From the NCBI RefSeq assembly GCF_044704955.1, contig NC_091992.1, positions 126,914,001 to 126,978,000 on the forward strand: 64,000 bases of DNA, in the 5' to 3' direction. A program made the position numbers and the translations under genes. The DNA is from Pristiophorus japonicus. Taxonomy: Eukaryota. This document shows, one piece after another, positions 1 to 64,000 of the stretch. The notes under the pieces were generated by a model that saw only the letters and a program-made list of their open reading frames with translations, did not search any database and was not told the origin of the DNA. Position 1 is the stretch's first letter. The number at the start of each line of letters is the position of its first letter.

Positions 1-905
1 TTGTGGTATACATCAATGATCTAGACTTGAATATAGGGGGTATGATTAAGAAGTTTGCAGATGATACAAGAATCGGCTGTGTGATTGATGATGAAGAAAG
101 CTGCGGACTGCAGGAAGATATCAATCAGGTGGGCAGAACAGTGGCAAATGGAATTTAATGCAGAGAAGTGTGAGGTGATGCATTTGGGGAGGGCTAACAA
201 GGAAAGGGAATACACATTAAATGGGAGGACACTGAGAAGCGTAGAGGAACAAAGGGACCTTGGAGTGCAGGTCCACAAATCCCTGAAGGTAGCAGGCCAG
301 GTAGATAAGGTGGTTAAGAAGGCATACGGAATGCTTGCCTTTATTAGCCGAGACATAGAATGCTTGAACTGTATTAAACACTGGTTAGGCCGCAGCTGGA
401 GCACTGCGTGCAGTTCTGGTCACCACATTACAGGAAGGATGTGATTGCACTGGAGAGGGTACAGAGGAGATTTACGAGGATGTTGCCGGGAGTGGAGAAT
501 CTTAGCTTTGAGGACAGTTTGGATAGGCTGGTGGAACAGAGGAGGCTGAGGGGAGACCTCATTGAGGTGTATAAAATTATGAGGGTCCTAGATATAGTGG
601 ATTGCAAGGGCCTATTTCCCTTAGCAGACAACCAGGGGGCATAAACTTAAAGTCATTGGTAAGTTTTGAGGGGAAATTTCTTCACACAGGGGGTGATGGG
701 GGTCTGGAACGCACTGCCTGAATGGTGGTAGAGGCAGAAACCCTCACCACATTACAAAGTACTTGGATGTGCATCTGAAATGCCGTAACCTGCAGGGTTA
801 CGGACCTAGAGCTGAAAGTGGGATTAGGCTGGACAGGCTCTTGTTGGCCGGCACGGACATGAGGGGCCAAATGGCCTCCTTCCGTGCTGTAAATTTCTCT
901 GTTTC
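1..905 (+). mobile_element. CR1-clade LINE 3' fragment (RT C-terminus and 3' tail), degenerate
   Basis: Translations KFADDT..., QWQMEFNAEKCEVMHLG and QFWSPHYRKDVIALERVQRRFTRMLPG are CR1 ORF2 motifs; frameshifted; ends in CR1 tail GGCCAAATGGCCTCCTTCCGTGCTGTAAATTTCT. Confidence 0.9.
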
Positions 906-1836
906 TATAAATTGCCCTCCCCCCAGTCTCGCTGCCTGTTGTGAATGAGGAGGGAGACAGAGTCCTGTCAAATCACCCATATTTCAAGGATGACACCTCC
1001 CCCTCACCCCCCCACCCCCATTTCGGTCTAATTAGCTGCATTTAAAAATATATATTCATATACTTATCTCACTATTGGTTGTATGAAACAGAGTCATTGA
1101 AGGGTTTGTGACAACGCAAAGCTTCTGGGGGGCCTAAAGCAATCTCAAGCAATTTGACTGCATCTATCCTCCTTCAGCACATGATTGCGTCTTCCCCTAA
1201 GTAAAAACGTGCTCGGGTTGGAAAGCCTGGGGGCCCCTCCGCTCCCCCTCTCCCTCCGCTCCCCCTCTCCCTCTCCTATCCCCCCCCCCCCCCCCCTCCT
1301 TCCTTCCTTATTGCACCCCCTCCATTATTTCTGTTGCCGGGGTTTACAGCACTTTATGCTCAGTTGATTGAGCACCTGAGTTGCCATGGCACCTTGTCTA
1401 TAAGACTTTGTGGGGAGGATTTTTTCGAACGATATAAAGCCAGCCCCCAGGCCACTATTTGCATTGAAGTTGAGCAGTGGGGGAAGCTAGGTTCATCCGT
1501 GTATGGGGGGGGGGCAAGAGATCTGGGAATTGGTCGACTTGCCATGAGCTCCCCTCCCTCCATCGCCCGCCCCCCACCCCCCCCCGAAGTTAAGTACTGT
1601 CATGCGAAATGGCCTTTTCGACTGGAATTGATTCCTAGATGACATCCTTTGCCACTAATCTCTAGCGTGGTAAAGCTGTCATTGAAACCCAGCAAGTAAG
1701 TGATCACAAAACGCGTTATCTAGAGTCACAGAAAGGATCACGCTAATTGATTTCTTTCAATGCATGAGTTCAAAGTAGGAGCTAATACAGTAAGTTTTAA
1801 TTTTCACACAAAGAAGGGCAGCAAGTAGGGGGGGGG

Positions 1837-3690
1837 TTGTGTGGAGGGTTGTGTGGAGCGTGTGTCGGGGGGGGGGTGTGGAGCGCGTGTCGGGGGGGGG
1901 GGTGTGGAGCGTGTGTCGGGGGGGGGTGTGGAGCGTGTGTCGGGGGCGGGGTGTGGAGCGTGTGTCGGGGGGGGGTGTGGAGCGTGTGTCGGGGGGGGTG
2001 TGGAGCGTGTGTCGGGGGCGGGGTGTGGAGCGTGTGTCGGGGGGGGGTGTGGAGCGTGTGTCGGGGGGGGGTGTGGAGCGTGTGTCGGGGGGGGGTGTGG
2101 AGCGTGTGTCTGTGGGGGGGGTGTGGAGCGTGTGTCGGGGGCGGGGTGTGGAGCGTGTGTCGGGGGGGGGGGTGTGGAGCGTGTGTCGGGGGGGGTGTGG
2201 AGCGTGTGTCGGGGGCGGGGTGTGGAGCGTGTGTCGGGGGGGTGTGGAGCGTGTGTCGGGGGGGGGGTGTGGAGCGTGTGTCGGGGGGGGGTGTGGAGCG
2301 TGTGTCGGGGGGGGGGTGTGGAGCGTGTGTCGGGGGGGGGTGTGGAGCGTGGGGGCGGGGTGTGGAGCGTGTGTCGGGGGGGGGGGTGTGGAGCGTGTGT
2401 CGGGGGGGGGTGTGGAGCGTGTGTCGGGGGCGGGGTGTGGAGCGTGTGTCGGGGGGGTGTGGAGCGTGTGTCGGGGGGGGGTGTGGAGCGTGTGTCGGGG
2501 GGGGGTGTGGAGCGTGTGTCGGGGGGGGTGTGGAGCGTGTGTCGGGGGCGGGGTGTGGAGCGTGTGTCTGTGGGGGGGGTGTGGAGCGTGTGTCGGGGGC
2601 GGGGTGTGGAGCGTGTGTCGGGGGGGGTGTGGAGCGTGTGTCGGGGGGGGTGTGGAGCGTGTGTCGGGGGCGGGGTGTGGAGCGTGTGTCGGGGGGGTGT
2701 GGAGCGTGTGTCGGGGGGGGGTGTGGAGCGTGTGTCGGGGGGGGGTGTGGGGGGGTGTGGAGCGTGTGTCTGTGGGGGGGTGTGGAGCGTGTGTCGGGGG
2801 CGGGGTGTGGAGCGTGTGTCGGGGGCGGGGTGTGGAGCGTGTGTCGGGGGCGGGGTGTGGAATGTGTGTCGGGGGGGGTGTGGAGTGTGTCGGGGGGGGT
2901 GTGGAGCGTGTGTCGGGGGCGGGGTGTGGAGCGTGTGTCGGGGGCGGGGTGTGGAGCGTGTGTCGGGGGGGGTGTGGAGCGTGTGTCGGGGGGGTGTGGA
3001 GCGTGTGTCGGGGGGGGTGTGGAGCGTGTGTCGGGGGCGGGGTGTGGAGCGGGGGGCGGGGGGGCGGGGGTGGAGCGTGTGTCGGGGGGGATGTGGAGCG
3101 TGTGTCGGGGGGGGGGGTGGAGCGTGTGTCGGGGGGGCGGGGGGGCGGGGGTGGAGCGTGTGTCGGGGGGGGTGTGGAGCGTGTGTCGGGGGGGATGTGG
3201 AGCGTGTGTCGGGGGGGCGGGGGTGGAGCGTGTGTCGGGGGGGATGTGGAGCGTGTGTCGGGGGGGGTGTGGAGCGTGTGTCGGGGGGGGTGTGGAGCGT
3301 GTGTCGGGGGGGGTGTGGAGCGTGTGTCGGGGGGGGTGTGGAGCGTGTGTCGGGGGGGCGGGGGGGCGGGTGTGGAGCGTGTGTCGGGGGGGGTGTGGAG
3401 CGTGTGTCGGGGGGGGTGTGGAGCGTGTGTCGGGGGGGGGTGTGGAGCGTGTGTCGGGGGGGCGGGGGTGGAGCGTGTGTCGGGGGCGGGGTGTGGAGCG
3501 TGTGTCGGGGGGGATGTGGAGCGTGTGCAAGGTGGGGGATGTGGAGGGGGTGGGGGGTGTGTGAGCGTGTGCAGGGTGGGGGTGGGGGGGTGTGGAGCGT
3601 GTGTCGGGGAGGTGCGGAGCGTGTTCGTTGGGGGGGGAGTGGAGTGGGGGGGTGGGAGCATGTCGGGGGGGGGGGGGGGGGCGGGTGTGT
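1837..3690. repeat. G-rich minisatellite, unit ~22-25 bp (GTGTGGAGCGTGTGTCGGGGGGGG)
   Basis: Direct tandem repetition of the unit over ~1.85 kb with variable G-run length; explains the 575-691 aa low-complexity ORFs. Confidence 0.97.
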
Positions 3691-4487
3691 AGGTTGGGGC
3701 GGTTGGAGTTCAGAAGCACCATTAATGAAAGTTCAGATGTGCACTGACCATAATGTTGATGAAATGTAGGAAGACGAGAAAAGCTTGTGATTTGTGGGAG
3801 AGAGGGGAAAGAGAGGGGTCGGAGTATAGATAGATATAAAGGGAGGATGAAGAAAACTGCGTAGTGGAGCAAGAAAGAGGAGGAATGAGAGTGGCAATTA
3901 TTTTTAGAAAGACGCAGTTTGCCTCAGAAAATGTCCCCCACCCCAGGATATTATTCAGAAGCCTCCTCTCATGTGGAAAGTTATTTTAAGCCTGTGACCT
4001 CTAATTAATGCAGTTCTGCTTATTACTAATTGTGTCTGCCATTTGTAATTAAAATGCAGCTAAGAATTGGTGGCAAATGGTCATTTCTGTTATGCATGAC
4101 AATCTCACTTACTGTTACTGTCCTCTTCATAGAGTCATTTAATCATTTCCATTTACCCCCTCTAATAGCATATTACTCATTGCAGCTTCTGTGATTGGAC
4201 CAAATTCTCCAGATATTATAACTTCTGGAGCATTTAATTGCATCATCAGGAAAGAAAATCATCCCGAACAAAAGGGTCCTTTTCTACCAATCCCCGTGTT
4301 AATTATTTGTGTCGGTGATTTATTTGAATCAGTAAAGATAAAATTCCAAGAGATTAAACCACACACGCAAATTGAACGTGGGATGTGGAATTAAAGGGAC
4401 TTGGGCTAATTTAATTGTTAATATTATTGGAATACAAAGGTTAGCCTGTTCCCTTTGAAATCAATTGCTTTTTTTCCCCCCCCTTAG

Positions 4488-4575
4488 ATTTTGTTTCTGA
4501 ATAAAATTGATCTGTTTCAAGAGAAGATTTTGCACTCGGGGAGACATCTCCGACTGTATTTTGCACACTACAGGG
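4488..4575 (+). CDS. gnav1: G protein alpha subunit v, penultimate coding exon (ILFLNKIDLFQEKILHSGRHLRLYFAHYR-G)
   Basis: Polypyrimidine tract + TAG acceptor at 4485-4487, GTAAG donor at 4576; 88 nt; contains the G4 NKxD motif; phase-1 end joins in frame to the exon at 12334. Confidence 0.93.
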
Positions 4576-4689
4576 GTAAGTAAATTCAGGGCATGGAGTC
4601 TGTCTCCATCTCGGTGCTGTGGAATTTCTCACCTTGGTTTGTGGACTTGACCCAGTTCCCCTCTCCTGAAGGCATTGCCTTGTGCTGAG

Positions 4690-4995
4690 GACGGGGTCTG
4701 TGGGAGCTGGAGCAGGGGATGGGGTCTGTGGGAGCTGGGGATGGGGTCTGTGGGCGGGAGCAGGGGCGGGGTCTGTGGGAGCAGGGGACGGGGTCTGTGG
4801 GCGGGAGCTGGGGACGGGGTCTATGGGGACGGGGTCTGTGGGCGGGAGCAGGGGACGGGGTCTGTGGGCGGGAGCTGGGGACGGGGTCTGTGGGCGGGAG
4901 CTGGGGACGGGGTCTGTGGGAGCTGGGGATGGGATCTTTGGGAGCAGGGGACAGGGTCTGTGGGCGGGAGCTGGGGATGGGGTCTGTGGGAGCAG
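4690..4995. repeat. Minisatellite (GGGAGC[A/T]GGGGA[C/T]GGGGTCTGTGGGC-like, ~22-27 bp)
   Basis: Tandem repeats visible directly; intronic to gnav1. Confidence 0.9.
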
Positions 4996-5040
4996 GCCAC
5001 CATCCTGTACCTCACCCAACAGGCCCTCCTTCATCTTAAC

Positions 5041-5490
5041 GTGTGGCTCAGTGGGCAGCACCCTCGCTTCTGAGTTAGAAGGTTGTGGGTTCGAGTCCCA
5101 CCCCAGAGACTTGTGCACAAAAGTCGAGGCTGACACTCCAGTGCTGTGCTGAGAGAGTGCTGCACTGTAGGAGGTGCCGACTTTCGGCCGAGACGTTAAA
5201 CCAAGGCCCCGTCTGCCCCTTTAGGTGCACATAAAAGATCCCATGATACTTTAAGAAGAAGAGCAGGGGAGTTTTCCCTGGTGTCCTGGGCCAATATTTA
5301 TCCCTCAACTAACATCACTTAAATTTTTTTTAAATGTTTATCTGGTCATTATCTCATTGCTGTTTATGGGAGCTTGCTGTGTGCAAATTGGCTGCCATGT
5401 TTCTTACAAAAGGATTTAATTGGCTGTAAAGCGCTTTGGGATGTCCTGAGGTTGTGAAAGGTGCTATATAAATGCAAGTCCTTTCTTTCA
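5041..5490 (+). mobile_element. tRNA-derived DeuSINE (SacSINE1-like)
   Basis: A box TGGCTCAGTGG, B box GGTTCGAGTCC, central GGAGGTGCCG...GAGACGTTAAACC domain, tail GCTATATAAATGCAAGTC; many homologous copies in the window. Confidence 0.85.
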
Positions 5491-5789
5491 TTTCATGTCA
5501 CGTGACCCAAGTCAGCGAGTGGCCATTCCAGTTCTTGCCCTTGGTCCATCGATGTGAACTTCCTCCACCCCTTCTTATCTAACTGTGACTCTGCTGAAGC
5601 CCTGGCTGAAAGCAGCAGAATCAGCACAGACTAGGCATTGAGCCAAGGACCTTCCTTGTCCGCGTAGCTCAGTTCCATACCAGGCAGTACATTTACCAGC
5701 TGTGCCATTGCAGGAGAACCCCCAGAACCTATTAACCCCCAAATATGTTTCTGGGATGCACACGATAATTGCAGTGATGTATTGAATAC

Positions 5790-7690
5790 TATGCCTCAGT
5801 ATTTACCGGGGACTAACAAGGTGGACATGACCTGGGAAGAAGTGACCAAAAAAGATATAAAGATATTTAACATAGATAGTGGGGGAGATAATAAACTAAT
5901 CAACCTTAGAGAGGATAAAACCCCTGGTCCGGATGGATTGCACCCGCGCATATTAAAGGAAGTTAGGGTAGAGATAGCAGAGGTGCTATAACAAACAATT
6001 AAAAATTCATTAGAAAAGCAAATAGTGCCAGTAGATTGGCGGACAGCTAATATGATTCCTGTATTTAAGAAGGGAAATAGAATGAATCCAGGGAACTATA
6101 GACCAGTTAGCTTAATGTCGATGGTAGGAAAGATATTGGAATCTTTATTCAAAGCTGTAAGAGAAAAATATCTAAAACCAATAATATAAGAAAGAGCAGT
6201 CCACATTGATTTCAAAAGGGAAGGTCATGCTTGGCCAACCTTATTTAATTCTTTGAAGAAGTAACAGGAAGAGTAGACAGGGGTGATGCGGTCGATGTAA
6301 TATATTTGGATTTTCAAAAGGCCTTCGATAAGGTACCACATGGTAGACACACGACTAAGATCAGAGCATGTGGCATCGGGATAAGTAGCACTGGATAGCA
6401 AGCTGGCTACAAAGCAGAAAACCGAGAGCAAGGGTTACATAAGAACATAAGAAATAGGAGCAGGAGTAGGCCATCTGGCCCCTTGAGCCTGCTGCACTTT
6501 TTAATATGATCATGACGATCCGATCATGGACTGATCCGATCATGGACTGATCCGATCATCGATCATGGACTGATCCGATCATGGACTGATCCGATCATGG
6601 ACTCGGGTCCACCTCCCCGCCCGCTCCCCATAACCCCTTATTGGTAACTACTCAGACTGACAAAAAATGGGAAGTGGTGTTCCAGAAGGATCTGTGTTGG
6701 GACTACTGTTCATCGTTTGCATAAACGATTCAGACTCTGGAATCGTGGGTACAATTTCAAAATTTGCAGATGACAATTTGAGTGTATCCGGTGACAAAGT
6801 ACAAGAAGACTTTAATAAACTTGCAGAATGGGCATGTAATTAGTGAATTATTTTCAATATAGGTAAGTGTGAGGTGTTATATTTTGGTAGGAAGAATAAG
6901 GAGGTCACATACTGCTTGGATAATGAGACTAAATGGGGCAGAGGAGCAAAGTGATCTAGTGGTAGAGTTGGACAAGATTATAAAAGGGTTTCATAGGGTA
7001 GAAACATAGAAAATAGGTGCAGGAGTAGGCCATTAGGCCCTTCGAGCCTGCACCACCATTCAATAAGATCATGGCTGATCATGCAACTTCAGCACCCCAC
7101 TCCTGCTTTCGCTCCATACCTCTTGATCCCTTTAGCCATAAGGGCCATATCTAACTCCCTTTTGAATATATCTAATGAACTGGCCTCAACAACTTTCTGT
7201 GGTAGAGAATTCCGCAGGCTCACAACTCTGAGTGAAGAAGTTTCTCCTCATCTCGGTCCTAAATGGCTTACCCCTTATCCTTAGACTGTGACCCCTGGTT
7301 CTGGACTTCCCCAACATCGGGAACATTCTTCCTGCATCTAACCTGTCCAATCCCGTCAGAATTTTATATGTTTCTATGAGATCCCCTCTCATCCTTCTAA
7401 ATTCCAGTGATGGCGAGCGGATGTTTCCAAGATAGTCGGCAATAAATCCAATAGGGAATTCAGGAGAAACTTCTTTATTCATAGAGTGGTTAGAATGTGG
7501 AATTCCCTACCACATGGAGTGTTTTAAGGAATATAGCATAGAAGCATTTAAGTGGAAGCCAGATAAACACGAGGGAGAAAGGAATAGAAGGTCACACTGA
7601 TGGGTTAGATGAAGTCGGGTAGGAATGCCTCATGTGGAGCGTAACCACCAACACCAACCAGTTGGGCCAAATGGCCTGTTTCTGTGCTGT
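5790..7690 (+). mobile_element. Old degenerate CR1 LINE with nested younger CR1 3' ends (~6436-6645 and ~7000-7407, both minus strand)
   Basis: PGPDGLHPRILKE, NYRPVSL, YLDFQKAFDKVPH and KFADD remnants with stops; interrupted by reverse-strand tails starting ACATAAGAACATAAG / AAACATAGAAAATAGG. Confidence 0.85.
6515..6603. repeat. Short 16-bp tandem repeat (GATCCGATCATGGACT)n within a CR1 tail
   Basis: About 5 copies seen directly. Confidence 0.85.
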
Positions 7691-8217
7691 AAACTGCATG
7701 AACTGCCAGAGCATTTTATTAATTTAATTTGGCAAATTATTATTTTTTTAAATTTCACTTGTTGGGGTGTTTGACAGTCCTGTTTGTTTGGGTGCCGCTT
7801 GCTAAAACTCCGTCTCTGCCAGCTCCTTTCTCTGGCAACAGCTACAGCTCTGGTGCGTCTGGAGAAAGCTGTTCTGCGAGAGCCCAGTGTGCAGAACCCG
7901 CACATAATGTAGGGGCAGGTAGCGAGCAACAGAACTGCACTCGCAACACAAACTGGATTCTGATTCAGTTTGTTGTGACGGAAACAGTGGATCTAATTAG
8001 GATTAATGACTGGAGTGGGAGGGCTACAGTAACCGAGAATAACATCACGCTAGTATTAAGCTCCCTTTCCACTCTTGTGTTCAGTGCTTTCAGATCTTTT
8101 TGAAATGTCAGCTGGGATCGAGGGATAAATAATCATTCTGATCATTTTCTGTACTTCACTGGGAACGGTATAGTCGCATGTCTCTGGGCTTTGATGTGTC
8201 AAAAAGCACCTATTTTC

Positions 8218-8480
8218 AGTGTTGTGGGCGTCACTGGCAAGGCCGGCATTTATTGCCCATCCCTAATTGCCCTTGCGAAGGTGGTGGTTAGCCGCCGCCT
8301 TGAACCACTGCAGTCCGAATGGTGAAGGTACTCCCACAGTGCTGTTAGAGAAGGGAGTTCAATGGGGGAGTTGACCCAGCGACGATGAAGGAACAGCGAT
8401 TATATATCCAAGTCAGGATGGTGTGTAACTTGATGGGGAACTTGGAGGTGGTGGTGCAATGCACCTGCTGCCCTGGCCCT
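8218..8480 (-). mobile_element. Non-LTR retrotransposon 3' fragment (CR1-group, distinct family)
   Basis: Reverse strand ends GGGATGGGCAATAAATGCCGGCCTTGCCAGTGACGCCCACA, a LINE-like 3' end; family assignment from recognition only. Confidence 0.55.
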
Positions 8481-8879
8481 TCAAGGAATTGGGAATAACT
8501 AGTGCAAATTTCCACATCTATTTTGTTGTTCATGCTCCTTGCTCCTTTCTGGTCATTGCTCCTCTGAGCTCTCATCGTTTATCCCTGCTAAGTTCCCAAT
8601 TCTCTATCCTTCACCCTCTCTCCCTCCTCCTAGCATTTGTAGTCCTGTCTTCTTTTCTACCCTGTCAGGAAATTGGGTTCAGGCTAAAACTAATAGTGAG
8701 ACTTATTTACAAGGCAGAAGAATACACAGAAGCACACATACACTGCAAGTCGCTGATGTGATGTTTGGTGGGTGAGGCAGTTTTCCTGCTCACGACCTGG
8801 AGTCCAAGTGTGAATTCCAGAAACTGAATTAGAGTTGAACTGCAAAGATGGCCTTATTTCAAAAGAAAGCTTTTCATGA

Positions 8880-9285
8880 GCAGACTTTGGAGAGGGTACA
8901 GAAGAGATTTACGAGAATGGTTCCAGGGATGAAGGATTACAGTTACGTGGATAGACTGGAGAAGGTGGGTTTGTTCTCCTCAAAGCAGAGAAGATTGAGA
9001 GGAGATTTGATAGAGATGCTCAAAATTATGGCAAAAGAACCAGAGGCGACATGAAAGACTTTTTTATGCAACGAGTGGTTTGGATTTGGAACACACTGTC
9101 TGAATCTGTGTCCACTGCCCTATCGTAGCCTTCAAAAGGGAACTGGATAAAAAAAAATGAAGGAGAAAAGAATTGCAGGGATATGGGGGAAGAGCAGGGA
9201 AGTGGGACTACCGGATTGCTCTTTGAAAGAACCGGGCCCAGACTCGATGGGCCGAATGGTCTCCTGCGCTGTATGATTCTATGAG
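8880..9285 (+). mobile_element. CR1 3' fragment
   Basis: LERVQKRFTRMVPGM...RRLRGDLIE and tail GGGCCGAATGGTCTCC...TGATTCTATGA. Confidence 0.85.
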
Positions 9286-10509
9286 AATATACTTTGCTGA
9301 TGTACAGTCCCCACCACATAAATTGCCCCCGCTTATCACGGGCATTTGTTTATATCGGAAAACTAGTGCTAACCATTTTCCATTACCGTAAGAATTGAAT
9401 AACATTTCAAAGACAGACCAGTTAGTAACTGAAATCTCCTTAATTAGTTTCAGATCAGCGGCGGTGTCACAACACACGGAGGTAGCCAACACATTGAACA
9501 TTTGCATAAATCAGGACAATTTTGTGTTCTGGTCACTCCCCTGACATAAGGACACAACGAACCCTGTAAAGATACAGCTATTCAAAGACCATTTTAAATT
9601 CACAATTACTCTCTGTCTAAAGTCCTGTATGAAAAATATAATACAAGGTTTTTCCCTATTTTGATACAGGACATTGCCATAAACAGGACTAGATAAACAC
9701 AAACTCTTGCTGCTGTTGTCAGTGAGCTAATTAAACCACCCAGTCCTGTTCAGGCTCCTGTCTCTGTTCTTAATTCCAGCATAAGACATGTCCGAGCATT
9801 CCCACTGGAGTGAACGATTGCTCCCAAAGCATTTGTTAATATTAGTGCGGACATGAAATTGAAATGTGAGGGTTGCGCTTGGCGTGTAAAGATGGAAGCA
9901 ACCACAGGAAATCAAACTGTCCCTTTTATTAACCAAGAGTGCGGTGAATTCTGAGAGAGCGCGTGCATCTTTCTGAATGTGGGCTCTGTCAGAATTCCAC
10001 CCAGTCTCTGCAGGTGGGACAGCAGAGAATGGTGCTGATCGAAACGACAGCAGAAGACTCCTGATAAAGGCAGGATCATTTCTCCGGAAAGATGCAGTGA
10101 GTGGAGAATGGTTACATCAAACAAATTATGCTGCGAGAGGTCAATCCCAGTGAGTTGCAGCAGTACAATCTCCAGGCGTGATTAGGTGGAATTACAGAGA
10201 ATACACAGCACGGAGACTGGCCATTCAGCCCAGATCGTCTGCGCTAGTCTATACTCCCCACAAGCCTCCTGCCATTCCATTGACCTCATCTCAACCTTTC
10301 AGCATATCTTTCTACTTTCTTTTCTCTCGTACTCGTCTAGTTTTCCTTTTCAAGAACATAAGAAATAGGAGGGGGTAGTATCGTGCAGTTCCAACACTTG
10401 CTTCTCTTTATCCTCCCTCACAAGATTAAAATGTCTGTTGACCCACAGCTCAGATCTGGAGAGGCTTGAGCATTCCAGTTCAGTAGCAGGTTCATTTGCT
10501 CCCTCTTCA

Positions 10510-11300
10510 GTACAACAGCTTGCATTTATATAGCGCCTTTAGCGTAGTACAGCGCCCCCAAGGTGCTTTACAGGAGTGTTGGATATGAGCCACATGGGAT
10601 CTATGGGGAGGTGGCCAAAAGCTTGGTCAAAGAGGTAGGTTTTTAACAAAGCGTCTTAAAGGAGGAGCGAGCGAAATGGAGAGATTTAGGGTGGGAACTC
10701 TACGGCTTAGGGACCAGGCAGCTGAAGGCACGACCGCCGATCAGGGATGAAGATCAGGGATGGGCAAGAGGCCAGAATTGGCGGAGAGGGTTGCAGGGCT
10801 AGAGGAGGTTACGGAGATAGGGAGGGGCGGGGCCATGGAGGGGGAATTGAAAACTCATTCTGTCTGAGGCTGAACCAGACTCTTTGCAACCTCGGAGTCA
10901 TATTTGACCCTGAAATGAGCTTCCGACCACATATCCGCAGCCTAACTAAGACCGTAACATCGCCCGTCTCCGCCCTGGCCACAGGAAGCCCTCATCCACG
11001 CCTTTGTTACCTCTAGACTTGGCTACTCCAACGCACTCCTGGCTGGCCTCCCACATTCTACCCTACGTAAACTAGAGGTGATCCAAAACTCGGCTGCCCT
11101 GTGTCCTAACTCACACCAAATCTCACTCACCCATCATCCCCTGTGATCACTGACCTACACTGGCTCCCGGTTAAGCAACTCTCGATTTCAAAATCCTCAT
11201 CCTTATTTTCAAATCCTTCCATGGCTTCGCCCCTCCCTATCTCTATAAGCTCCTCCAGCCCCACAACCTCCCCCCGAGATGTCTATGCTCCTCTAATTCT
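10510..11300. mobile_element. L2-like LINE fragments (minus ~10510-10850, plus ~10855-11300)
   Basis: NLGVIFDPEMSFRPHI, SRLGYSNALLAGLP and LHWLPVKQ are L2 ORF2 C-terminal motifs; similar copies at 34250, 37520 and 54840. Confidence 0.8.
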
Positions 11301-11384
11301 GAAATTGACCTCAATGGCCTGGACTTTATACAGGGAGATGAGATGTTTGTTCACGTAAAAACGTTATACTTCGCAGATAAAAGA

Positions 11385-11775
11385 AAGGCCTTGTACTTAT
11401 ACAGCAAGACGCTTTACAGCCAATGAAATACTTTTGGAGGGTAGTCACTGTTGCAATAACGGCAGCCAATTTGCGAACAGCAAGCTGCCACAAACAGCAA
11501 TGTGACGATCGGATAATCTGCTGTTTGAGAAATAAAGCTAGCCAGGGCACCAGGGAGAACTCCTCTGCTGCTCTTCAAAGTAGTGCCATGGGATCTTTTG
11601 CATCCAGAACAGACGGGGCCTCGGTTTAATGTCTTATCGTAAAGACGGCACCCTCGACAATGCGGCACTCCCTCAGTACTTCACTGGTGTGCTCAAGTCC
11701 CTAGAATGGAAATTGAACCCACAACATTCTGACTCAGATCTGAGTGGGCCACCCACTGGGCCACGAGCTGACACT
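11385..11775 (-). mobile_element. DeuSINE (SacSINE1-like), degenerate
   Basis: Reverse-complement similarity to the copy at 5041. Confidence 0.75.
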
Positions 11776-12333
11776 TATTATGGAAGTAGCTGTTGGTTGG
11801 CCCAGCATGTTGGGTCACAGTGCAGGGATGTAGCTTTGTGCCCAGCTCTATTTTGAGTGTTTTATCTTGGCCAGAACTAACCTCCACTTGATGTCCACCT
11901 CCCACCCTCAACAACATCACGGCTTTAGTGCTGAACCTGGCTTCACCCCCCGCCCCCTCCCACCCACCAGTCGACTATCAGTAACTGAACATAACATAAG
12001 AAGTAGGAGCAGGCCATTCGGCCCCTCGAGCCTGCTCCGCCATTCAGTGAGATCATGGCTGATCTGATCTTGGCCTCAGCTCCACTTCCCTGCGCTATCC
12101 CCATAATCCCTCGATTCCCTTAGTAACCGAGCAGTATGGACAGCAGATCGTGGCAATGGGATGGCAAGCAGCCCAGAACATGATGATGTGGCACGGAGGC
12201 AACGGGGTCAACGATGGGAGGGGAGTTAACGATGGGAGGAGTGGGAGGCAACGGGGTCAATGATGGGAGGGGGGGGGGTCAGTAGTGAATGGCTGACGCA
12301 GTGTTGACTATCTTTTCGTTGCCCCCCGCCCAG

Positions 12334-12524
12334 GTGCCGACTGTGACGTGGACTCTGCTGCCCGTTACGTCGCAAGTCAGTTTCTGTCGCTCAACAGAAG
12401 CCCAGCGAAGATGGTCTACCATCATTTCACCACTGCCACCGACACCTCCAACGTCCAGATCGTCTTTCAGGTCGTCATGGACACCATTATAAAGGAGAAC
12501 CTGGAAGCTGTTTCACTGCTTTAA
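12334..12524 (+). CDS. gnav1: G protein alpha subunit v, last coding exon (G-ADCDVDSAARYVASQFLSLNRSPAKMVYHHFTTATDTSNVQIVFQVVMDTIIKENLEAVSLL*)
   Basis: CAG acceptor at 12331-12333; 2 nt + 63 codons to TAA at 12522-12524; G5 motif TTATDT and C-terminus ENLEAVSLL as I recall for teleost G-alpha-v. Confidence 0.93.
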
Positions 12525-13506
12525 TCCTTGGGGGGGGGGGGGGGGCGGGGGTGGGGGTAAGAGCTCAGGAACCGCTCGCCCACAAACACGCTGATTACCA
12601 GACTATCTGGCTCAGGACTTCACTGCAGGACCAGTGGAACGTCCAGAACCTCCGACCAGGTGTCCCGGAATCCTTCGACGTGTGACGGCAAAGTTGAGAC
12701 GTTCCGTCCCGTGGACCAGGGGCTGAGCGAGGCGAGCGAACTCCTTGGTACCGATGCAGGAGGGAGCGCCGGCCAGGCTCCCAACATTTCAATATTTTAA
12801 TCGCGCCCACCCAACCCCCCCCCCCACCATGGGTGCGAGGGTGAGTGGCATGAAGGATATTTAAAGCTCCGCGTCACCCACTATAAAAGAGGGGACTGTG
12901 GGTCAAATACTTCTGTAGCAGTCCTGGGAAAGTGAACACATTTTTTATATATATTATGGGCGAGGTCTCTGGTGACCTAACCAGCCCCCAGCTCCTCCCC
13001 CTTCGGGGATCTCTCTGGGTCCTGATTCCTGGAGCTAGGATTGGAGCAGAGCAGAGTAGAGAGAGGGGGGCCGTTTGGCTTTACTGCCAATTTAAGACGT
13101 CCAGTGCAGTTTCATCTGATAAGGCACGGAGGCAAACTAGGAATCTTCCACTGGGTCTGTTGGATCCAATCCTTGTGAGCACAGGGACCTTGTGGTGTGG
13201 CACATTATTCTGAACCAGCCGGGCAAACAGGTCTGAGTGATCGCAGGCCTGGACGCCCAGAGCTCTCACTGACCCAGATATAAACTACAGTCATCTCTCG
13301 GGGGGGAAAACGAGGCTTTAAATCACTCCACCCGTGGACGTCCCTTGTTTTTTTGCTGCCTGTAGATCATTTCCTTTTTCTGTTTTTTAAAAAAAAAAGG
13401 AGTTTCATTTTGTTTAAAAAAAAATGATGGCGAAGCTTTGTACGTTGATGTATTTTGTCGCATTGTTGATCTTGAATGACATGTTGCACTGGTTATATAT
13501 GTTCAC

Positions 13507-13512
13507 AATAAA
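13507..13512 (+). terminator. Candidate polyadenylation signal of gnav1
   Basis: AATAAA ~1 kb after the stop codon, following a U-rich 3'UTR-like stretch and just before repeat sequence resumes. Confidence 0.6.
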
Positions 13513-13574
13513 GTACAGTTAATAGCCTTTAAATCTTAAACCCCCCCCCCCCCCCCCCTCTTCTGTTATAAAGA

Positions 13575-13745
13575 AAAAAGAAAAACTTGCATTTATATAG
13601 TGACTTTCATAACCACTGGACTTCCCAAAGCGCTTTATAGCCAATGAAGTACTTTTTGAAGTGCAGCCAATTTGCGCACAGCAAGCTCCCACAAACAGCA
13701 ACGTGATAATGAGCAGATAGTCTGTTTGTGATGTTGATTGCTGAC
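13575..13745 (-). mobile_element. DeuSINE 3' fragment
   Basis: ACTTGCATTTATATAG... reverse tail shared with other copies. Confidence 0.75.
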
Positions 13746-13753
13746 ACTTGTTA

Positions 13754-14752
13754 CATAGAAAATAGGTGCAGGAGTAGGCCATTCGGCCCTTCGAGCCTGC
13801 ACCACCATTCAAAATAAGATCATGGCTGATCATTCACCTTAGTACCCCTTTCCTGCTTTCTCTCCATACCCCTTGATCCCTTTAGCCGTAAGGACCATAT
13901 CTAACTCCCTCTTGAATATATCCAATGAACTGGCATCAACAACTCTCTGCGGTAGAGAATTCCACAGGTTAACAACTCTGAGTGGAGAAGTTTCTCCTCA
14001 TCTCAGTCCTAAATGGCTTACCCCTTATCTTTAGACTGTGTCCCCTGCTTCTGGACTTCCCCAACATCAGGAAAATTCTTCCTGCACCTCACCTGTCCAG
14101 TCCCGTCAGGATGTTATATGTTTCTATGAGATCACCTCTCATCCTTCTAAACTCCAGTGAATACAGGCCCAATCGATCCAATCTCTCCTCATATGTCAAT
14201 CCTGCCATCCCGGGAATCAGCCTGGTGAACCTTCGCTGCACTCTCTCAATAGCAAGAACATCCTTCCTCAGATTAGACGACCAAAACTGAACACAATATT
14301 CCAGGTGAGGCCTCACAAGCCCTGTACAACTGCAGTAAGACCTCCCTGCTCCTATACTCCAATCCCCTAGCTATGAAGGCCAACATACCATTTGCCGCCT
14401 TCACCGCCTGCTGTACCTGCATGCCAACTTTCAATGACTGGTGTACCATGACACCCAGGTCTCGTTGCACCTCCTCTTTTCCTAATCTGCCGTCATTCAG
14501 ATAATATTCCACCTTCGTGTTTTTGCCCCTAAAGTGGATAACCTCACATTTATCCACATTACACTGCATCTGCCATGCGTTTGCCCACTCACCTAACCTG
14601 TCCAAGTCACCCTGCAGCCTCTTAGCATCCTCCTCACAGCTCACACCACCACCCAGCTTAGTGTCATTTGTAAACTTGGAGATATTACACTCAATTCCTT
14701 CATCTAAATCATTGATGTATATTGTAAATAGCTGGGGTCCCAGCACTGAGCC
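13754..14752 (-). mobile_element. CR1 LINE 3' ~1 kb
   Basis: Minus-strand ORFs GSVLGPQLFTIYINDLDEG...KFTNDTKLGG and RPHLEYCVQFWS; tail begins ACATAGAAAATAGG on + strand. Confidence 0.92.
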
Positions 14753-15119
14753 CTTATGTAGAAAGGGAAGGTTCTCAATGCAGATCATTAGGATGTAGAT
14801 ATTGGAAAGATTTAAACCAGCTGGTGCAGTCTGTGCCTCTGTCTACCACCTTCAAAAGAAATTAAAGTTGGACCCGTTAATTTGCAAATCCCGTTTTAAC
14901 CTTTTCTAAAGTCTTGTCTTTCCCCGCTTGTACTTCCAATGTCACAACGTTTATTATATTGCAGTTCTGGCTGTTGGGCGAGTGTGGCATGCAGAAGGCC
15001 CATCTTAACAAGCCTGGTCACCTTTTCAACTCGGGGCTCTCGCCTCTCGATCTGATTGCGTTCAGTGGTCAATGTGCCCAAGCAATGCTTTGACCTGCTT
15101 TCCTAGCGTGTGGGTGAGG

Positions 15120-18100
15120 GAATTCTCATCCTTGTTTACAAATCCCTCCATGGCCTCGCTCCTTCCTTTCTCTAATCTCCTCTAGCCCCACAACCCCCCG
15201 AGATGTCTGTGCTCCTCTAATTCTGCCCTCTTGAGCATCCCTGATTATAATCGCTCACCTATTGGTGGCTGTGCCTTCTGTTGCCTGGGCCCCAAGCTCT
15301 GGAACTCCCTGCCTAAACCTCTCTACCTCTCTCTCCTCCTTTAAGATGCTCTGTAAAACATTCAGGAAAGATAGAATAAAAGGAAAAGGAGGTGGGGTAG
15401 CATTGCTGGTTAAGGAGGAAATTAAGGCAATAGTTCGGAAGGACATTAGCTTGGATGATGTGGAATCTATATGGGTAGAGCTGCAGAACACCAAAGGGCA
15501 AAAAACGTTAGTGGGAGTTGTGTACAGACCTCCAAACAGTAGTAGTGATGTTGGGGAGGGCATCAAACATGAAATTAGGGGTGCGTGCAATAAAGGTGCA
15601 GCAGTTATAATGGGTGACTTTAATATGCACATAGATTGGGCTAACCAAACTGGAAGCAATACGGTGGAGGAGGATTTCCTGGAGTGCATAAGGGATGGTT
15701 TTTTTAGACCAATATGTCGAGGAACCAACTAGGGGGGAAGCCATCTTAGACTGGGTGTTGTGTAATGAGAGAGGATTAATTAGCAATCTCGTTGTGCGAG
15801 GCCCCTTGGGGAAGAGTGACCATAATATGGTGGAATTCTGCATTAGGATTGGCTAATTAATCTGAAGGGGTTGACTGTGGATGGGCAATGGCAGACATTT
15901 AGAGACCGCATGGATGAACTACAACAATTGTACATTCCTGTCTGGCGTAAAAATAAAAAAGGGAAGGTGGCTCAACCATGGCTATCAAGGGAAATCGGGG
16001 ATAATATTAAAGCCAAGGAAGTGGCATACAAATTGGCCAGAAATAGCAGCGGACTGGGAGAAATTTAGAACTCAGCAGAGGAGGACAAAGGGTTTGATTA
16101 GGGCAGGGAAAATGGAGTACGAGAAGAAGCTTGCAGGGAACATTAAGACGGATTGCAAAAGTTTCTATAGATATGTAAAGAGAAAAAGGTTAGTAAAGAC
16201 AAACGTAGGTCCCCTGCAGTCAGAATCAGGGGAAGTCATAACGGGGAACAAAGAAATGGCGGACCAATTGAACAAGTACTTTGGTTCGGTATTTACTAAG
16301 GAGGACACAAACAACCTTCCGGATATAAAAGGGGTCGGAGGGTCTAGTAAGGAGGAGGAACTGAGGGAAATCCTTATTAGTCGGGAAATTGTGTTGGGGA
16401 AATTGATGGGATTGAAGGCCGATAAATCCCCAGGGCCTGATGGACTGCATCCCAGAGTACTTAAGGAGGTGGCCTTGGAAATAGTGGCTGCATTGACAGT
16501 CATTTTCCAACATTCCATTGACTCTGGATCAGTTCCTATGGAGTGGAGGGTAGCCAATGTAACCCCACTTTTTAAAAAAGGAGGGAGAGAGAAAACAGGG
16601 AATTATAGACCGGTCAGCCTGACATCGGTAGTGGGTAAAATGATGGAATCAATTATTAAGGATGTCATAGCGGTGCATTTGGAAAGAGGTGATATGATAG
16701 GTCCAAGTCAGCATGGATTTGTGAAAGGGAAATCATGCTTGACAAATCTTCTGGAATTTTTTGAGGATGTTTCCAGTAGAGTGGACAAGGGAGAACCAGT
16801 TGATGTGGTATATTTGGACTTTCAGAAGGCTTTCAACAAGGTCCCACACAAGAGATTAATGTGCAAAGTTAAAGCACATGGGATTGGGGGTAGTGTGCTG
16901 ACATGGATTGAGAACTGGTTGTCAGACAGGAAGCAAAGAGTAGGAGTAAATGGGTACTTTTCAGAATGGCAGGCAGTGACTAGTGGGGTACCGCAAGGTT
17001 CTGTGCTGGGGCCCCAGCTGTTTACACTGTACATTAATGATTTAGACGAGGGGATTAAATGTAGTATCTCCAAATTTGTGGATGACACTAAGTTGGGTGG
17101 CAGTGTGAGCTGCGAGGAGGATGCTATGAGGCTGCAGAGCGACTTGGATAGGTTAGGTGAGTGGGCAAATGCATGGCAGATGAAGTATTATGTGGATAAA
17201 TGTGAGGTTATCCACTTTGGTGGTAAAAACAGAGAGAATGGTGACAGATTAGGAAAAGGAGAGGTGCAAAGAGACCTGGGTGTCATGGTACATCAGTCAT
17301 TGAAGGTTGGCATGCAGGTTCAGCAGGCAGTTAAGAAAGCAAATGGCATGTTGGCCTTCATAGCGAGGGGATTTGAGTGCAGGGGCAGGGAGGTGTTGCT
17401 ACAGTTGTACAGGGCCTTGGTGAGGCCACACCTGGAGTATTGTGTACAGTTTTGGTCTCCTAACTTGAGGAAGGACATTCTTGCTATTGAGGGAGTGCAG
17501 CGAAGGTTCACCAGACTGATTCCCGGGATGACGGGACTGACCTATCAAGAAAGACTGAATCAACTGGGCTTGTATTCACTGGAGTTCAGAAGAATGAGAG
17601 GGGACCTCATAGAAACGTTTAAAATTCTGATGGGGTTAGACAGGTTAGATGCAGGAAGAATGTTCCCAATGTTGGGGAAGTCCAGAACCAGGGGACACAT
17701 TCTAAGGATAAGGGGGAAGCCATTTAGGACCGAGATGAGGAGGAATTTCTTCACCCAGAGAGTGGTGAACCTGTGGAATTCTCTACCACAGAAAGTTGTT
17801 GAGGCCAATTCACTAAATATATTCAAAAGGAGTTAGATGAAGTCCTTACTACTAGGGGGATCAAGGGGTATGGTGAGAAAGCAGGAATGGGGTACTGAAG
17901 TTGCATGTTCAGCCATGAACTCATTGAATGGCGGTGCAGGCTAGAAGGGCCGAATGGCCTACTCCTGCACCTATTTTCTATGTTTCTATGTTTCTACCTC
18001 TTTGACCAAGCTTTTGGTCATCTGCTGTAATTTCTTATGACCCTGTGTTAAATATATTTGTTTTGTCTTATAATTCCCCTGTGAAGCGCCTTGGGACATT

Positions 18101-18135
18101 TTACTGCGTTTAAGGCGCTATATGAATGCAAGTTG
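15120..18135 (+). mobile_element. L2-type 3' end split by a CR1 insertion (L2 parts ~15120-15358 and ~17995-18135)
   Basis: ...CTCCTTTAAGATGCTCTGTAAAAC is continued after the CR1 by CTACCTCTTTGACCAAGCTTTTGGTCATCTG...GGCGCTATATGAATGCAAG, matching the L2 tail seen at ~38050-38195. Confidence 0.7.
15350..17995 (+). mobile_element. Young 5'-truncated CR1 LINE ORF2 (partial APE endonuclease + RT), defective
   Basis: APE motifs GGGVALLVK, VYRPP, MGDFN; 651-aa RT ORF 15881-17836 (YLDFQKAF, PQGSVLGP, FVDD); frameshifts and internal deletions; (TTTCTATG)n tail. Confidence 0.95.
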
Positions 18136-18864
18136 TAGCTTTTGTTGAGGGGTTAAATGGATGTTGAATTTCCAAATGGCTTCACCGGGAAAGCTGTGTG
18201 AGGAAATGCATGTTTTTGAAGTGTTTGAAAAAATGGAGAATTCAGAGGCTCGAGGCACACAATCTAGGCTTTCTAGAATGCTGACAAATTGGAGCGAACG
18301 TCTTGACTGGAGAAGAAATAAGAAGCAGCTTGGAAAGGGAAGTGTAAGCTGGCTGATGCTGGTGAAGCCCTGGACAGTGAAATGTTTGCTAACTTGTATA
18401 TGCTGGGAGGGACAGTGCGCAGTTTGATGATTTCTGATCGCCACCGAAACAAAAACAAAACTCTCTCTTCATCGCAGCTTTAAAAACTTACGAGGCATGA
18501 GCATTTAATTTTTTAAGATATTCAACTTAATTCATCCTTTTAATATGTTGGAATTTTTAAGATGTTGCGCAGTATTTACCCTTGTTGTAAGATGTACAAC
18601 ATTTAGGCAACTAAAGGTTGTTCTGCACCAGCCCAGCTTTAATATGTCTTGCTTCCCGCTTCATAGAAGTTCCCATTTTATCCCAGTTTGTGAAGTTGTT
18701 CCGAGCAGTTGTAATTAAGTGGGTTTGTCTGTATCATTTGAGTCAAAGACCCCACATTTTACACTTTTTTTTCAATTGCCTGGGATCGAGAGGAGAGTGA
18801 TAGTAGACAGCTTGGAGTAGATGTGTCTCCACACCTTGAATTTGGCAGGCGCGCACAGACAGGT

Positions 18865-19125
18865 ATTTACACACGCATTATCCACACACACATACGCAAA
18901 CTCACATATATGTACGCTCAGATATACACACGCACACAGATACACGCACTCTGATATACACACAGATATACGCACACAGATACATGTACACTCAGATGTA
19001 CATACACACAGATACATGCATACTCAGTTATGCATATGCACAAATGCGAAGATACACACGCACGCAGATACACACATGCACACTTCGATAGACACACACA
19101 AGCACATTCAGACAGATACACACAA
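18865..19125. repeat. Degenerate CA-rich low-complexity tract
   Basis: ACACACAGATAC-type repeats seen directly. Confidence 0.85.
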
Positions 19126-19713
19126 AGGCAGAGGGTGACAATGTTGTATGTATAAGTATACACATCCTGTGTAAAAGGTTGGGTGTACAGATACACTTGA
19201 CATAAATTGTTATTTATATGATTTGGTGTAACTGAGGATGGTCGGGAAGCTTTTAAATGTTATTGTCCGGTTTCATTTTCCCATAGTGAACTATTTTTCT
19301 GTAACGAAGCAGTGTTTGAGGGTGTTTGAATAGGCACCTGGTTAAGAAGTTCAGACAGGAGTCAAGACGCATGTTTTAAGGCTGAAATATATTTAAATAA
19401 TTCATTTAGTTACAGACACGTCAAACTATTACCAATTCACAGCTCATTTATACACCGACTCTCCATACATATAGTGATGTATTTATATACAGACAATCGA
19501 TCGTTAACAAAAAATCGGGCTCCGAGAAACTGCTCAGCAGCAACGAAATGAGTTAAATTTAAGGTACAGCAGATTTTGACGCATGTTGGCGAGCTGGGAG
19601 TTACAGCGAGCTCGGGGCTGATTCTAAATTTTCCGAAATGGGTGGAAAGAATGAAACATTCAGTGTCAGGAACAGTTCGTACGGTGCTTTCGATGTGTGA
19701 GGGGTGAGAGTGA

Positions 19714-19836
19714 TCAGGCACAGTCCTGAGAGTCCAGGGACAGGTACACGTCAGCCTTGCACTGGAAGGTATTCAGCCCATCTTGCAGCAGTTCACAGCT
19801 CTGCAGGTTCGGAGAGATGTCCTTCACACACACTGC
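19714..19836 (-). CDS. npb: Neuropeptide B precursor exon 2 ([40 protein letters not shown])
   Basis: TTTTTGCAG acceptor; 41 codons ending TGA; phase 0 matches exon 1; four-Cys C-terminal segment typical of NPB precursors. Confidence 0.95.
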
Positions 19837-20209
19837 CTGCAAAAACAACACACACACACACTTACTCATAATTCATTAACCCTCATGGTCACACGATTTT
19901 TATTTAAAATAAGACAATGCTGGAACTACCCAGCAGGTCAGTCCATGTGTGTGAAGGGAAACAACTGCAGGTTCACGTAATCTGCCCTTCCCTTCATCCA
20001 CACACTGACAGACTCACCTGCCGTGCATTTTGGGGTTTTATTTCAGACTTTCAGCATTTTTATTTCTATTTATAATCTTCGCAGTCTCTGTCTGCACCGA
20101 GTCTGTCCGCAAACCTGCTCGTTACAAGCGTTTGACCTGCACCTTTCTACAATCAGAAGCTGCATCTGGAGTGTGTCTGGAAACGCTCTCATACCGCCCC
20201 GCATCTGTC

Positions 20210-20680
20210 TCCTCCCGCCCCTCCCCTCTCCCCCACCCCTCTCCTCCACTCTCCCTCTCCCCCACCCTCTCTCCCCCTCACCTCTCCTTACCCTCTCTCC
20301 CCCACCCTCTTTCCCTCTCCTCCTTCACCTTCTCTCGCCCCTCAAACTCTCTACCCTCTCCTCGCCTTTCCTCCCCGCTCCCCCTCACAATCTCCCCACC
20401 CCTCACCCTCTTCTCCCATTCCCTCTCTCTCCCCCTCCCCCTCTCGCCACTCAAACTCTTCCCCCCCCTCTCTTCTCCCCTCCACCCTCTTCCCCTTCCC
20501 TCACCCTCATATCCCCTCACCCTCTCTTCTCCTCCCCTCACTTTCCCCTCACCCTCTACCCCTCCCTTCACCCTTGGCTTCTCCTCACCCTCGCCACCTA
20601 ACACCCTCTCTTCCCCCCCCCAACCAACCTCCCCCCACCCCCCCACCAACCTCTTCCCCCCCCTACTCCGCCAACCTCTA
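20210..20680. repeat. Polypyrimidine (CT-rich) low-complexity tract in npb intron
   Basis: Almost purely C/T on + strand. Confidence 0.9.
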
Positions 20681-21249
20681 ACATGCTGCAAAACACCAAA
20701 CTAGAAGTGTGACCAGACAAGTGTCATGGCCGCCCCACATACAGGTGGGTTTGAGTGTTTTCTGCAATGATGCTCTTAAAGGGTGGCTTTCCTTTTAAGG
20801 AGAGGAGGAATTAATATTCACTAACTTAAATATACTATTTCAAAACAGAATTCAAACAGGTAGCACAACACATGTCTCTGTCCATCCTGAATATAAAACG
20901 CTTTAATACCCCCCTAACGATATAATCTCTGGAGAAAGTTGTGAAAGGTTAACATTAACCGATTCAGGAGGGTTTGAATTTAAATCTTAAAAGACATTTC
21001 AAGTTGCGATCCCGCGTCTGCTGTCAGTGGGAGTCTCCCGCGCGGTCTTAAAGCCCATCACATCAACAAAGTAAAGATCCTGCATTCTCAATATCGGGAA
21101 TTTACATCGAATTTTAAAGTTAAAATGTAATGCAATGATCTTGTTCAAATCGTGAGTTTAGATAACAGCCTGGCGGGTGCCTCTTAAGATAATGCTATTA
21201 TATTTTTTTAAATAACGTTTTAATTAAGATTGAGAATGACTTTTCAGAT

Positions 21250-21830
21250 AGATCTCTCCACTCTCTCTCTCTTTCTCTGTCCCTCTCTCTCTCTCATTCA
21301 CTCTCTCTCTCAGTCCCTCACTCGCTCTCTGTCCCACTTTCTCGCTCAGTCTATCCGTGTCTCTCACTATCTCTGTCTCTCTCTCTCCCCTTCTCACTCT
21401 CGCTCTGTCCCCCTCACTCTCTGTACCTCACTCGCTCAGTCTATCCGCTCTCTCTCTAAGTATAATGTCTCTCCTCATCTCAGTGTTTCCTTGTCCCGCT
21501 CTCTCTACATCCACGTCGGTCTCTGATTTTCTTAATTCCTCTCTCTCACTGTATCTCTCTTTATGTTTCACTGTATCTCTATCCTGTCTCTATCTCGGTC
21601 CCACTCTCCCTCTCTCTGCTCCTCTATCTCTCCCTCTCTGTGCGCCACTCTCTGTCTCTGTCCCACTCTCCCACTTTCCCTCCTCTCTGTCCCAATCGCT
21701 GTCTCCCTCTCTATGCCCCACTCTCCCTCTCTTGTTTTCTCTCTCTCTCTCTCTCTCTGCCCCACTCTCCCTCTTTTGTTTTCTCTCTCTCCCTGTCTTC
21801 CCCTCTCCCTCCCCCTCCTCCCCTCTCCAG
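21250..21830. repeat. (CT)n-rich low-complexity tract in npb intron
   Basis: Seen directly. Confidence 0.9.
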
Positions 21831-21847
21831 TTCCCCCCGTCACTCAC

Positions 21848-22105
21848 CATGTTTTTGAGGAGCGGTGTCTGCCCGGCCTGAGCTCCTAGCTCTGAATACA
21901 CGCTGTTCTCCGCCGTTTCGCTGGGCTCCGATCTGCGGACGTAGGGCGAGCGGCGGATCCCGGACAGGAGCCCGGACGCTCTGCCCACCGAGTAGTAGCT
22001 GGGACCGGCCGCCTGCTTGTACCACGCCTCGCCTGGGCTGGGGAGCAGCGTGGACAGGAGCACACACAGGACGGCGAGCTTGAGGGACGTATCGAGTGCT
22101 GGCAT
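21848..22105 (-). CDS. npb: Neuropeptide B precursor exon 1: signal peptide + mature NPB ([29 protein letters not shown]) + RR site
   Basis: ATG at 22105; hydrophobic signal ending GEA; N-terminal WYK and [10 protein letters not shown] hallmark of NPB/NPW; GTGAGT donor after codon 86. Full precursor 126 aa. Confidence 0.97.
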
Positions 22106-22230
22106 GTTGTGTCTGTGTCTGTGTCTGGTCCCTGCCTGTCTGTCTGTTACAGTCTGGTCCCTGTCTGTCAATTACAGACTGCACCTCTGCCTGGGAAGGG
22201 CTCAGAATTGCAAGCTATCGTCTCAGCCCC

Positions 22231-22238
22231 TTTAAATA
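22231..22238 (-). promoter_or_regulatory. Candidate TATA box of npb (TATTTAAA)
   Basis: TATA-like element ~125 nt upstream of the ATG on the coding strand; position plausible, not verified. Confidence 0.45.
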
Positions 22239-22404
22239 GACCCGTCCGCTGCTATAATTTATGGACATTGTCTCCGTCACACGTACGCATCCAGTCGCCG
22301 CTTTAATTTGAATTAATCACAGCCCCTTAAACTTGGAGTTGATGCAAGCTCAACTGAACATCCAAGACCCGCAGCCTCTCACTGAAAGTACCCCTGAGTA
22401 CTGC

Positions 22405-22690
22405 AAGCCCCCACAAAAAAAGATAATCTGTTTTTGTGATGATGACTGAAGGATAAATATTGGACGGGGCACCAGGGATCACTCCCACTGCTGTTCTTCA
22501 AAATAGTGCCATGGGATCTTTCACGTCCACCTGAGAGAGCAGACAGGCAACTGTTTAACGCTTCATCCAACAGGCGGCACCTGCGACAGTGCAGCACTCC
22601 CTCAGCACTGCACTGGGAGTGTCAGCCTAGTTTTTTGTGCTCAAGTCCCTGGAGTGGGACTTGAACCCACAACCTTCTGACTCCGAGGTT
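22405..22690 (-). mobile_element. DeuSINE (SacSINE1-like)
   Basis: Reverse complement of B box (GGGACTTGAACCC) and central domain. Confidence 0.8.
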
Positions 22691-22699
22691 CATTCATTA

Positions 22700-23330
22700 C
22701 CTCAATTATGACCTCTGTCTTCATAAGATTTCCTTTTTTTGTCCCTAATTGGCCCCACCATTCCTTTAACTATCCTTTCACTTTTGATATGTTTTGAAAA
22801 GATTTTTGGTTCCCTTTTGATCTACTGCTAATCTTTACTCATTCTCTCTCTGCCTTTCTTACGTCCTTTATCAGTTCCCCCTGCACTCTGTGGTCTGTCT
22901 GGTTTTCGATTGCCTCCCTGTACAATCTCCTTCTTCCTGTTTTATTTTAACTTCTGTTTCCTTTTTCCTCCAGGGAGCTCTGATGAAGCAAGTTTTCCTG
23001 TATACATTTTAGGAATTCTTCACCCTCCCTGCCCTTTACTCTTTTTGATCTCCAGTCTAGATCAGGGTAATTGAAGTCCCCCTTACTAATGGTGGATTAT
23101 TATTTTTACATTTCACTGAAAGGTGCCTGTAGATTTGCTCCTCTGTCTCCTTCTCACTATTTGGGGGCCTATAGTAAACATCCAGCATCGTAACGGCTCC
23201 TTTTCTGTTTCTTAACTCTAAGCAGATATAGATTCAGTTTTTGAGTCTCGAGTACAGCTGTAATAATGTTATCCCTGATCAAGACTGCCATCACTTCCGC
23301 CCCTCCCCTCCTGTCCTATCTGCCTGAATA
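22700..23330 (-). mobile_element. Old CR1 fragment (APE region)
   Basis: Reverse strand carries remnants such as VYYRPP and GDFN; heavily degraded. Confidence 0.6.
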
Positions 23331-23384
23331 CAGGAACATTTAGTGCCCATGTTTAAATTTAAAGGCACTTTTGTCAAAATGCAC

Positions 23385-26236
23385 ATAGCATTTGTAACAA
23401 CATAGATGAGTTGACGGCACAAATAGATACAAATGGGTGCAATCTGATAGCCATCACAGAGACGTGGGTGCAAGGTGACCAGGACTGGGAATTAAATATT
23501 CAGGAGTATTTGACAATCCGGAAGGACAGACAGAAAGGAAAAGGAGGTGGGGGAGCTCTATTGATAAAGAATGGAATCACTGCAATAGGGAGAAACGAAA
23601 TTGGCTCAAATGATCAGGATGTTGAAACAGTTTGGGTGGGGATAAGGAATAATAAGGGGAAAAAGTCACTGGTGGCCGTCATCTATAGACCCCCCAACAG
23701 CAGCAACTCTGTTGGTCGGAGTATAAACCAGGAAATAGTGGGGACTTGTAAAAAGGGAACAGCAATAATCATGGGTGATTTTAACCCATATTGATTGGAC
23801 AAATCAAATTGGTCAGGGTAGCCTTGAGGAAGAGTTCATCGAGTGCATAAGGGACTGGTTCCTTGAGCAGTATGTAATGGAACCAACCAGGGGACAGGCT
23901 ATCTTAGATCTGGTCCTGTGTAATGAGACAGGATTAATAAACAATCTCCTAGTAAAGGATCCCCTTGGAATGAGTGAACATAACATGATTGAATTTCAAC
24001 TTCAGATGGAGGGTGAGAAAGTTGGATTTCTAACCAGCGTACTAAGCTTAAATAAAGGAGACTGTGAAGGTATGAGGGCAGAGTTGGGTAAAGTGGACTG
24101 GGAAAATAGATTAAAGTGTCGGACGGTTGATGAACAATGGTGTACATTTAAGGAGATATTTCACAAATCTCAAGAAAAATATATTCCAGTGAGGAGGAAA
24201 GGGTGTAAGAGAAAAGATAGCCATCCGTGGCTAACTAAAGAAATAAAGGATGGTATCCAATTAAAAACAAGGGCATACAAAGTGGCCAAAACTAGTGGGA
24301 GGACAGAAGATTGGGAAGCTTTTAAAAGCCAGCAAAGAATGACTAAAAAAATTACTAAGGAAGAGAAGATAGAATATGAAAGTAAACTAGCACAAAATAT
24401 AAAAATAGACAGCAAGAGTTTCTATAGGTATATAAAAAGGAAAAGAGTGGCTAAAATAAATGTTGGCCCCTTAGAGGATGAGACCGGGGAATTAGTAATG
24501 GGGAACATGGAGATGGCAGAAACTCTGAACAAATATTTTGTATTAGTCTTTACAGTAGAGGACACTAACAATATCCCAACAATAGATAGTCAAGGGGCTA
24601 CGGGGGGGAAGGAACACAATCACAATCACTAAGGAGGTGGTACTCAGTAAGATAATGGGACTAAAGGCAGATAAATCCCCCGGACCTGATGGCTTGCATC
24701 TAGAGTCTTAAGAGAAGTAGCGGCAAGGATAGTGGATGCATTGGTTGTAATTTACCAAAATTCCCTGGATTCTGGGGAGGTCCCAGCAGATTGGAAAACT
24801 GCAAATGTAATGCCTCTATTTAAAAAAAGGAGGCAGACAAAAAGCAGGAAATTATAGACCAGTTAGCCTAACATCTGTGGTTGGTAAAATGTTGGAGTCT
24901 ATTATTAAAGAAGCAGTAGCAGGACATTTGGAAAAGTATAATTCGGTCAGACAGAGTCGGCATGGATTTATGAAGGGGAAGTCTTGTTTGACAAATTTGC
25001 TGGAATTCTTTGCGGATGCAATGAATAGGGTGGATAAAGGGGAACCAGTGGATGTGGTGTATTTGGACTACCGGAAGGCATTGACAAGGTGCCACATAAA
25101 AGGTTATTGCACAAGATAAAAGTTCACGGGGTTGGGGGTAATATATTAGCATGGATAGAGGATTGGCTAACAACCAGGAAACAGAGAGTCGGGATAAATG
25201 GTTAATTCTCTGGTTGGCAATCAGTAACCAGTGGGGTGCTGTAGGGATCAGTGCTGGGACCCCAACTATTTACAATCTATATTAACGACTTGGAAGAAAG
25301 CACCGAGTGTAACGTAGCCAAGTTTGCTGATGATACAAAGATGGGAGGAAAAGCAATGTGTGAGGAAGACACAAAAAATCTGCAAAAGGACATTGACAGG
25401 CTAAGTGAGTGGGCAAAAATTTGGCAGATGGAGTATAATGTTGGAAAGTGTGAGGTCATGCAATTTGGCAGAAAAAAAATCAAAGAGCAAGTTATTATTT
25501 AAATGGAGAAAGATTGCAAAGTGCCACAGTACAGCGGGACCTGGGGGTACTTGTGCATGAAACACAAAAGGTTAGTATGCAGGTACAGCAAGTGATTAGG
25601 AACGCCAATGGAATCTTGCCCTTTATTTCAAAGGGGATGGAGTATAAAAGCAGGGAAATCTTGCTACAGTTATATAAGGTATTGGTGAGGCCACACCTGG
25701 AATACTGCATGCAGTTCTGGTTTCCATATTTACAAAAGGATATACTTGCTTTGGAAGCAGTTCAGAGAAGGTTCACTAGGTTGATTCCGGGGCTGAGGGG
25801 GGTTGACTTATGAGGAAAGGTTGAGTAGGTTGGGCCTCTACTCATTGGAATTCAGAAGAATGAGAGGTGATCTTATCAAAACATATAAGATTATGAGGGG
25901 GCTTGACAAGGTGGATGCAGAGAGGATGTTTCCACTGATGGGGGAGTCTCAAACTAGAGGGCAAATTCTTAGAATAAGGGGCCGCCCATTTAAACTGAGA
26001 TGAGGAGGAATTTCTTCCCTCAGAGGGTTGTAAACTTGTGGAATTCGCTGCCACAGAGAGCTATGGCAGCTGGGTCATTGAATATATTTAATACAGAGAT
26101 AGACAGTTTCTTAAACGATATGGGGATAAGGGGTTATGGGGAGCGGGCGGGGAAGTGGACCTGATCGTATTAAATGGTGGAGCAGGCTCGAGGGGCCATA
26201 TGGCCTACTCCTGCTCCTATTTCTTATGTTCTTATG
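23385..26236 (+). mobile_element. Near-complete CR1 ORF2 (APE + RT), frameshifted
   Basis: IAITETW, GGGGALLIK, IYRPP, MGDFN, PTRGQAILDLVL, KFADDTK, RPHLEYCMQFW; (TTCTTATG)n tail. Confidence 0.95.
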
Positions 26237-26564
26237 TTTGAGACAGATGTCTGGTATAGTCAGGATATCATAACCCCACAGGCATCCTGTGTCTGTAGGT
26301 CGTCAACCTTATGTGCAACGCTCCTCACTCACATGCATTCCGATACCATGCTAGTCGGCTTTGATTTTTTTCCCTCCATCTAATTCCTGCTCTTTCTACA
26401 CTGTTCTTGGTTCTGATGCTCTCTGTCAGTCCCTCCCTGGTTTCCTCTGCACCTTGTCTCTCCTCTCTGCTGTTGCCCCTCCCCCTGCCAAATGAGCTGA
26501 GGCGGGGGTGGAGACAGGCGATGTTACGGAGGTGGGAGTGTGTGGTCTTGGTGAGGGAGATGAT

Positions 26565-26852
26565 CATCATAGGCATTCCCTCGGAATCGAGGAAGACTTG
26601 CTTCCACTCTTAGCATGAGTTCTTAGGTGGCTATACAGTCCAATACGAGAACCACAGTCCCTGTCACAGGTGGGACAGACAGTGGTTGAGGGGAAGGGTG
26701 GGCAGGGAGCCTGGTTTGCCGCACGCTCCTTCCGCTGCCTGCGCTTGATTTCTGCACACTCTCGCCGCCGATACTCGAGGTGCTCAGCGCCCTCACGGAT
26801 ACATTTCCTCCACTTAGGGCGGTCTATGGCCAAGGACTCCCAGGTGTCAGTC
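26565..26852 (-). mobile_element. RTE-clade LINE 3' end
   Basis: DTWESLAIDRPKWRKCIREG...CPTCDRDCGSRIGLYSHLRTH zinc-finger-like C-terminus; ATGATGATC tail. Confidence 0.85.
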
Positions 26853-26920
26853 ATGATAGACACACACACACACGTACAGAACATATACAGCGGGCGGGGA
26901 AGTGGAACTGAGTCTATGAT

Positions 26921-27116
26921 TGTTGTGTATCTGTAAAGCATGCACTCCCATGTTCCGCCACCAGGGAGCTCATCCCCTGAAGTCCCAAGGGATCCCAGCA
27001 TCCCTTGGGAGCACTGTATATAAGCCGGCCCCTAAGGCCTGTTCCTTATTAAAGACTGAGGTCACTGTTACTTTAACCTCCCTGTGTGCAGCCTCATCTG
27101 TGTTCGGAACACAATA
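26921..27116 (+). repeat. 5' LTR (196 bp)
   Basis: TGTTGTG...ACAATA; TATATAA box; lacks a 15-bp segment present in the 3' LTR. Confidence 0.95.
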
Positions 27117-30100
27117 ACTGGCGACGAGAATACAAATCCAACGCAGAGACGCAGCAAACTGTGAGCATCCTGGAGAAGTTCTCGGAGGGTGAGGACTGGG
27201 AAGCCTATGTCGAACGGCTAGACAAGTACTTTGTAGCCAACGAGCTGGACGGAGAAGGAAGCACTGCAAAAAGGAGAGTGGTCCTCCTCACAGTCTGCGG
27301 GGCACCGACCTACAGCCTCATGAAGAATCTTCTGGCTCCGGTGAAACCCACAGATAAGTCATATGAGGAGCTGTGTACACTGGTTCGGGAGCATCTTAAC
27401 CCGAGGGAGAGCATGCTGATGGCGAGGTATCGATTCTACACGTGCCAGCGATCTGAAGGTCAGGAAGTGGCGAGCTACGTTGCCGAGCTAAGGCGACTTG
27501 CAGGACAATGTGAGCTTGATGGCTACCTGGAGCAAATGCTCAGAGACTTTTTTGTACTGGGCATTGGCCATGAGACCATCCTACGAAAACATTTGACTGT
27601 AGAGACACCGACCCTCAATAAGGCCATTGCGATAGCACAGGCGTTTATGTCCACCAGTGATAACACCAAACAAATCTCTCAGCACACAAGTGCTAGCAAT
27701 GTTCATAAATTAACTGGGACTGTGTTTGCGAGCAGAAACGTACAGGGCAGAACTCATGAGTCTGCAACTGCCAGCAGGCCTCAGGTGACCCAGATGACTC
27801 AGCGTCCCCAACAAAGGATGAATGCAAGGCACTTTGCACCTTGTTGGCGTTGTGGAGGCTTCCATTCAGCCTATTCATGCCGCTTCAAAGGGTATGTTTG
27901 CAAGAGCTGTGGAACAATGGGGCACCTCCAACGAGCTTGCAAATGAGCTGCAAGCTCTGCAAAACCTGCTAACCACCACGTGGCAGAGGAAGATCGATCC
28001 ATGGTGGATCAAAGCAATTTCAAGCCTCAGAGAGAGGAGGCAGATGCTGAAGTACACGGCGTGCACACATTTTCAACGAAATGTCCACCTATAATGCTAA
28101 ACGTAAAATTGAATGGCTTACCCGTAGCCATGGAACTGGACACTGGCGCTAACCAATCCATCATGAGTAAAAAGATGTTCGAGAGACTGTGGTGCAACAA
28201 GGCACTCAGACCAGCCCTGAGCCCCATCCACACGAAACTGAGAACGTACACCAAAGAGCTTATTACTGTCCTGGCAGCGCCATGGTCAAGGTCACCTACG
28301 AGGGCACGGTGCACGAACTGCCACTCTGGATTGTCCCGGGCGATGGCCCCACACTGCTTGGAAGGAGCTGGCTGGGCAAAATCCGCTGGAACTGGGATGA
28401 CATCCGAGCACTATCACATGTCAATGAGGCCTCATGTACCCAGGTTCTTAACAAATTTCCTTCCCTTTTTGAGCCAAGCATTGGAAACTTTTCCGAGGTG
28501 AAGGTGCGGATCCACTCGGTCCCAGAGGCACGACCCATTCACCACAAGGCACGAGCGGTACCTCACATGAGGGAGAGAGTGGAAATCGAGCTGGACAGGC
28601 TGCAACGCAAGGGCATCATCTCCCCAGTGGAATTCAGCGAGTGGGCCAGCCCGATTGTTCCAGTACTCAAAAGTGATGGCACGGTCAGGATTTGCGGCGA
28701 TTATAAAGTAACTATTAATCATTTCTCGCTGCAGGAACAATACCCGCTACCTAAGGCAGACGACCTATTTGCGACGCTGGCAGGAGGCAAGACGTTCACC
28801 AAGCTTGACCTGACTTCGGCCTACATGACGCAGGAGCTGGAAGAGTCTTCGAAGGGCCTCACCTGCATCAACACGCACAAGGGACTGTTCATCTTCAACA
28901 GATGCCCGTTTGGAATTCGGTCGGCTGCAACGATCTTCCAGAGAAACAAGGAGAGCCTACTCAAGTCAGTACCACACACGGTGGTCTTTCAGGACGATAT
29001 ATTGGTCACGGGTCGGGACATCGCCGAGCACCTACAAAACTTGGAGGAGGTCCTCCAGCGACTGGATCGCGTAGGGCTGCGACTGAAGAGATCGAACTGC
29101 ATCTTCATGGCAACAGAAGTGGAGTTTTTGGGGAGAAAGATCGCGGCGGACGGCATTCGGCCCACAGACGCCAAGACAGAGACTATCAGGAACGCGCCCA
29201 GGCCACAGAACGTCACGGAGCTGCGGTCGTTCCTGGGACTCCTCAACTATTTTGGTAACTTCCTACCGGGGTTAAGCACCCTCTTAGAGCCCCTACATGT
29301 GTTATTGCGCAAAGGTGAGAACTGGGTATGGGGAAGAAAACAAGTAATTGCTTTTGAGAAAGCCGGAAACATTTTATGCTCCAACAAGCTGCTTGTATTG
29401 TAAAACCCGTGTAAAAGACTTGTGCTAGCATGTGACGCGTCGTCGTACGGAGTCGGGTGTGTATTACAACAAGCTAACGTTGCGGGGAAGTTGCAACCTG
29501 TCGTCTATGCTTCCAGGAGCTTGTCTAAGGCCGAGAGGGCCTACAACATGATTGAGAAAGAGGCATTAGCGTGTGTGTTCGGGGTAAAGAAAATGCATCA
29601 GTACCTGTTTGGCCTCAAATTTGAGCTGGAAACCGATCACAAGCCCCTCACATCCCTGTTCACTGAAAACAAGGCGATAAATACTAATGCCTCAGCCCAT
29701 ACCATCCGCCACAGGCCAGGCACCGAGAACTGTGCGGATGCTCTCAGTCGGCTACCATTGCCCACCACAGGGGTGGAAATGGCGCAGCCTGCAAACTTGT
29801 TGATGGTGGCGCAGCCCGCAGACTTGTTGATGGTCATAGAAGCATTTGAAAATGATAAATCACCTGTCACGGCCCACCAGATTAGGACTTGGACCAGCCA
29901 AGATCCTCTGCTGTCCCTAGTAAAAAACTATGTACTGCATGGGAGCTGGGCCAGCATTCCCATTGAAATGCAAGAGCTAATCAAGCTGTTCCAGCGGCGA
30001 AAGGACGAGCTGTCCATTCAGGCAGACTGCCTGTTGTGAGGTAACCGCGTAGTGCGACCCAAAAAGGGCAGGGAGACGTTTATCTCGGATCTCCACAGCA

Positions 30101-31249
30101 CACACCCGGGTATAGTAATGATGAAAGCGATAGCCAGATCCCACATGTGGTGGCCCGGTATCGACTCTGACTTAGAGTCCTGTGTACGGCAATGCAGTGT
30201 GTGTGCTCAGTTGAGCAACGCGCCCAGAGAGGTACCAGTAACTTTGTGGTCCTGGCCCTCCAGACCATGGTCGAGGATCCATGTCGACTATGCAGGCCCG
30301 TTTCTCGGTAAAATGTTCCTGGTGGTGGTGGATGCTTTTTCAAAATGGATTGAATGTGAAATAATGTCGGGAAGCACCACCACTGAAAGCCTGAGGGCCA
30401 TGTTTGCCACCCACGGCCTGCCTGACATACTGGTCAGTGACAAAGGGCCATGTTTCACCAGTGCCGAATTTAAAGAATTCATGACCCGCAATGGGATCAA
30501 ACATGTCACCTCGGCCCCGTTTAAACCAGCCTCCAATGGGCAGGCAGAGCGGGCAGTACAAACCATCAAACAGAGCCTTAAACGAGTCGCAGAAGGCTCA
30601 CTCCAAACTCGCCTGTCCCGAGTACTGCTCAGCTACCGCACGAGACCCCACTCACTCACAGGGGTGCCCCCGGCTGAGCTACTCATGAAAAGGACACTTA
30701 AAACCAGACTCTCGCTGGTTCACCCCAACCTGCATGATCAGGTAGAGAGCAGGCGGCAGCAACAAAATGTAAACGATGGTCGCGCCACTGTGTCATGGGA
30801 AATTGATCTGAATGAACCGGTGTATGTGCTAAACTATGGACATGGTCCCAAGTGGATCGCGGGCACGGTGATAGCTAAAGAAGGGAGTAGGGTGTTTGTA
30901 GTCAAACTAGACAATGGACAAATTTGCAGAAAGCACCTGGACCAAACGAGGCTGCGGTTCACAGACTGCCCTGAACAACCCACAGCAGACACCACCTTTT
31001 TCGAGCCCACAACACACACCCAAAGGATCAACGACACCACGCCGGACCAGGAAATCGAACCCATCACGCCCAACAGCTCAGCAAGGCCAGGCTCACCCAG
31101 CAGCCCTGCAGGGCCAACAAAACGCCAGCCCAGCGAGGGCACAGCCAACACACCAGAACAGACATTTGTACCGAGGCGGTCCACCAGGGAAAGAAAGGCT
31201 CCCGACCGCCTCACCTTGTAAATAGTTTTCACTCTGACTTTTGGGGGGG

Positions 31250-31460
31250 TGATGTGTATCTGTAAAGCATGCACTCCCATGTTCCGCCACCAGGGAGTGC
31301 ATCCCCTGAAGTCCCAAGGGATCCCAGCATCCTTTGGGAGCACTGTATATAAGCCGGCCCCTAAGGCCTGTTCCTCACTCTGGAATGTCTTAATAAAGAC
31401 TGAGGTCACTGTTACTTTAACCTTCCTGTGTGCAGCCTCATCTGTGTTAGGAACACAATA
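31250..31460 (+). repeat. 3' LTR (211 bp)
   Basis: TGATGTG...ACAATA, with TATATAA and AATAAA; preceded by a G-run. Confidence 0.95.
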
Positions 31461-31787
31461 ATGATCAGATCAGCTTATTGAATGGCGGAGCAGACTCGAG
31501 GGGCCGTATGGCCTACTCCTGCTCCTATTTCTTATGTTCTTGTACTCTCACACATTCACTTCAAGCATCAGCCCAGCAGCTTATATAATCCTGCCAGAAA
31601 AAGCTACAGTTGATTTACATTAGGGTGTTGGTGTGGGAAGTAAATTGACACATCCACTGTTAGTCAGCACACTGACTAGTTCATACAGCCCGTGGACAGA
31701 CATCTCTCCACGACGACACCTGTGGGACTTCTGCTGATCACAATCACTGAGTCTGGTACATGAGGACAACCCATCTGAATAAGTAAG

Positions 31788-32225
31788 AAGAAAGAAAGAC
31801 TTGCATTTATATAGCGCATTTCACGACCAACAGACGTATCAGCACTTTACAGCCAATGAAGTACTTTTGGAGAGTAGTCACAGTTAAAATGTGGGAAACG
31901 CAGCAGCCAATTTGCTCACAGTAAGCTCCCACAAACAGCAATGTGATAATGACCAGATAATCTGTTTTTTAGTGATGTTGATTGAGGGATAAATATTGGC
32001 CAGGACACCGGGGATAACTCCCCTGCTCTTCTTCGAAATAGTGCCAGGGGATCTTTTACATCCACCTGAGAGAGCAGACAGGGCCTCGGTTTAACGTCTC
32101 ATCCGAAAGACGGCACCTCGGACAGTGCCGCACTCCCTCAGCACTGCAGTGTCAGCCTAGATTAATGTGCTCAAGTCCCTGGACTCTGACTCAGAGGCAA
32201 GTGTACTGCCCACTGAGCCACGGTA
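31788..32225 (-). mobile_element. DeuSINE (SacSINE1-like)
   Basis: Near-full-length reverse copy. Confidence 0.85.
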
Positions 32226-32592
32226 GGCACTGAAAGGTTTGCATTTATACCGCATCTCAGCGCAATCCTCAGAATGGTGTTTCAGACAGAGAATTACTTT
32301 GAAGCATCAGGACTGTTGTCACGCAGGCGAGCATGGTGCCCATTTTGTGTACAGCAACATCCCATAAACAGCAATGAGAAGGTGACCAGCTCATGTGTTT
32401 GATGGTGATGTTGGGACAGGGTCACACAGGATCTTTTATTGGAATACACAAGACGTGCTCCTGGTTTAACATTTTCTCTGCAGGCCCTGGCTTCCGACAC
32501 TGCCGCACTCCCTCAGTACCGTGGTGGGCTATCAGCCCGGAATATAATTATTGTAAATTGGTGTTACCTTAACATTCAGCTGAAGCGATCCT

Positions 32593-33045
32593 AGTGTCAG
32601 CTGTGGCTCAGTAAGCAGCACACTTACCTTTGAGGGAGAAGGTTGTGGGTTCAAGTTCCCACTCCAGGGACTTGAGCACAAAAATATCCAGACTGATGCT
32701 CCAGTGTAGTGTTGAGGGAGTGCTGCACTGTCAGAGGTGCTGTCTTTCTGATGAGATGTTAAACCGAGGCCCTGTGGATGTAAAAGATCCCATGGCATTA
32801 TTTCAAAGAGGAGCAGGGGAGTTCTCCCCGGTGTCCTGGCAAATATTTATCCCTCAATCAACATAACAAAAAAACCCAGATTATCTGGTCATGATCACAT
32901 TGCTGTATGTGGGAGCTTGCTGTGCGCAAATTGGCTGCTGCGTTTCCTACATTACAACAGTGACTACACTCCAAAATTGGCTGTAAAACGCTTTGAGACG
33001 TCTGGTGGTCATGAAAGGCGCTATACAAATGCACATTGTTCTTTT
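32593..33045 (+). mobile_element. DeuSINE (SacSINE1-like)
   Basis: A/B boxes, central domain and tail present. Confidence 0.85.
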
Positions 33046-33074
33046 TGTTATTGTGAAAGTGCAACAATTAAAGC

Positions 33075-33460
33075 GCTGATCTAATTGAGGGGTTTAAGAT
33101 GATTAAAGGATTAGATGGGGTCGAGAGAGAGAGAAAAACTATTCCCTCTGGTGGGGGAATCCAGAACAAGGGGCATCACCTTAAAATTAGAGCCAGGCCG
33201 TTCAGGAGTGATGTCAGGAAGCACTTCTTCACACAAAGGGCAGTGGGAATCTGGAGCGCTCTCCCCCCAAAAAGCTGTTGAGGCCGGGGGGTCATTTGGA
33301 AATTTCAAAACTGAGCGATAGAGATTTGTTAGGCAAGGGTATTAAGGGTTACAGAACCAAGGTGGGTAGGTGGAGTTAAAATACAGATTGGCCGTGATCT
33401 AATTGAGTGTTGGAGCAGGTTCGAGGGACTGGATGGCCGACTCCTGTCCCTATGTTCCTA
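33075..33460 (+). mobile_element. CR1 3' fragment
   Basis: DLIEGFKMIKGLD...FRSDVRKHFFTQR and tail. Confidence 0.8.
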
Positions 33461-33651
33461 AATACCCGAGAGACGATGTCCTGCAAAATCTGTCACCGTC
33501 AGTAAAGGTCAGTGGGGGTGGGGAATATCCACCCAGCCGATGTAACAATGTTTATGTCAGTTTCCCGGGGTTTGCGCTGCTCATCGGTGGAAGTTATGGC
33601 AGGTGAGGAGAACCCTCGTCGAAATTCACCTCCCATGTGTCACCCTTGGCT

Positions 33652-34250
33652 CAACAACAACTTACATCGGCAGTCCCTCGGAATCGAGGCAGACTTGCTT
33701 CCACTCTAAAAATGAGCCCTTAGGTGGCTGAACAGTCCAATACGAGAACCACAGTCCCTGTCACAGGTAGGACAGATAGGCGTTGAGGGTAAGTGTGGGT
33801 GGGACAGGTTTGCCGCACGCTCCTTCCGCTGCCTGCGCTTGTTTTCTGCATGCTCTCGGCGTTGAGACTCGAGGTGCTCAGCACCCTCCCGGATGCACTT
33901 CCTCCACTTGGGGCGGTCTTTGGCCAGGGACTCCCAGGTGTCAGTGGGGGTGTCGTACTTTATCAGGGAGGCTTTGAGGATGTCCTTGTAGCGTTTCCTC
34001 TGCCCACCTTTGGCTCGTTTGCCGTGTAGGAGTTCCGAGTAGAGCGCTTGCTTTGGGAGTCTCGTGTCTGACATGCGAACGATGTGGCCTGCCCAGCGGA
34101 GCTGATTGAGTGTGGTCAGTGCTTCGATGCTGGGGATGTTGGCCTGGTCGAGGACGCTAATGTTGGTGCGTCTGTCCTCCCAGGGGATTTGTCGGATCTT
34201 GCAGAGACATCGCTGGTGGTATTTCTCCAGCGACTTCAGGTGCCTACTGT
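33652..34250 (-). mobile_element. RTE-clade LINE 3' fragment
   Basis: 182-aa ORF with QLRWAGHIVRMSDTRLPKQALYSEL, GGQRKRYKD and a C-terminal CxxC..H..H motif. Confidence 0.9.
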
Positions 34251-35040
34251 ACATTTATATAACATAGTAAAACATACCAAGGTGCCACTGTAGCGATTAT
34301 CGAACAAAATTTGACACCGAGCCACATGAGGAAATGTTAGGCCAAAGAGGTAGATTTCAAGGAGCATCTTGAAAGAGAATAGAGAGGCTGAGAGGTTTCG
34401 GGAGGGATTCCAGAGCTTGGGGCCTCAGCAGTTGAAGGCACAGCCGCCAATGGTGATGTGATTAAATTCAGGGATGCTTAAGAGGCCAGAATTGGATGGT
34501 TGCAGAGAGGTAGGAGGGTTGTGGGGCTGGAGGAGGTTACAGAGATAGGGAGGGGCGAGGCCAGGGAGGGATTTGGAAATAAGGATGAAAATTTTGAAAT
34601 TGAGGCGTTGCTAATGTAGGTCAGCGAGCACAGAGGTAGCACTCTTGCCTCAGGCAGAAGCTGGTGGTTACATGCCTCATTCCAGAGATTGGAGCACAGA
34701 ATCCAGCCACATGCTCCAGTGTGCTCCACTGCCTTTCGGATGTGAAGTTAAACCGAGGCCCCGTCTGCTCTCTCAGGTGGGCGCAAAAGATCCCACGGCG
34801 CTATTTTGAAGCAGAGCAGGGGAGTTATCCCCGGTGCCCTGGCCAATATTTATCCCTCAATCAACATCACTAAAAACAGATGATCTGGTCACATATCTCA
34901 TTGCTGTTTGTGGGAGCTTGCTGTGCGCAAATTGCCTGCCGCCTTTCCCTACGTTACTTCAGCGACCACACTTCAATGGTCATTTAGTTGCTGTCCTGCG
35001 GATGTTAAAGGCTCTTGTATAAATGCAAGTTTGCTCTTTC
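34250..35040. mobile_element. L2 3' fragment (minus, ~34250-34630) joined to a DeuSINE (plus, ~34636-35040)
   Basis: Similarity to other L2 and SINE copies in the window. Confidence 0.75.
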
Positions 35041-35399
35041 TGTAAAGAATCTTATTAACGTAACGCTAAAACATGAGTGTGCACATTGGCTGTCGAGGTG
35101 ACTCTGTTCCCGGAGCAGTTATCTGTTTTAGACACTTGTTGGATACTTTATCTGATCAATGAGCGGTAGAGTGTTGACAGCAGACGTCAGTGCTGCAGCC
35201 CGCTGTAATATGGTGCTGTTGCTCCCTCTGCTGGTAGGGCCTCATGCCACCCTTCCAGTTGCTGGTCAAGAGGGAGTGCGTGGCAGCGACTTGACCCACT
35301 GCTCTTTCTGTCACCTCTGGGAGTCGGTCCGTGTGACGGACAGTCGCAATCTGCTTCCTATTGGCTGCAGGTCTGCAGCATCGAGCTGCGCAGAATGCG

Positions 35400-35850
35400 G
35401 CAGTGGTTCAGTGGGGAGCACACTCGCCTCTGGGTCAGAAGGTTGTGTGTTCAAGTCCCACTCCAGGAACTTGAGCACAGACATCTAGGCTGACACTGCA
35501 GTGCGACGCTGAGGGAGCGCTGCACTGTCGGAGGTGCCGTCTTTCGGATGAGACATTAAACCGAGGCCCCGTCTGCTCTCCTAGGTGAACGTAAAAATTT
35601 CCATGGTACTATTTTGAAGAAGAGCAGGGGAGTTATCCCTAATGTCCTGGCCAATATTTATCCCTCAATCAACATAACAAAAACAGATTATCTGGTCATT
35701 ATCCCATTGCTGTATGTGGGAGCTTGCTGTGCGCAAATTGGCTGTTGCGTTTCCCACATTCCCACACTCCAAAAGTACTTCATTGGCTGTTAAGCTCTTT
35801 GAGACGTCCAGTGGTGGTGAAAACGATATATAAATGAAAGTCTTTCTTTT
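35400..35850 (+). mobile_element. DeuSINE (SacSINE1-like)
   Basis: A/B boxes, central domain, tail. Confidence 0.85.
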
Positions 35851-36691
35851 AGTGAACCAGCCATCTCACCCCGGGAGGCCATGACTTGGCCAGTGCGAGA
35901 GCTGCGGATGCCACACTGCTACGGGGGGGGGGGTCTCTGGTCCTGTACACTGGGGGTGGGGGCAAGATGGAAGATGGACAGGGCATCTGTGTGCACCGGT
36001 GGGCCATGCTGCACTCTAACTGCGTGATCAACAACTTGTACCTATATAGCACCTTCGACAGAATAAAATGCGCCTCACAGGAGTGTAATCAGACAAAGCT
36101 TGGGGGTCAAAGCAGGAGGCATTAGCGCAGGTGACCATAACCTTGGTCAAAGAGGTCATCATCATAAGCAGTCCCTCGAAATCAAGGAAGACTTGCTTCC
36201 ACTCTGAAAGTGAGTTATCAGGTGACTGTACAGCCCAATACAAGAATTACAGTCTCTGTAAAGAGGTAGGTTTTAAGGAGTGTCTTACTCAAGGAGGAAA
36301 GAGGGGTTCAGGGAGGCAATGGCAGAGTATATTTATTTGTTCAGGATTTTGTTTAAGATTGAAATACAGAGACAGCTGCCCTGACGCTCCAGGTGATGTC
36401 ACTGTGACGCTGTGGGAATGAGGGATAATACCCAGAGAGTCGCTTGTCCGTGGACAAGTCTGCAGTAGCCTTGGTCGGGTTGGCTGCTCTTTGCAGACCG
36501 TTCAGTTGACACCGATGGTGCTCGCTGATCTTTGACCCCACACCGTTGAACTGTACCTGACCTGCTGCGTCAGTCCGAGAGGTGCAGCGCCCCCTTCAGT
36601 CAGCTCCCAGCACCGCACCGTCCTCTCACCATCGCATCTTGAACCACCCCACATTTAGGACTGAGATGAGGAGAAACTTCTTCACTCAGAG

Positions 36692-36946
36692 TGTTGTATA
36701 TGCTAGCACTCCAATAACGACTCCACGAGGTAAGGGTATTGTACTTGAACTGTAGTGACCTTAGTCCATTTATTGCAGCTCCTTGAGTGAGGACACAATG
36801 AGGTGAGCTCCCTTTTATACTTGGTTACCTGCAGTGTGTGTACCCTGAAGTCTCCACCAGTAGCACCCTCTGGTGGTACAGGTATAGTGTATACAGACAG
36901 GGTGAAGGTACATTCAGTGGTCTAGTGTTACAGTACATACATAACA
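36692..36946 (-). mobile_element. Solo LTR (255 bp) inserted in a CR1 3' tail (~36650-37175)
   Basis: TGTTGTAT...ATACATAACA termini; perfect 5-bp TSD CAGAG (36687-91, 36947-51); reverse-strand TATAAAA and AATAAA; flanks rejoin as CR1 TTCACTCAGAG|GACGGTGAATC. Confidence 0.9.
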
Positions 36947-37519
36947 CAGAGGACGGTGAATCTTTGGAATTCTCTACCCCAGAGGGCTGTGGAGGCTCAG
37001 TCTTTGAGTATATTCAAGACAGTGATCAATAGATTTTTGGATATTAAGGGAACCAAGGGATTTGGGAATTGGGCTGAAAGGTGGAGTTGAGGTAGAAGAT
37101 CAGCTATGATCTCATTCAATGATGGAGCAGGCTCGAGGGGCCGAATGGCCTACTCCTGCTCTTAATTCTTATGTTCTTATTCTCTGCTACTCTTGCCTAT
37201 TGTGGGTGGGGGGGGGAAGAGGGAGCGTCTGTCGTCCTGCTCTGGGAGCCCTGGCCCCTCACTTGGAGTTTCCAGTAATATAACCAGACAGGCAGTGCAA
37301 GTGGAGAAAGTTGTAAACTGAAGGCTGATGGATAAATGTTTGACAGGCGGAGCTAATGAAAGGCATTCGAGGTCGAGTGGGGTCAGGGGTCTGTGACCTT
37401 TGGCACGGGCCCAATGGACAGCGATTGTCCTTTGCAGTTGTGTGTTGTCCAGCAGATTGGGACACATGGGGAATGGCTGGTTGGGCATGTCTGCTGATGG
37501 GTCTCCCAGTTCCTTAGAT

Positions 37520-38195
37520 TGTCGAGATGAGCTTCCAACCACACATCCGCTCCATCACGAAGACCGCCTGTTTCCACCTTCGTAACATCACCCATCTCCA
37601 CCCGTGGCTCAGCTCATCCGCTGCTGAAGCCCTCATCCATGACTTTGTTACCTCTAGACTTGACAATTCCAACGCACTCCTGGCTGGCCTCCCACATTCT
37701 ACCCTATGTAAGCTAGAGGTGATCCAAAACTCGGCTGCCCCATGTCCTAACGCGCACCGAGTCCCGCTCACCCAGCACCCCTGTGCTCGCTGACCTACAT
37801 TGGCTCCCGCTTAAGCAACGCCTCAATTTCAAAATTCTCATCCTTATTTTCAAATCCCTCCATGGCCTCGTCCCTCCCGATCTCTGAAATCTCCTCCAGC
37901 CCCACAACCCCCGAGATATCTGTGCTCCTCCAATTCTGCCCTCTTGAGCATCCCCAATTATAATCGCTCTACCATCAGTGCTTTCAGCTGCCTGGGCCAT
38001 CAAGCTCTGGAACTCCCTCCCTAAACCTCTCCGCCTCTCTACCTCGCTTTCCTCCTTTAAGACGCTCCTTAAAACCGATCATCTGCCTTAATATCTCCTT
38101 GTGTGGCTCGGTGTGAAATTTTGTTCGATAATTGCTCCTGTGAAGTGCTTTGGGATGTTTTACTACGTTACAGGTGCTGTATAAATACAACTTCT
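37520..38195 (+). mobile_element. L2-like LINE 3' fragment with tail
   Basis: MSFQPHIRSITKTACFHLRNI...FVTSRLDNSNALLAGLP...LHWLP. Confidence 0.88.
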
Positions 38196-38918
38196 TGTTG
38201 TTGTCTGCACCATCTGAATGTCTTTTGCTATGTTCAGCTATCTCCCGACGGGCAGTCCGGTGATACCCGGGCACGTGTGTGTATCTCAACAGTCCAAGGC
38301 TGCTTTACGAAAGAAAAGCCTTTTAATTAAAACTTCCCATTCACACACTTCAACTCAAGCTATCAGCGAGGCAGAAACCAGAAACCCCCTTCACAACATG
38401 AGCCCTCCCCTCAGTAACCCCACGGCACTGCTCTGTGAGGGGGCAGTGGGCTGATAGAAGAGGGAAGGCGGCAGTGCCCAACCACTCAGCCCATGGAACT
38501 CGGGGACATGCTGCCCCCAGACCCGGCTCGGGAAGCTGTGTGCATTCCTGCTGCCTAATCAACCCTTTTCCCTTCCACCCCCTCCCCAACGTTCCCCCCC
38601 TTCCCACTCCAACGTTCCAACATTTCCCCCCCCCTCCCAACATTCTCCCCACAGTACCCCCCTCCACAACATTCTCCCCCCCCCACCCCCGCAACCTCTC
38701 CAGGGTCATCAGAACAAATCTGCTGTTTCTCCAACATACAAAAATACGATATAGAATCACCAGTACAGCACAGGAGGCCGCCATTGGGCACACCCTACCC
38801 TTATAGCAGGATGTAAACTGCACCAACTCCATCCGTTACCAGGGGTCCTGCCTGCTAACACCTCGTGAATAAGACATGGGACTGCTTCACTGTCAAACCC
38901 CTTTCAATAACAGCTCCA

Positions 38919-39493
38919 TCACAGCTCGTTGTGCAGGGGTCTGCACTGAGGGTCCAGTTTATAAGGCCCTTGGTCTTCCAACACTCCGTCTGGGGCACAC
39001 ACCCAGGGGTCGTAGGTCATCCACTGCCACTTCCTCAGGCGCCCCCTCATGTCCTCCAGCAGGGCCCCATACCGCGGGTCCGAGGCCAGGTTACGGGTCT
39101 CAGCCGGGTCCTCCCCAGTGTCGAAGAGCTCCCAGCGCGACCTGTAGTAATACTGGTGCAGGGTCTTGTCCCAGTGGGTCGGCCGGCCGGACTGCGTCCT
39201 GTTCAACAGGTCCTGAAAGGTGGGCGAGAGATAAAAGTCCTGGTCGATGGGGAAAGGCATCTTGAAGTGAATGTTATGGACCAGTCGGTACTGCAGGTAA
39301 TACACGGCTCTCATGGGGTAATACATGGTGACCTCGTGGTGACTCTGACTGGCAAACACGGTGGACCAGGCCTGCTCACAGTGCAGTGCTGGGAGAATGG
39401 ACCTCCCGGTCAGCTGTACCAGCTGCTCCTTTCCGAAGATGCTGTAGGTGGGGTAAGGGATGGAGAACCAGTCCAGAATCGTCGGGGTTATAT
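38919..39493 (-). CDS. sgsh: N-sulphoglucosamine sulphohydrolase exon 8 ([10 protein letters not shown]...[10 protein letters not shown])
   Basis: CTGCAG acceptor; [14 protein letters not shown] and [12 protein letters not shown] motifs; TGA at 38919-21. Confidence 0.97.
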
Positions 39494-40547
39494 CTGCAGA
39501 GATAAACAATAAGGATTGGTTCCATTCCCATTTCAATATTCTCTCTCTCTTTCCTGAAGGGGGCGACTCTTCCCAGCGCAGGTCCCAGCGGCTCGTTGTA
39601 CAAGTGACCGGTCAACATGGGAGCCTCGGCAGTGAGCCAGGCCCTGCTGGCAAAGCTCGCTGCTCAGATAGCAAGCAGCATTGCTCACCGGTGCCCCACC
39701 TAGTCCCAACCCCCCTGACCTCCCCCCCAACCCCCCCCGACCCCAAACCCCTGGACCTCCTCATCCCCCGCCGACCCCGACCCCCTCATCCCCCACCAAC
39801 CCCAGGCCGACACCAACGACCCCCCTCGACCCCAACCCCCTGGACCCAGGCCCCCCCTCATCCCCCGCCGACCCCAACCCCTGCTAGACCCCAATGACTC
39901 CAGCCCTACCCCAGCGACCCCCCCCCCCCCCGACCCCAGCCACCCCCCCGACCCCAGCGACCCCCGAGACCCAGGCCGATCCTCTCATTCCCGCCGACCT
40001 CAGGCCAACCCCAATCCCTGCCCGACCCCAACGACCCCAGCCTGACCCCCAACGATCCCAGCCCTATCCCAACGACCCCCCCGACCCCTTTGCTTCATCA
40101 TTGAGACAGTCGACCTTTAAACGTTGAACACAATGTCCTTCTCTGGACTGCCCGTGCCCGGTGTCCAGGAGGATGCTGATCCTGAAGGCGCTTGCTGTCA
40201 CCGTCACCAGGCCACGAGCCTCCCCGTTCCTCACCCCATTGGCCATTCTTCACCCGAGAGCATGGAGGGTGAACGTCAGCAGGATATTCGACTACAGCAG
40301 GCAGAAGGAGGGGGAGGATGAAGGGCGGGGGGGGGGGGGGGAAGAGAGGCTGGGGTGGGGAAGGAAGAGGATGAGGAGTGGGGGGGGGGGGGGGAAGGGC
40401 CTGGGGTGGGGGGAGGGGGAAGGGCGAGAGGGAGGAGAAGGGGAGGAGAGGCTGGGGCAGAGGGCGAGGACGAGGGGCCGGTGGGTTGAACCCAAGGTGA
40501 GGCTTTAAGACGCAGTTATTGCTGACAGGCCAAGAGCCGCTGCTTAC

Positions 40548-40751
40548 CCAGTAAGGTGACGTATGATTGGCTGACTTGCCCCCAGCGCCCAGCGTGCTCT
40601 GGCGAGTGGACGAGCATGGGCTCTGCGATGCCCGAGCGGTACAGGTTGGTCCGTCCATTGGGGAAGGGGATCCCGTTATCAGAGCTGTAAATCACCAGCG
40701 TGTCATTGGCATGGCCAGCCTCCCTCAGCTCGCTCAGCACCAGCCCGATCC
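40548..40751 (-). CDS. sgsh: sgsh exon 7 ([13 protein letters not shown]...[16 protein letters not shown]...YVTLL)
   Basis: AG/GT boundaries; 204 nt; sulfatase SDNG metal-binding motif. Confidence 0.97.
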
Positions 40752-41097
40752 CTGAACACAGTTCAAAAGGAGAGATGTGGTCAGAAGGGGGCCTTTCGGC
40801 CCATCGTGCCTGTGGTGGAGCTCCCCAGTTAGTCCCACTCCCCCCTACTCTTTCCCCACAGCCCTGCAAGAGAGAGTTGGAACCCCTCATATTATATTTA
40901 CACACACACACATCATCATTCAACACCCAACGTAAGAGAAATGCTGGGGGAGGCCTCGATGGTCAGGGTTCATGTTGCTAGGTCTGTGGGTTACCTGAAC
41001 AGCACCATTTCCCACTGACATTGTGCCAAGGGGCCTACTCACAGCCCGTGTGTCAGTCGAATCCAACGCACAGTTTGAGAGCCGGGTCTGAGCCTGG

Positions 41098-43072
41098 TGT
41101 AATGTATGTACCTGCGAGTATGCTCACAGGTTTGTAGAGCTGTTGACTCCCCTTTTATAGGGGGCACTTGTAAAATATATGATTTTAAAGCCCCCCCAAA
41201 AAAAACACAAAAAACCCCCCCAAAAAAAGGGCATTTGAAAAGTGTCTAGAGTGTCCCACAGATCGGGGTCACTTGAGTTAATTGTTTAATTTGCAACCAA
41301 CCAAAAGAGTTGTAGAGCTGTTGAAGGGCAGTTGAAAACATAGAAACGTAGAAAAGTGTTTGTAGTGTCCCCCAGATCGGGGGGGCACTTGATTTAACTG
41401 TTATTTTCATTTTCAGCCAAAAAGAGTTGTAGAACTGTTGATCTACCAGTCCGCTCGCGGCCTTCCGCGGGAGGTGGATGCCGGCGGGACTGGAGTGCAT
41501 CATCACCCCCGGCAACCACATTTTAATTTGATTGTATATGTCTAAAGTTTGATTTGTTTAATTTGCCGGTTTTAGTGCCCCTCCCCTTTTAGCCAGGGGG
41601 TACTTGTATAATTTGTTTTTCGGTGCTCCCTGAAAAAAAAAGCAAAAAAAAAACCAAAGGGGGCACTTGTTTGAAAATGTTTGGAGTGTCCCCCTCCCTT
41701 AAGGGAAGCACTTGATTTAATTGATTTATTTGTCTTGAACCGCGGTTTTGGGTGGCGGTCGGACGAGAGGGCTGTGTTTGGCGAGGTGACCAGGGTCAGG
41801 GACCTGCTCGATGGCGGAGGAGCGGGCTGGATGGCACCGGACATGCTGGCATGGTGCCTATCCTGGGCCGACATCCGCCGCGCGGCCGATGCCATCGAGT
41901 CGCTAAAAACAGCTCTGGGCCCCGACTCCGTTAGGTGCGTCGAGGAGGCTCAAGCACGCGGGGCGATCCCGTCCGAACTGACCCCCCATCTGGACGGAAT
42001 TCCTCATCGGCGCCAAACCCCGGAACCTCCCTCGGGAGCCGGCGCCTCACAACTTGAGCCGCCTCGGGGAAATCCCCTCCTTGCCTTTCAGTTCTGCGCG
42101 GAGGCGTTTCCTGTACGGGCTGCTCCTGCACACTCTCCACTTTGCCATCCTCGTCTGCCGTCCGGACACGCCATGGCGCACCATCTTGCCGTCCGAAGGA
42201 GGCGGGGGTCCCCGATGGATTGCTGTCTGTGCGGGAGTCCTCCCTCTATATATTGGGGACTTGGCCCGGAGGGTATTGCACGGACCAGTCACGTGCAATA
42301 GGTTTTTAAGTCGGTTCACGGACTCCCAGGCCGCCAGCAACTTCTGCAGTCTAGAGGAGTCCGTGTTCCATATTTATGTTGAACGTGCGAGGTTGCAGCC
42401 CCTGTTCCATTACTTGAAGGGGCTGCTCCTCAAATTCTGGTTGCACTTCAGTCCCACACTCCTGATCTTTGGGCACCCTGTGCGGAGGGGAGCGGGTAGG
42501 TCCGAGGGCCTCCTCGTAGGACTGCTCCTGGGCACGGCCAAGGGTGCCATCAGCCGGTCCAGGCAACGGGCGGTCGAGGGGGTCGTTCAGCCCGACTGCC
42601 GTCCTCTCTTCCGCGGTTACATCCGAGCCACGGTGTCCCTGGAGATGAAGCACGCGGTGTCCACCGGTACGCTCGCGGCATTCCGCGAGAGGTGGGCGCC
42701 GGAGGGACTGGAGTGCATCATCACCCCCGGCAATCAAATTTTAATTTGATTCATTTAATGTCCAAAGTTAATTGTTAATTTGTCGGTTCTAATGCCCCTG
42801 TTAAGGAGGCAGTTGATTTCTAGTTTATTTAAAATAGTTGCAGAGCTGTTGAATTGGGAGTGGCTTAGCCAGTCATGTGATGTTCATAAGACTCAATAAA
42901 ACCCCAGCCAGTTGGGTTCAGGGGGTCCACGATGAGGCAGGTGGTTGTGAGCCTGGTGGATGAACTGGTAATGTGTCGTGTGATTGTTAAACCTTTGTTA
43001 ATAAACCAACTAGTTCTCAGTAGTGTTGCTATGAATTATTCGGCAAAGAACCCATGAAGCAAATACATGATA
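41098..43072 (+). mobile_element. Solo LTR (parts 41098-41146 and 42838-43072) split by stacked Tx1 insertions
   Basis: Imperfect inverted termini TGTAATGTAT...ATACATGATA; flanks CCTGG / GCTGG (4 of 5 TSD match); AATAAA motifs in the right part. Confidence 0.7.
41147..42837 (+). mobile_element. Tx1-clade (L1 group) non-LTR retrotransposon 3' fragments, 3-4 in tandem
   Basis: ORF 42054-42749 (CSLEESVFHIYVE zinc-knuckle remnant ... WAPEGLECIITPGNQILI) resembles a Tx1 ORF2 C-terminus; the same ORF end recurs at ~41445-41530; homologous 3'UTR tails end AAAAGAG / AAAATAG. Confidence 0.82.
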
Positions 43073-43179
43073 GCTGGGAATCCCGCGGAGTGCGCTCCAG
43101 CTTCCAGTCACAGTACCGTGGGACCCGTGACAAGTGAAGGTCAGGAACACGCGACAGGAGAGGATTAAAATACCACAGT

Positions 43180-44060
43180 GGTGTCAGCCATGGCTCAGTG
43201 GGTAGCCCGCTCGCGCCTCTGAGTCAGAAGGTTGTGGGGTCAAGCCCCACTCCAGGGACTTGTGCACAAAAGTCCAGGCTCACACTCCAGTGCAGTGCTG
43301 AGGGAGTGCTGCACTGTCAGAGGTCTCGTCTGTTGGATGAGACGTTAAACCGAGGCCCTGTCTGCGCTCTCAGGTGGAGGTACAACAGTGACTACACTCC
43401 AAAAGTACTTCATTGGCTGTAAAGCGCTTTGAGACGTCCGCTGGTCCTGAAAGGCGCTATATAAATGCAAGTCTTTCTTTCTATTCCCTTTCTATATTAA
43501 GTAGACTGGGTGAGACAGTGCTACAACTCGCTGCAAATCCCCGAATGGTGGCAATCGGGCTCTGACCCCAGGCCTGGCTCTACTCCCACTCTGGGATTCT
43601 CACCCCGTACCACCTCCAACAACTTAAGAGCATCACCGCTGTTTTCCTGGCCGATCTTGACCATATTGTATGACCAACAACCACCATCTTTTTAAGCCGT
43701 GGCTCAGTGGGCAGCACACTCCCCTCCGAGTCAGAAGGTTGTGGGTTCAAGTCCCACTCCAGGAACTGGAGCACATAAATCTAGGCTGACACTCCCAGTG
43801 CAGTGCTGAGGGAGCGCCACACTGTCGGAGGTGCCGTCTTTCAGATGAGACGTCAAACCGAGGTCCTGTCTGCTCTCTCAGGTGGACGTAAAAGATCCCA
43901 CGGCACTATTTCGAAGAGGAGCAGGGGAGTTATCCCCGGTGTCCTGGTCAATATTTATCCCTCAGCCAACATGGGAAGAACAAATTATATTTTTGTGGGA
44001 GCTTGCTGTGCACAAATTGGTGGCTGTGTTTCCTACATTACAACAGTGACTACACTCCAA
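43180..44060 (+). mobile_element. Two DeuSINE copies (~43180-43480, ~43695-44060)
   Basis: A/B boxes and central domain in each. Confidence 0.85.
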
Positions 44061-44164
44061 ATGGGTTGGGACATCATGAGATCAAGAATAGTGCGAAATA
44101 AAGTTATTCCTTTTTTTCTAACTGTTCCATTCCCCAGGGCTAACACCCTCACCTTATTGTGGTG

Positions 44165-45320
44165 TACTTGGTCTAGACGGCCAATGGTGGTATACTGGGA
44201 GCTTACCTTGGTCTAGACGGCCAATGGCGGTGTACTGGGAGCTTACCTTGGTCCAGACAGCTGATGGTGGTATACTGGGAGCTTACCTTGGTCTAGACGG
44301 CCAATGGCGGTGTACTGGGAGCTTACCTTGGTCTAGCCGGCTAACCATGGTGTACTGGGAGCTTACCTTGGTCCAGACAGCTGATGGTGGTGTACTGAGA
44401 GCTTACCTTGGTCTAGACGGCCAATGGCGGTGTACTGGGAGCTTACCTCGGTCTAGACAGCTGATGGTGGTGTACTGGGAGCTTACCTTGGTCTAGACGG
44501 CCAATGGCGGTGTACTGGGAGCTTACCTTGGTCTAGACGGCTGATGGTGGTGTACTGGGAGCTTACCTTGGTCTAGACGGCTGATGGTGGTGTACTGGGA
44601 GCTTACCTTGGTCTAGACGGCCAATGGCGGTGTACTGGGAGCTTACCTCGGTCTAGACAGCTGATGGTGGTGTACTGGGAGCTTACCTTGGTCTAGACGG
44701 CCAATGGCGGTGTACTGGGAGCTTACCTTGGTCTAGACGGCTGATGGTGGTGTACTGGGAGCTTACCTTGGTCTAGACGGCTGATGGTGGTGTACTGGGA
44801 GCTTACCTTGGTCTAGACGGCTGATGGTGGTGTACTGGGAGCTTACCTTGGTCTAGACGGCTGATGGTGGTGTACTGGGAGCTTACCTTGGTCTAGACGG
44901 CTGATGGTGGTGTACTGGGAGCTTACCTTGGTCTAGACGGCCAATGGCGGTGTACTGGGAGCTTACCTCGGTCTAGACAGCTGATGGTGGTGTACTGGGA
45001 GCTTACCTTGGTCTAGACGGCTGATGGTGGTGTACTGGGAGCTTACCTTGGTCTAGACGGCTGATGGTGGTGTACTGGGAGCTTACCTTGGTCTAGACGG
45101 CTGATTGTGGTGTACTGGGAGCTTACCTTGGTCTAGACGGCTGATGGTGGTGTACTGGGAGCTTACCTTGGTCTAGACGGCTGATGGTGGTGTACTGGGA
45201 GCTTACCTTGGTCTAGACGGCTGATGGTGGTGTACTGGGAGCTTACCTTGGTCTAGACGGCTGATGGTGGTGTACTGGGAGCTTACCTTGGTCTAGACGG
45301 CTGATGGTGGTGTACTGGGC
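44165..45320 (-). repeat. 40-bp minisatellite derived from the sgsh exon 6 end plus its splice donor
   Basis: Unit (+) GCTTACCTTGGTCTAGACGGCTGATGGTGGTGTACTGGGA; GCTTACC recurs every 40 nt from 44201 to 45281 (28 copies). Confidence 0.97.
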
Positions 45321-45368
45321 AGCCAGATCAGCACGGGATGCTGGTGTGTTGGGTAGAAAGTGGGGCAC
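45287..45368 (-). CDS. sgsh: sgsh exon 6 ([28 protein letters not shown])
   Basis: Polypyrimidine + CAG acceptor, GTAAGC donor; 82 nt; phases fit exons 5 and 7. Not in ORF track. Confidence 0.96.
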
Positions 45369-45709
45369 CTGGTGATAAAGGAACAGCAACAGGAAAGAGA
45401 AGCTTAAAAAAGGTTTAAAAATGAAGCAGTATTCCTTCTAACTATCTGCCCCTGCAGCAAGCCCCTGCCCCAGATTCCTGAACGAGCAGCGTGGCCAGAT
45501 ATTCACAGCTCAGTCCCGAGGGAGGCGGAGCGGAGGAGGCGAGGAAGCTCCGGGTACAGTAAGTGACACACGAAAGCCTCACTGCACAGCCAACCAGACT
45601 AACAGTAAATAAACAGAGAGATAAATATTGAGCCATGTGTCGCCAAACCTCAGTCGGCGAATGGTCACCAGAAAGTTAAAAAGCATCACGTCTCTGCTTC
45701 CCTTCCCCC

Positions 45710-46790
45710 ACACCCAGTCCATGATCCCACTACTGGGGTACATCTCCCCTCGTTCCTCCCGCTCCAGACCCCGACTCCCTATAGGGGTATGACTCCCCTC
45801 ATTCCCTTCCCCCAGTCCATGACCCCACTACTGGGGTACATCTCCCCTCGTTCCTCCCGCTCCAGACCCCGACTCCCTATAGGGGTATGACTCCCCTCAT
45901 TCCCTTCCCCCAGTCCATGACCCCACTACTGGGGTACATCTCCCCTCGTTCCTCCCGCTCCAGACCCCGACTCCCTATAGGGGTATGACTCCCCTCATTC
46001 CCTTCCCCCAGTCCATGACCCCACTACTGGGGTACATCTCCCCTCGTTCCTCCCGCTCCAGACCCCGACTCCCTATAGGGGTATGACTCCCCTCATTCCC
46101 TTCCCCCAGTCCATGACCCCACTACTGGGGTACATCTCCCCTCGTTCCTCCCGCTCCAGACCCCGACTCCCTATAGGGGTATGACTCCCCTCATTCCCTT
46201 CCCCCAGTCCATGACCCCACTACTGGGGTACATCTCCCCTCGTTCCTCCCGCTCCAGACCCCGACTCCCTATAGGGGTATGACTCCCCTCATTCCCTTCC
46301 CCCAGTCCATGACCCCACTACTGGGGTACATCTCCCCTCGTTCCTCCCGCTCCAGACCCCGACTCCCTATAGGGGTATGACTCCCCTCATTCCCTTCCCC
46401 CAGTCCATGACCCCACTACTGGGGTACATCTCCCCTCGTTCCTCCCGCTCCAGACTCAGACTCCCTATAGGGGTATGACTCCCCTCATTCCCTTCCCCCA
46501 GTCCATGACCCCACTACTGGGGTACATCTCCCCTCGTTCCTCCCGCTCCAGACCCCGACTCCCTATAGGGGTATGACTCCCCTCATTCCCTTCCCCCAGT
46601 CCATGACCCCACTACTGGGGTACATCTCCCCTCGTTCCTCCCGCTCCAGACCCCGACTCCCTATAGGGGTATGACTCCCCTCATTCCCTTCCCCCAGTCC
46701 ATGACCCCACTACTGGGGTACATCTCCCCTCGTTCCTCCCGCTCCAGACTCAGACTCCCTACTGGGGTACATCTCCACTTCCCTCCCCCC
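45710..46790. repeat. 98-bp tandem repeat, ~11 near-identical copies
   Basis: CAGTCCATGA recurs at 98-nt spacing from 45715 to 46695. Confidence 0.95.
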
Positions 46791-46939
46791 TTCCACACCT
46801 GACCTGGACTCTGGCTCCTTATTGGGTTACATCTCTCCTCTCCTCTCCCCCTCCCCCAGGGCACCGGTTCCCTGCAGGATTGACAATTCCGCTGGAACCA
46901 GCTTTTCTGTCAGGCATACCACCAATGTTCCCTTTAATT

Positions 46940-47330
46940 ACTTGAGCACATAAATCCAGGCTGACACTCCCAGTGCAGTGCTGAGGGAGTGCTGCACTGT
47001 CGGAGGTGCTGTCTTTTGGATGAGATGTTAAACCGAGGCCCCGTCTGCCCTCTCAGGTGCACGTAAAAGATCCCATGGCACTATTTCGAAGAGCAGGGGA
47101 GTTATCCCCGGTGTGTCCTGGCCAATATTTATCCTCAATCAATGTTACAAAAACAGATGATCTGGTCATTATCACATTGCTGTTTGTGGGAGCTTGCTGT
47201 GCGCAAATTGGCTGCCGTGTTTCCCACATTACAACAGTGACTACACTCCAAAAGTACTTCACTGGCTGTAAAGTGCTTTGGGACGTCCGACGGTCGTGAA
47301 AGGCGCTATATAAATGCAAGTCTTTCTTTT
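46940..47330 (+). mobile_element. DeuSINE, 5'-truncated
   Basis: Central domain and tail. Confidence 0.85.
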
Positions 47331-47829
47331 TTTCTCTTTTTAAATAATTTTTTCTCTTTTAAAATAATTTTTTAAGTGCGCGGCCCCTTTAAGGGGTGCG
47401 CGTTTATTTCCTGTTTGAGACCCAGTGCGCAGGCTGTGCGGGAGTTCCGGGCCGCTGCAAGGCTGTGCAGCTTATCGAGAATATTGCACCTCACCCAAGT
47501 GCCTGTTCTTGGCGTGAACACAGGCCGAAGGGGCATCAGAATCCGAGCCGAGCCTGTGCTCACGTACCCGGCCCACTGGGGGCAGTGGGGGGGATGGGGG
47601 TGCAGGAGCCGAACCCCAGTCCACGGGCACTGAGGGAAGGTGCAGTGCCGATGTCCGGGTCACTCACCAAAGACCAGGGATGGACAGCTGGCCCCCCTGG
47701 GTCTGTGGGTTGCAGGTGGCGTGTGGCGTCATCGTGACCCCCCGACCTGCGAGAGAACAGCTCCGCAGGTCGGGCTATAAAAGAGCTGGAGCAGTGTAGC
47801 ACTTCAACCTCCAGCGCGAGCCCAGGTAC

Positions 47830-48250
47830 AGAGGAGTGGGAAGGTCGGGGCGGATGGGCGGCGAGTGTTTGTGGAGAGATGTGGTGAATGTTTGGGGCGG
47901 TGGGGCGGCGAGAGATCGTGGCGGTGGTGCAACAGATGAGGGTACGGGGCCCAGGGGCAGCACGGGCCCAGCCCACGCTGCGATATGTGTGTGCGCACTA
48001 GGTCCGTGCAGCAGAGCAGGTCTCCAGTCGTCCTGGTTAACCCTTGCCACTGGACCAAGACCTAGCTCTGTCGAGCCCGTGTGGTGGCTGGTGTGCAACG
48101 GTCACCACACATTAAAAAAATCCACGCACAGGCATCTTCCACCCCCTCAACTGGAGTTCAGGTACTGGAACATCGGGTCCTTCACTGAAACATCTGTGAA
48201 CTCGTGGAAGCAAGTCATCCTCGTTCGAGGGACCACCCATGATGATGATG
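47830..48250 (+). mobile_element. Non-coding element ending in an RTE 3' tail and (GAT)n; putative RTE-mobilised non-autonomous element
   Basis: GTGGAAGCAAGTCATCCTCGTTCGAGGGACC...ATGATGATGATG matches RTE tails at ~26570, 33670 and 57675; upstream body is not RTE ORF; 5' boundary uncertain. Confidence 0.65.
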
Positions 48251-48265
48251 TGTGGCCACTCTTAC

Positions 48266-48422
48266 CTCCACCTGCTCCGGTGTGTAATGTTGGGGCTTCC
48301 AGTCTGGGATCCAGCCCATGCCACTCTCCCCATTCCCAAACTTCTCACAGAACTGCCCGTACTGGGGCTGGGAATGGCCACACCGGTGGGGGTCATGAAA
48401 GGCCACGTAGAGAAAGAACGGC
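48266..48422 (-). CDS. sgsh: sgsh exon 5 ([53 protein letters not shown])
   Basis: TAG acceptor, GTAAGA donor; 157 nt. Confidence 0.97.
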
Positions 48423-48465
48423 CTAAGGGGGGGAAAAAAAAAAAAAAAAGAGGTAAACGGACCCC

Positions 48466-48775
48466 CTCGAGACACAGGGGTACAGACCACCCCCCCACTT
48501 CCCCGAGACACAGGGTTCAGACCTACCCCTCACCTCGCCCCCAGGACACAGGGGTACAGACCCCCCTCCTTCCCCGAGACACAGGGGTACAGACCCCCCT
48601 CCTTCCCCGAGACACAGGGGTACAGACCCCCCTCCTTCCCCGAGACACAGGGGTACAGACCCCCCTCCTTCCCCGAGACACAGGGGTACAGACCCCCCTC
48701 CTTCCCCGAAGCACAGGGGTGCAGACCCCCCTCCTTCCCCCCTCACCCCACCCCTGGGTCACAGGGGTTCAGACC
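48466..48775. repeat. ~33-bp minisatellite (GAGACACAGGGGTACAGACCCCCCTCCTTCCCC)
   Basis: About 8-9 copies just upstream of the exon 5 acceptor. Confidence 0.9.
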
Positions 48776-48786
48776 AATGTTGCCTT

Positions 48787-49125
48787 TTAGAGGTCTGGAC
48801 AGAGTAGATAGAGAAACTGTTCTCATTGGTGAAAGGGCTGAGAACCAGAGGACGCAGAATTAAGGGGATTGGTAGAAGAACTGAAGGCAACATGAGGAAA
48901 ACCCTTTTTAGGCAGCGAGTGGTTAGGATCTGGAATGCACGGCCTGAAAGGGTGGTGGAGGCAGACTCAATTGCAGCTTTCAAAAGGGAGTTGGATAAGT
49001 ACCTGAAGGGAAAAAGTTGGCCGGGCTGCAGGGAAAGGGCGGGGGAGTGGGACTGGCCGAGGGTCGACACGGGCTCGAAGGGCCGAATGGCCTCCTCCTG
49101 TGCTGTAACCGTTGGATGATTCTAT
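48787..49125 (+). mobile_element. CR1 3' fragment
   Basis: RTRG...FRQRVVRIWN...AFKRELDKYL and tail. Confidence 0.82.
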
Positions 49126-49332
49126 GATAGGCCGCGTGGCTCTCTGAAGGTCCCACGCAGCTGGTTCACCGGCTTTTAAATGGAAAACTCGCATTTGCAT
49201 AGTGTTTCAAATGGACCATTGTTCCAGACAGGACCCCCCCCCCCCACGACACACGGGTCAGACACCCCCCTCCCCCCCCGGGGTGAGTTTAGGGTGAAGC
49301 AGCGGCCAGCCCTCCTGACCCAGTGCGGGTAC

Positions 49333-49483
49333 CTGTCCGATGGGCCCTGCAGGAATTCCCGGACCAGCAGCTTGATTTTGGTGATATTCCTCCCCACTTG
49401 CAGGATGGAATGGTTCTCCTCCGTCTGTGCGTAATCGAAGGGATAGACCGACTCCGGCCCAACGTGCTTCTTCCCGATTATTC
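49333..49483 (-). CDS. sgsh: sgsh exon 4 ([51 protein letters not shown])
   Basis: AAG acceptor, GTACCC donor; 151 nt; sulfatase GKKH motif. Confidence 0.96.
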
Positions 49484-49677
49484 CTTTAATTTAAAAAAAA
49501 TACAACTGAACAATCATAAACAAACCAGGATAAGCTTTGGAGGAATCATTGCAGGTCTGGGCCGCTGCGAACAAATAGAAGGGAATAAAAATTTGAAATA
49601 AAGGCAGGAGCGTGTTACATGCAGCACAACACATGGATTGGAGAGGGTTCCAAGGCTGCAAGAGATCAGGGATTAAA

Positions 49678-50290
49678 AACATAAGAATATAAGAATTAAG
49701 AGCAGCAGTAGGCCATTCGGCCCCTCGAGCCTGCTCCACCATTCAATATCATGGCTGATCTTCGACCTCAACTCCACTTTCCCGCCCGATCCTCATATCC
49801 CTTGATTTCCCCTGGAGTACAAATATCTCTCGATCTCAGCATTGAATATACTCAATGATTAAGTATCCTCAGCCCTCTGGGCTAGAGAATTCCGAAGATT
49901 CACAACCCTTTGAGTGAAGAAATTCCTCAACGCAGTCTTAAATGGCCGACCCCATATCCTGAGACAGTGCCCCCTAGTGCTAGGCTCTCCAGCCAGGGGA
50001 ACAACCTCTGAACATCTATCCTGTCAATCCCCCTGTTTCAATGAGATCACCTCTCATTTTTCTAAACTCGAGTATGGGCCCACTCTACTCACTCTCTCCT
50101 CATAGGAGAACCCTCTCATCCCCGGGATCAATCTAGTGAACCTCCATTGCACCGCCTCGAAGGCAAGTCTATCCTTCCTCGGATACGGAGACCAAACCTG
50201 TGCACAATACTCCAGGTGTGGTCTCACCAAGGCCCTAGATAATTGTAGCAAGACTTCCTTACTCTTATACTTCAACCCCTTGCAACAAAG
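49678..50290 (-). mobile_element. CR1 3' fragment
   Basis: RPHLEYCAQVWSP...RFTRLIPGM on minus strand; tail. Confidence 0.88.
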
Positions 50291-50372
50291 ATTGAGATGA
50301 CGCTGTGAACAGTGAGGATTTAGTTAGCGGTTCAGGGACCCAGCGGCCTGCGACAATGTCCAAAGTCCTTAC

Positions 50373-50478
50373 CTGTTCTGATCTGGGCTTGACTGAGCAG
50401 CGAGGGCAAGCTTCTGACCGCGTCGAAGGAGTTGAAATGGTGCACGGTCTGGTGCAGTCCGTACATTCCATTCTGATG
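50373..50478 (-). CDS. sgsh: sgsh exon 3 ([36 protein letters not shown])
   Basis: TTGCAG acceptor, GTAAGG donor; 106 nt. Confidence 0.97.
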
Positions 50479-51739
50479 CTGCAAGACAAGAACGTCAGTC
50501 AAATCATCGACTCCGCGCGGGAAATCCCCAACCCCTCCTTCCATTTCATTCCAAGCACCCGCACCGCTGTTCAGTGGATCGGTGAACCGTCCAATGAGGG
50601 ACCGAGCCACGCACAGAGTGCGAGGCTCTCGGGGTCAGTCCACGGACTGGGCGGCGCGGGGCTGACCGCTCCCCACTTTGCCTCAGTGCCCCACATTCAG
50701 GAGTGAAAAATGGGGCGGGTTTCCTGCTCCTAATCTCCATCGAATGTCTCCTGCTGGAAAATGTTTGTACGTATGTCTGTGATCAAAGTTGAAAATAGGA
50801 TTGGACTTGAGCAGCAATGCCCACACAGTCGAATAGCCTGCCAAAACTTTGGAGGCGGGAGGAGTGGAATTGTCAACTTTGGCTGTGACGGAAACTGGAG
50901 CAGTCGCCCGGCATACAATCCGCCTGATTTTACTTTGCCGCGGCGTTGACGGAGAGGAAGATCGGGCGGGATGTATGATGGGCGGGGTGCGTGAGGGGTG
51001 GGACGCGTGAGGGGTGGGACGCGTGAGGGGCGGTTAATCCGCTACCACTGCCAGTGTAACAGACCCTCTCGGCGCCCTAGCGGACACATGGAGAACGGTG
51101 ACTCGGGCGAGGGTCTGGAGGGTGACCAGCACCCGAGGGGCACGAAGTCCAGCACAGAGTCCGCTTCTTTGGGGGCGCTCGGAGCGGGGAGCAAATGACA
51201 GCAGGAGGTCCCAATGACCTCTCCCTGGCGTGACACGGGTCACACACTGATCGGGAGCAGGGACACAGGATGGTCTTCCCGTCCTGAGCCCAGGGACATG
51301 ACGCCTATCAACGCATCGCTGAATGACAATCACCCCACTCAGCCCGACCCTGGGATTGGACATAGGGACATTAGGAACCGAAGGAGGCCATTCAGCCCCT
51401 TGGGCCTGCTCTGCCTTTCAATCAAAACATGGCTGATTTATTTACCCGCCTCTGCTCCATATCCTTATCCAACCAAAACCTGTCACTCTCGGTCTTGGAA
51501 GCTGAACTTGACCCCCAGTATCCACAGCCTTTTGGGGGAGAGAGTTCTGAAATATTACTTCCCAATACTGCTGGCACCTTCCTGATGTATTTCCCCCCTG
51601 AGCCATTGGGAAATTGGTGACCTGATTGTGGAGAACAATTAAAAGCTCAGACCCGATTTGTCAGGGAATGGGGGTCCTTTAAACTCTGCGGTAACAGAAT
51701 GGAAGCTTAACAGGAGTTCCTTAGCATTGAGTCAGTGAA

Positions 51740-52250
51740 CGTAACTGTGGCAGGCCGGGTTACAATGGTTAATGTACCTGTGACAGTGGGGTTACACTGG
51801 TTAATGTACCTGTGGCATCCCGGGTTTACACTGGTTAATGTACCTGTGACAGTGGGGTTACACTGGTTAATGTACCTGTGGCATCCCGGGTTACACTGGT
51901 TAATGTACCTGTGGCATCCCGGGTTACAATGGTTAATGTACCTGTGACAGTGGGGTTACACTGGTTAATGTACCTGTGACAATGGGGTTACACTGGTTAA
52001 TGTACCTGTGGCATCCCGGGTTACAATGGTTAATGTACCTGTGACAGTGGGGTTACACTGGTTAATGCACCTGTGACAGTGGGGTTACACTGGTTAACCT
52101 ATCTGTGGCAGCCCGGGTTACAATGGTTAACGTACCTGTGCCAGCCCGGGTTACAATGGTTAACGTACCTGTGCCAGCCCGGGTTACAATGGTTAACCTA
52201 CCTGTGGCAGCCCGGTTTACAATGGTTAACCTACCTGTGGCAGCCCAGTT
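51740..52250 (-). repeat. 32-33-bp minisatellite derived from the sgsh exon 2 end plus its splice donor
   Basis: Minus-strand unit GGGCTGCCACAG|GTAGGTTAACCATTGTAACCC grading to CACTGTCACAG|GTACATTAACCAGTGTAACCC; ~15 copies. Confidence 0.93.
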
Positions 52251-52395
52251 AAAATGGCAGAGCGACTGGGGGAGCAGCTGCTGACAGACGAGAAGGCATT
52301 TCTGAAGATGACGCTGCGCTTTGCCAGTTGGTTGAGGTTGGGGGTCCTGATCGCCGAGTTATTGTACACCTCCATCTCAAAGCCGGCATCATCCG
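52235..52395 (-). CDS. sgsh: sgsh exon 2 ([54 protein letters not shown])
   Basis: CAG acceptor, GTAGGT donor; 161 nt; CSPSR formylglycine motif and DD metal ligands. Confidence 0.97.
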
Positions 52396-52596
52396 CTGTC
52401 ACAGGAAGCACAGGGCGGATTATCCACCTGGTCATTGTCAAGGAGTCTCGCAATTCCCAATACGGGCACCAATCACATGCCCGCAACAATAGTTAGTTGC
52501 ATTTATAATATAGCGCCTTTAATATAGCGGCACGTCCCAAGACGCTTCACAGGAGCGATTATCAGACAACATTTCATCTGAGAGTAACAGGGGGTT

Positions 52597-53410
52597 GGGA
52601 GTGAGTTATACTGGGGATGGACAGACTGGGAGTGAGTTATACTGGGTGGGAGTGAGTTATACTGGGGGGGAGGGAGAACTGAGAGTGAGTTTTACTGGGG
52701 GAGGGACTGGGAGTGAGTTATAAGGAGGCGGGGGGGGGGAAAGAGACTGGAAGTGAGTTATACTGGGGGAGGGGGTCTGGGAGTGAGTTATACTGGGGGG
52801 GGTCTGGGAGTGAGTTATACTGGGGGAGGGGGCCTGGGAGTGAGTTATACTGGGGGGGGGGTCTGGGAGTGAGTTATACTGGGGGGGGGTCTGGGAGTGA
52901 GTTATACTGGGGGGGGGGTCTGGGAGTGAGTTATACTGGGGGAGGGGGCCTGGGAGTGAGTTATACTGGGGGAGGGGGCCTGGGAGTGAGTTATACTGGG
53001 GGGGGAACTGGGAGTGAGTTATACTGGGGGAGGGGGGGATTGGGATTGAGTTATACTGGGGGGGTCTCTGGGAGTGAGTTATTCTGGGGGGCATCTGGGA
53101 GTGAGTTATACTGGGGGGGGGGGGGTGTCTGGGAGTGAGTTATACCGGGGGAGGGACTGGGAGTGAGTTATACCGGGGGAGGGACTGGGAGTGAGTTATA
53201 CTGGGGGGGGGGGGGGTGTCTGGGAGTGAGTTATACCGGGGAGGACTGGGAGTGAGTTATACTGGGGGGAGAGGGAGGACTGGGAGTGAGTTATACTGGG
53301 GGGGGGGGGGGGGGTGGTCTGGGAGTGAGTTATACTGGGGGGGGGGGGGTCTGGGAGTGAGTTATACTGGGGGGGGGGTGGTGGTCTGGGAGTGAGTTAT
53401 ACTGGGGTGG
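52597..53410. repeat. G-rich minisatellite (CTGGGAGTGAGTTATACTGGGGGGG..., ~27-33 bp)
   Basis: Tandem repeats seen directly in sgsh intron 1. Confidence 0.95.
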
Positions 53411-53419
53411 GGCACTGGG

Positions 53420-53725
53420 AAGCGGGTGAGACCAGAACTAGGGACCATCAATATAAAGCAGTCACTAATAAATCCAATCAGGAATTCAGAAGAAACTTCT
53501 TCACCCAGAGAGTGGTGAGAATGTGGAACTCGCTGCCACAGGGAGGGGTTGAGGTGAATAGTATCGATGCATTTAAGGGGAAGGGAGATAAACACATGAG
53601 GGAGAAGAGAATAGAGGGCTGTGCTGATGGAGTGGGGTGAAGAAGGGGGCAGGAGGCTGGTGTGGAGCATAAACCCCAGCATGGACCTGTTGGGCCCAAT
53701 GGCCTGTGTCTGTGCTGTAAATATT
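53420..53725 (+). mobile_element. CR1 3' fragment
   Basis: RRNFFTQRVVRMWNSLP and tail. Confidence 0.82.
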
Positions 53726-53794
53726 ATGTCATCATGAGAGAAACGCAAAGGGGAGAGAATTGAAAGAAGGAAATTGCTGATCTTCTCCACTCAC

Positions 53795-53897
53795 CGATGA
53801 TGAGAAGCACGTTCCTCCTCTTCTGCTGACCCCATGAGCTGCCCAGCCCCGAAAGCAGCAAGACCCAGAAGGTGCCAGTGACACGCGACGGTGACAT
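53795..53897 (-). CDS. sgsh: sgsh exon 1 (MSPSRVTGTFWVLLLSGLGSSWGQQKRRNVLLII-A), signal peptide
   Basis: ATG at 53897, GTGAGT donor; 103 nt; RNVLLII-ADD sulfatase start. The eight exons sum to 1539 nt = 512 aa + stop. Confidence 0.93.
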
Positions 53898-54094
53898 TCC
53901 CTGTGGCCACAGAGTATCCTTAAACTGGATTAGAACGCTGGCTCGGCTCCACTCTCTGGTACAAATAAATCACTGATCTGCACTAAGCAGCCGTGACCGA
54001 CCGCTGATCTGCAAACCCAGTGAAGCCGAATTGAATAAATTAAATTCAATGGAATTAAATTAAAGGGGCTCCCAGCCAAGTCTGCCTCCCTCCT

Positions 54095-54160
54095 TCCAAT
54101 TTCCCGGAAGTGAAACGATACATTTTGTGATCACATGAGAAACGGTCATGTGACCAATCC
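54095..54160. promoter_or_regulatory. Candidate bidirectional sgsh/slc26a11 promoter: ETS site, two CLEAR/M-box-like E-boxes, CCAAT
   Basis: CCGGAAGT 54104-11; TCACATGA 54131-38; GTCATGTGAC 54145-54; CCAAT 54154-58 (another near 54096). Confidence 0.7.
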
Positions 54161-54991
54161 CCACACACAGCCAGAGCCTCACATACCGACCGGCTCCATG
54201 TACCAGTGATGCAGCAAGTGAGTGGTAATACAATTAAAGTTACTGGGATTTATTATTATATAGTAAAGTTACTGGCAATGCCTGAGTTTTATGTGCAATT
54301 ATTTGGGTTGTGATTTTAGCAGCGAGTCTGCATTGAGCTCTGAGCTGGTGATTGATCGAGAGTTTGTGGAAAAGTATCTCTCTCCCTCCAAAGTCTTAAA
54401 GAAAACACCTTCAGCGAGCCAAGTATTCCATTTAACAGACGCCTTATTTTTGCGAAATTTACTTTGTCATAGAAACTGTGCATTTAACCAGGCGCGTCTC
54501 GCTTATTTTGGTTTAAAATTGTTGATGTGATTGGCGCAGCTCTTGTTTTGTGTGGGTTTGTGATCTGTCTCTCTGATTCTCAATCGTATCTCGGCAATTT
54601 CCTCTTGTATCAGCGAGTTTGTGGTCCCTTGGATCCGCTGTAGACCGTGTATTGCTGTAACACGGCCGCAAGAGCAAGGCTGCATCCTGTCTGGAGGACG
54701 GTGTCGCCAGCTTCCCCTCATCCCGCTCACACTGAGGCTTTACTGGGACTTGACTCATGGAACAGGACAGCACGGAAAGAGGCCGTTCGGCCGATCGAGT
54801 CTGTGCTGGCTGTTTCCAAGAGCAATCAACAACAACAACTGGTTCTTAGGCAGGGAGTTCCGGAGTTTGGAGCCCAGGCAACAGAAGGCACGGCCACCAA
54901 TAGTTGAGCGATTATAATCAGGGATGCTCCAGGAGGGCAGAATTAGAGGAGTGCAGACATCCTGCAGGGGAGGGGATGGGTCTGGAGATTA

Positions 54992-56005
54992 GAGATAGGG
55001 AGGGGCGAGGCCATGGAGGTAGAGAGGGGTGAGGCCATGGAGGGACAGAGATAGGGAGGGGTGAGGCCATGGAGGGACAGAGATAGGGAGGGGTGTGGCC
55101 ATGGAGGGACAGAGATAGGGAGGGGTGTGGCCATGGAGGGACAGAGATAGGGAGGGGTGTGGCCATGGAGGGACAGAGATAGGGAGGGGTGAGGCCATGG
55201 AGGGACAGAGATAGGGAGGGTGTGGCCATGGAGGGACAGAGATAGGGAGGGGTGTGGCCATGGAGGGACAGAGATAGGGAGGGGTGAGGCCATGGAGGGA
55301 CAGAGATAGGGAGGGGTGTGGCCATGGAGGGACAGAGATAGGGAGGGGTGAGGCCATGGAGGGACAGAGATAGGGAGGGGTGAGGCCATGGAGGGACAGA
55401 GATAGGAAGGGGTGAGGCCATGGAGGGACAGAGATAGGGAGGGGTGAGGCCATGGAGGGACAGAGATAGGGAGGGGTGAGGCCATGGAGGGACAGATAGG
55501 GAGGGGTGAGGCCATGGAGGGACAGAGATAGGGAGGGGTGAGGCCATGGAGGGACAGAGATAGGGAGGGGTGAGGCCATGGAGGGACAGAGATGGGGAGG
55601 GGTGAGGCCATGGAGGGACAGAGATGGGGAGGGGTGAGGCCATGGAGGGACAGAGATAGNNNNNNNNNNNNNNNNNNNNNNNNNNNNNNNNNNNNNNNNN
55701 NNNNNNNNNNNNNNNNNNNNNNNNNNNNNNNNNNNNNNNNNNNNNNNNNNNNNNNNNNNNNNNNNNNNNNNNNNNNNNNNNNNNNNNNNNNNNNNNNNNN
55801 NNNNNNNNNNNNNNNNNNNNNNNNNNNNNNNNNNNNNNNNNNNNNNNNNNNNNNNNNNNNNNNNNNNNNNNNNNNNNNNNNNNNNNNNNNNNNNNNNNNN
55901 NNNNNNNNNNNNNNNNNNNNNNNNNNNNNNNNNNNNNNNNNNNNNNNNNNNNNNNNNNNNNNNNNNNGGGTAGAGATGGGGAGGGGTGAGGCCATGGAGG
56001 GGTGA
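54992..56005. repeat. 32-bp minisatellite (GAGATAGGGAGGGGTGAGGCCATGGAGGGACA) amplified from L2 sequence
   Basis: Unit matches the single-copy L2 segment at ~10815 and ~34543; runs into the gap on both sides. Confidence 0.93.
55660..55967. other. Assembly gap (308 N)
   Basis: Run of n. Confidence 1.
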
Positions 56006-57667
56006 GACTTTATGGATGATGTCACCAAGGGGCAGCATGTCGATGAGAAATAGGAGGGGAACCATGGATAGATCCTTGAGGGAGACTCGAGGCAAGTGAA
56101 GCTGTTGCAGGTAATTCTCTGGCTAAGATTAGATAGCTAGGAATGGAACCAGGCGTGTGCAGTCCCACCCGGCTGGACGGTGGTACAGAGGTGTTGGAGA
56201 ACCATGTCAAAGGCTGCAGACATGCCATGAAGGACGAGGAGGGATCGTTTACCTTTGTCACAAAGGATGTCGTTTGTGACTTTGATGAAAGCCGTTTTGG
56301 TACTGTGACAGGCGCGGAAATCTGATTGGAGGGATTCAAAAATGGAGTTCCGGGAAACGTGGGGACAGTAATTGGGTGAACGATGAGGATTTTAAGTGAG
56401 AGCGGTGGAATAGGGTGAGATGCTCAAAGGAGGAGAAAGTGCCGGAGGAGTAGGGAGACAGACCAAAGGTGTGATTTGGTGATGGGAGTCACACGGCCAA
56501 CCGTGGCGTCTGGGCAGGGCAAGTGGTGGAAGGTATAGCCGGGTGGGGAGGCTTCATTTCAAGGTAAGGTATCATCGCTCCTCAACCAGCTTTCGGTCAG
56601 GGCCGTAATGTCGATGCAATCATCCACGACACGCTCATGGATGCCTTGTTCGCAAGTGAACGGACATTCTGGAGGGGGATGTGGAGAAAGTCGGTGATGG
56701 TTGCCCCACTGCCTGCATCCACAGGGTCAGCACTGGGAGGGGTGAGTTGGATGGGGAGGAGATTGGGAAGATTAGCTTTCAGCGGGCGAGCTGGGCAGGA
56801 AGGTCGGCGAGAGAGAGTAGGATGGGACAGTTGGGGTTGCTGCTCGTAAGGAGGTAGTGACGCGTGTCTCGATGGGCCCTCTGGAGGATGCCCAGAGAGG
56901 CAGAGAAGGGAAGCTGTCGGCTTATCTAAGAGGGACGGCGGCAGGAGAGTCGGAAGGTCGAAGAGCACTGAAGGTTGGGGCAGGGACTCTGGATGGCAGA
57001 ATATCAGAGAGAGGGGAGATGAAAGGAGGCATGATGTCAGGAGAGAGGAGTCTAGGAAGGTGAAGAGAAAAGTAGTAAAAAAAAAGGGGGAGAAAAAAGT
57101 GGAAATAGAGGTGAAGGGCTTGGGTCCGGAGCAGCAGCCAAAATGCGCTGCGAATGTACACTGAAAACTCAGGTTACATAGGTCTGGTTACGTAGCAAAT
57201 TATTAAGATATATATTATATATATATATATATATATACTGGGATAGAGGAACAATAGCAGGAAGTTCAGAGTCTGAGGTCCCGCGATGGGATAAAGTTAA
57301 TGTAAATCGGGTAGAGTCGGCATGGAGCCTCGACGAACTGTTGTCCAGGTTCAGAGACAGGCGAGTGAAGGCCAGAAGCTATGGGAGGGGTGGGGGAATG
57401 GGAGGGTTGGGGGTAGGGTATTCCTGTGGGAATGAAGATCCAGGAGATGTGCAGAGTCGGTTCCGGACCGGATAGATGAATGTGAAGTTGGAGGTCACCA
57501 CAAGATCCAGAAGCAGCAGATAAATATACTCCGGCCCAGGAGAGTAAAACACCATCCTGGAAAGAGACTGCAACGGAAGCTGAAGAACCAGTCGGGTCAG
57601 TCACCGGCTCAGCAGGGAGCAGCGGCGGTGGGGGAAGGGCTGAACGCTGATCAAAGTTACTTCCAGT

Positions 57668-58445
57668 TATCATCATCATAGGCAGTCCCTCGAAATTGTG
57701 GAAGACTTGCTTCCACTCTAAAAGTGAGTTCTCAGGTGACCGTACAGTCCAATATGGGAATTACCGTCTCTGTCACAGGTGGGACAGACAGTGGTTGAAG
57801 GCAAGGGTGAGTGGGACTGGTTTGCCGCAAGCTCCTTCTGCTGCCTGCACTTGTTTTCTGCATGCTCTCGGCGATGAGACTCGAGGTGCTCAGCGCCCTC
57901 CCGGATGCACTTCCTCCACTTAGGGCGGTCTTTGGCCAGGGATTCCCAGGTGTCGGTGGGGATGTTGCACTTTATCAAGGAGGCTTTGAGGGTGTCCTTG
58001 AAACATTTCCTCTGCTCACCTGGGGCTCGCTTGCCGTGTAGGAGTTCCGAGTAGAGCGCTTGCTTTGGGAGTCTTGTGTCAGGCATGTGAACAATGTGGC
58101 CCGCCCAGCGGAGCTGGTCGAGTGTGGTCAGTGCTTCGATGCCGGGGATGTTGGGCTGATCGAAAACACTGACGTTGGTGCATCTGTCCTCCCAGGGGGT
58201 TTGCAGGATCTTGCAGAGACATCGTTGGTGGTATTTCTCCAGCGACTTGAGGTGTCTACTGTATATGGTCCATGTCTCTGAGCCATTCAGGAGGGCGGGT
58301 ATTATTGCAGCCCTGTAGACTGAGCTTGGTGGCAGATTTGAGAGTCTGATCTTCGAACACTCTTCCTCCGGAGGCCGAAGGCTGCATTGGTGCACTGGAG
58401 CTGGTGTTGGATCTCGTTGTCTATGTCTGCCCTTGTTGATAATGG
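57668..58445 (-). mobile_element. RTE-clade LINE 3' fragment
   Basis: 225-aa ORF VYRAAIIPALLNGSETW...QLRWAGHIVHMPDTRLPK...CPTCDRD; (GAT)n tail. Confidence 0.9.
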
Positions 58446-60499
58446 CGGATGGGATGGCAGCTCCCTAGGGAACACCTCCTGAACAAATCTCCCTCTGGCC
58501 ATCTGCTGCCAACTTCACTCTTCTCTTCCTCCAACCTCCCCTCCCCGCTGTTTAAGCCGAATGGTGGGTGCATTTTTTTTCTACCCTTAATTATTTCCCT
58601 TACCCCTAAATCCCGTGCTGCAAGGGCAACTACCTGAGCCCACTGCCCATCCTCCACGCTCCCCATTGGGCGTGGCCAACTCTGCTGCTCCACCCTATCC
58701 CCAATGGCGCCTGGTGAGCCTCCGACCGCAGGTTCGGGCCTACCTCATGCGCGAGCCTTCTCTCTGAGTCTCCACCCAGCGGCAACTGGGCATCCTCCCC
58801 TCCTTCCAGGTATGAGCAGCAGATGAGCGACACGGCAGCCGAGGCTTGCAGTGCAGCCCAGTGCAACAGCACATCTTGATGTCCAGAGAAGTCCAGGAAT
58901 TTGGAGGCAAATTGGAGAAGAGATTCGGGAGCTCAGTGAGAAAAGCAGAGAGCAGGCAAGGTCGGGGGATGAGCAGTGGGAGGTTTAAACTAGCAGTTAG
59001 CTTGTAGTTGGGGCTAAATCGCACCCACTATTAGAGGCAGGGGAACTTGTGCAGTGGAAGAGAGGAGATTGGGAGAGAAGGGGCAGCGGGTGGCCAAGGA
59101 TAGAGCTACACAGTGGGGAGTTTCCAGCCCAGGAGCCATTGTAAGATTAGGATCACAGGTCACACACACACACACCCAAAGGGTCTTGGAAGTTGCAAGG
59201 CATTTTATTAAAGCAGCGGAAGTTCAAATATATTCAACACAGGTGTTCTCCCGCAGCTCAGGGCCTCCGCAGGTTGGGCAATAAAAGAGTGGGAGTGTAC
59301 TACTACCACTTCCGCTGGGCATGGAATTTGCTACAGATGATATTAGCAGCTACATATTTCATCAGCTCATATCACATTCTTAAACCTGCTATTTAACACT
59401 GCTGTTAATTCTTTTGATTGGGTTTATGCTTGCTTTAGAAATGCAGACCGAACAATGTCCGAATAGGTCAAAAAGTATTCGCCTGATTGTACTGTCACCA
59501 ATGATGTGAGATAATGCAGTGTTCCTTTTGAGTTGTGTGCCCGCAGACATGCTTACCAGGCACGTTTCTAAACCCACCGGTGATGGTAAGAGGCCCTCTT
59601 CAAATTAAGCCACAATACTGTAGATTTCCATTCAAATCACCAGAACAACACTTGTGTGTATATATCTCAAGACATGGCTTGAACAGATTAGATGTCAGGG
59701 CAACACAGATACCGACTGACAGACTGGCAAAATGGGTGAGGTATGGAGGGACCATAAAAATAAAACATAGAAAAGGGGAAAACAGAGATCAGGGGGAGAC
59801 TGGTCACCATTCTGCAGCCAATAAATTTTCTCTGCCCAGAGGAACACGTGGAGATGTTGCATGTTGCAACAAACTATTTGTGTGAGAATGAAGCACAGGA
59901 AAGGGCTGAGAATGTTCAGTGGTTGGAATGTTTACGTACATTTAAATTGGTGTTTGCATGATGTCTCTCCATTAACACCAGGCTAACTTCCTGAAGTTCA
60001 AAGTGACATCGGGCTAAAAGCAGATGCCAGCAACTTGGGTGAACCCTTTAGCATTTTACGCTATTTTCACGTGAAAGTAAAAGCCAGAGAAATTCTTCGC
60101 AGGTGGGAGGGGCAGGAAGCGGGCACATTAAGGCCGGCTGGCTTTCGCTGCTCCCGAACGTATAGAAGATGGCACTCTTTGGGAAATGTAGGAATCATTA
60201 GTTTCAACACACAACATTCTCTGAAATTACATTTAATGTTTTACAAAACCATCCAATCTGAGGAGTCGTTTTGATCTCAAGTTATTTCTTACAATTCACG
60301 GTTTCTCACACATCTTGGATTTACTCTAGCAAGTACACCCCCCCCCACCCCCCAACCGCTCATTCCCCATCTCCCTGCTATCTCGATCTTGAATATACTC
60401 AACGACTCCGTATCCACAGCTCTCGGGGGCAGAGAATTCCATAGATTCACAAACCTCTGAGTGAAGAAATTCCGAAATGGCTAACCCTTTATCCTGAGA

Positions 60500-60990
60500 C
60501 TGACTCTCCAGCCAGGGGGAACAGCGTCTCGAGCCCCCGAGTACTCGACTCTCCAGCCAGGGGGGAGAACAGCCTCTCGAGCCCCTAGTACAGGACTCTC
60601 CAGCCAGGGGGGGAGAACAGCCTCTCGAGCCCCCGAGTACTGGACTCTCCAGCCAGGGGGAACAGCCTCTCGAGCCCCCGAGTACTGGACTCTCCAGCCA
60701 GGGGGAACAGCCTCTCGAGCCCCCTAGTACTGGACTCTCCAGCCAGGGGGAACAGCCTCTCGAGCCCCTCGTACTGGACTCTCCAGCCAGGGGGAACAGC
60801 GTCTCGAGCCTCTCGTACTCGACTCTCCAGCCAGGGGGAACAGCGTCTCGAGCCTCTCGTACTCGACTCTCCAGCCAGGGGGAACAGCCTCTCGAGCCCC
60901 CGAGTACTGGACTCTCCAGCCAGGGGGGGAACAGCCTCTCGGACCCCCGAGTACTGGACTCTCCAGCCAGGGGGGGAACAGCCTCTCGGG
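60500..60990. repeat. ~41-45-bp minisatellite (GACTCTCCAGCCAGGGGGAACAGCCTCTCGAGCCCCCGAGTACTG) grown from a minus-strand CR1 tail (~60365-60520)
   Basis: About 11-12 copies; the CTCTCCAGCCAGGGGAA core matches CR1 sequence at ~49985. Confidence 0.9.
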
Positions 60991-61331
60991 CCCTCTAAAG
61001 AATGTTATACTTGGCCTGACTCACACAGCCAGGGGTGTTTTAAGCTTCTGAACCTGCCCTGACTGAGCATGGCGTCTTGTGCTGCATCATTCCGGGTAAC
61101 TTGTGACTTTAAATCTCACATTTAACTTCCAGGCACCCGGGGGACACCCAGAGGGGACTGGGTAACGTCTGACACTGTCTCTGGAGCGATGGCTTTGAGC
61201 GACTCGACCACATCATCCTGAGAAACCGCTCGGCTCTTGGGGGCCCCTCCCCCCCCCCACGCCCATCAACCAGGAAACCGCTTGGGAGAACTTCGGGGGT
61301 AGAGAAAGCGTGGAGCCCTCGGCAGCCGAGG

Positions 61332-61547
61332 ATGCCGGGAGAGAGGAGAGGCGAGCTCGGCATGGCGTCTGTGCTCAGGGAGTGCTGCTCCTATCGCACC
61401 TTGAAGCGGCGGCTGCCCATCCTGGCCTGGCTGCCCCTGTATTCGGTGCAGTGGCTGCGAATGGATCTGTTGGCGGGGGTAACTGTGGGGCTTACTGTGG
61501 TGCCTCAGGCCCTCGCCTATGCTGAAATAGCTGGCCTTCCGGTTCAG
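61332..61547 (+). CDS. slc26a11: Sodium-independent sulfate anion transporter, first coding exon (start at 61332 or 61362)
   Basis: RRLPILAWLPLYSVQWLRMDLLAGVTVGLTVVPQALAYAEIAGLPVQ then GTAGGC donor; upstream in-frame stop at 61170; likely acceptor at 61131-32. Confidence 0.95.
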
Positions 61548-61754
61548 GTAGGCGCGACTGATTGCTGATCCAGGCTCGCACTGTGCTCAGGAAAATGCTT
61601 CAGGGTTTAACACTTTTTAAAAAAAAAATTTTTAAAAAAATGGTTTAGTCGCTACTCAGCAATAAACACAGAAAGTGCTGGAAACACTGAGCAGCTCAGG
61701 CGGCATCTGTGAAGAGAGAAACACAGTTAACGTTGAACCTTTCATCAGAAGTTA

Positions 61755-62275
61755 GTGTCAGTCGTGGCTCAGTGGGCAGCACTTTCGCCTCGGAGTCAGA
61801 AGGTTGTGGGTTCGAGTCCCACTCCAGGGACATGAGCACCAAAAATCCAGGCCGACACTCCCAGTGCAGTGCTGAGGGAGTGCTGCACTGTCGGAGGTGC
61901 CGTCTTTCAGATGAGACGTTAAACCGAGGCCCCGTCTGCCCCCTCAGGTGGACGTAAAATATCTCGTGCCGCTATTTCGAAGAAGAGCAGGGGAGTTATC
62001 CCCGGTGTCCTGGCCAATATTTATCCCTCAATCAACATCACCAAAAAACAGATTATCTGGTGGTTTGTGGAAGCTTGCTGCGCACTCCCTCAGCACTGCA
62101 CTAGAGCGGGACTTGAACCCACAACCTTCTGACTCGGAGGCGAGAGTGCTGCCCACTGAGCCACAGTGACATTTCCTACATTACAACCGTGACCACATTT
62201 CAAAAGGCGGTAAAGCGCTTTGGGACATCCTAAAGTCGTGAAAGGCGCTATATAAATGCAAGTCTTCCTTTCTTT
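61755..62275 (+). mobile_element. DeuSINE with an internal inverted SINE-head fragment (~62080-62165)
   Basis: Full head and body; the segment CACTCCCTCAGCACTGCACT...GGACTTGAACCC...CCACTGAGCCAC is the reverse complement of the head. Confidence 0.82.
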
Positions 62276-63549
62276 ATCACCCAGCAAATGTTACGCAATG
62301 GCCGTGTAATTGCGGTCGGAGGCTTCCTGCGGGCGATGCCTCCCGCCCAGATATTATTTTACGAAAGTATCTGCCGGTCCCGGAGGAGCGTATACCCAGC
62401 GTATGGTCCCACGCCTCCCAGGAACGTAAGTGTAACCTGGGATCACGTGAGCCCGGACCACCAATGAGCATGGAGTATTTTTATTGATGATGATGGGGGC
62501 TCTGTTTGAACCGAACTCCTATTACTATCAATGAGAATACCACCCAAAACACAACACCATAAATAAAAACACCACATATTTAAAATTAATTGAAATTGAA
62601 TGAACTGTTTTAGACACGAGATTTTTATAATATGGGTTAAAATAAACTTGCCTTAATGGACATTGTCACTAAATTTTAATAAAATTTAATTTTTCTATCT
62701 TTTTAAAACTCTTACAATGGTAACAGTAGGCTCTGTCTGCTTTTGCTGGGCTGGAGTGGGGATGCGTGCGATCTGTCGGATCACAAATGCTGGTTCTCGG
62801 CACACGCACGTCGTGCGCCTAAACGCGGCACTTGCGGAGGCCCCCTTTCGGGCGTGCACAGATCGTACCCGCCCGGAGGCGCCGCAATTAACGGCCCTTT
62901 TGTTATCGATGCAAAGCCGTGGGGGGGGAGAAAGACCGTCACTGGCCTGGAGCCTGAACACTCTATCTGCCCTCTGACCCTCGACCTTTTCCGAGTGGCT
63001 GCAGTTACCGGCTATTGTCCAACTCCAGCAGGAGCCTTGGGGACTTGCCCGCGAGGGCTGCCACACAGAAAGTGGCAGACATCGCAGTGTGGTGAGCAGG
63101 CCCGGGCAACAAAACACTGGAGATGTACAGCAGCCCCATCTCGCCCGAAGGAGAGAAGGATGGTTCGGGTTTCAGGGTCCGAACTCCTCGGGGCGGGGGT
63201 GGGGGTCGGTGGGGGGGCGGGGGAAGGTAAATGCATGTTTTGTTGCGCTATCTAAAAGTTCTGCCTATCCTCTTCTTTTTTTTTTGGTTGTTTAATTGTT
63301 TTAAGGCAATAGATTTCTGTTGGGCAAGGCTATTAAGGGCAGATGGAGTTGAGATACGGATCAGCCACGGTCTAATTGAATGGTGGAACAGGCTCGAGGG
63401 GCTGAATGGCCTCCCCATGTTCCCAAGACAAAACTGACGGCCCTTCTCCGTTCTTGTCCTTGCTGTTTCACCAGGCAATTTTACTTCTAAGGGATATTTG
63501 ATGGGTTTGTTGTATTCTTGTCTCTCTCTAATCCCTGTTTCTGCTCCAG

Positions 63550-63742
63550 TACGGGCTCTATTCCTCGTTTGTGGGCTGCTTTGTCTACTGCCTGCTCGGC
63601 ACCTCGAAAGACATTACGTTGGGTCCGACAGCGATCATGTCCCTCCTCGTCTCCTCGTACGCACATCACGACCCCGTGTACGCAGTACTCCTGGCTTTCC
63701 TCTGTGGCTGCATTCAGCTGGCAATGGGCATCCTGCACCTCG
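63550..63742 (+). CDS. slc26a11: slc26a11 second coding exon (YGLYSSFVGCFVYCLLGTSKDITLGPTAIMSLLVSSYAHHDPVYAVLLAFLCGCIQLAMGILHL-G); gene continues beyond window
   Basis: CCAG acceptor, GTAAGT donor; 193 nt; SLC26 signature YGLY...GTS...GP. Confidence 0.96.
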
Positions 63743-64000
63743 GTAAGTGCATCTCTCCCGATGAATATATCTATCCAATCAATGGCTGTCCATTGATCTC
63801 TCTCTGGGAGGGGTGGGGGTTAGTGTCTGTCAACCAGCTGTGCCACCTCACCAATCCTGTGCCATTGGGGGGGCATGGAGTACAGAGAGGGGGTTTCCAC
63901 GCCAGGTGTTAGACTCGGAAGTCAACCACAGGCGAGTCCCCTGCTCCCCTGGCGGATTTGCAGTTGGCTCGATTGCAGCACTGACTGTGCTGTGATAGCA

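Follow-up and report, generated by a model that had tools for sequence, protein, structure and literature searches.

Repeated insertion of a Tx1-clade LINE at one site of an LTR in the shark Pristiophorus japonicus, and the different targets of its sister subfamilies

A LINE of the Tx1 clade has inserted over and over at a single base inside the LTR of a retrotransposon in the genome of Pristiophorus japonicus. Exact counts give 2745 occupied and 1171 empty target sites, so that 70% are filled, and the genome-wide preference that had been proposed from one stretch of DNA holds. We put the probability that these are targeted, independent insertions at about 0.95. Such occupancy of a single base is striking, although targeting of LTRs is in itself a known habit. 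Two sister subfamilies of the element, B and C, insert elsewhere. The endonuclease domains of the three subfamilies are indistinguishable in sequence, yet their targets are three different ones. Target choice probably depends on two factors together, a relaxed endonuclease and RNA read through from the donor site.

Changes of target in site-specific LINEs are usually put down to evolution of the endonuclease. They are hard to test, as the known site-specific families are far apart. Here, three subfamilies are ~95% identical in the endonuclease and one copy (L145) has open reading frames, which makes the question of target choice directly testable. If the RNA tail decides, targets could be switched without protein change; this would explain the many targets of the Tx1 clade and would bear on programmable LINE insertion.

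A stack of four Tx1 ends in one LTR

The window (the whole stretch of 64,000 nucleotides that was analyzed) contains a solo LTR broken up by Tx1 fragments. An earlier reading of the letters alone, hereafter the sequence-only reading, had seen the 15-mer TTG(T/C)AGA(G/A)CTGTTGA four times, and exact matches at 41132, 41310, 41427 and 42838 of the window agree. This is far above chance: the expected mean is 0.53 even with two mismatches allowed, and none of 100 shuffles reaches at least five. Between the 15-mers lie four Tx1 3' fragments, and the stack reads as follows.

41093-41097, plus strand: 5' copy (CCTGG) of the 5-bp flanking duplication, matching the 3' copy GCTGG at 4 of 5 positions; perfect at other copies of the LTR
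41098-41131, plus strand: first 34 nt of the solo LTR, classed as Gypsy-type; recognized from empty copies, and follows the polypurine tract in two-LTR elements
41132-41146, plus strand: target copy 1, which retains the upstream flank of the LTR and was likely reused by later insertions (15-mer match, stack order)
41147-41309, plus strand: Tx1 insert 1, 3' UTR alone, ending in AAAAGAG (younger type)
41310-41324, plus strand: target copy 2 (15-mer match)
41325-41426, plus strand: Tx1 insert 2, 3' UTR alone, ending in AAAAGAG
41427-41441, plus strand: target copy 3 (15-mer match)
41442-41734, plus strand: Tx1 insert 3, the last 29 codons of ORF2 (stop at 41529-41531) and the 3' UTR without its final ~29 nt
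41735-41738, plus strand: TTGA, probably the remnant of a target copy after a deletion
41739-42837, plus strand: Tx1 insert 4, covering the C-terminal portion of ORF2, CCHC knuckle included (stop at 42747-42749)
42838-43072, plus strand: final target copy (42838-42852) and the remainder of the LTR, with AATAAA at 42895 and 43000
43073-43077, plus strand: 3' copy (GCTGG) of the 5-bp flanking duplication

Aligned with a full-length Tx1 copy that sits in an LTR, all four inserts fall at its 3' end, each with its own 5' truncation. They share 76-86% identity in their overlaps, one pair overlapping over just 17 nt. The sequence-only reading was right to see 3'-end fragments with distinct truncations, but its count fell short: the piece described as 290 bp fused to 1.1 kb consists of two insertions, insert 3 without its last ~29 nt and insert 4, with the TTGA remnant between them. 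The 3' UTR of insert 4 is short and ends in AAAATAG, the older type. With four truncation points and two types of 3' end, the proposal of repeated independent insertions at one regenerated site is upheld. The two pieces of the LTR (41098-41131 and 42838-43072) sum to 269 bp, and the insertion site is 34 nt inside. An Rfam search of positions 40000-44500 and a Pfam search of the window's own ORF2 fragments returned no match.

Other features surround the stack. Two tRNA-like SINE copies, which we take to be HE1-like, are located just downstream of the LTR (43186-43400 and 43695-43800). A frame on the minus strand (38922-39611) matches the sulfatase C-terminal domain (PF16347, E 6e-8); it is probably a host exon, and the stack may lie in or near a sulfatase gene. 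The plus strand also carries another, degraded Gypsy-type element at 26951-31221 (Pfam matches to gag, protease, RT, RNase H and integrase) and, at 15875-17836, an open frame of 653 codons with a LINE-type RT domain. A relative of this Gypsy-type element is nested antisense in the internal region of the target LTR family at one locus (L143).

The host LTR

A 32-nt pattern taken from the LTR has 3953 exact matches in the 5.9 Gb of genome searched. Empty copies run through the insertion site with the 15-mer in place, so the 15-mer is part of the LTR and does not belong to the Tx1 3' end. Several of them have perfect 5-bp flanking duplications, in line with the original description of a solo LTR with CCTGG/GCTGG flanks and AATAAA.

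When the LTR end was searched together with TGG, a single spacer recurred, and AAATGG.. recurs after the 5' LTR. Twenty of these loci led to two-LTR elements. These have an internal region in common and carry a primer-binding site, with a purine tract ahead of the 3' LTR. One such element (L127) has CTGGC on both flanks and carries RNase H followed by integrase (PF17917/PF17919, then PF17921 and PF00665); the RT fragments of the host element gave no Pfam match. From this domain order we class the host LTR as probably Gypsy-type, as against BEL or a retrovirus, and we assume a likeness to the Mag clade. The idea that the 269-bp element is a non-autonomous DNA transposon was ruled out by the two-LTR elements, their internal region and the RNase H and integrase domains. 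The paired LTRs of three elements are 87.5-89.3% identical, and the LTR family is therefore old.

Occupancy of the target site

The first 30 LTR matches on one contig (C1) illustrate the pattern: 20 are filled at an identical position by Tx1 ends that vary in their 5' truncation, and 10 are empty. We also approached the site from the side of the element, using ORF2 ends of the LTR lineage taken in order of position. Their 3' flanks are mostly the LTR site: of 72 ends, 49 lie there or at a short copy of the target, while 18 are off-target, one is at a CR1-like site and four are unresolved. This hand tally is valid for the LTR lineage only, because the pattern misses most B and C copies; it exceeds the >20% of flanks in one repeat by which Kojima recognizes target-specific Tx1 families (PMC4494074).

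All Tx1 copies end in AAAA(G/T)AG(T) and lack a poly(A) tail. The 5' junctions show a target length, including the first T, of 14-16 nt in 33 of 59 cases. Since junctions at other targets show an element that ends in AAAA(G/T)AGT, its last base is probably the T with which the 15-mer opens, and the target duplication amounts to ~13-14 bp. Each insertion thus duplicates ~13-14 bp and thereby regenerates the site.

Stacks that mix the two types of 3' end are ordered. In 13 of 14 such pairs the copy ending in AAAAGAG is on the 5' side of the one ending in AAAATAG (p=0.002), and divergence is greater among AAAATAG copies (within-group identity 89.9%, vs 92.8% for AAAAGAG). It follows that most new copies go into the left-hand target copy, the one with the upstream flank of the LTR. 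The stack in the window follows the same order, younger 5' of older. Among two-LTR elements, some carry an insert in one LTR alone or differing inserts in the two LTRs (L131, L136, L141, L143, L091/L092), so the Tx1 insertions postdate integration of the LTR element.

An element of unrelated type, presumably RTE-like and with ATG repeats at its end, sits within a few bases of the target site at two loci (L007 and L144). Sequencing run X4 of a second organism (organism B) also holds this Tx1 family and this LTR, including the flank of the empty site. Among the matches listed, no contig with Tx1 and LTR from two runs (one of them from the second organism) bridged an occupied junction.

The Tx1 element and its sister subfamilies

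Full-length LTR-inserted copies were found at four loci (L178, L180, L181 and L183); they are ~7.1 kb long and broken by mutations. LTR-type copies are ~87-90% identical over their full length to L145, a sister copy that belongs to the B/C-type arrays and has both ORFs open. ORF1 of this copy has a CCHC motif, and ORF2 has an APE endonuclease, an RT and a C-terminal zinc knuckle. Pfam recognizes the endonuclease (PF03372) and the RT (PF00078), with PF13966 and PF00098 below the curated cut-off. The assignment to the Tx1 clade is confirmed by ORF2, which is 49% identical to Xenopus Tx1L over 99%. Its closest proteins are from ray and shark (68-71%), and in a tree without an L1 outgroup it groups with ray, sturgeon, turtle and frog proteins.

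The three subfamilies differ clearly in their 3' UTRs and in their targets. For B-type ends, 40 of 51 are at one antisense site in a CR1-like LINE and 11 are elsewhere; the B-type UTR has 1865 exact matches genome-wide. Of the C-type ends (513 UTR matches genome-wide), 24 of 30 occupy the homologous site in another CR1-like family; one more is at a variant of that site and one at the B site. None of the 81 sampled B and C ends, and hence none of either type, is at the LTR. In both CR1-like targets, LINE RT reading frames end at the same motif; these LINEs are presumably of CR1 type. One C-type copy (L334) sits at the B-type site with a junction one T shorter; another (L313) has gone into a third CR1-like family, again at the homologous position.

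Identity within B and C is 94-97.5%, so these subfamilies are younger than the LTR type. The CR1-targeting copies (B and C) form one branch with support of 98/96, a bootstrap not fully settled, in a tree of 14 of the 29 B rows from which a duplicate row and a duplicate locus were removed. Sequence closely resembling the LTR target opens 15 of the 16 full-length B and C copies. This relic at the 5' end and the branch lengths point to the order LTR first, then C and B; a protein tree that included outgroups gave no resolved root.

Target choice

Off-target sites, read by hand, start with the first bases of each subfamily's own target. They begin with TG in 14 of 17 LTR-type vs none of 10 B-type cases (p=3e-5), with TTC in none of 17 vs 7 of 10, and with TC in all four C-type cases. 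The 14/17 tally leaves out one stack member (L196) and one copy whose UTR is not LTR-type (L251); two ends at L298 were counted once, as were L318 and L319. Where the 5' copy of the duplication is readable, it mostly carries the own-target bases too, and such sites were therefore selected. Relative to the nick, GG occupies positions -4 and -3 in all three targets, as it does at 5 of 18 off-target sites (p=0.009).

We propose that a shared, relaxed endonuclease would nick a loose context, often GG-N-N before a T. The transcript, lacking a poly(A) of its own, would continue past the element into the adjoining target copy; for insertions in the LTR, it would head for the LTR's AATAAA. Its read-through tail would then pair with the freed 3' end and prime reverse transcription. 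Priming by this tail would take progeny mainly to the parent's kind of site, so that the donor site passes on the target. By landing in a CR1-like repeat, one copy would have gained a new tail and given rise to the CR1-targeting lineages, while its 5' end kept the LTR relic. We consider it somewhat probable that the RNA tail is the deciding factor in target choice. More tentatively, and with a little less than even confidence, we suggest a natural RNA-programmed retargeting, in which one endonuclease serves three unrelated targets inside a single young Tx1 family, 13-14 nt of read-through act as a heritable guide and a single off-target landing founds a lineage. Related processes have been described: RNA-primer pairing operates in L1 priming ('snap-velcro', PMC3649969), pairing of the RNA 3' end with the target aids accurate priming in SART1Bm and R1Bm (PMC7265360), and the R1Bm endonuclease alone has a loose consensus (PMC1919474).

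A change of protein could also shift the first bases of the off-target sites. Under this alternative, a few residues in the C-terminus of ORF2, in ORF1 or in the endonuclease were retuned from LTR to CR1, and the UTRs are lineage markers. Specificity determined by the endonuclease is the published model: a TRAS1/SART1 domain swap ties specificity to it, and that of Tx1L has been attributed to it (cited in PMC1919474). Candidate residues exist. Endonuclease residue 163 is near-diagnostic, being I in all 4 LTR copies and in 2 of the 16 remaining ones, and ORF2 residues outside the endonuclease show a strong, not absolute, link to lineage (1102 V/A, 1124 S/R, and 1180 A or V/T, which adjoins the zinc knuckle). 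ORF1 has two fixed differences between the lineages, and B differs from C at ORF2 827 and 920. However, the endonuclease domain has no fixed residue difference among 4 LTR, 11 B and 5 C full-length copies, the four LTR copies all bearing post-insertion mutations, and its identity is 94.8-95.4% between groups vs 94.9-96.9% within. The hairpin loop of two of the four LTR copies equals that of the CR1 copies, and the CR1-type residue 1180 T is present in 7 of 64 LTR-inserted copies. Poly(A)-tailed cargo is also absent from the LTR site genome-wide, where three matches proved to be two Tx1 ends and one A-run of other sequence. We regard protein-coded targeting as possible and rather doubtful. The endonuclease as sole explanation, as the sequence-only reading had it, is not supported, given the sister subfamilies, in which an indistinguishable domain goes with no sampled end at the LTR site.

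Alternatively, most of the stacking could stem from a single insertion that was multiplied locally, through tandem duplication or unequal crossing-over. Some arrays do suggest this. For instance, six stacked copies at L179 (G000:C3:90055900-90065700) have one common 5' truncation, two of them being sisters at 100/97, and three copies at L178 share a truncation at another point. Full-length 7.2-kb units of B and C type also form head-to-tail arrays with the target duplication as sole separator (L145, L147, L254-L257 and L327-L333 in G000). Similar truncation points recur at unrelated loci (L038, L039, L056), so local duplication and truncation hot spots are both likely at L178 and L179. For the window the picture differs, with its four truncation points, two 3'-end types and 76-86% identity. 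Duplication would account neither for the sorting of mixed stacks by age nor for lone insertions at an identical base across thousands of LTRs. The sequence-only reading had named local duplication of a single insertion as something that would refute it; in the window duplication is unlikely and is excluded as the main cause, and elsewhere it contributes to some arrays. As a general account of the stacks it is very improbable. That Gypsy amplified one Tx1-bearing LTR, or that Tx1 carried an LTR tail by 3' transduction, would give the same junction in all copies but scarcely merits belief, as each locus has its own 5' truncation, occupied LTRs retain both ends and their 5-bp flanking duplications, and inserts in only one LTR of two-LTR elements refute it.

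Comparison with known systems

A preference of Tx1 elements for LTR retrotransposons has precedents. The sequence-only reading knew of no described family with such a target, but two crocodilian Tx1 families, Tx1-8_Crp and Tx1-4_AMi, prefer specific groups of LTR retrotransposons (Kojima 2015, PMC4494074). LTR-preferring Tx1 elements are thus already described; new are this target and the recent three-way split of targets with an unchanged endonuclease. A literature search, with a coverage that lay outside most subscription journals and Repbase Reports, returned no account of this Tx1 family, of a CR1-targeting Tx1 or of such a switch.

The crocodilian families resemble the shark element, by description and not by sequence, as Tx1-clade LINEs that prefer LTR retrotransposons. 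They differ in that the accessible part of their account (PMC4494074) has no target switch with an unchanged endonuclease. Xenopus laevis Tx1L (YTX2_XENLA), to which L145 is related through ORF2, also targets another mobile element, in its case the DNA transposon Tx1D (PMC4494074). Tx1-Mar and SINEU-3 likewise have a transposon as target and copies often in tandem; however, their target is a Mariner and SINEs are mobilized (PMC4494074), whereas no poly(A) cargo was found at the LTR site in the shark. With R1Bm and SART1Bm of the R1 clade, and with L1, the proposed mechanism shares the pairing of the RNA 3' end with the nicked target (PMC7265360, PMC3649969). In those elements pairing improves accuracy at one target, whereas in the shark Tx1 it would decide among three.
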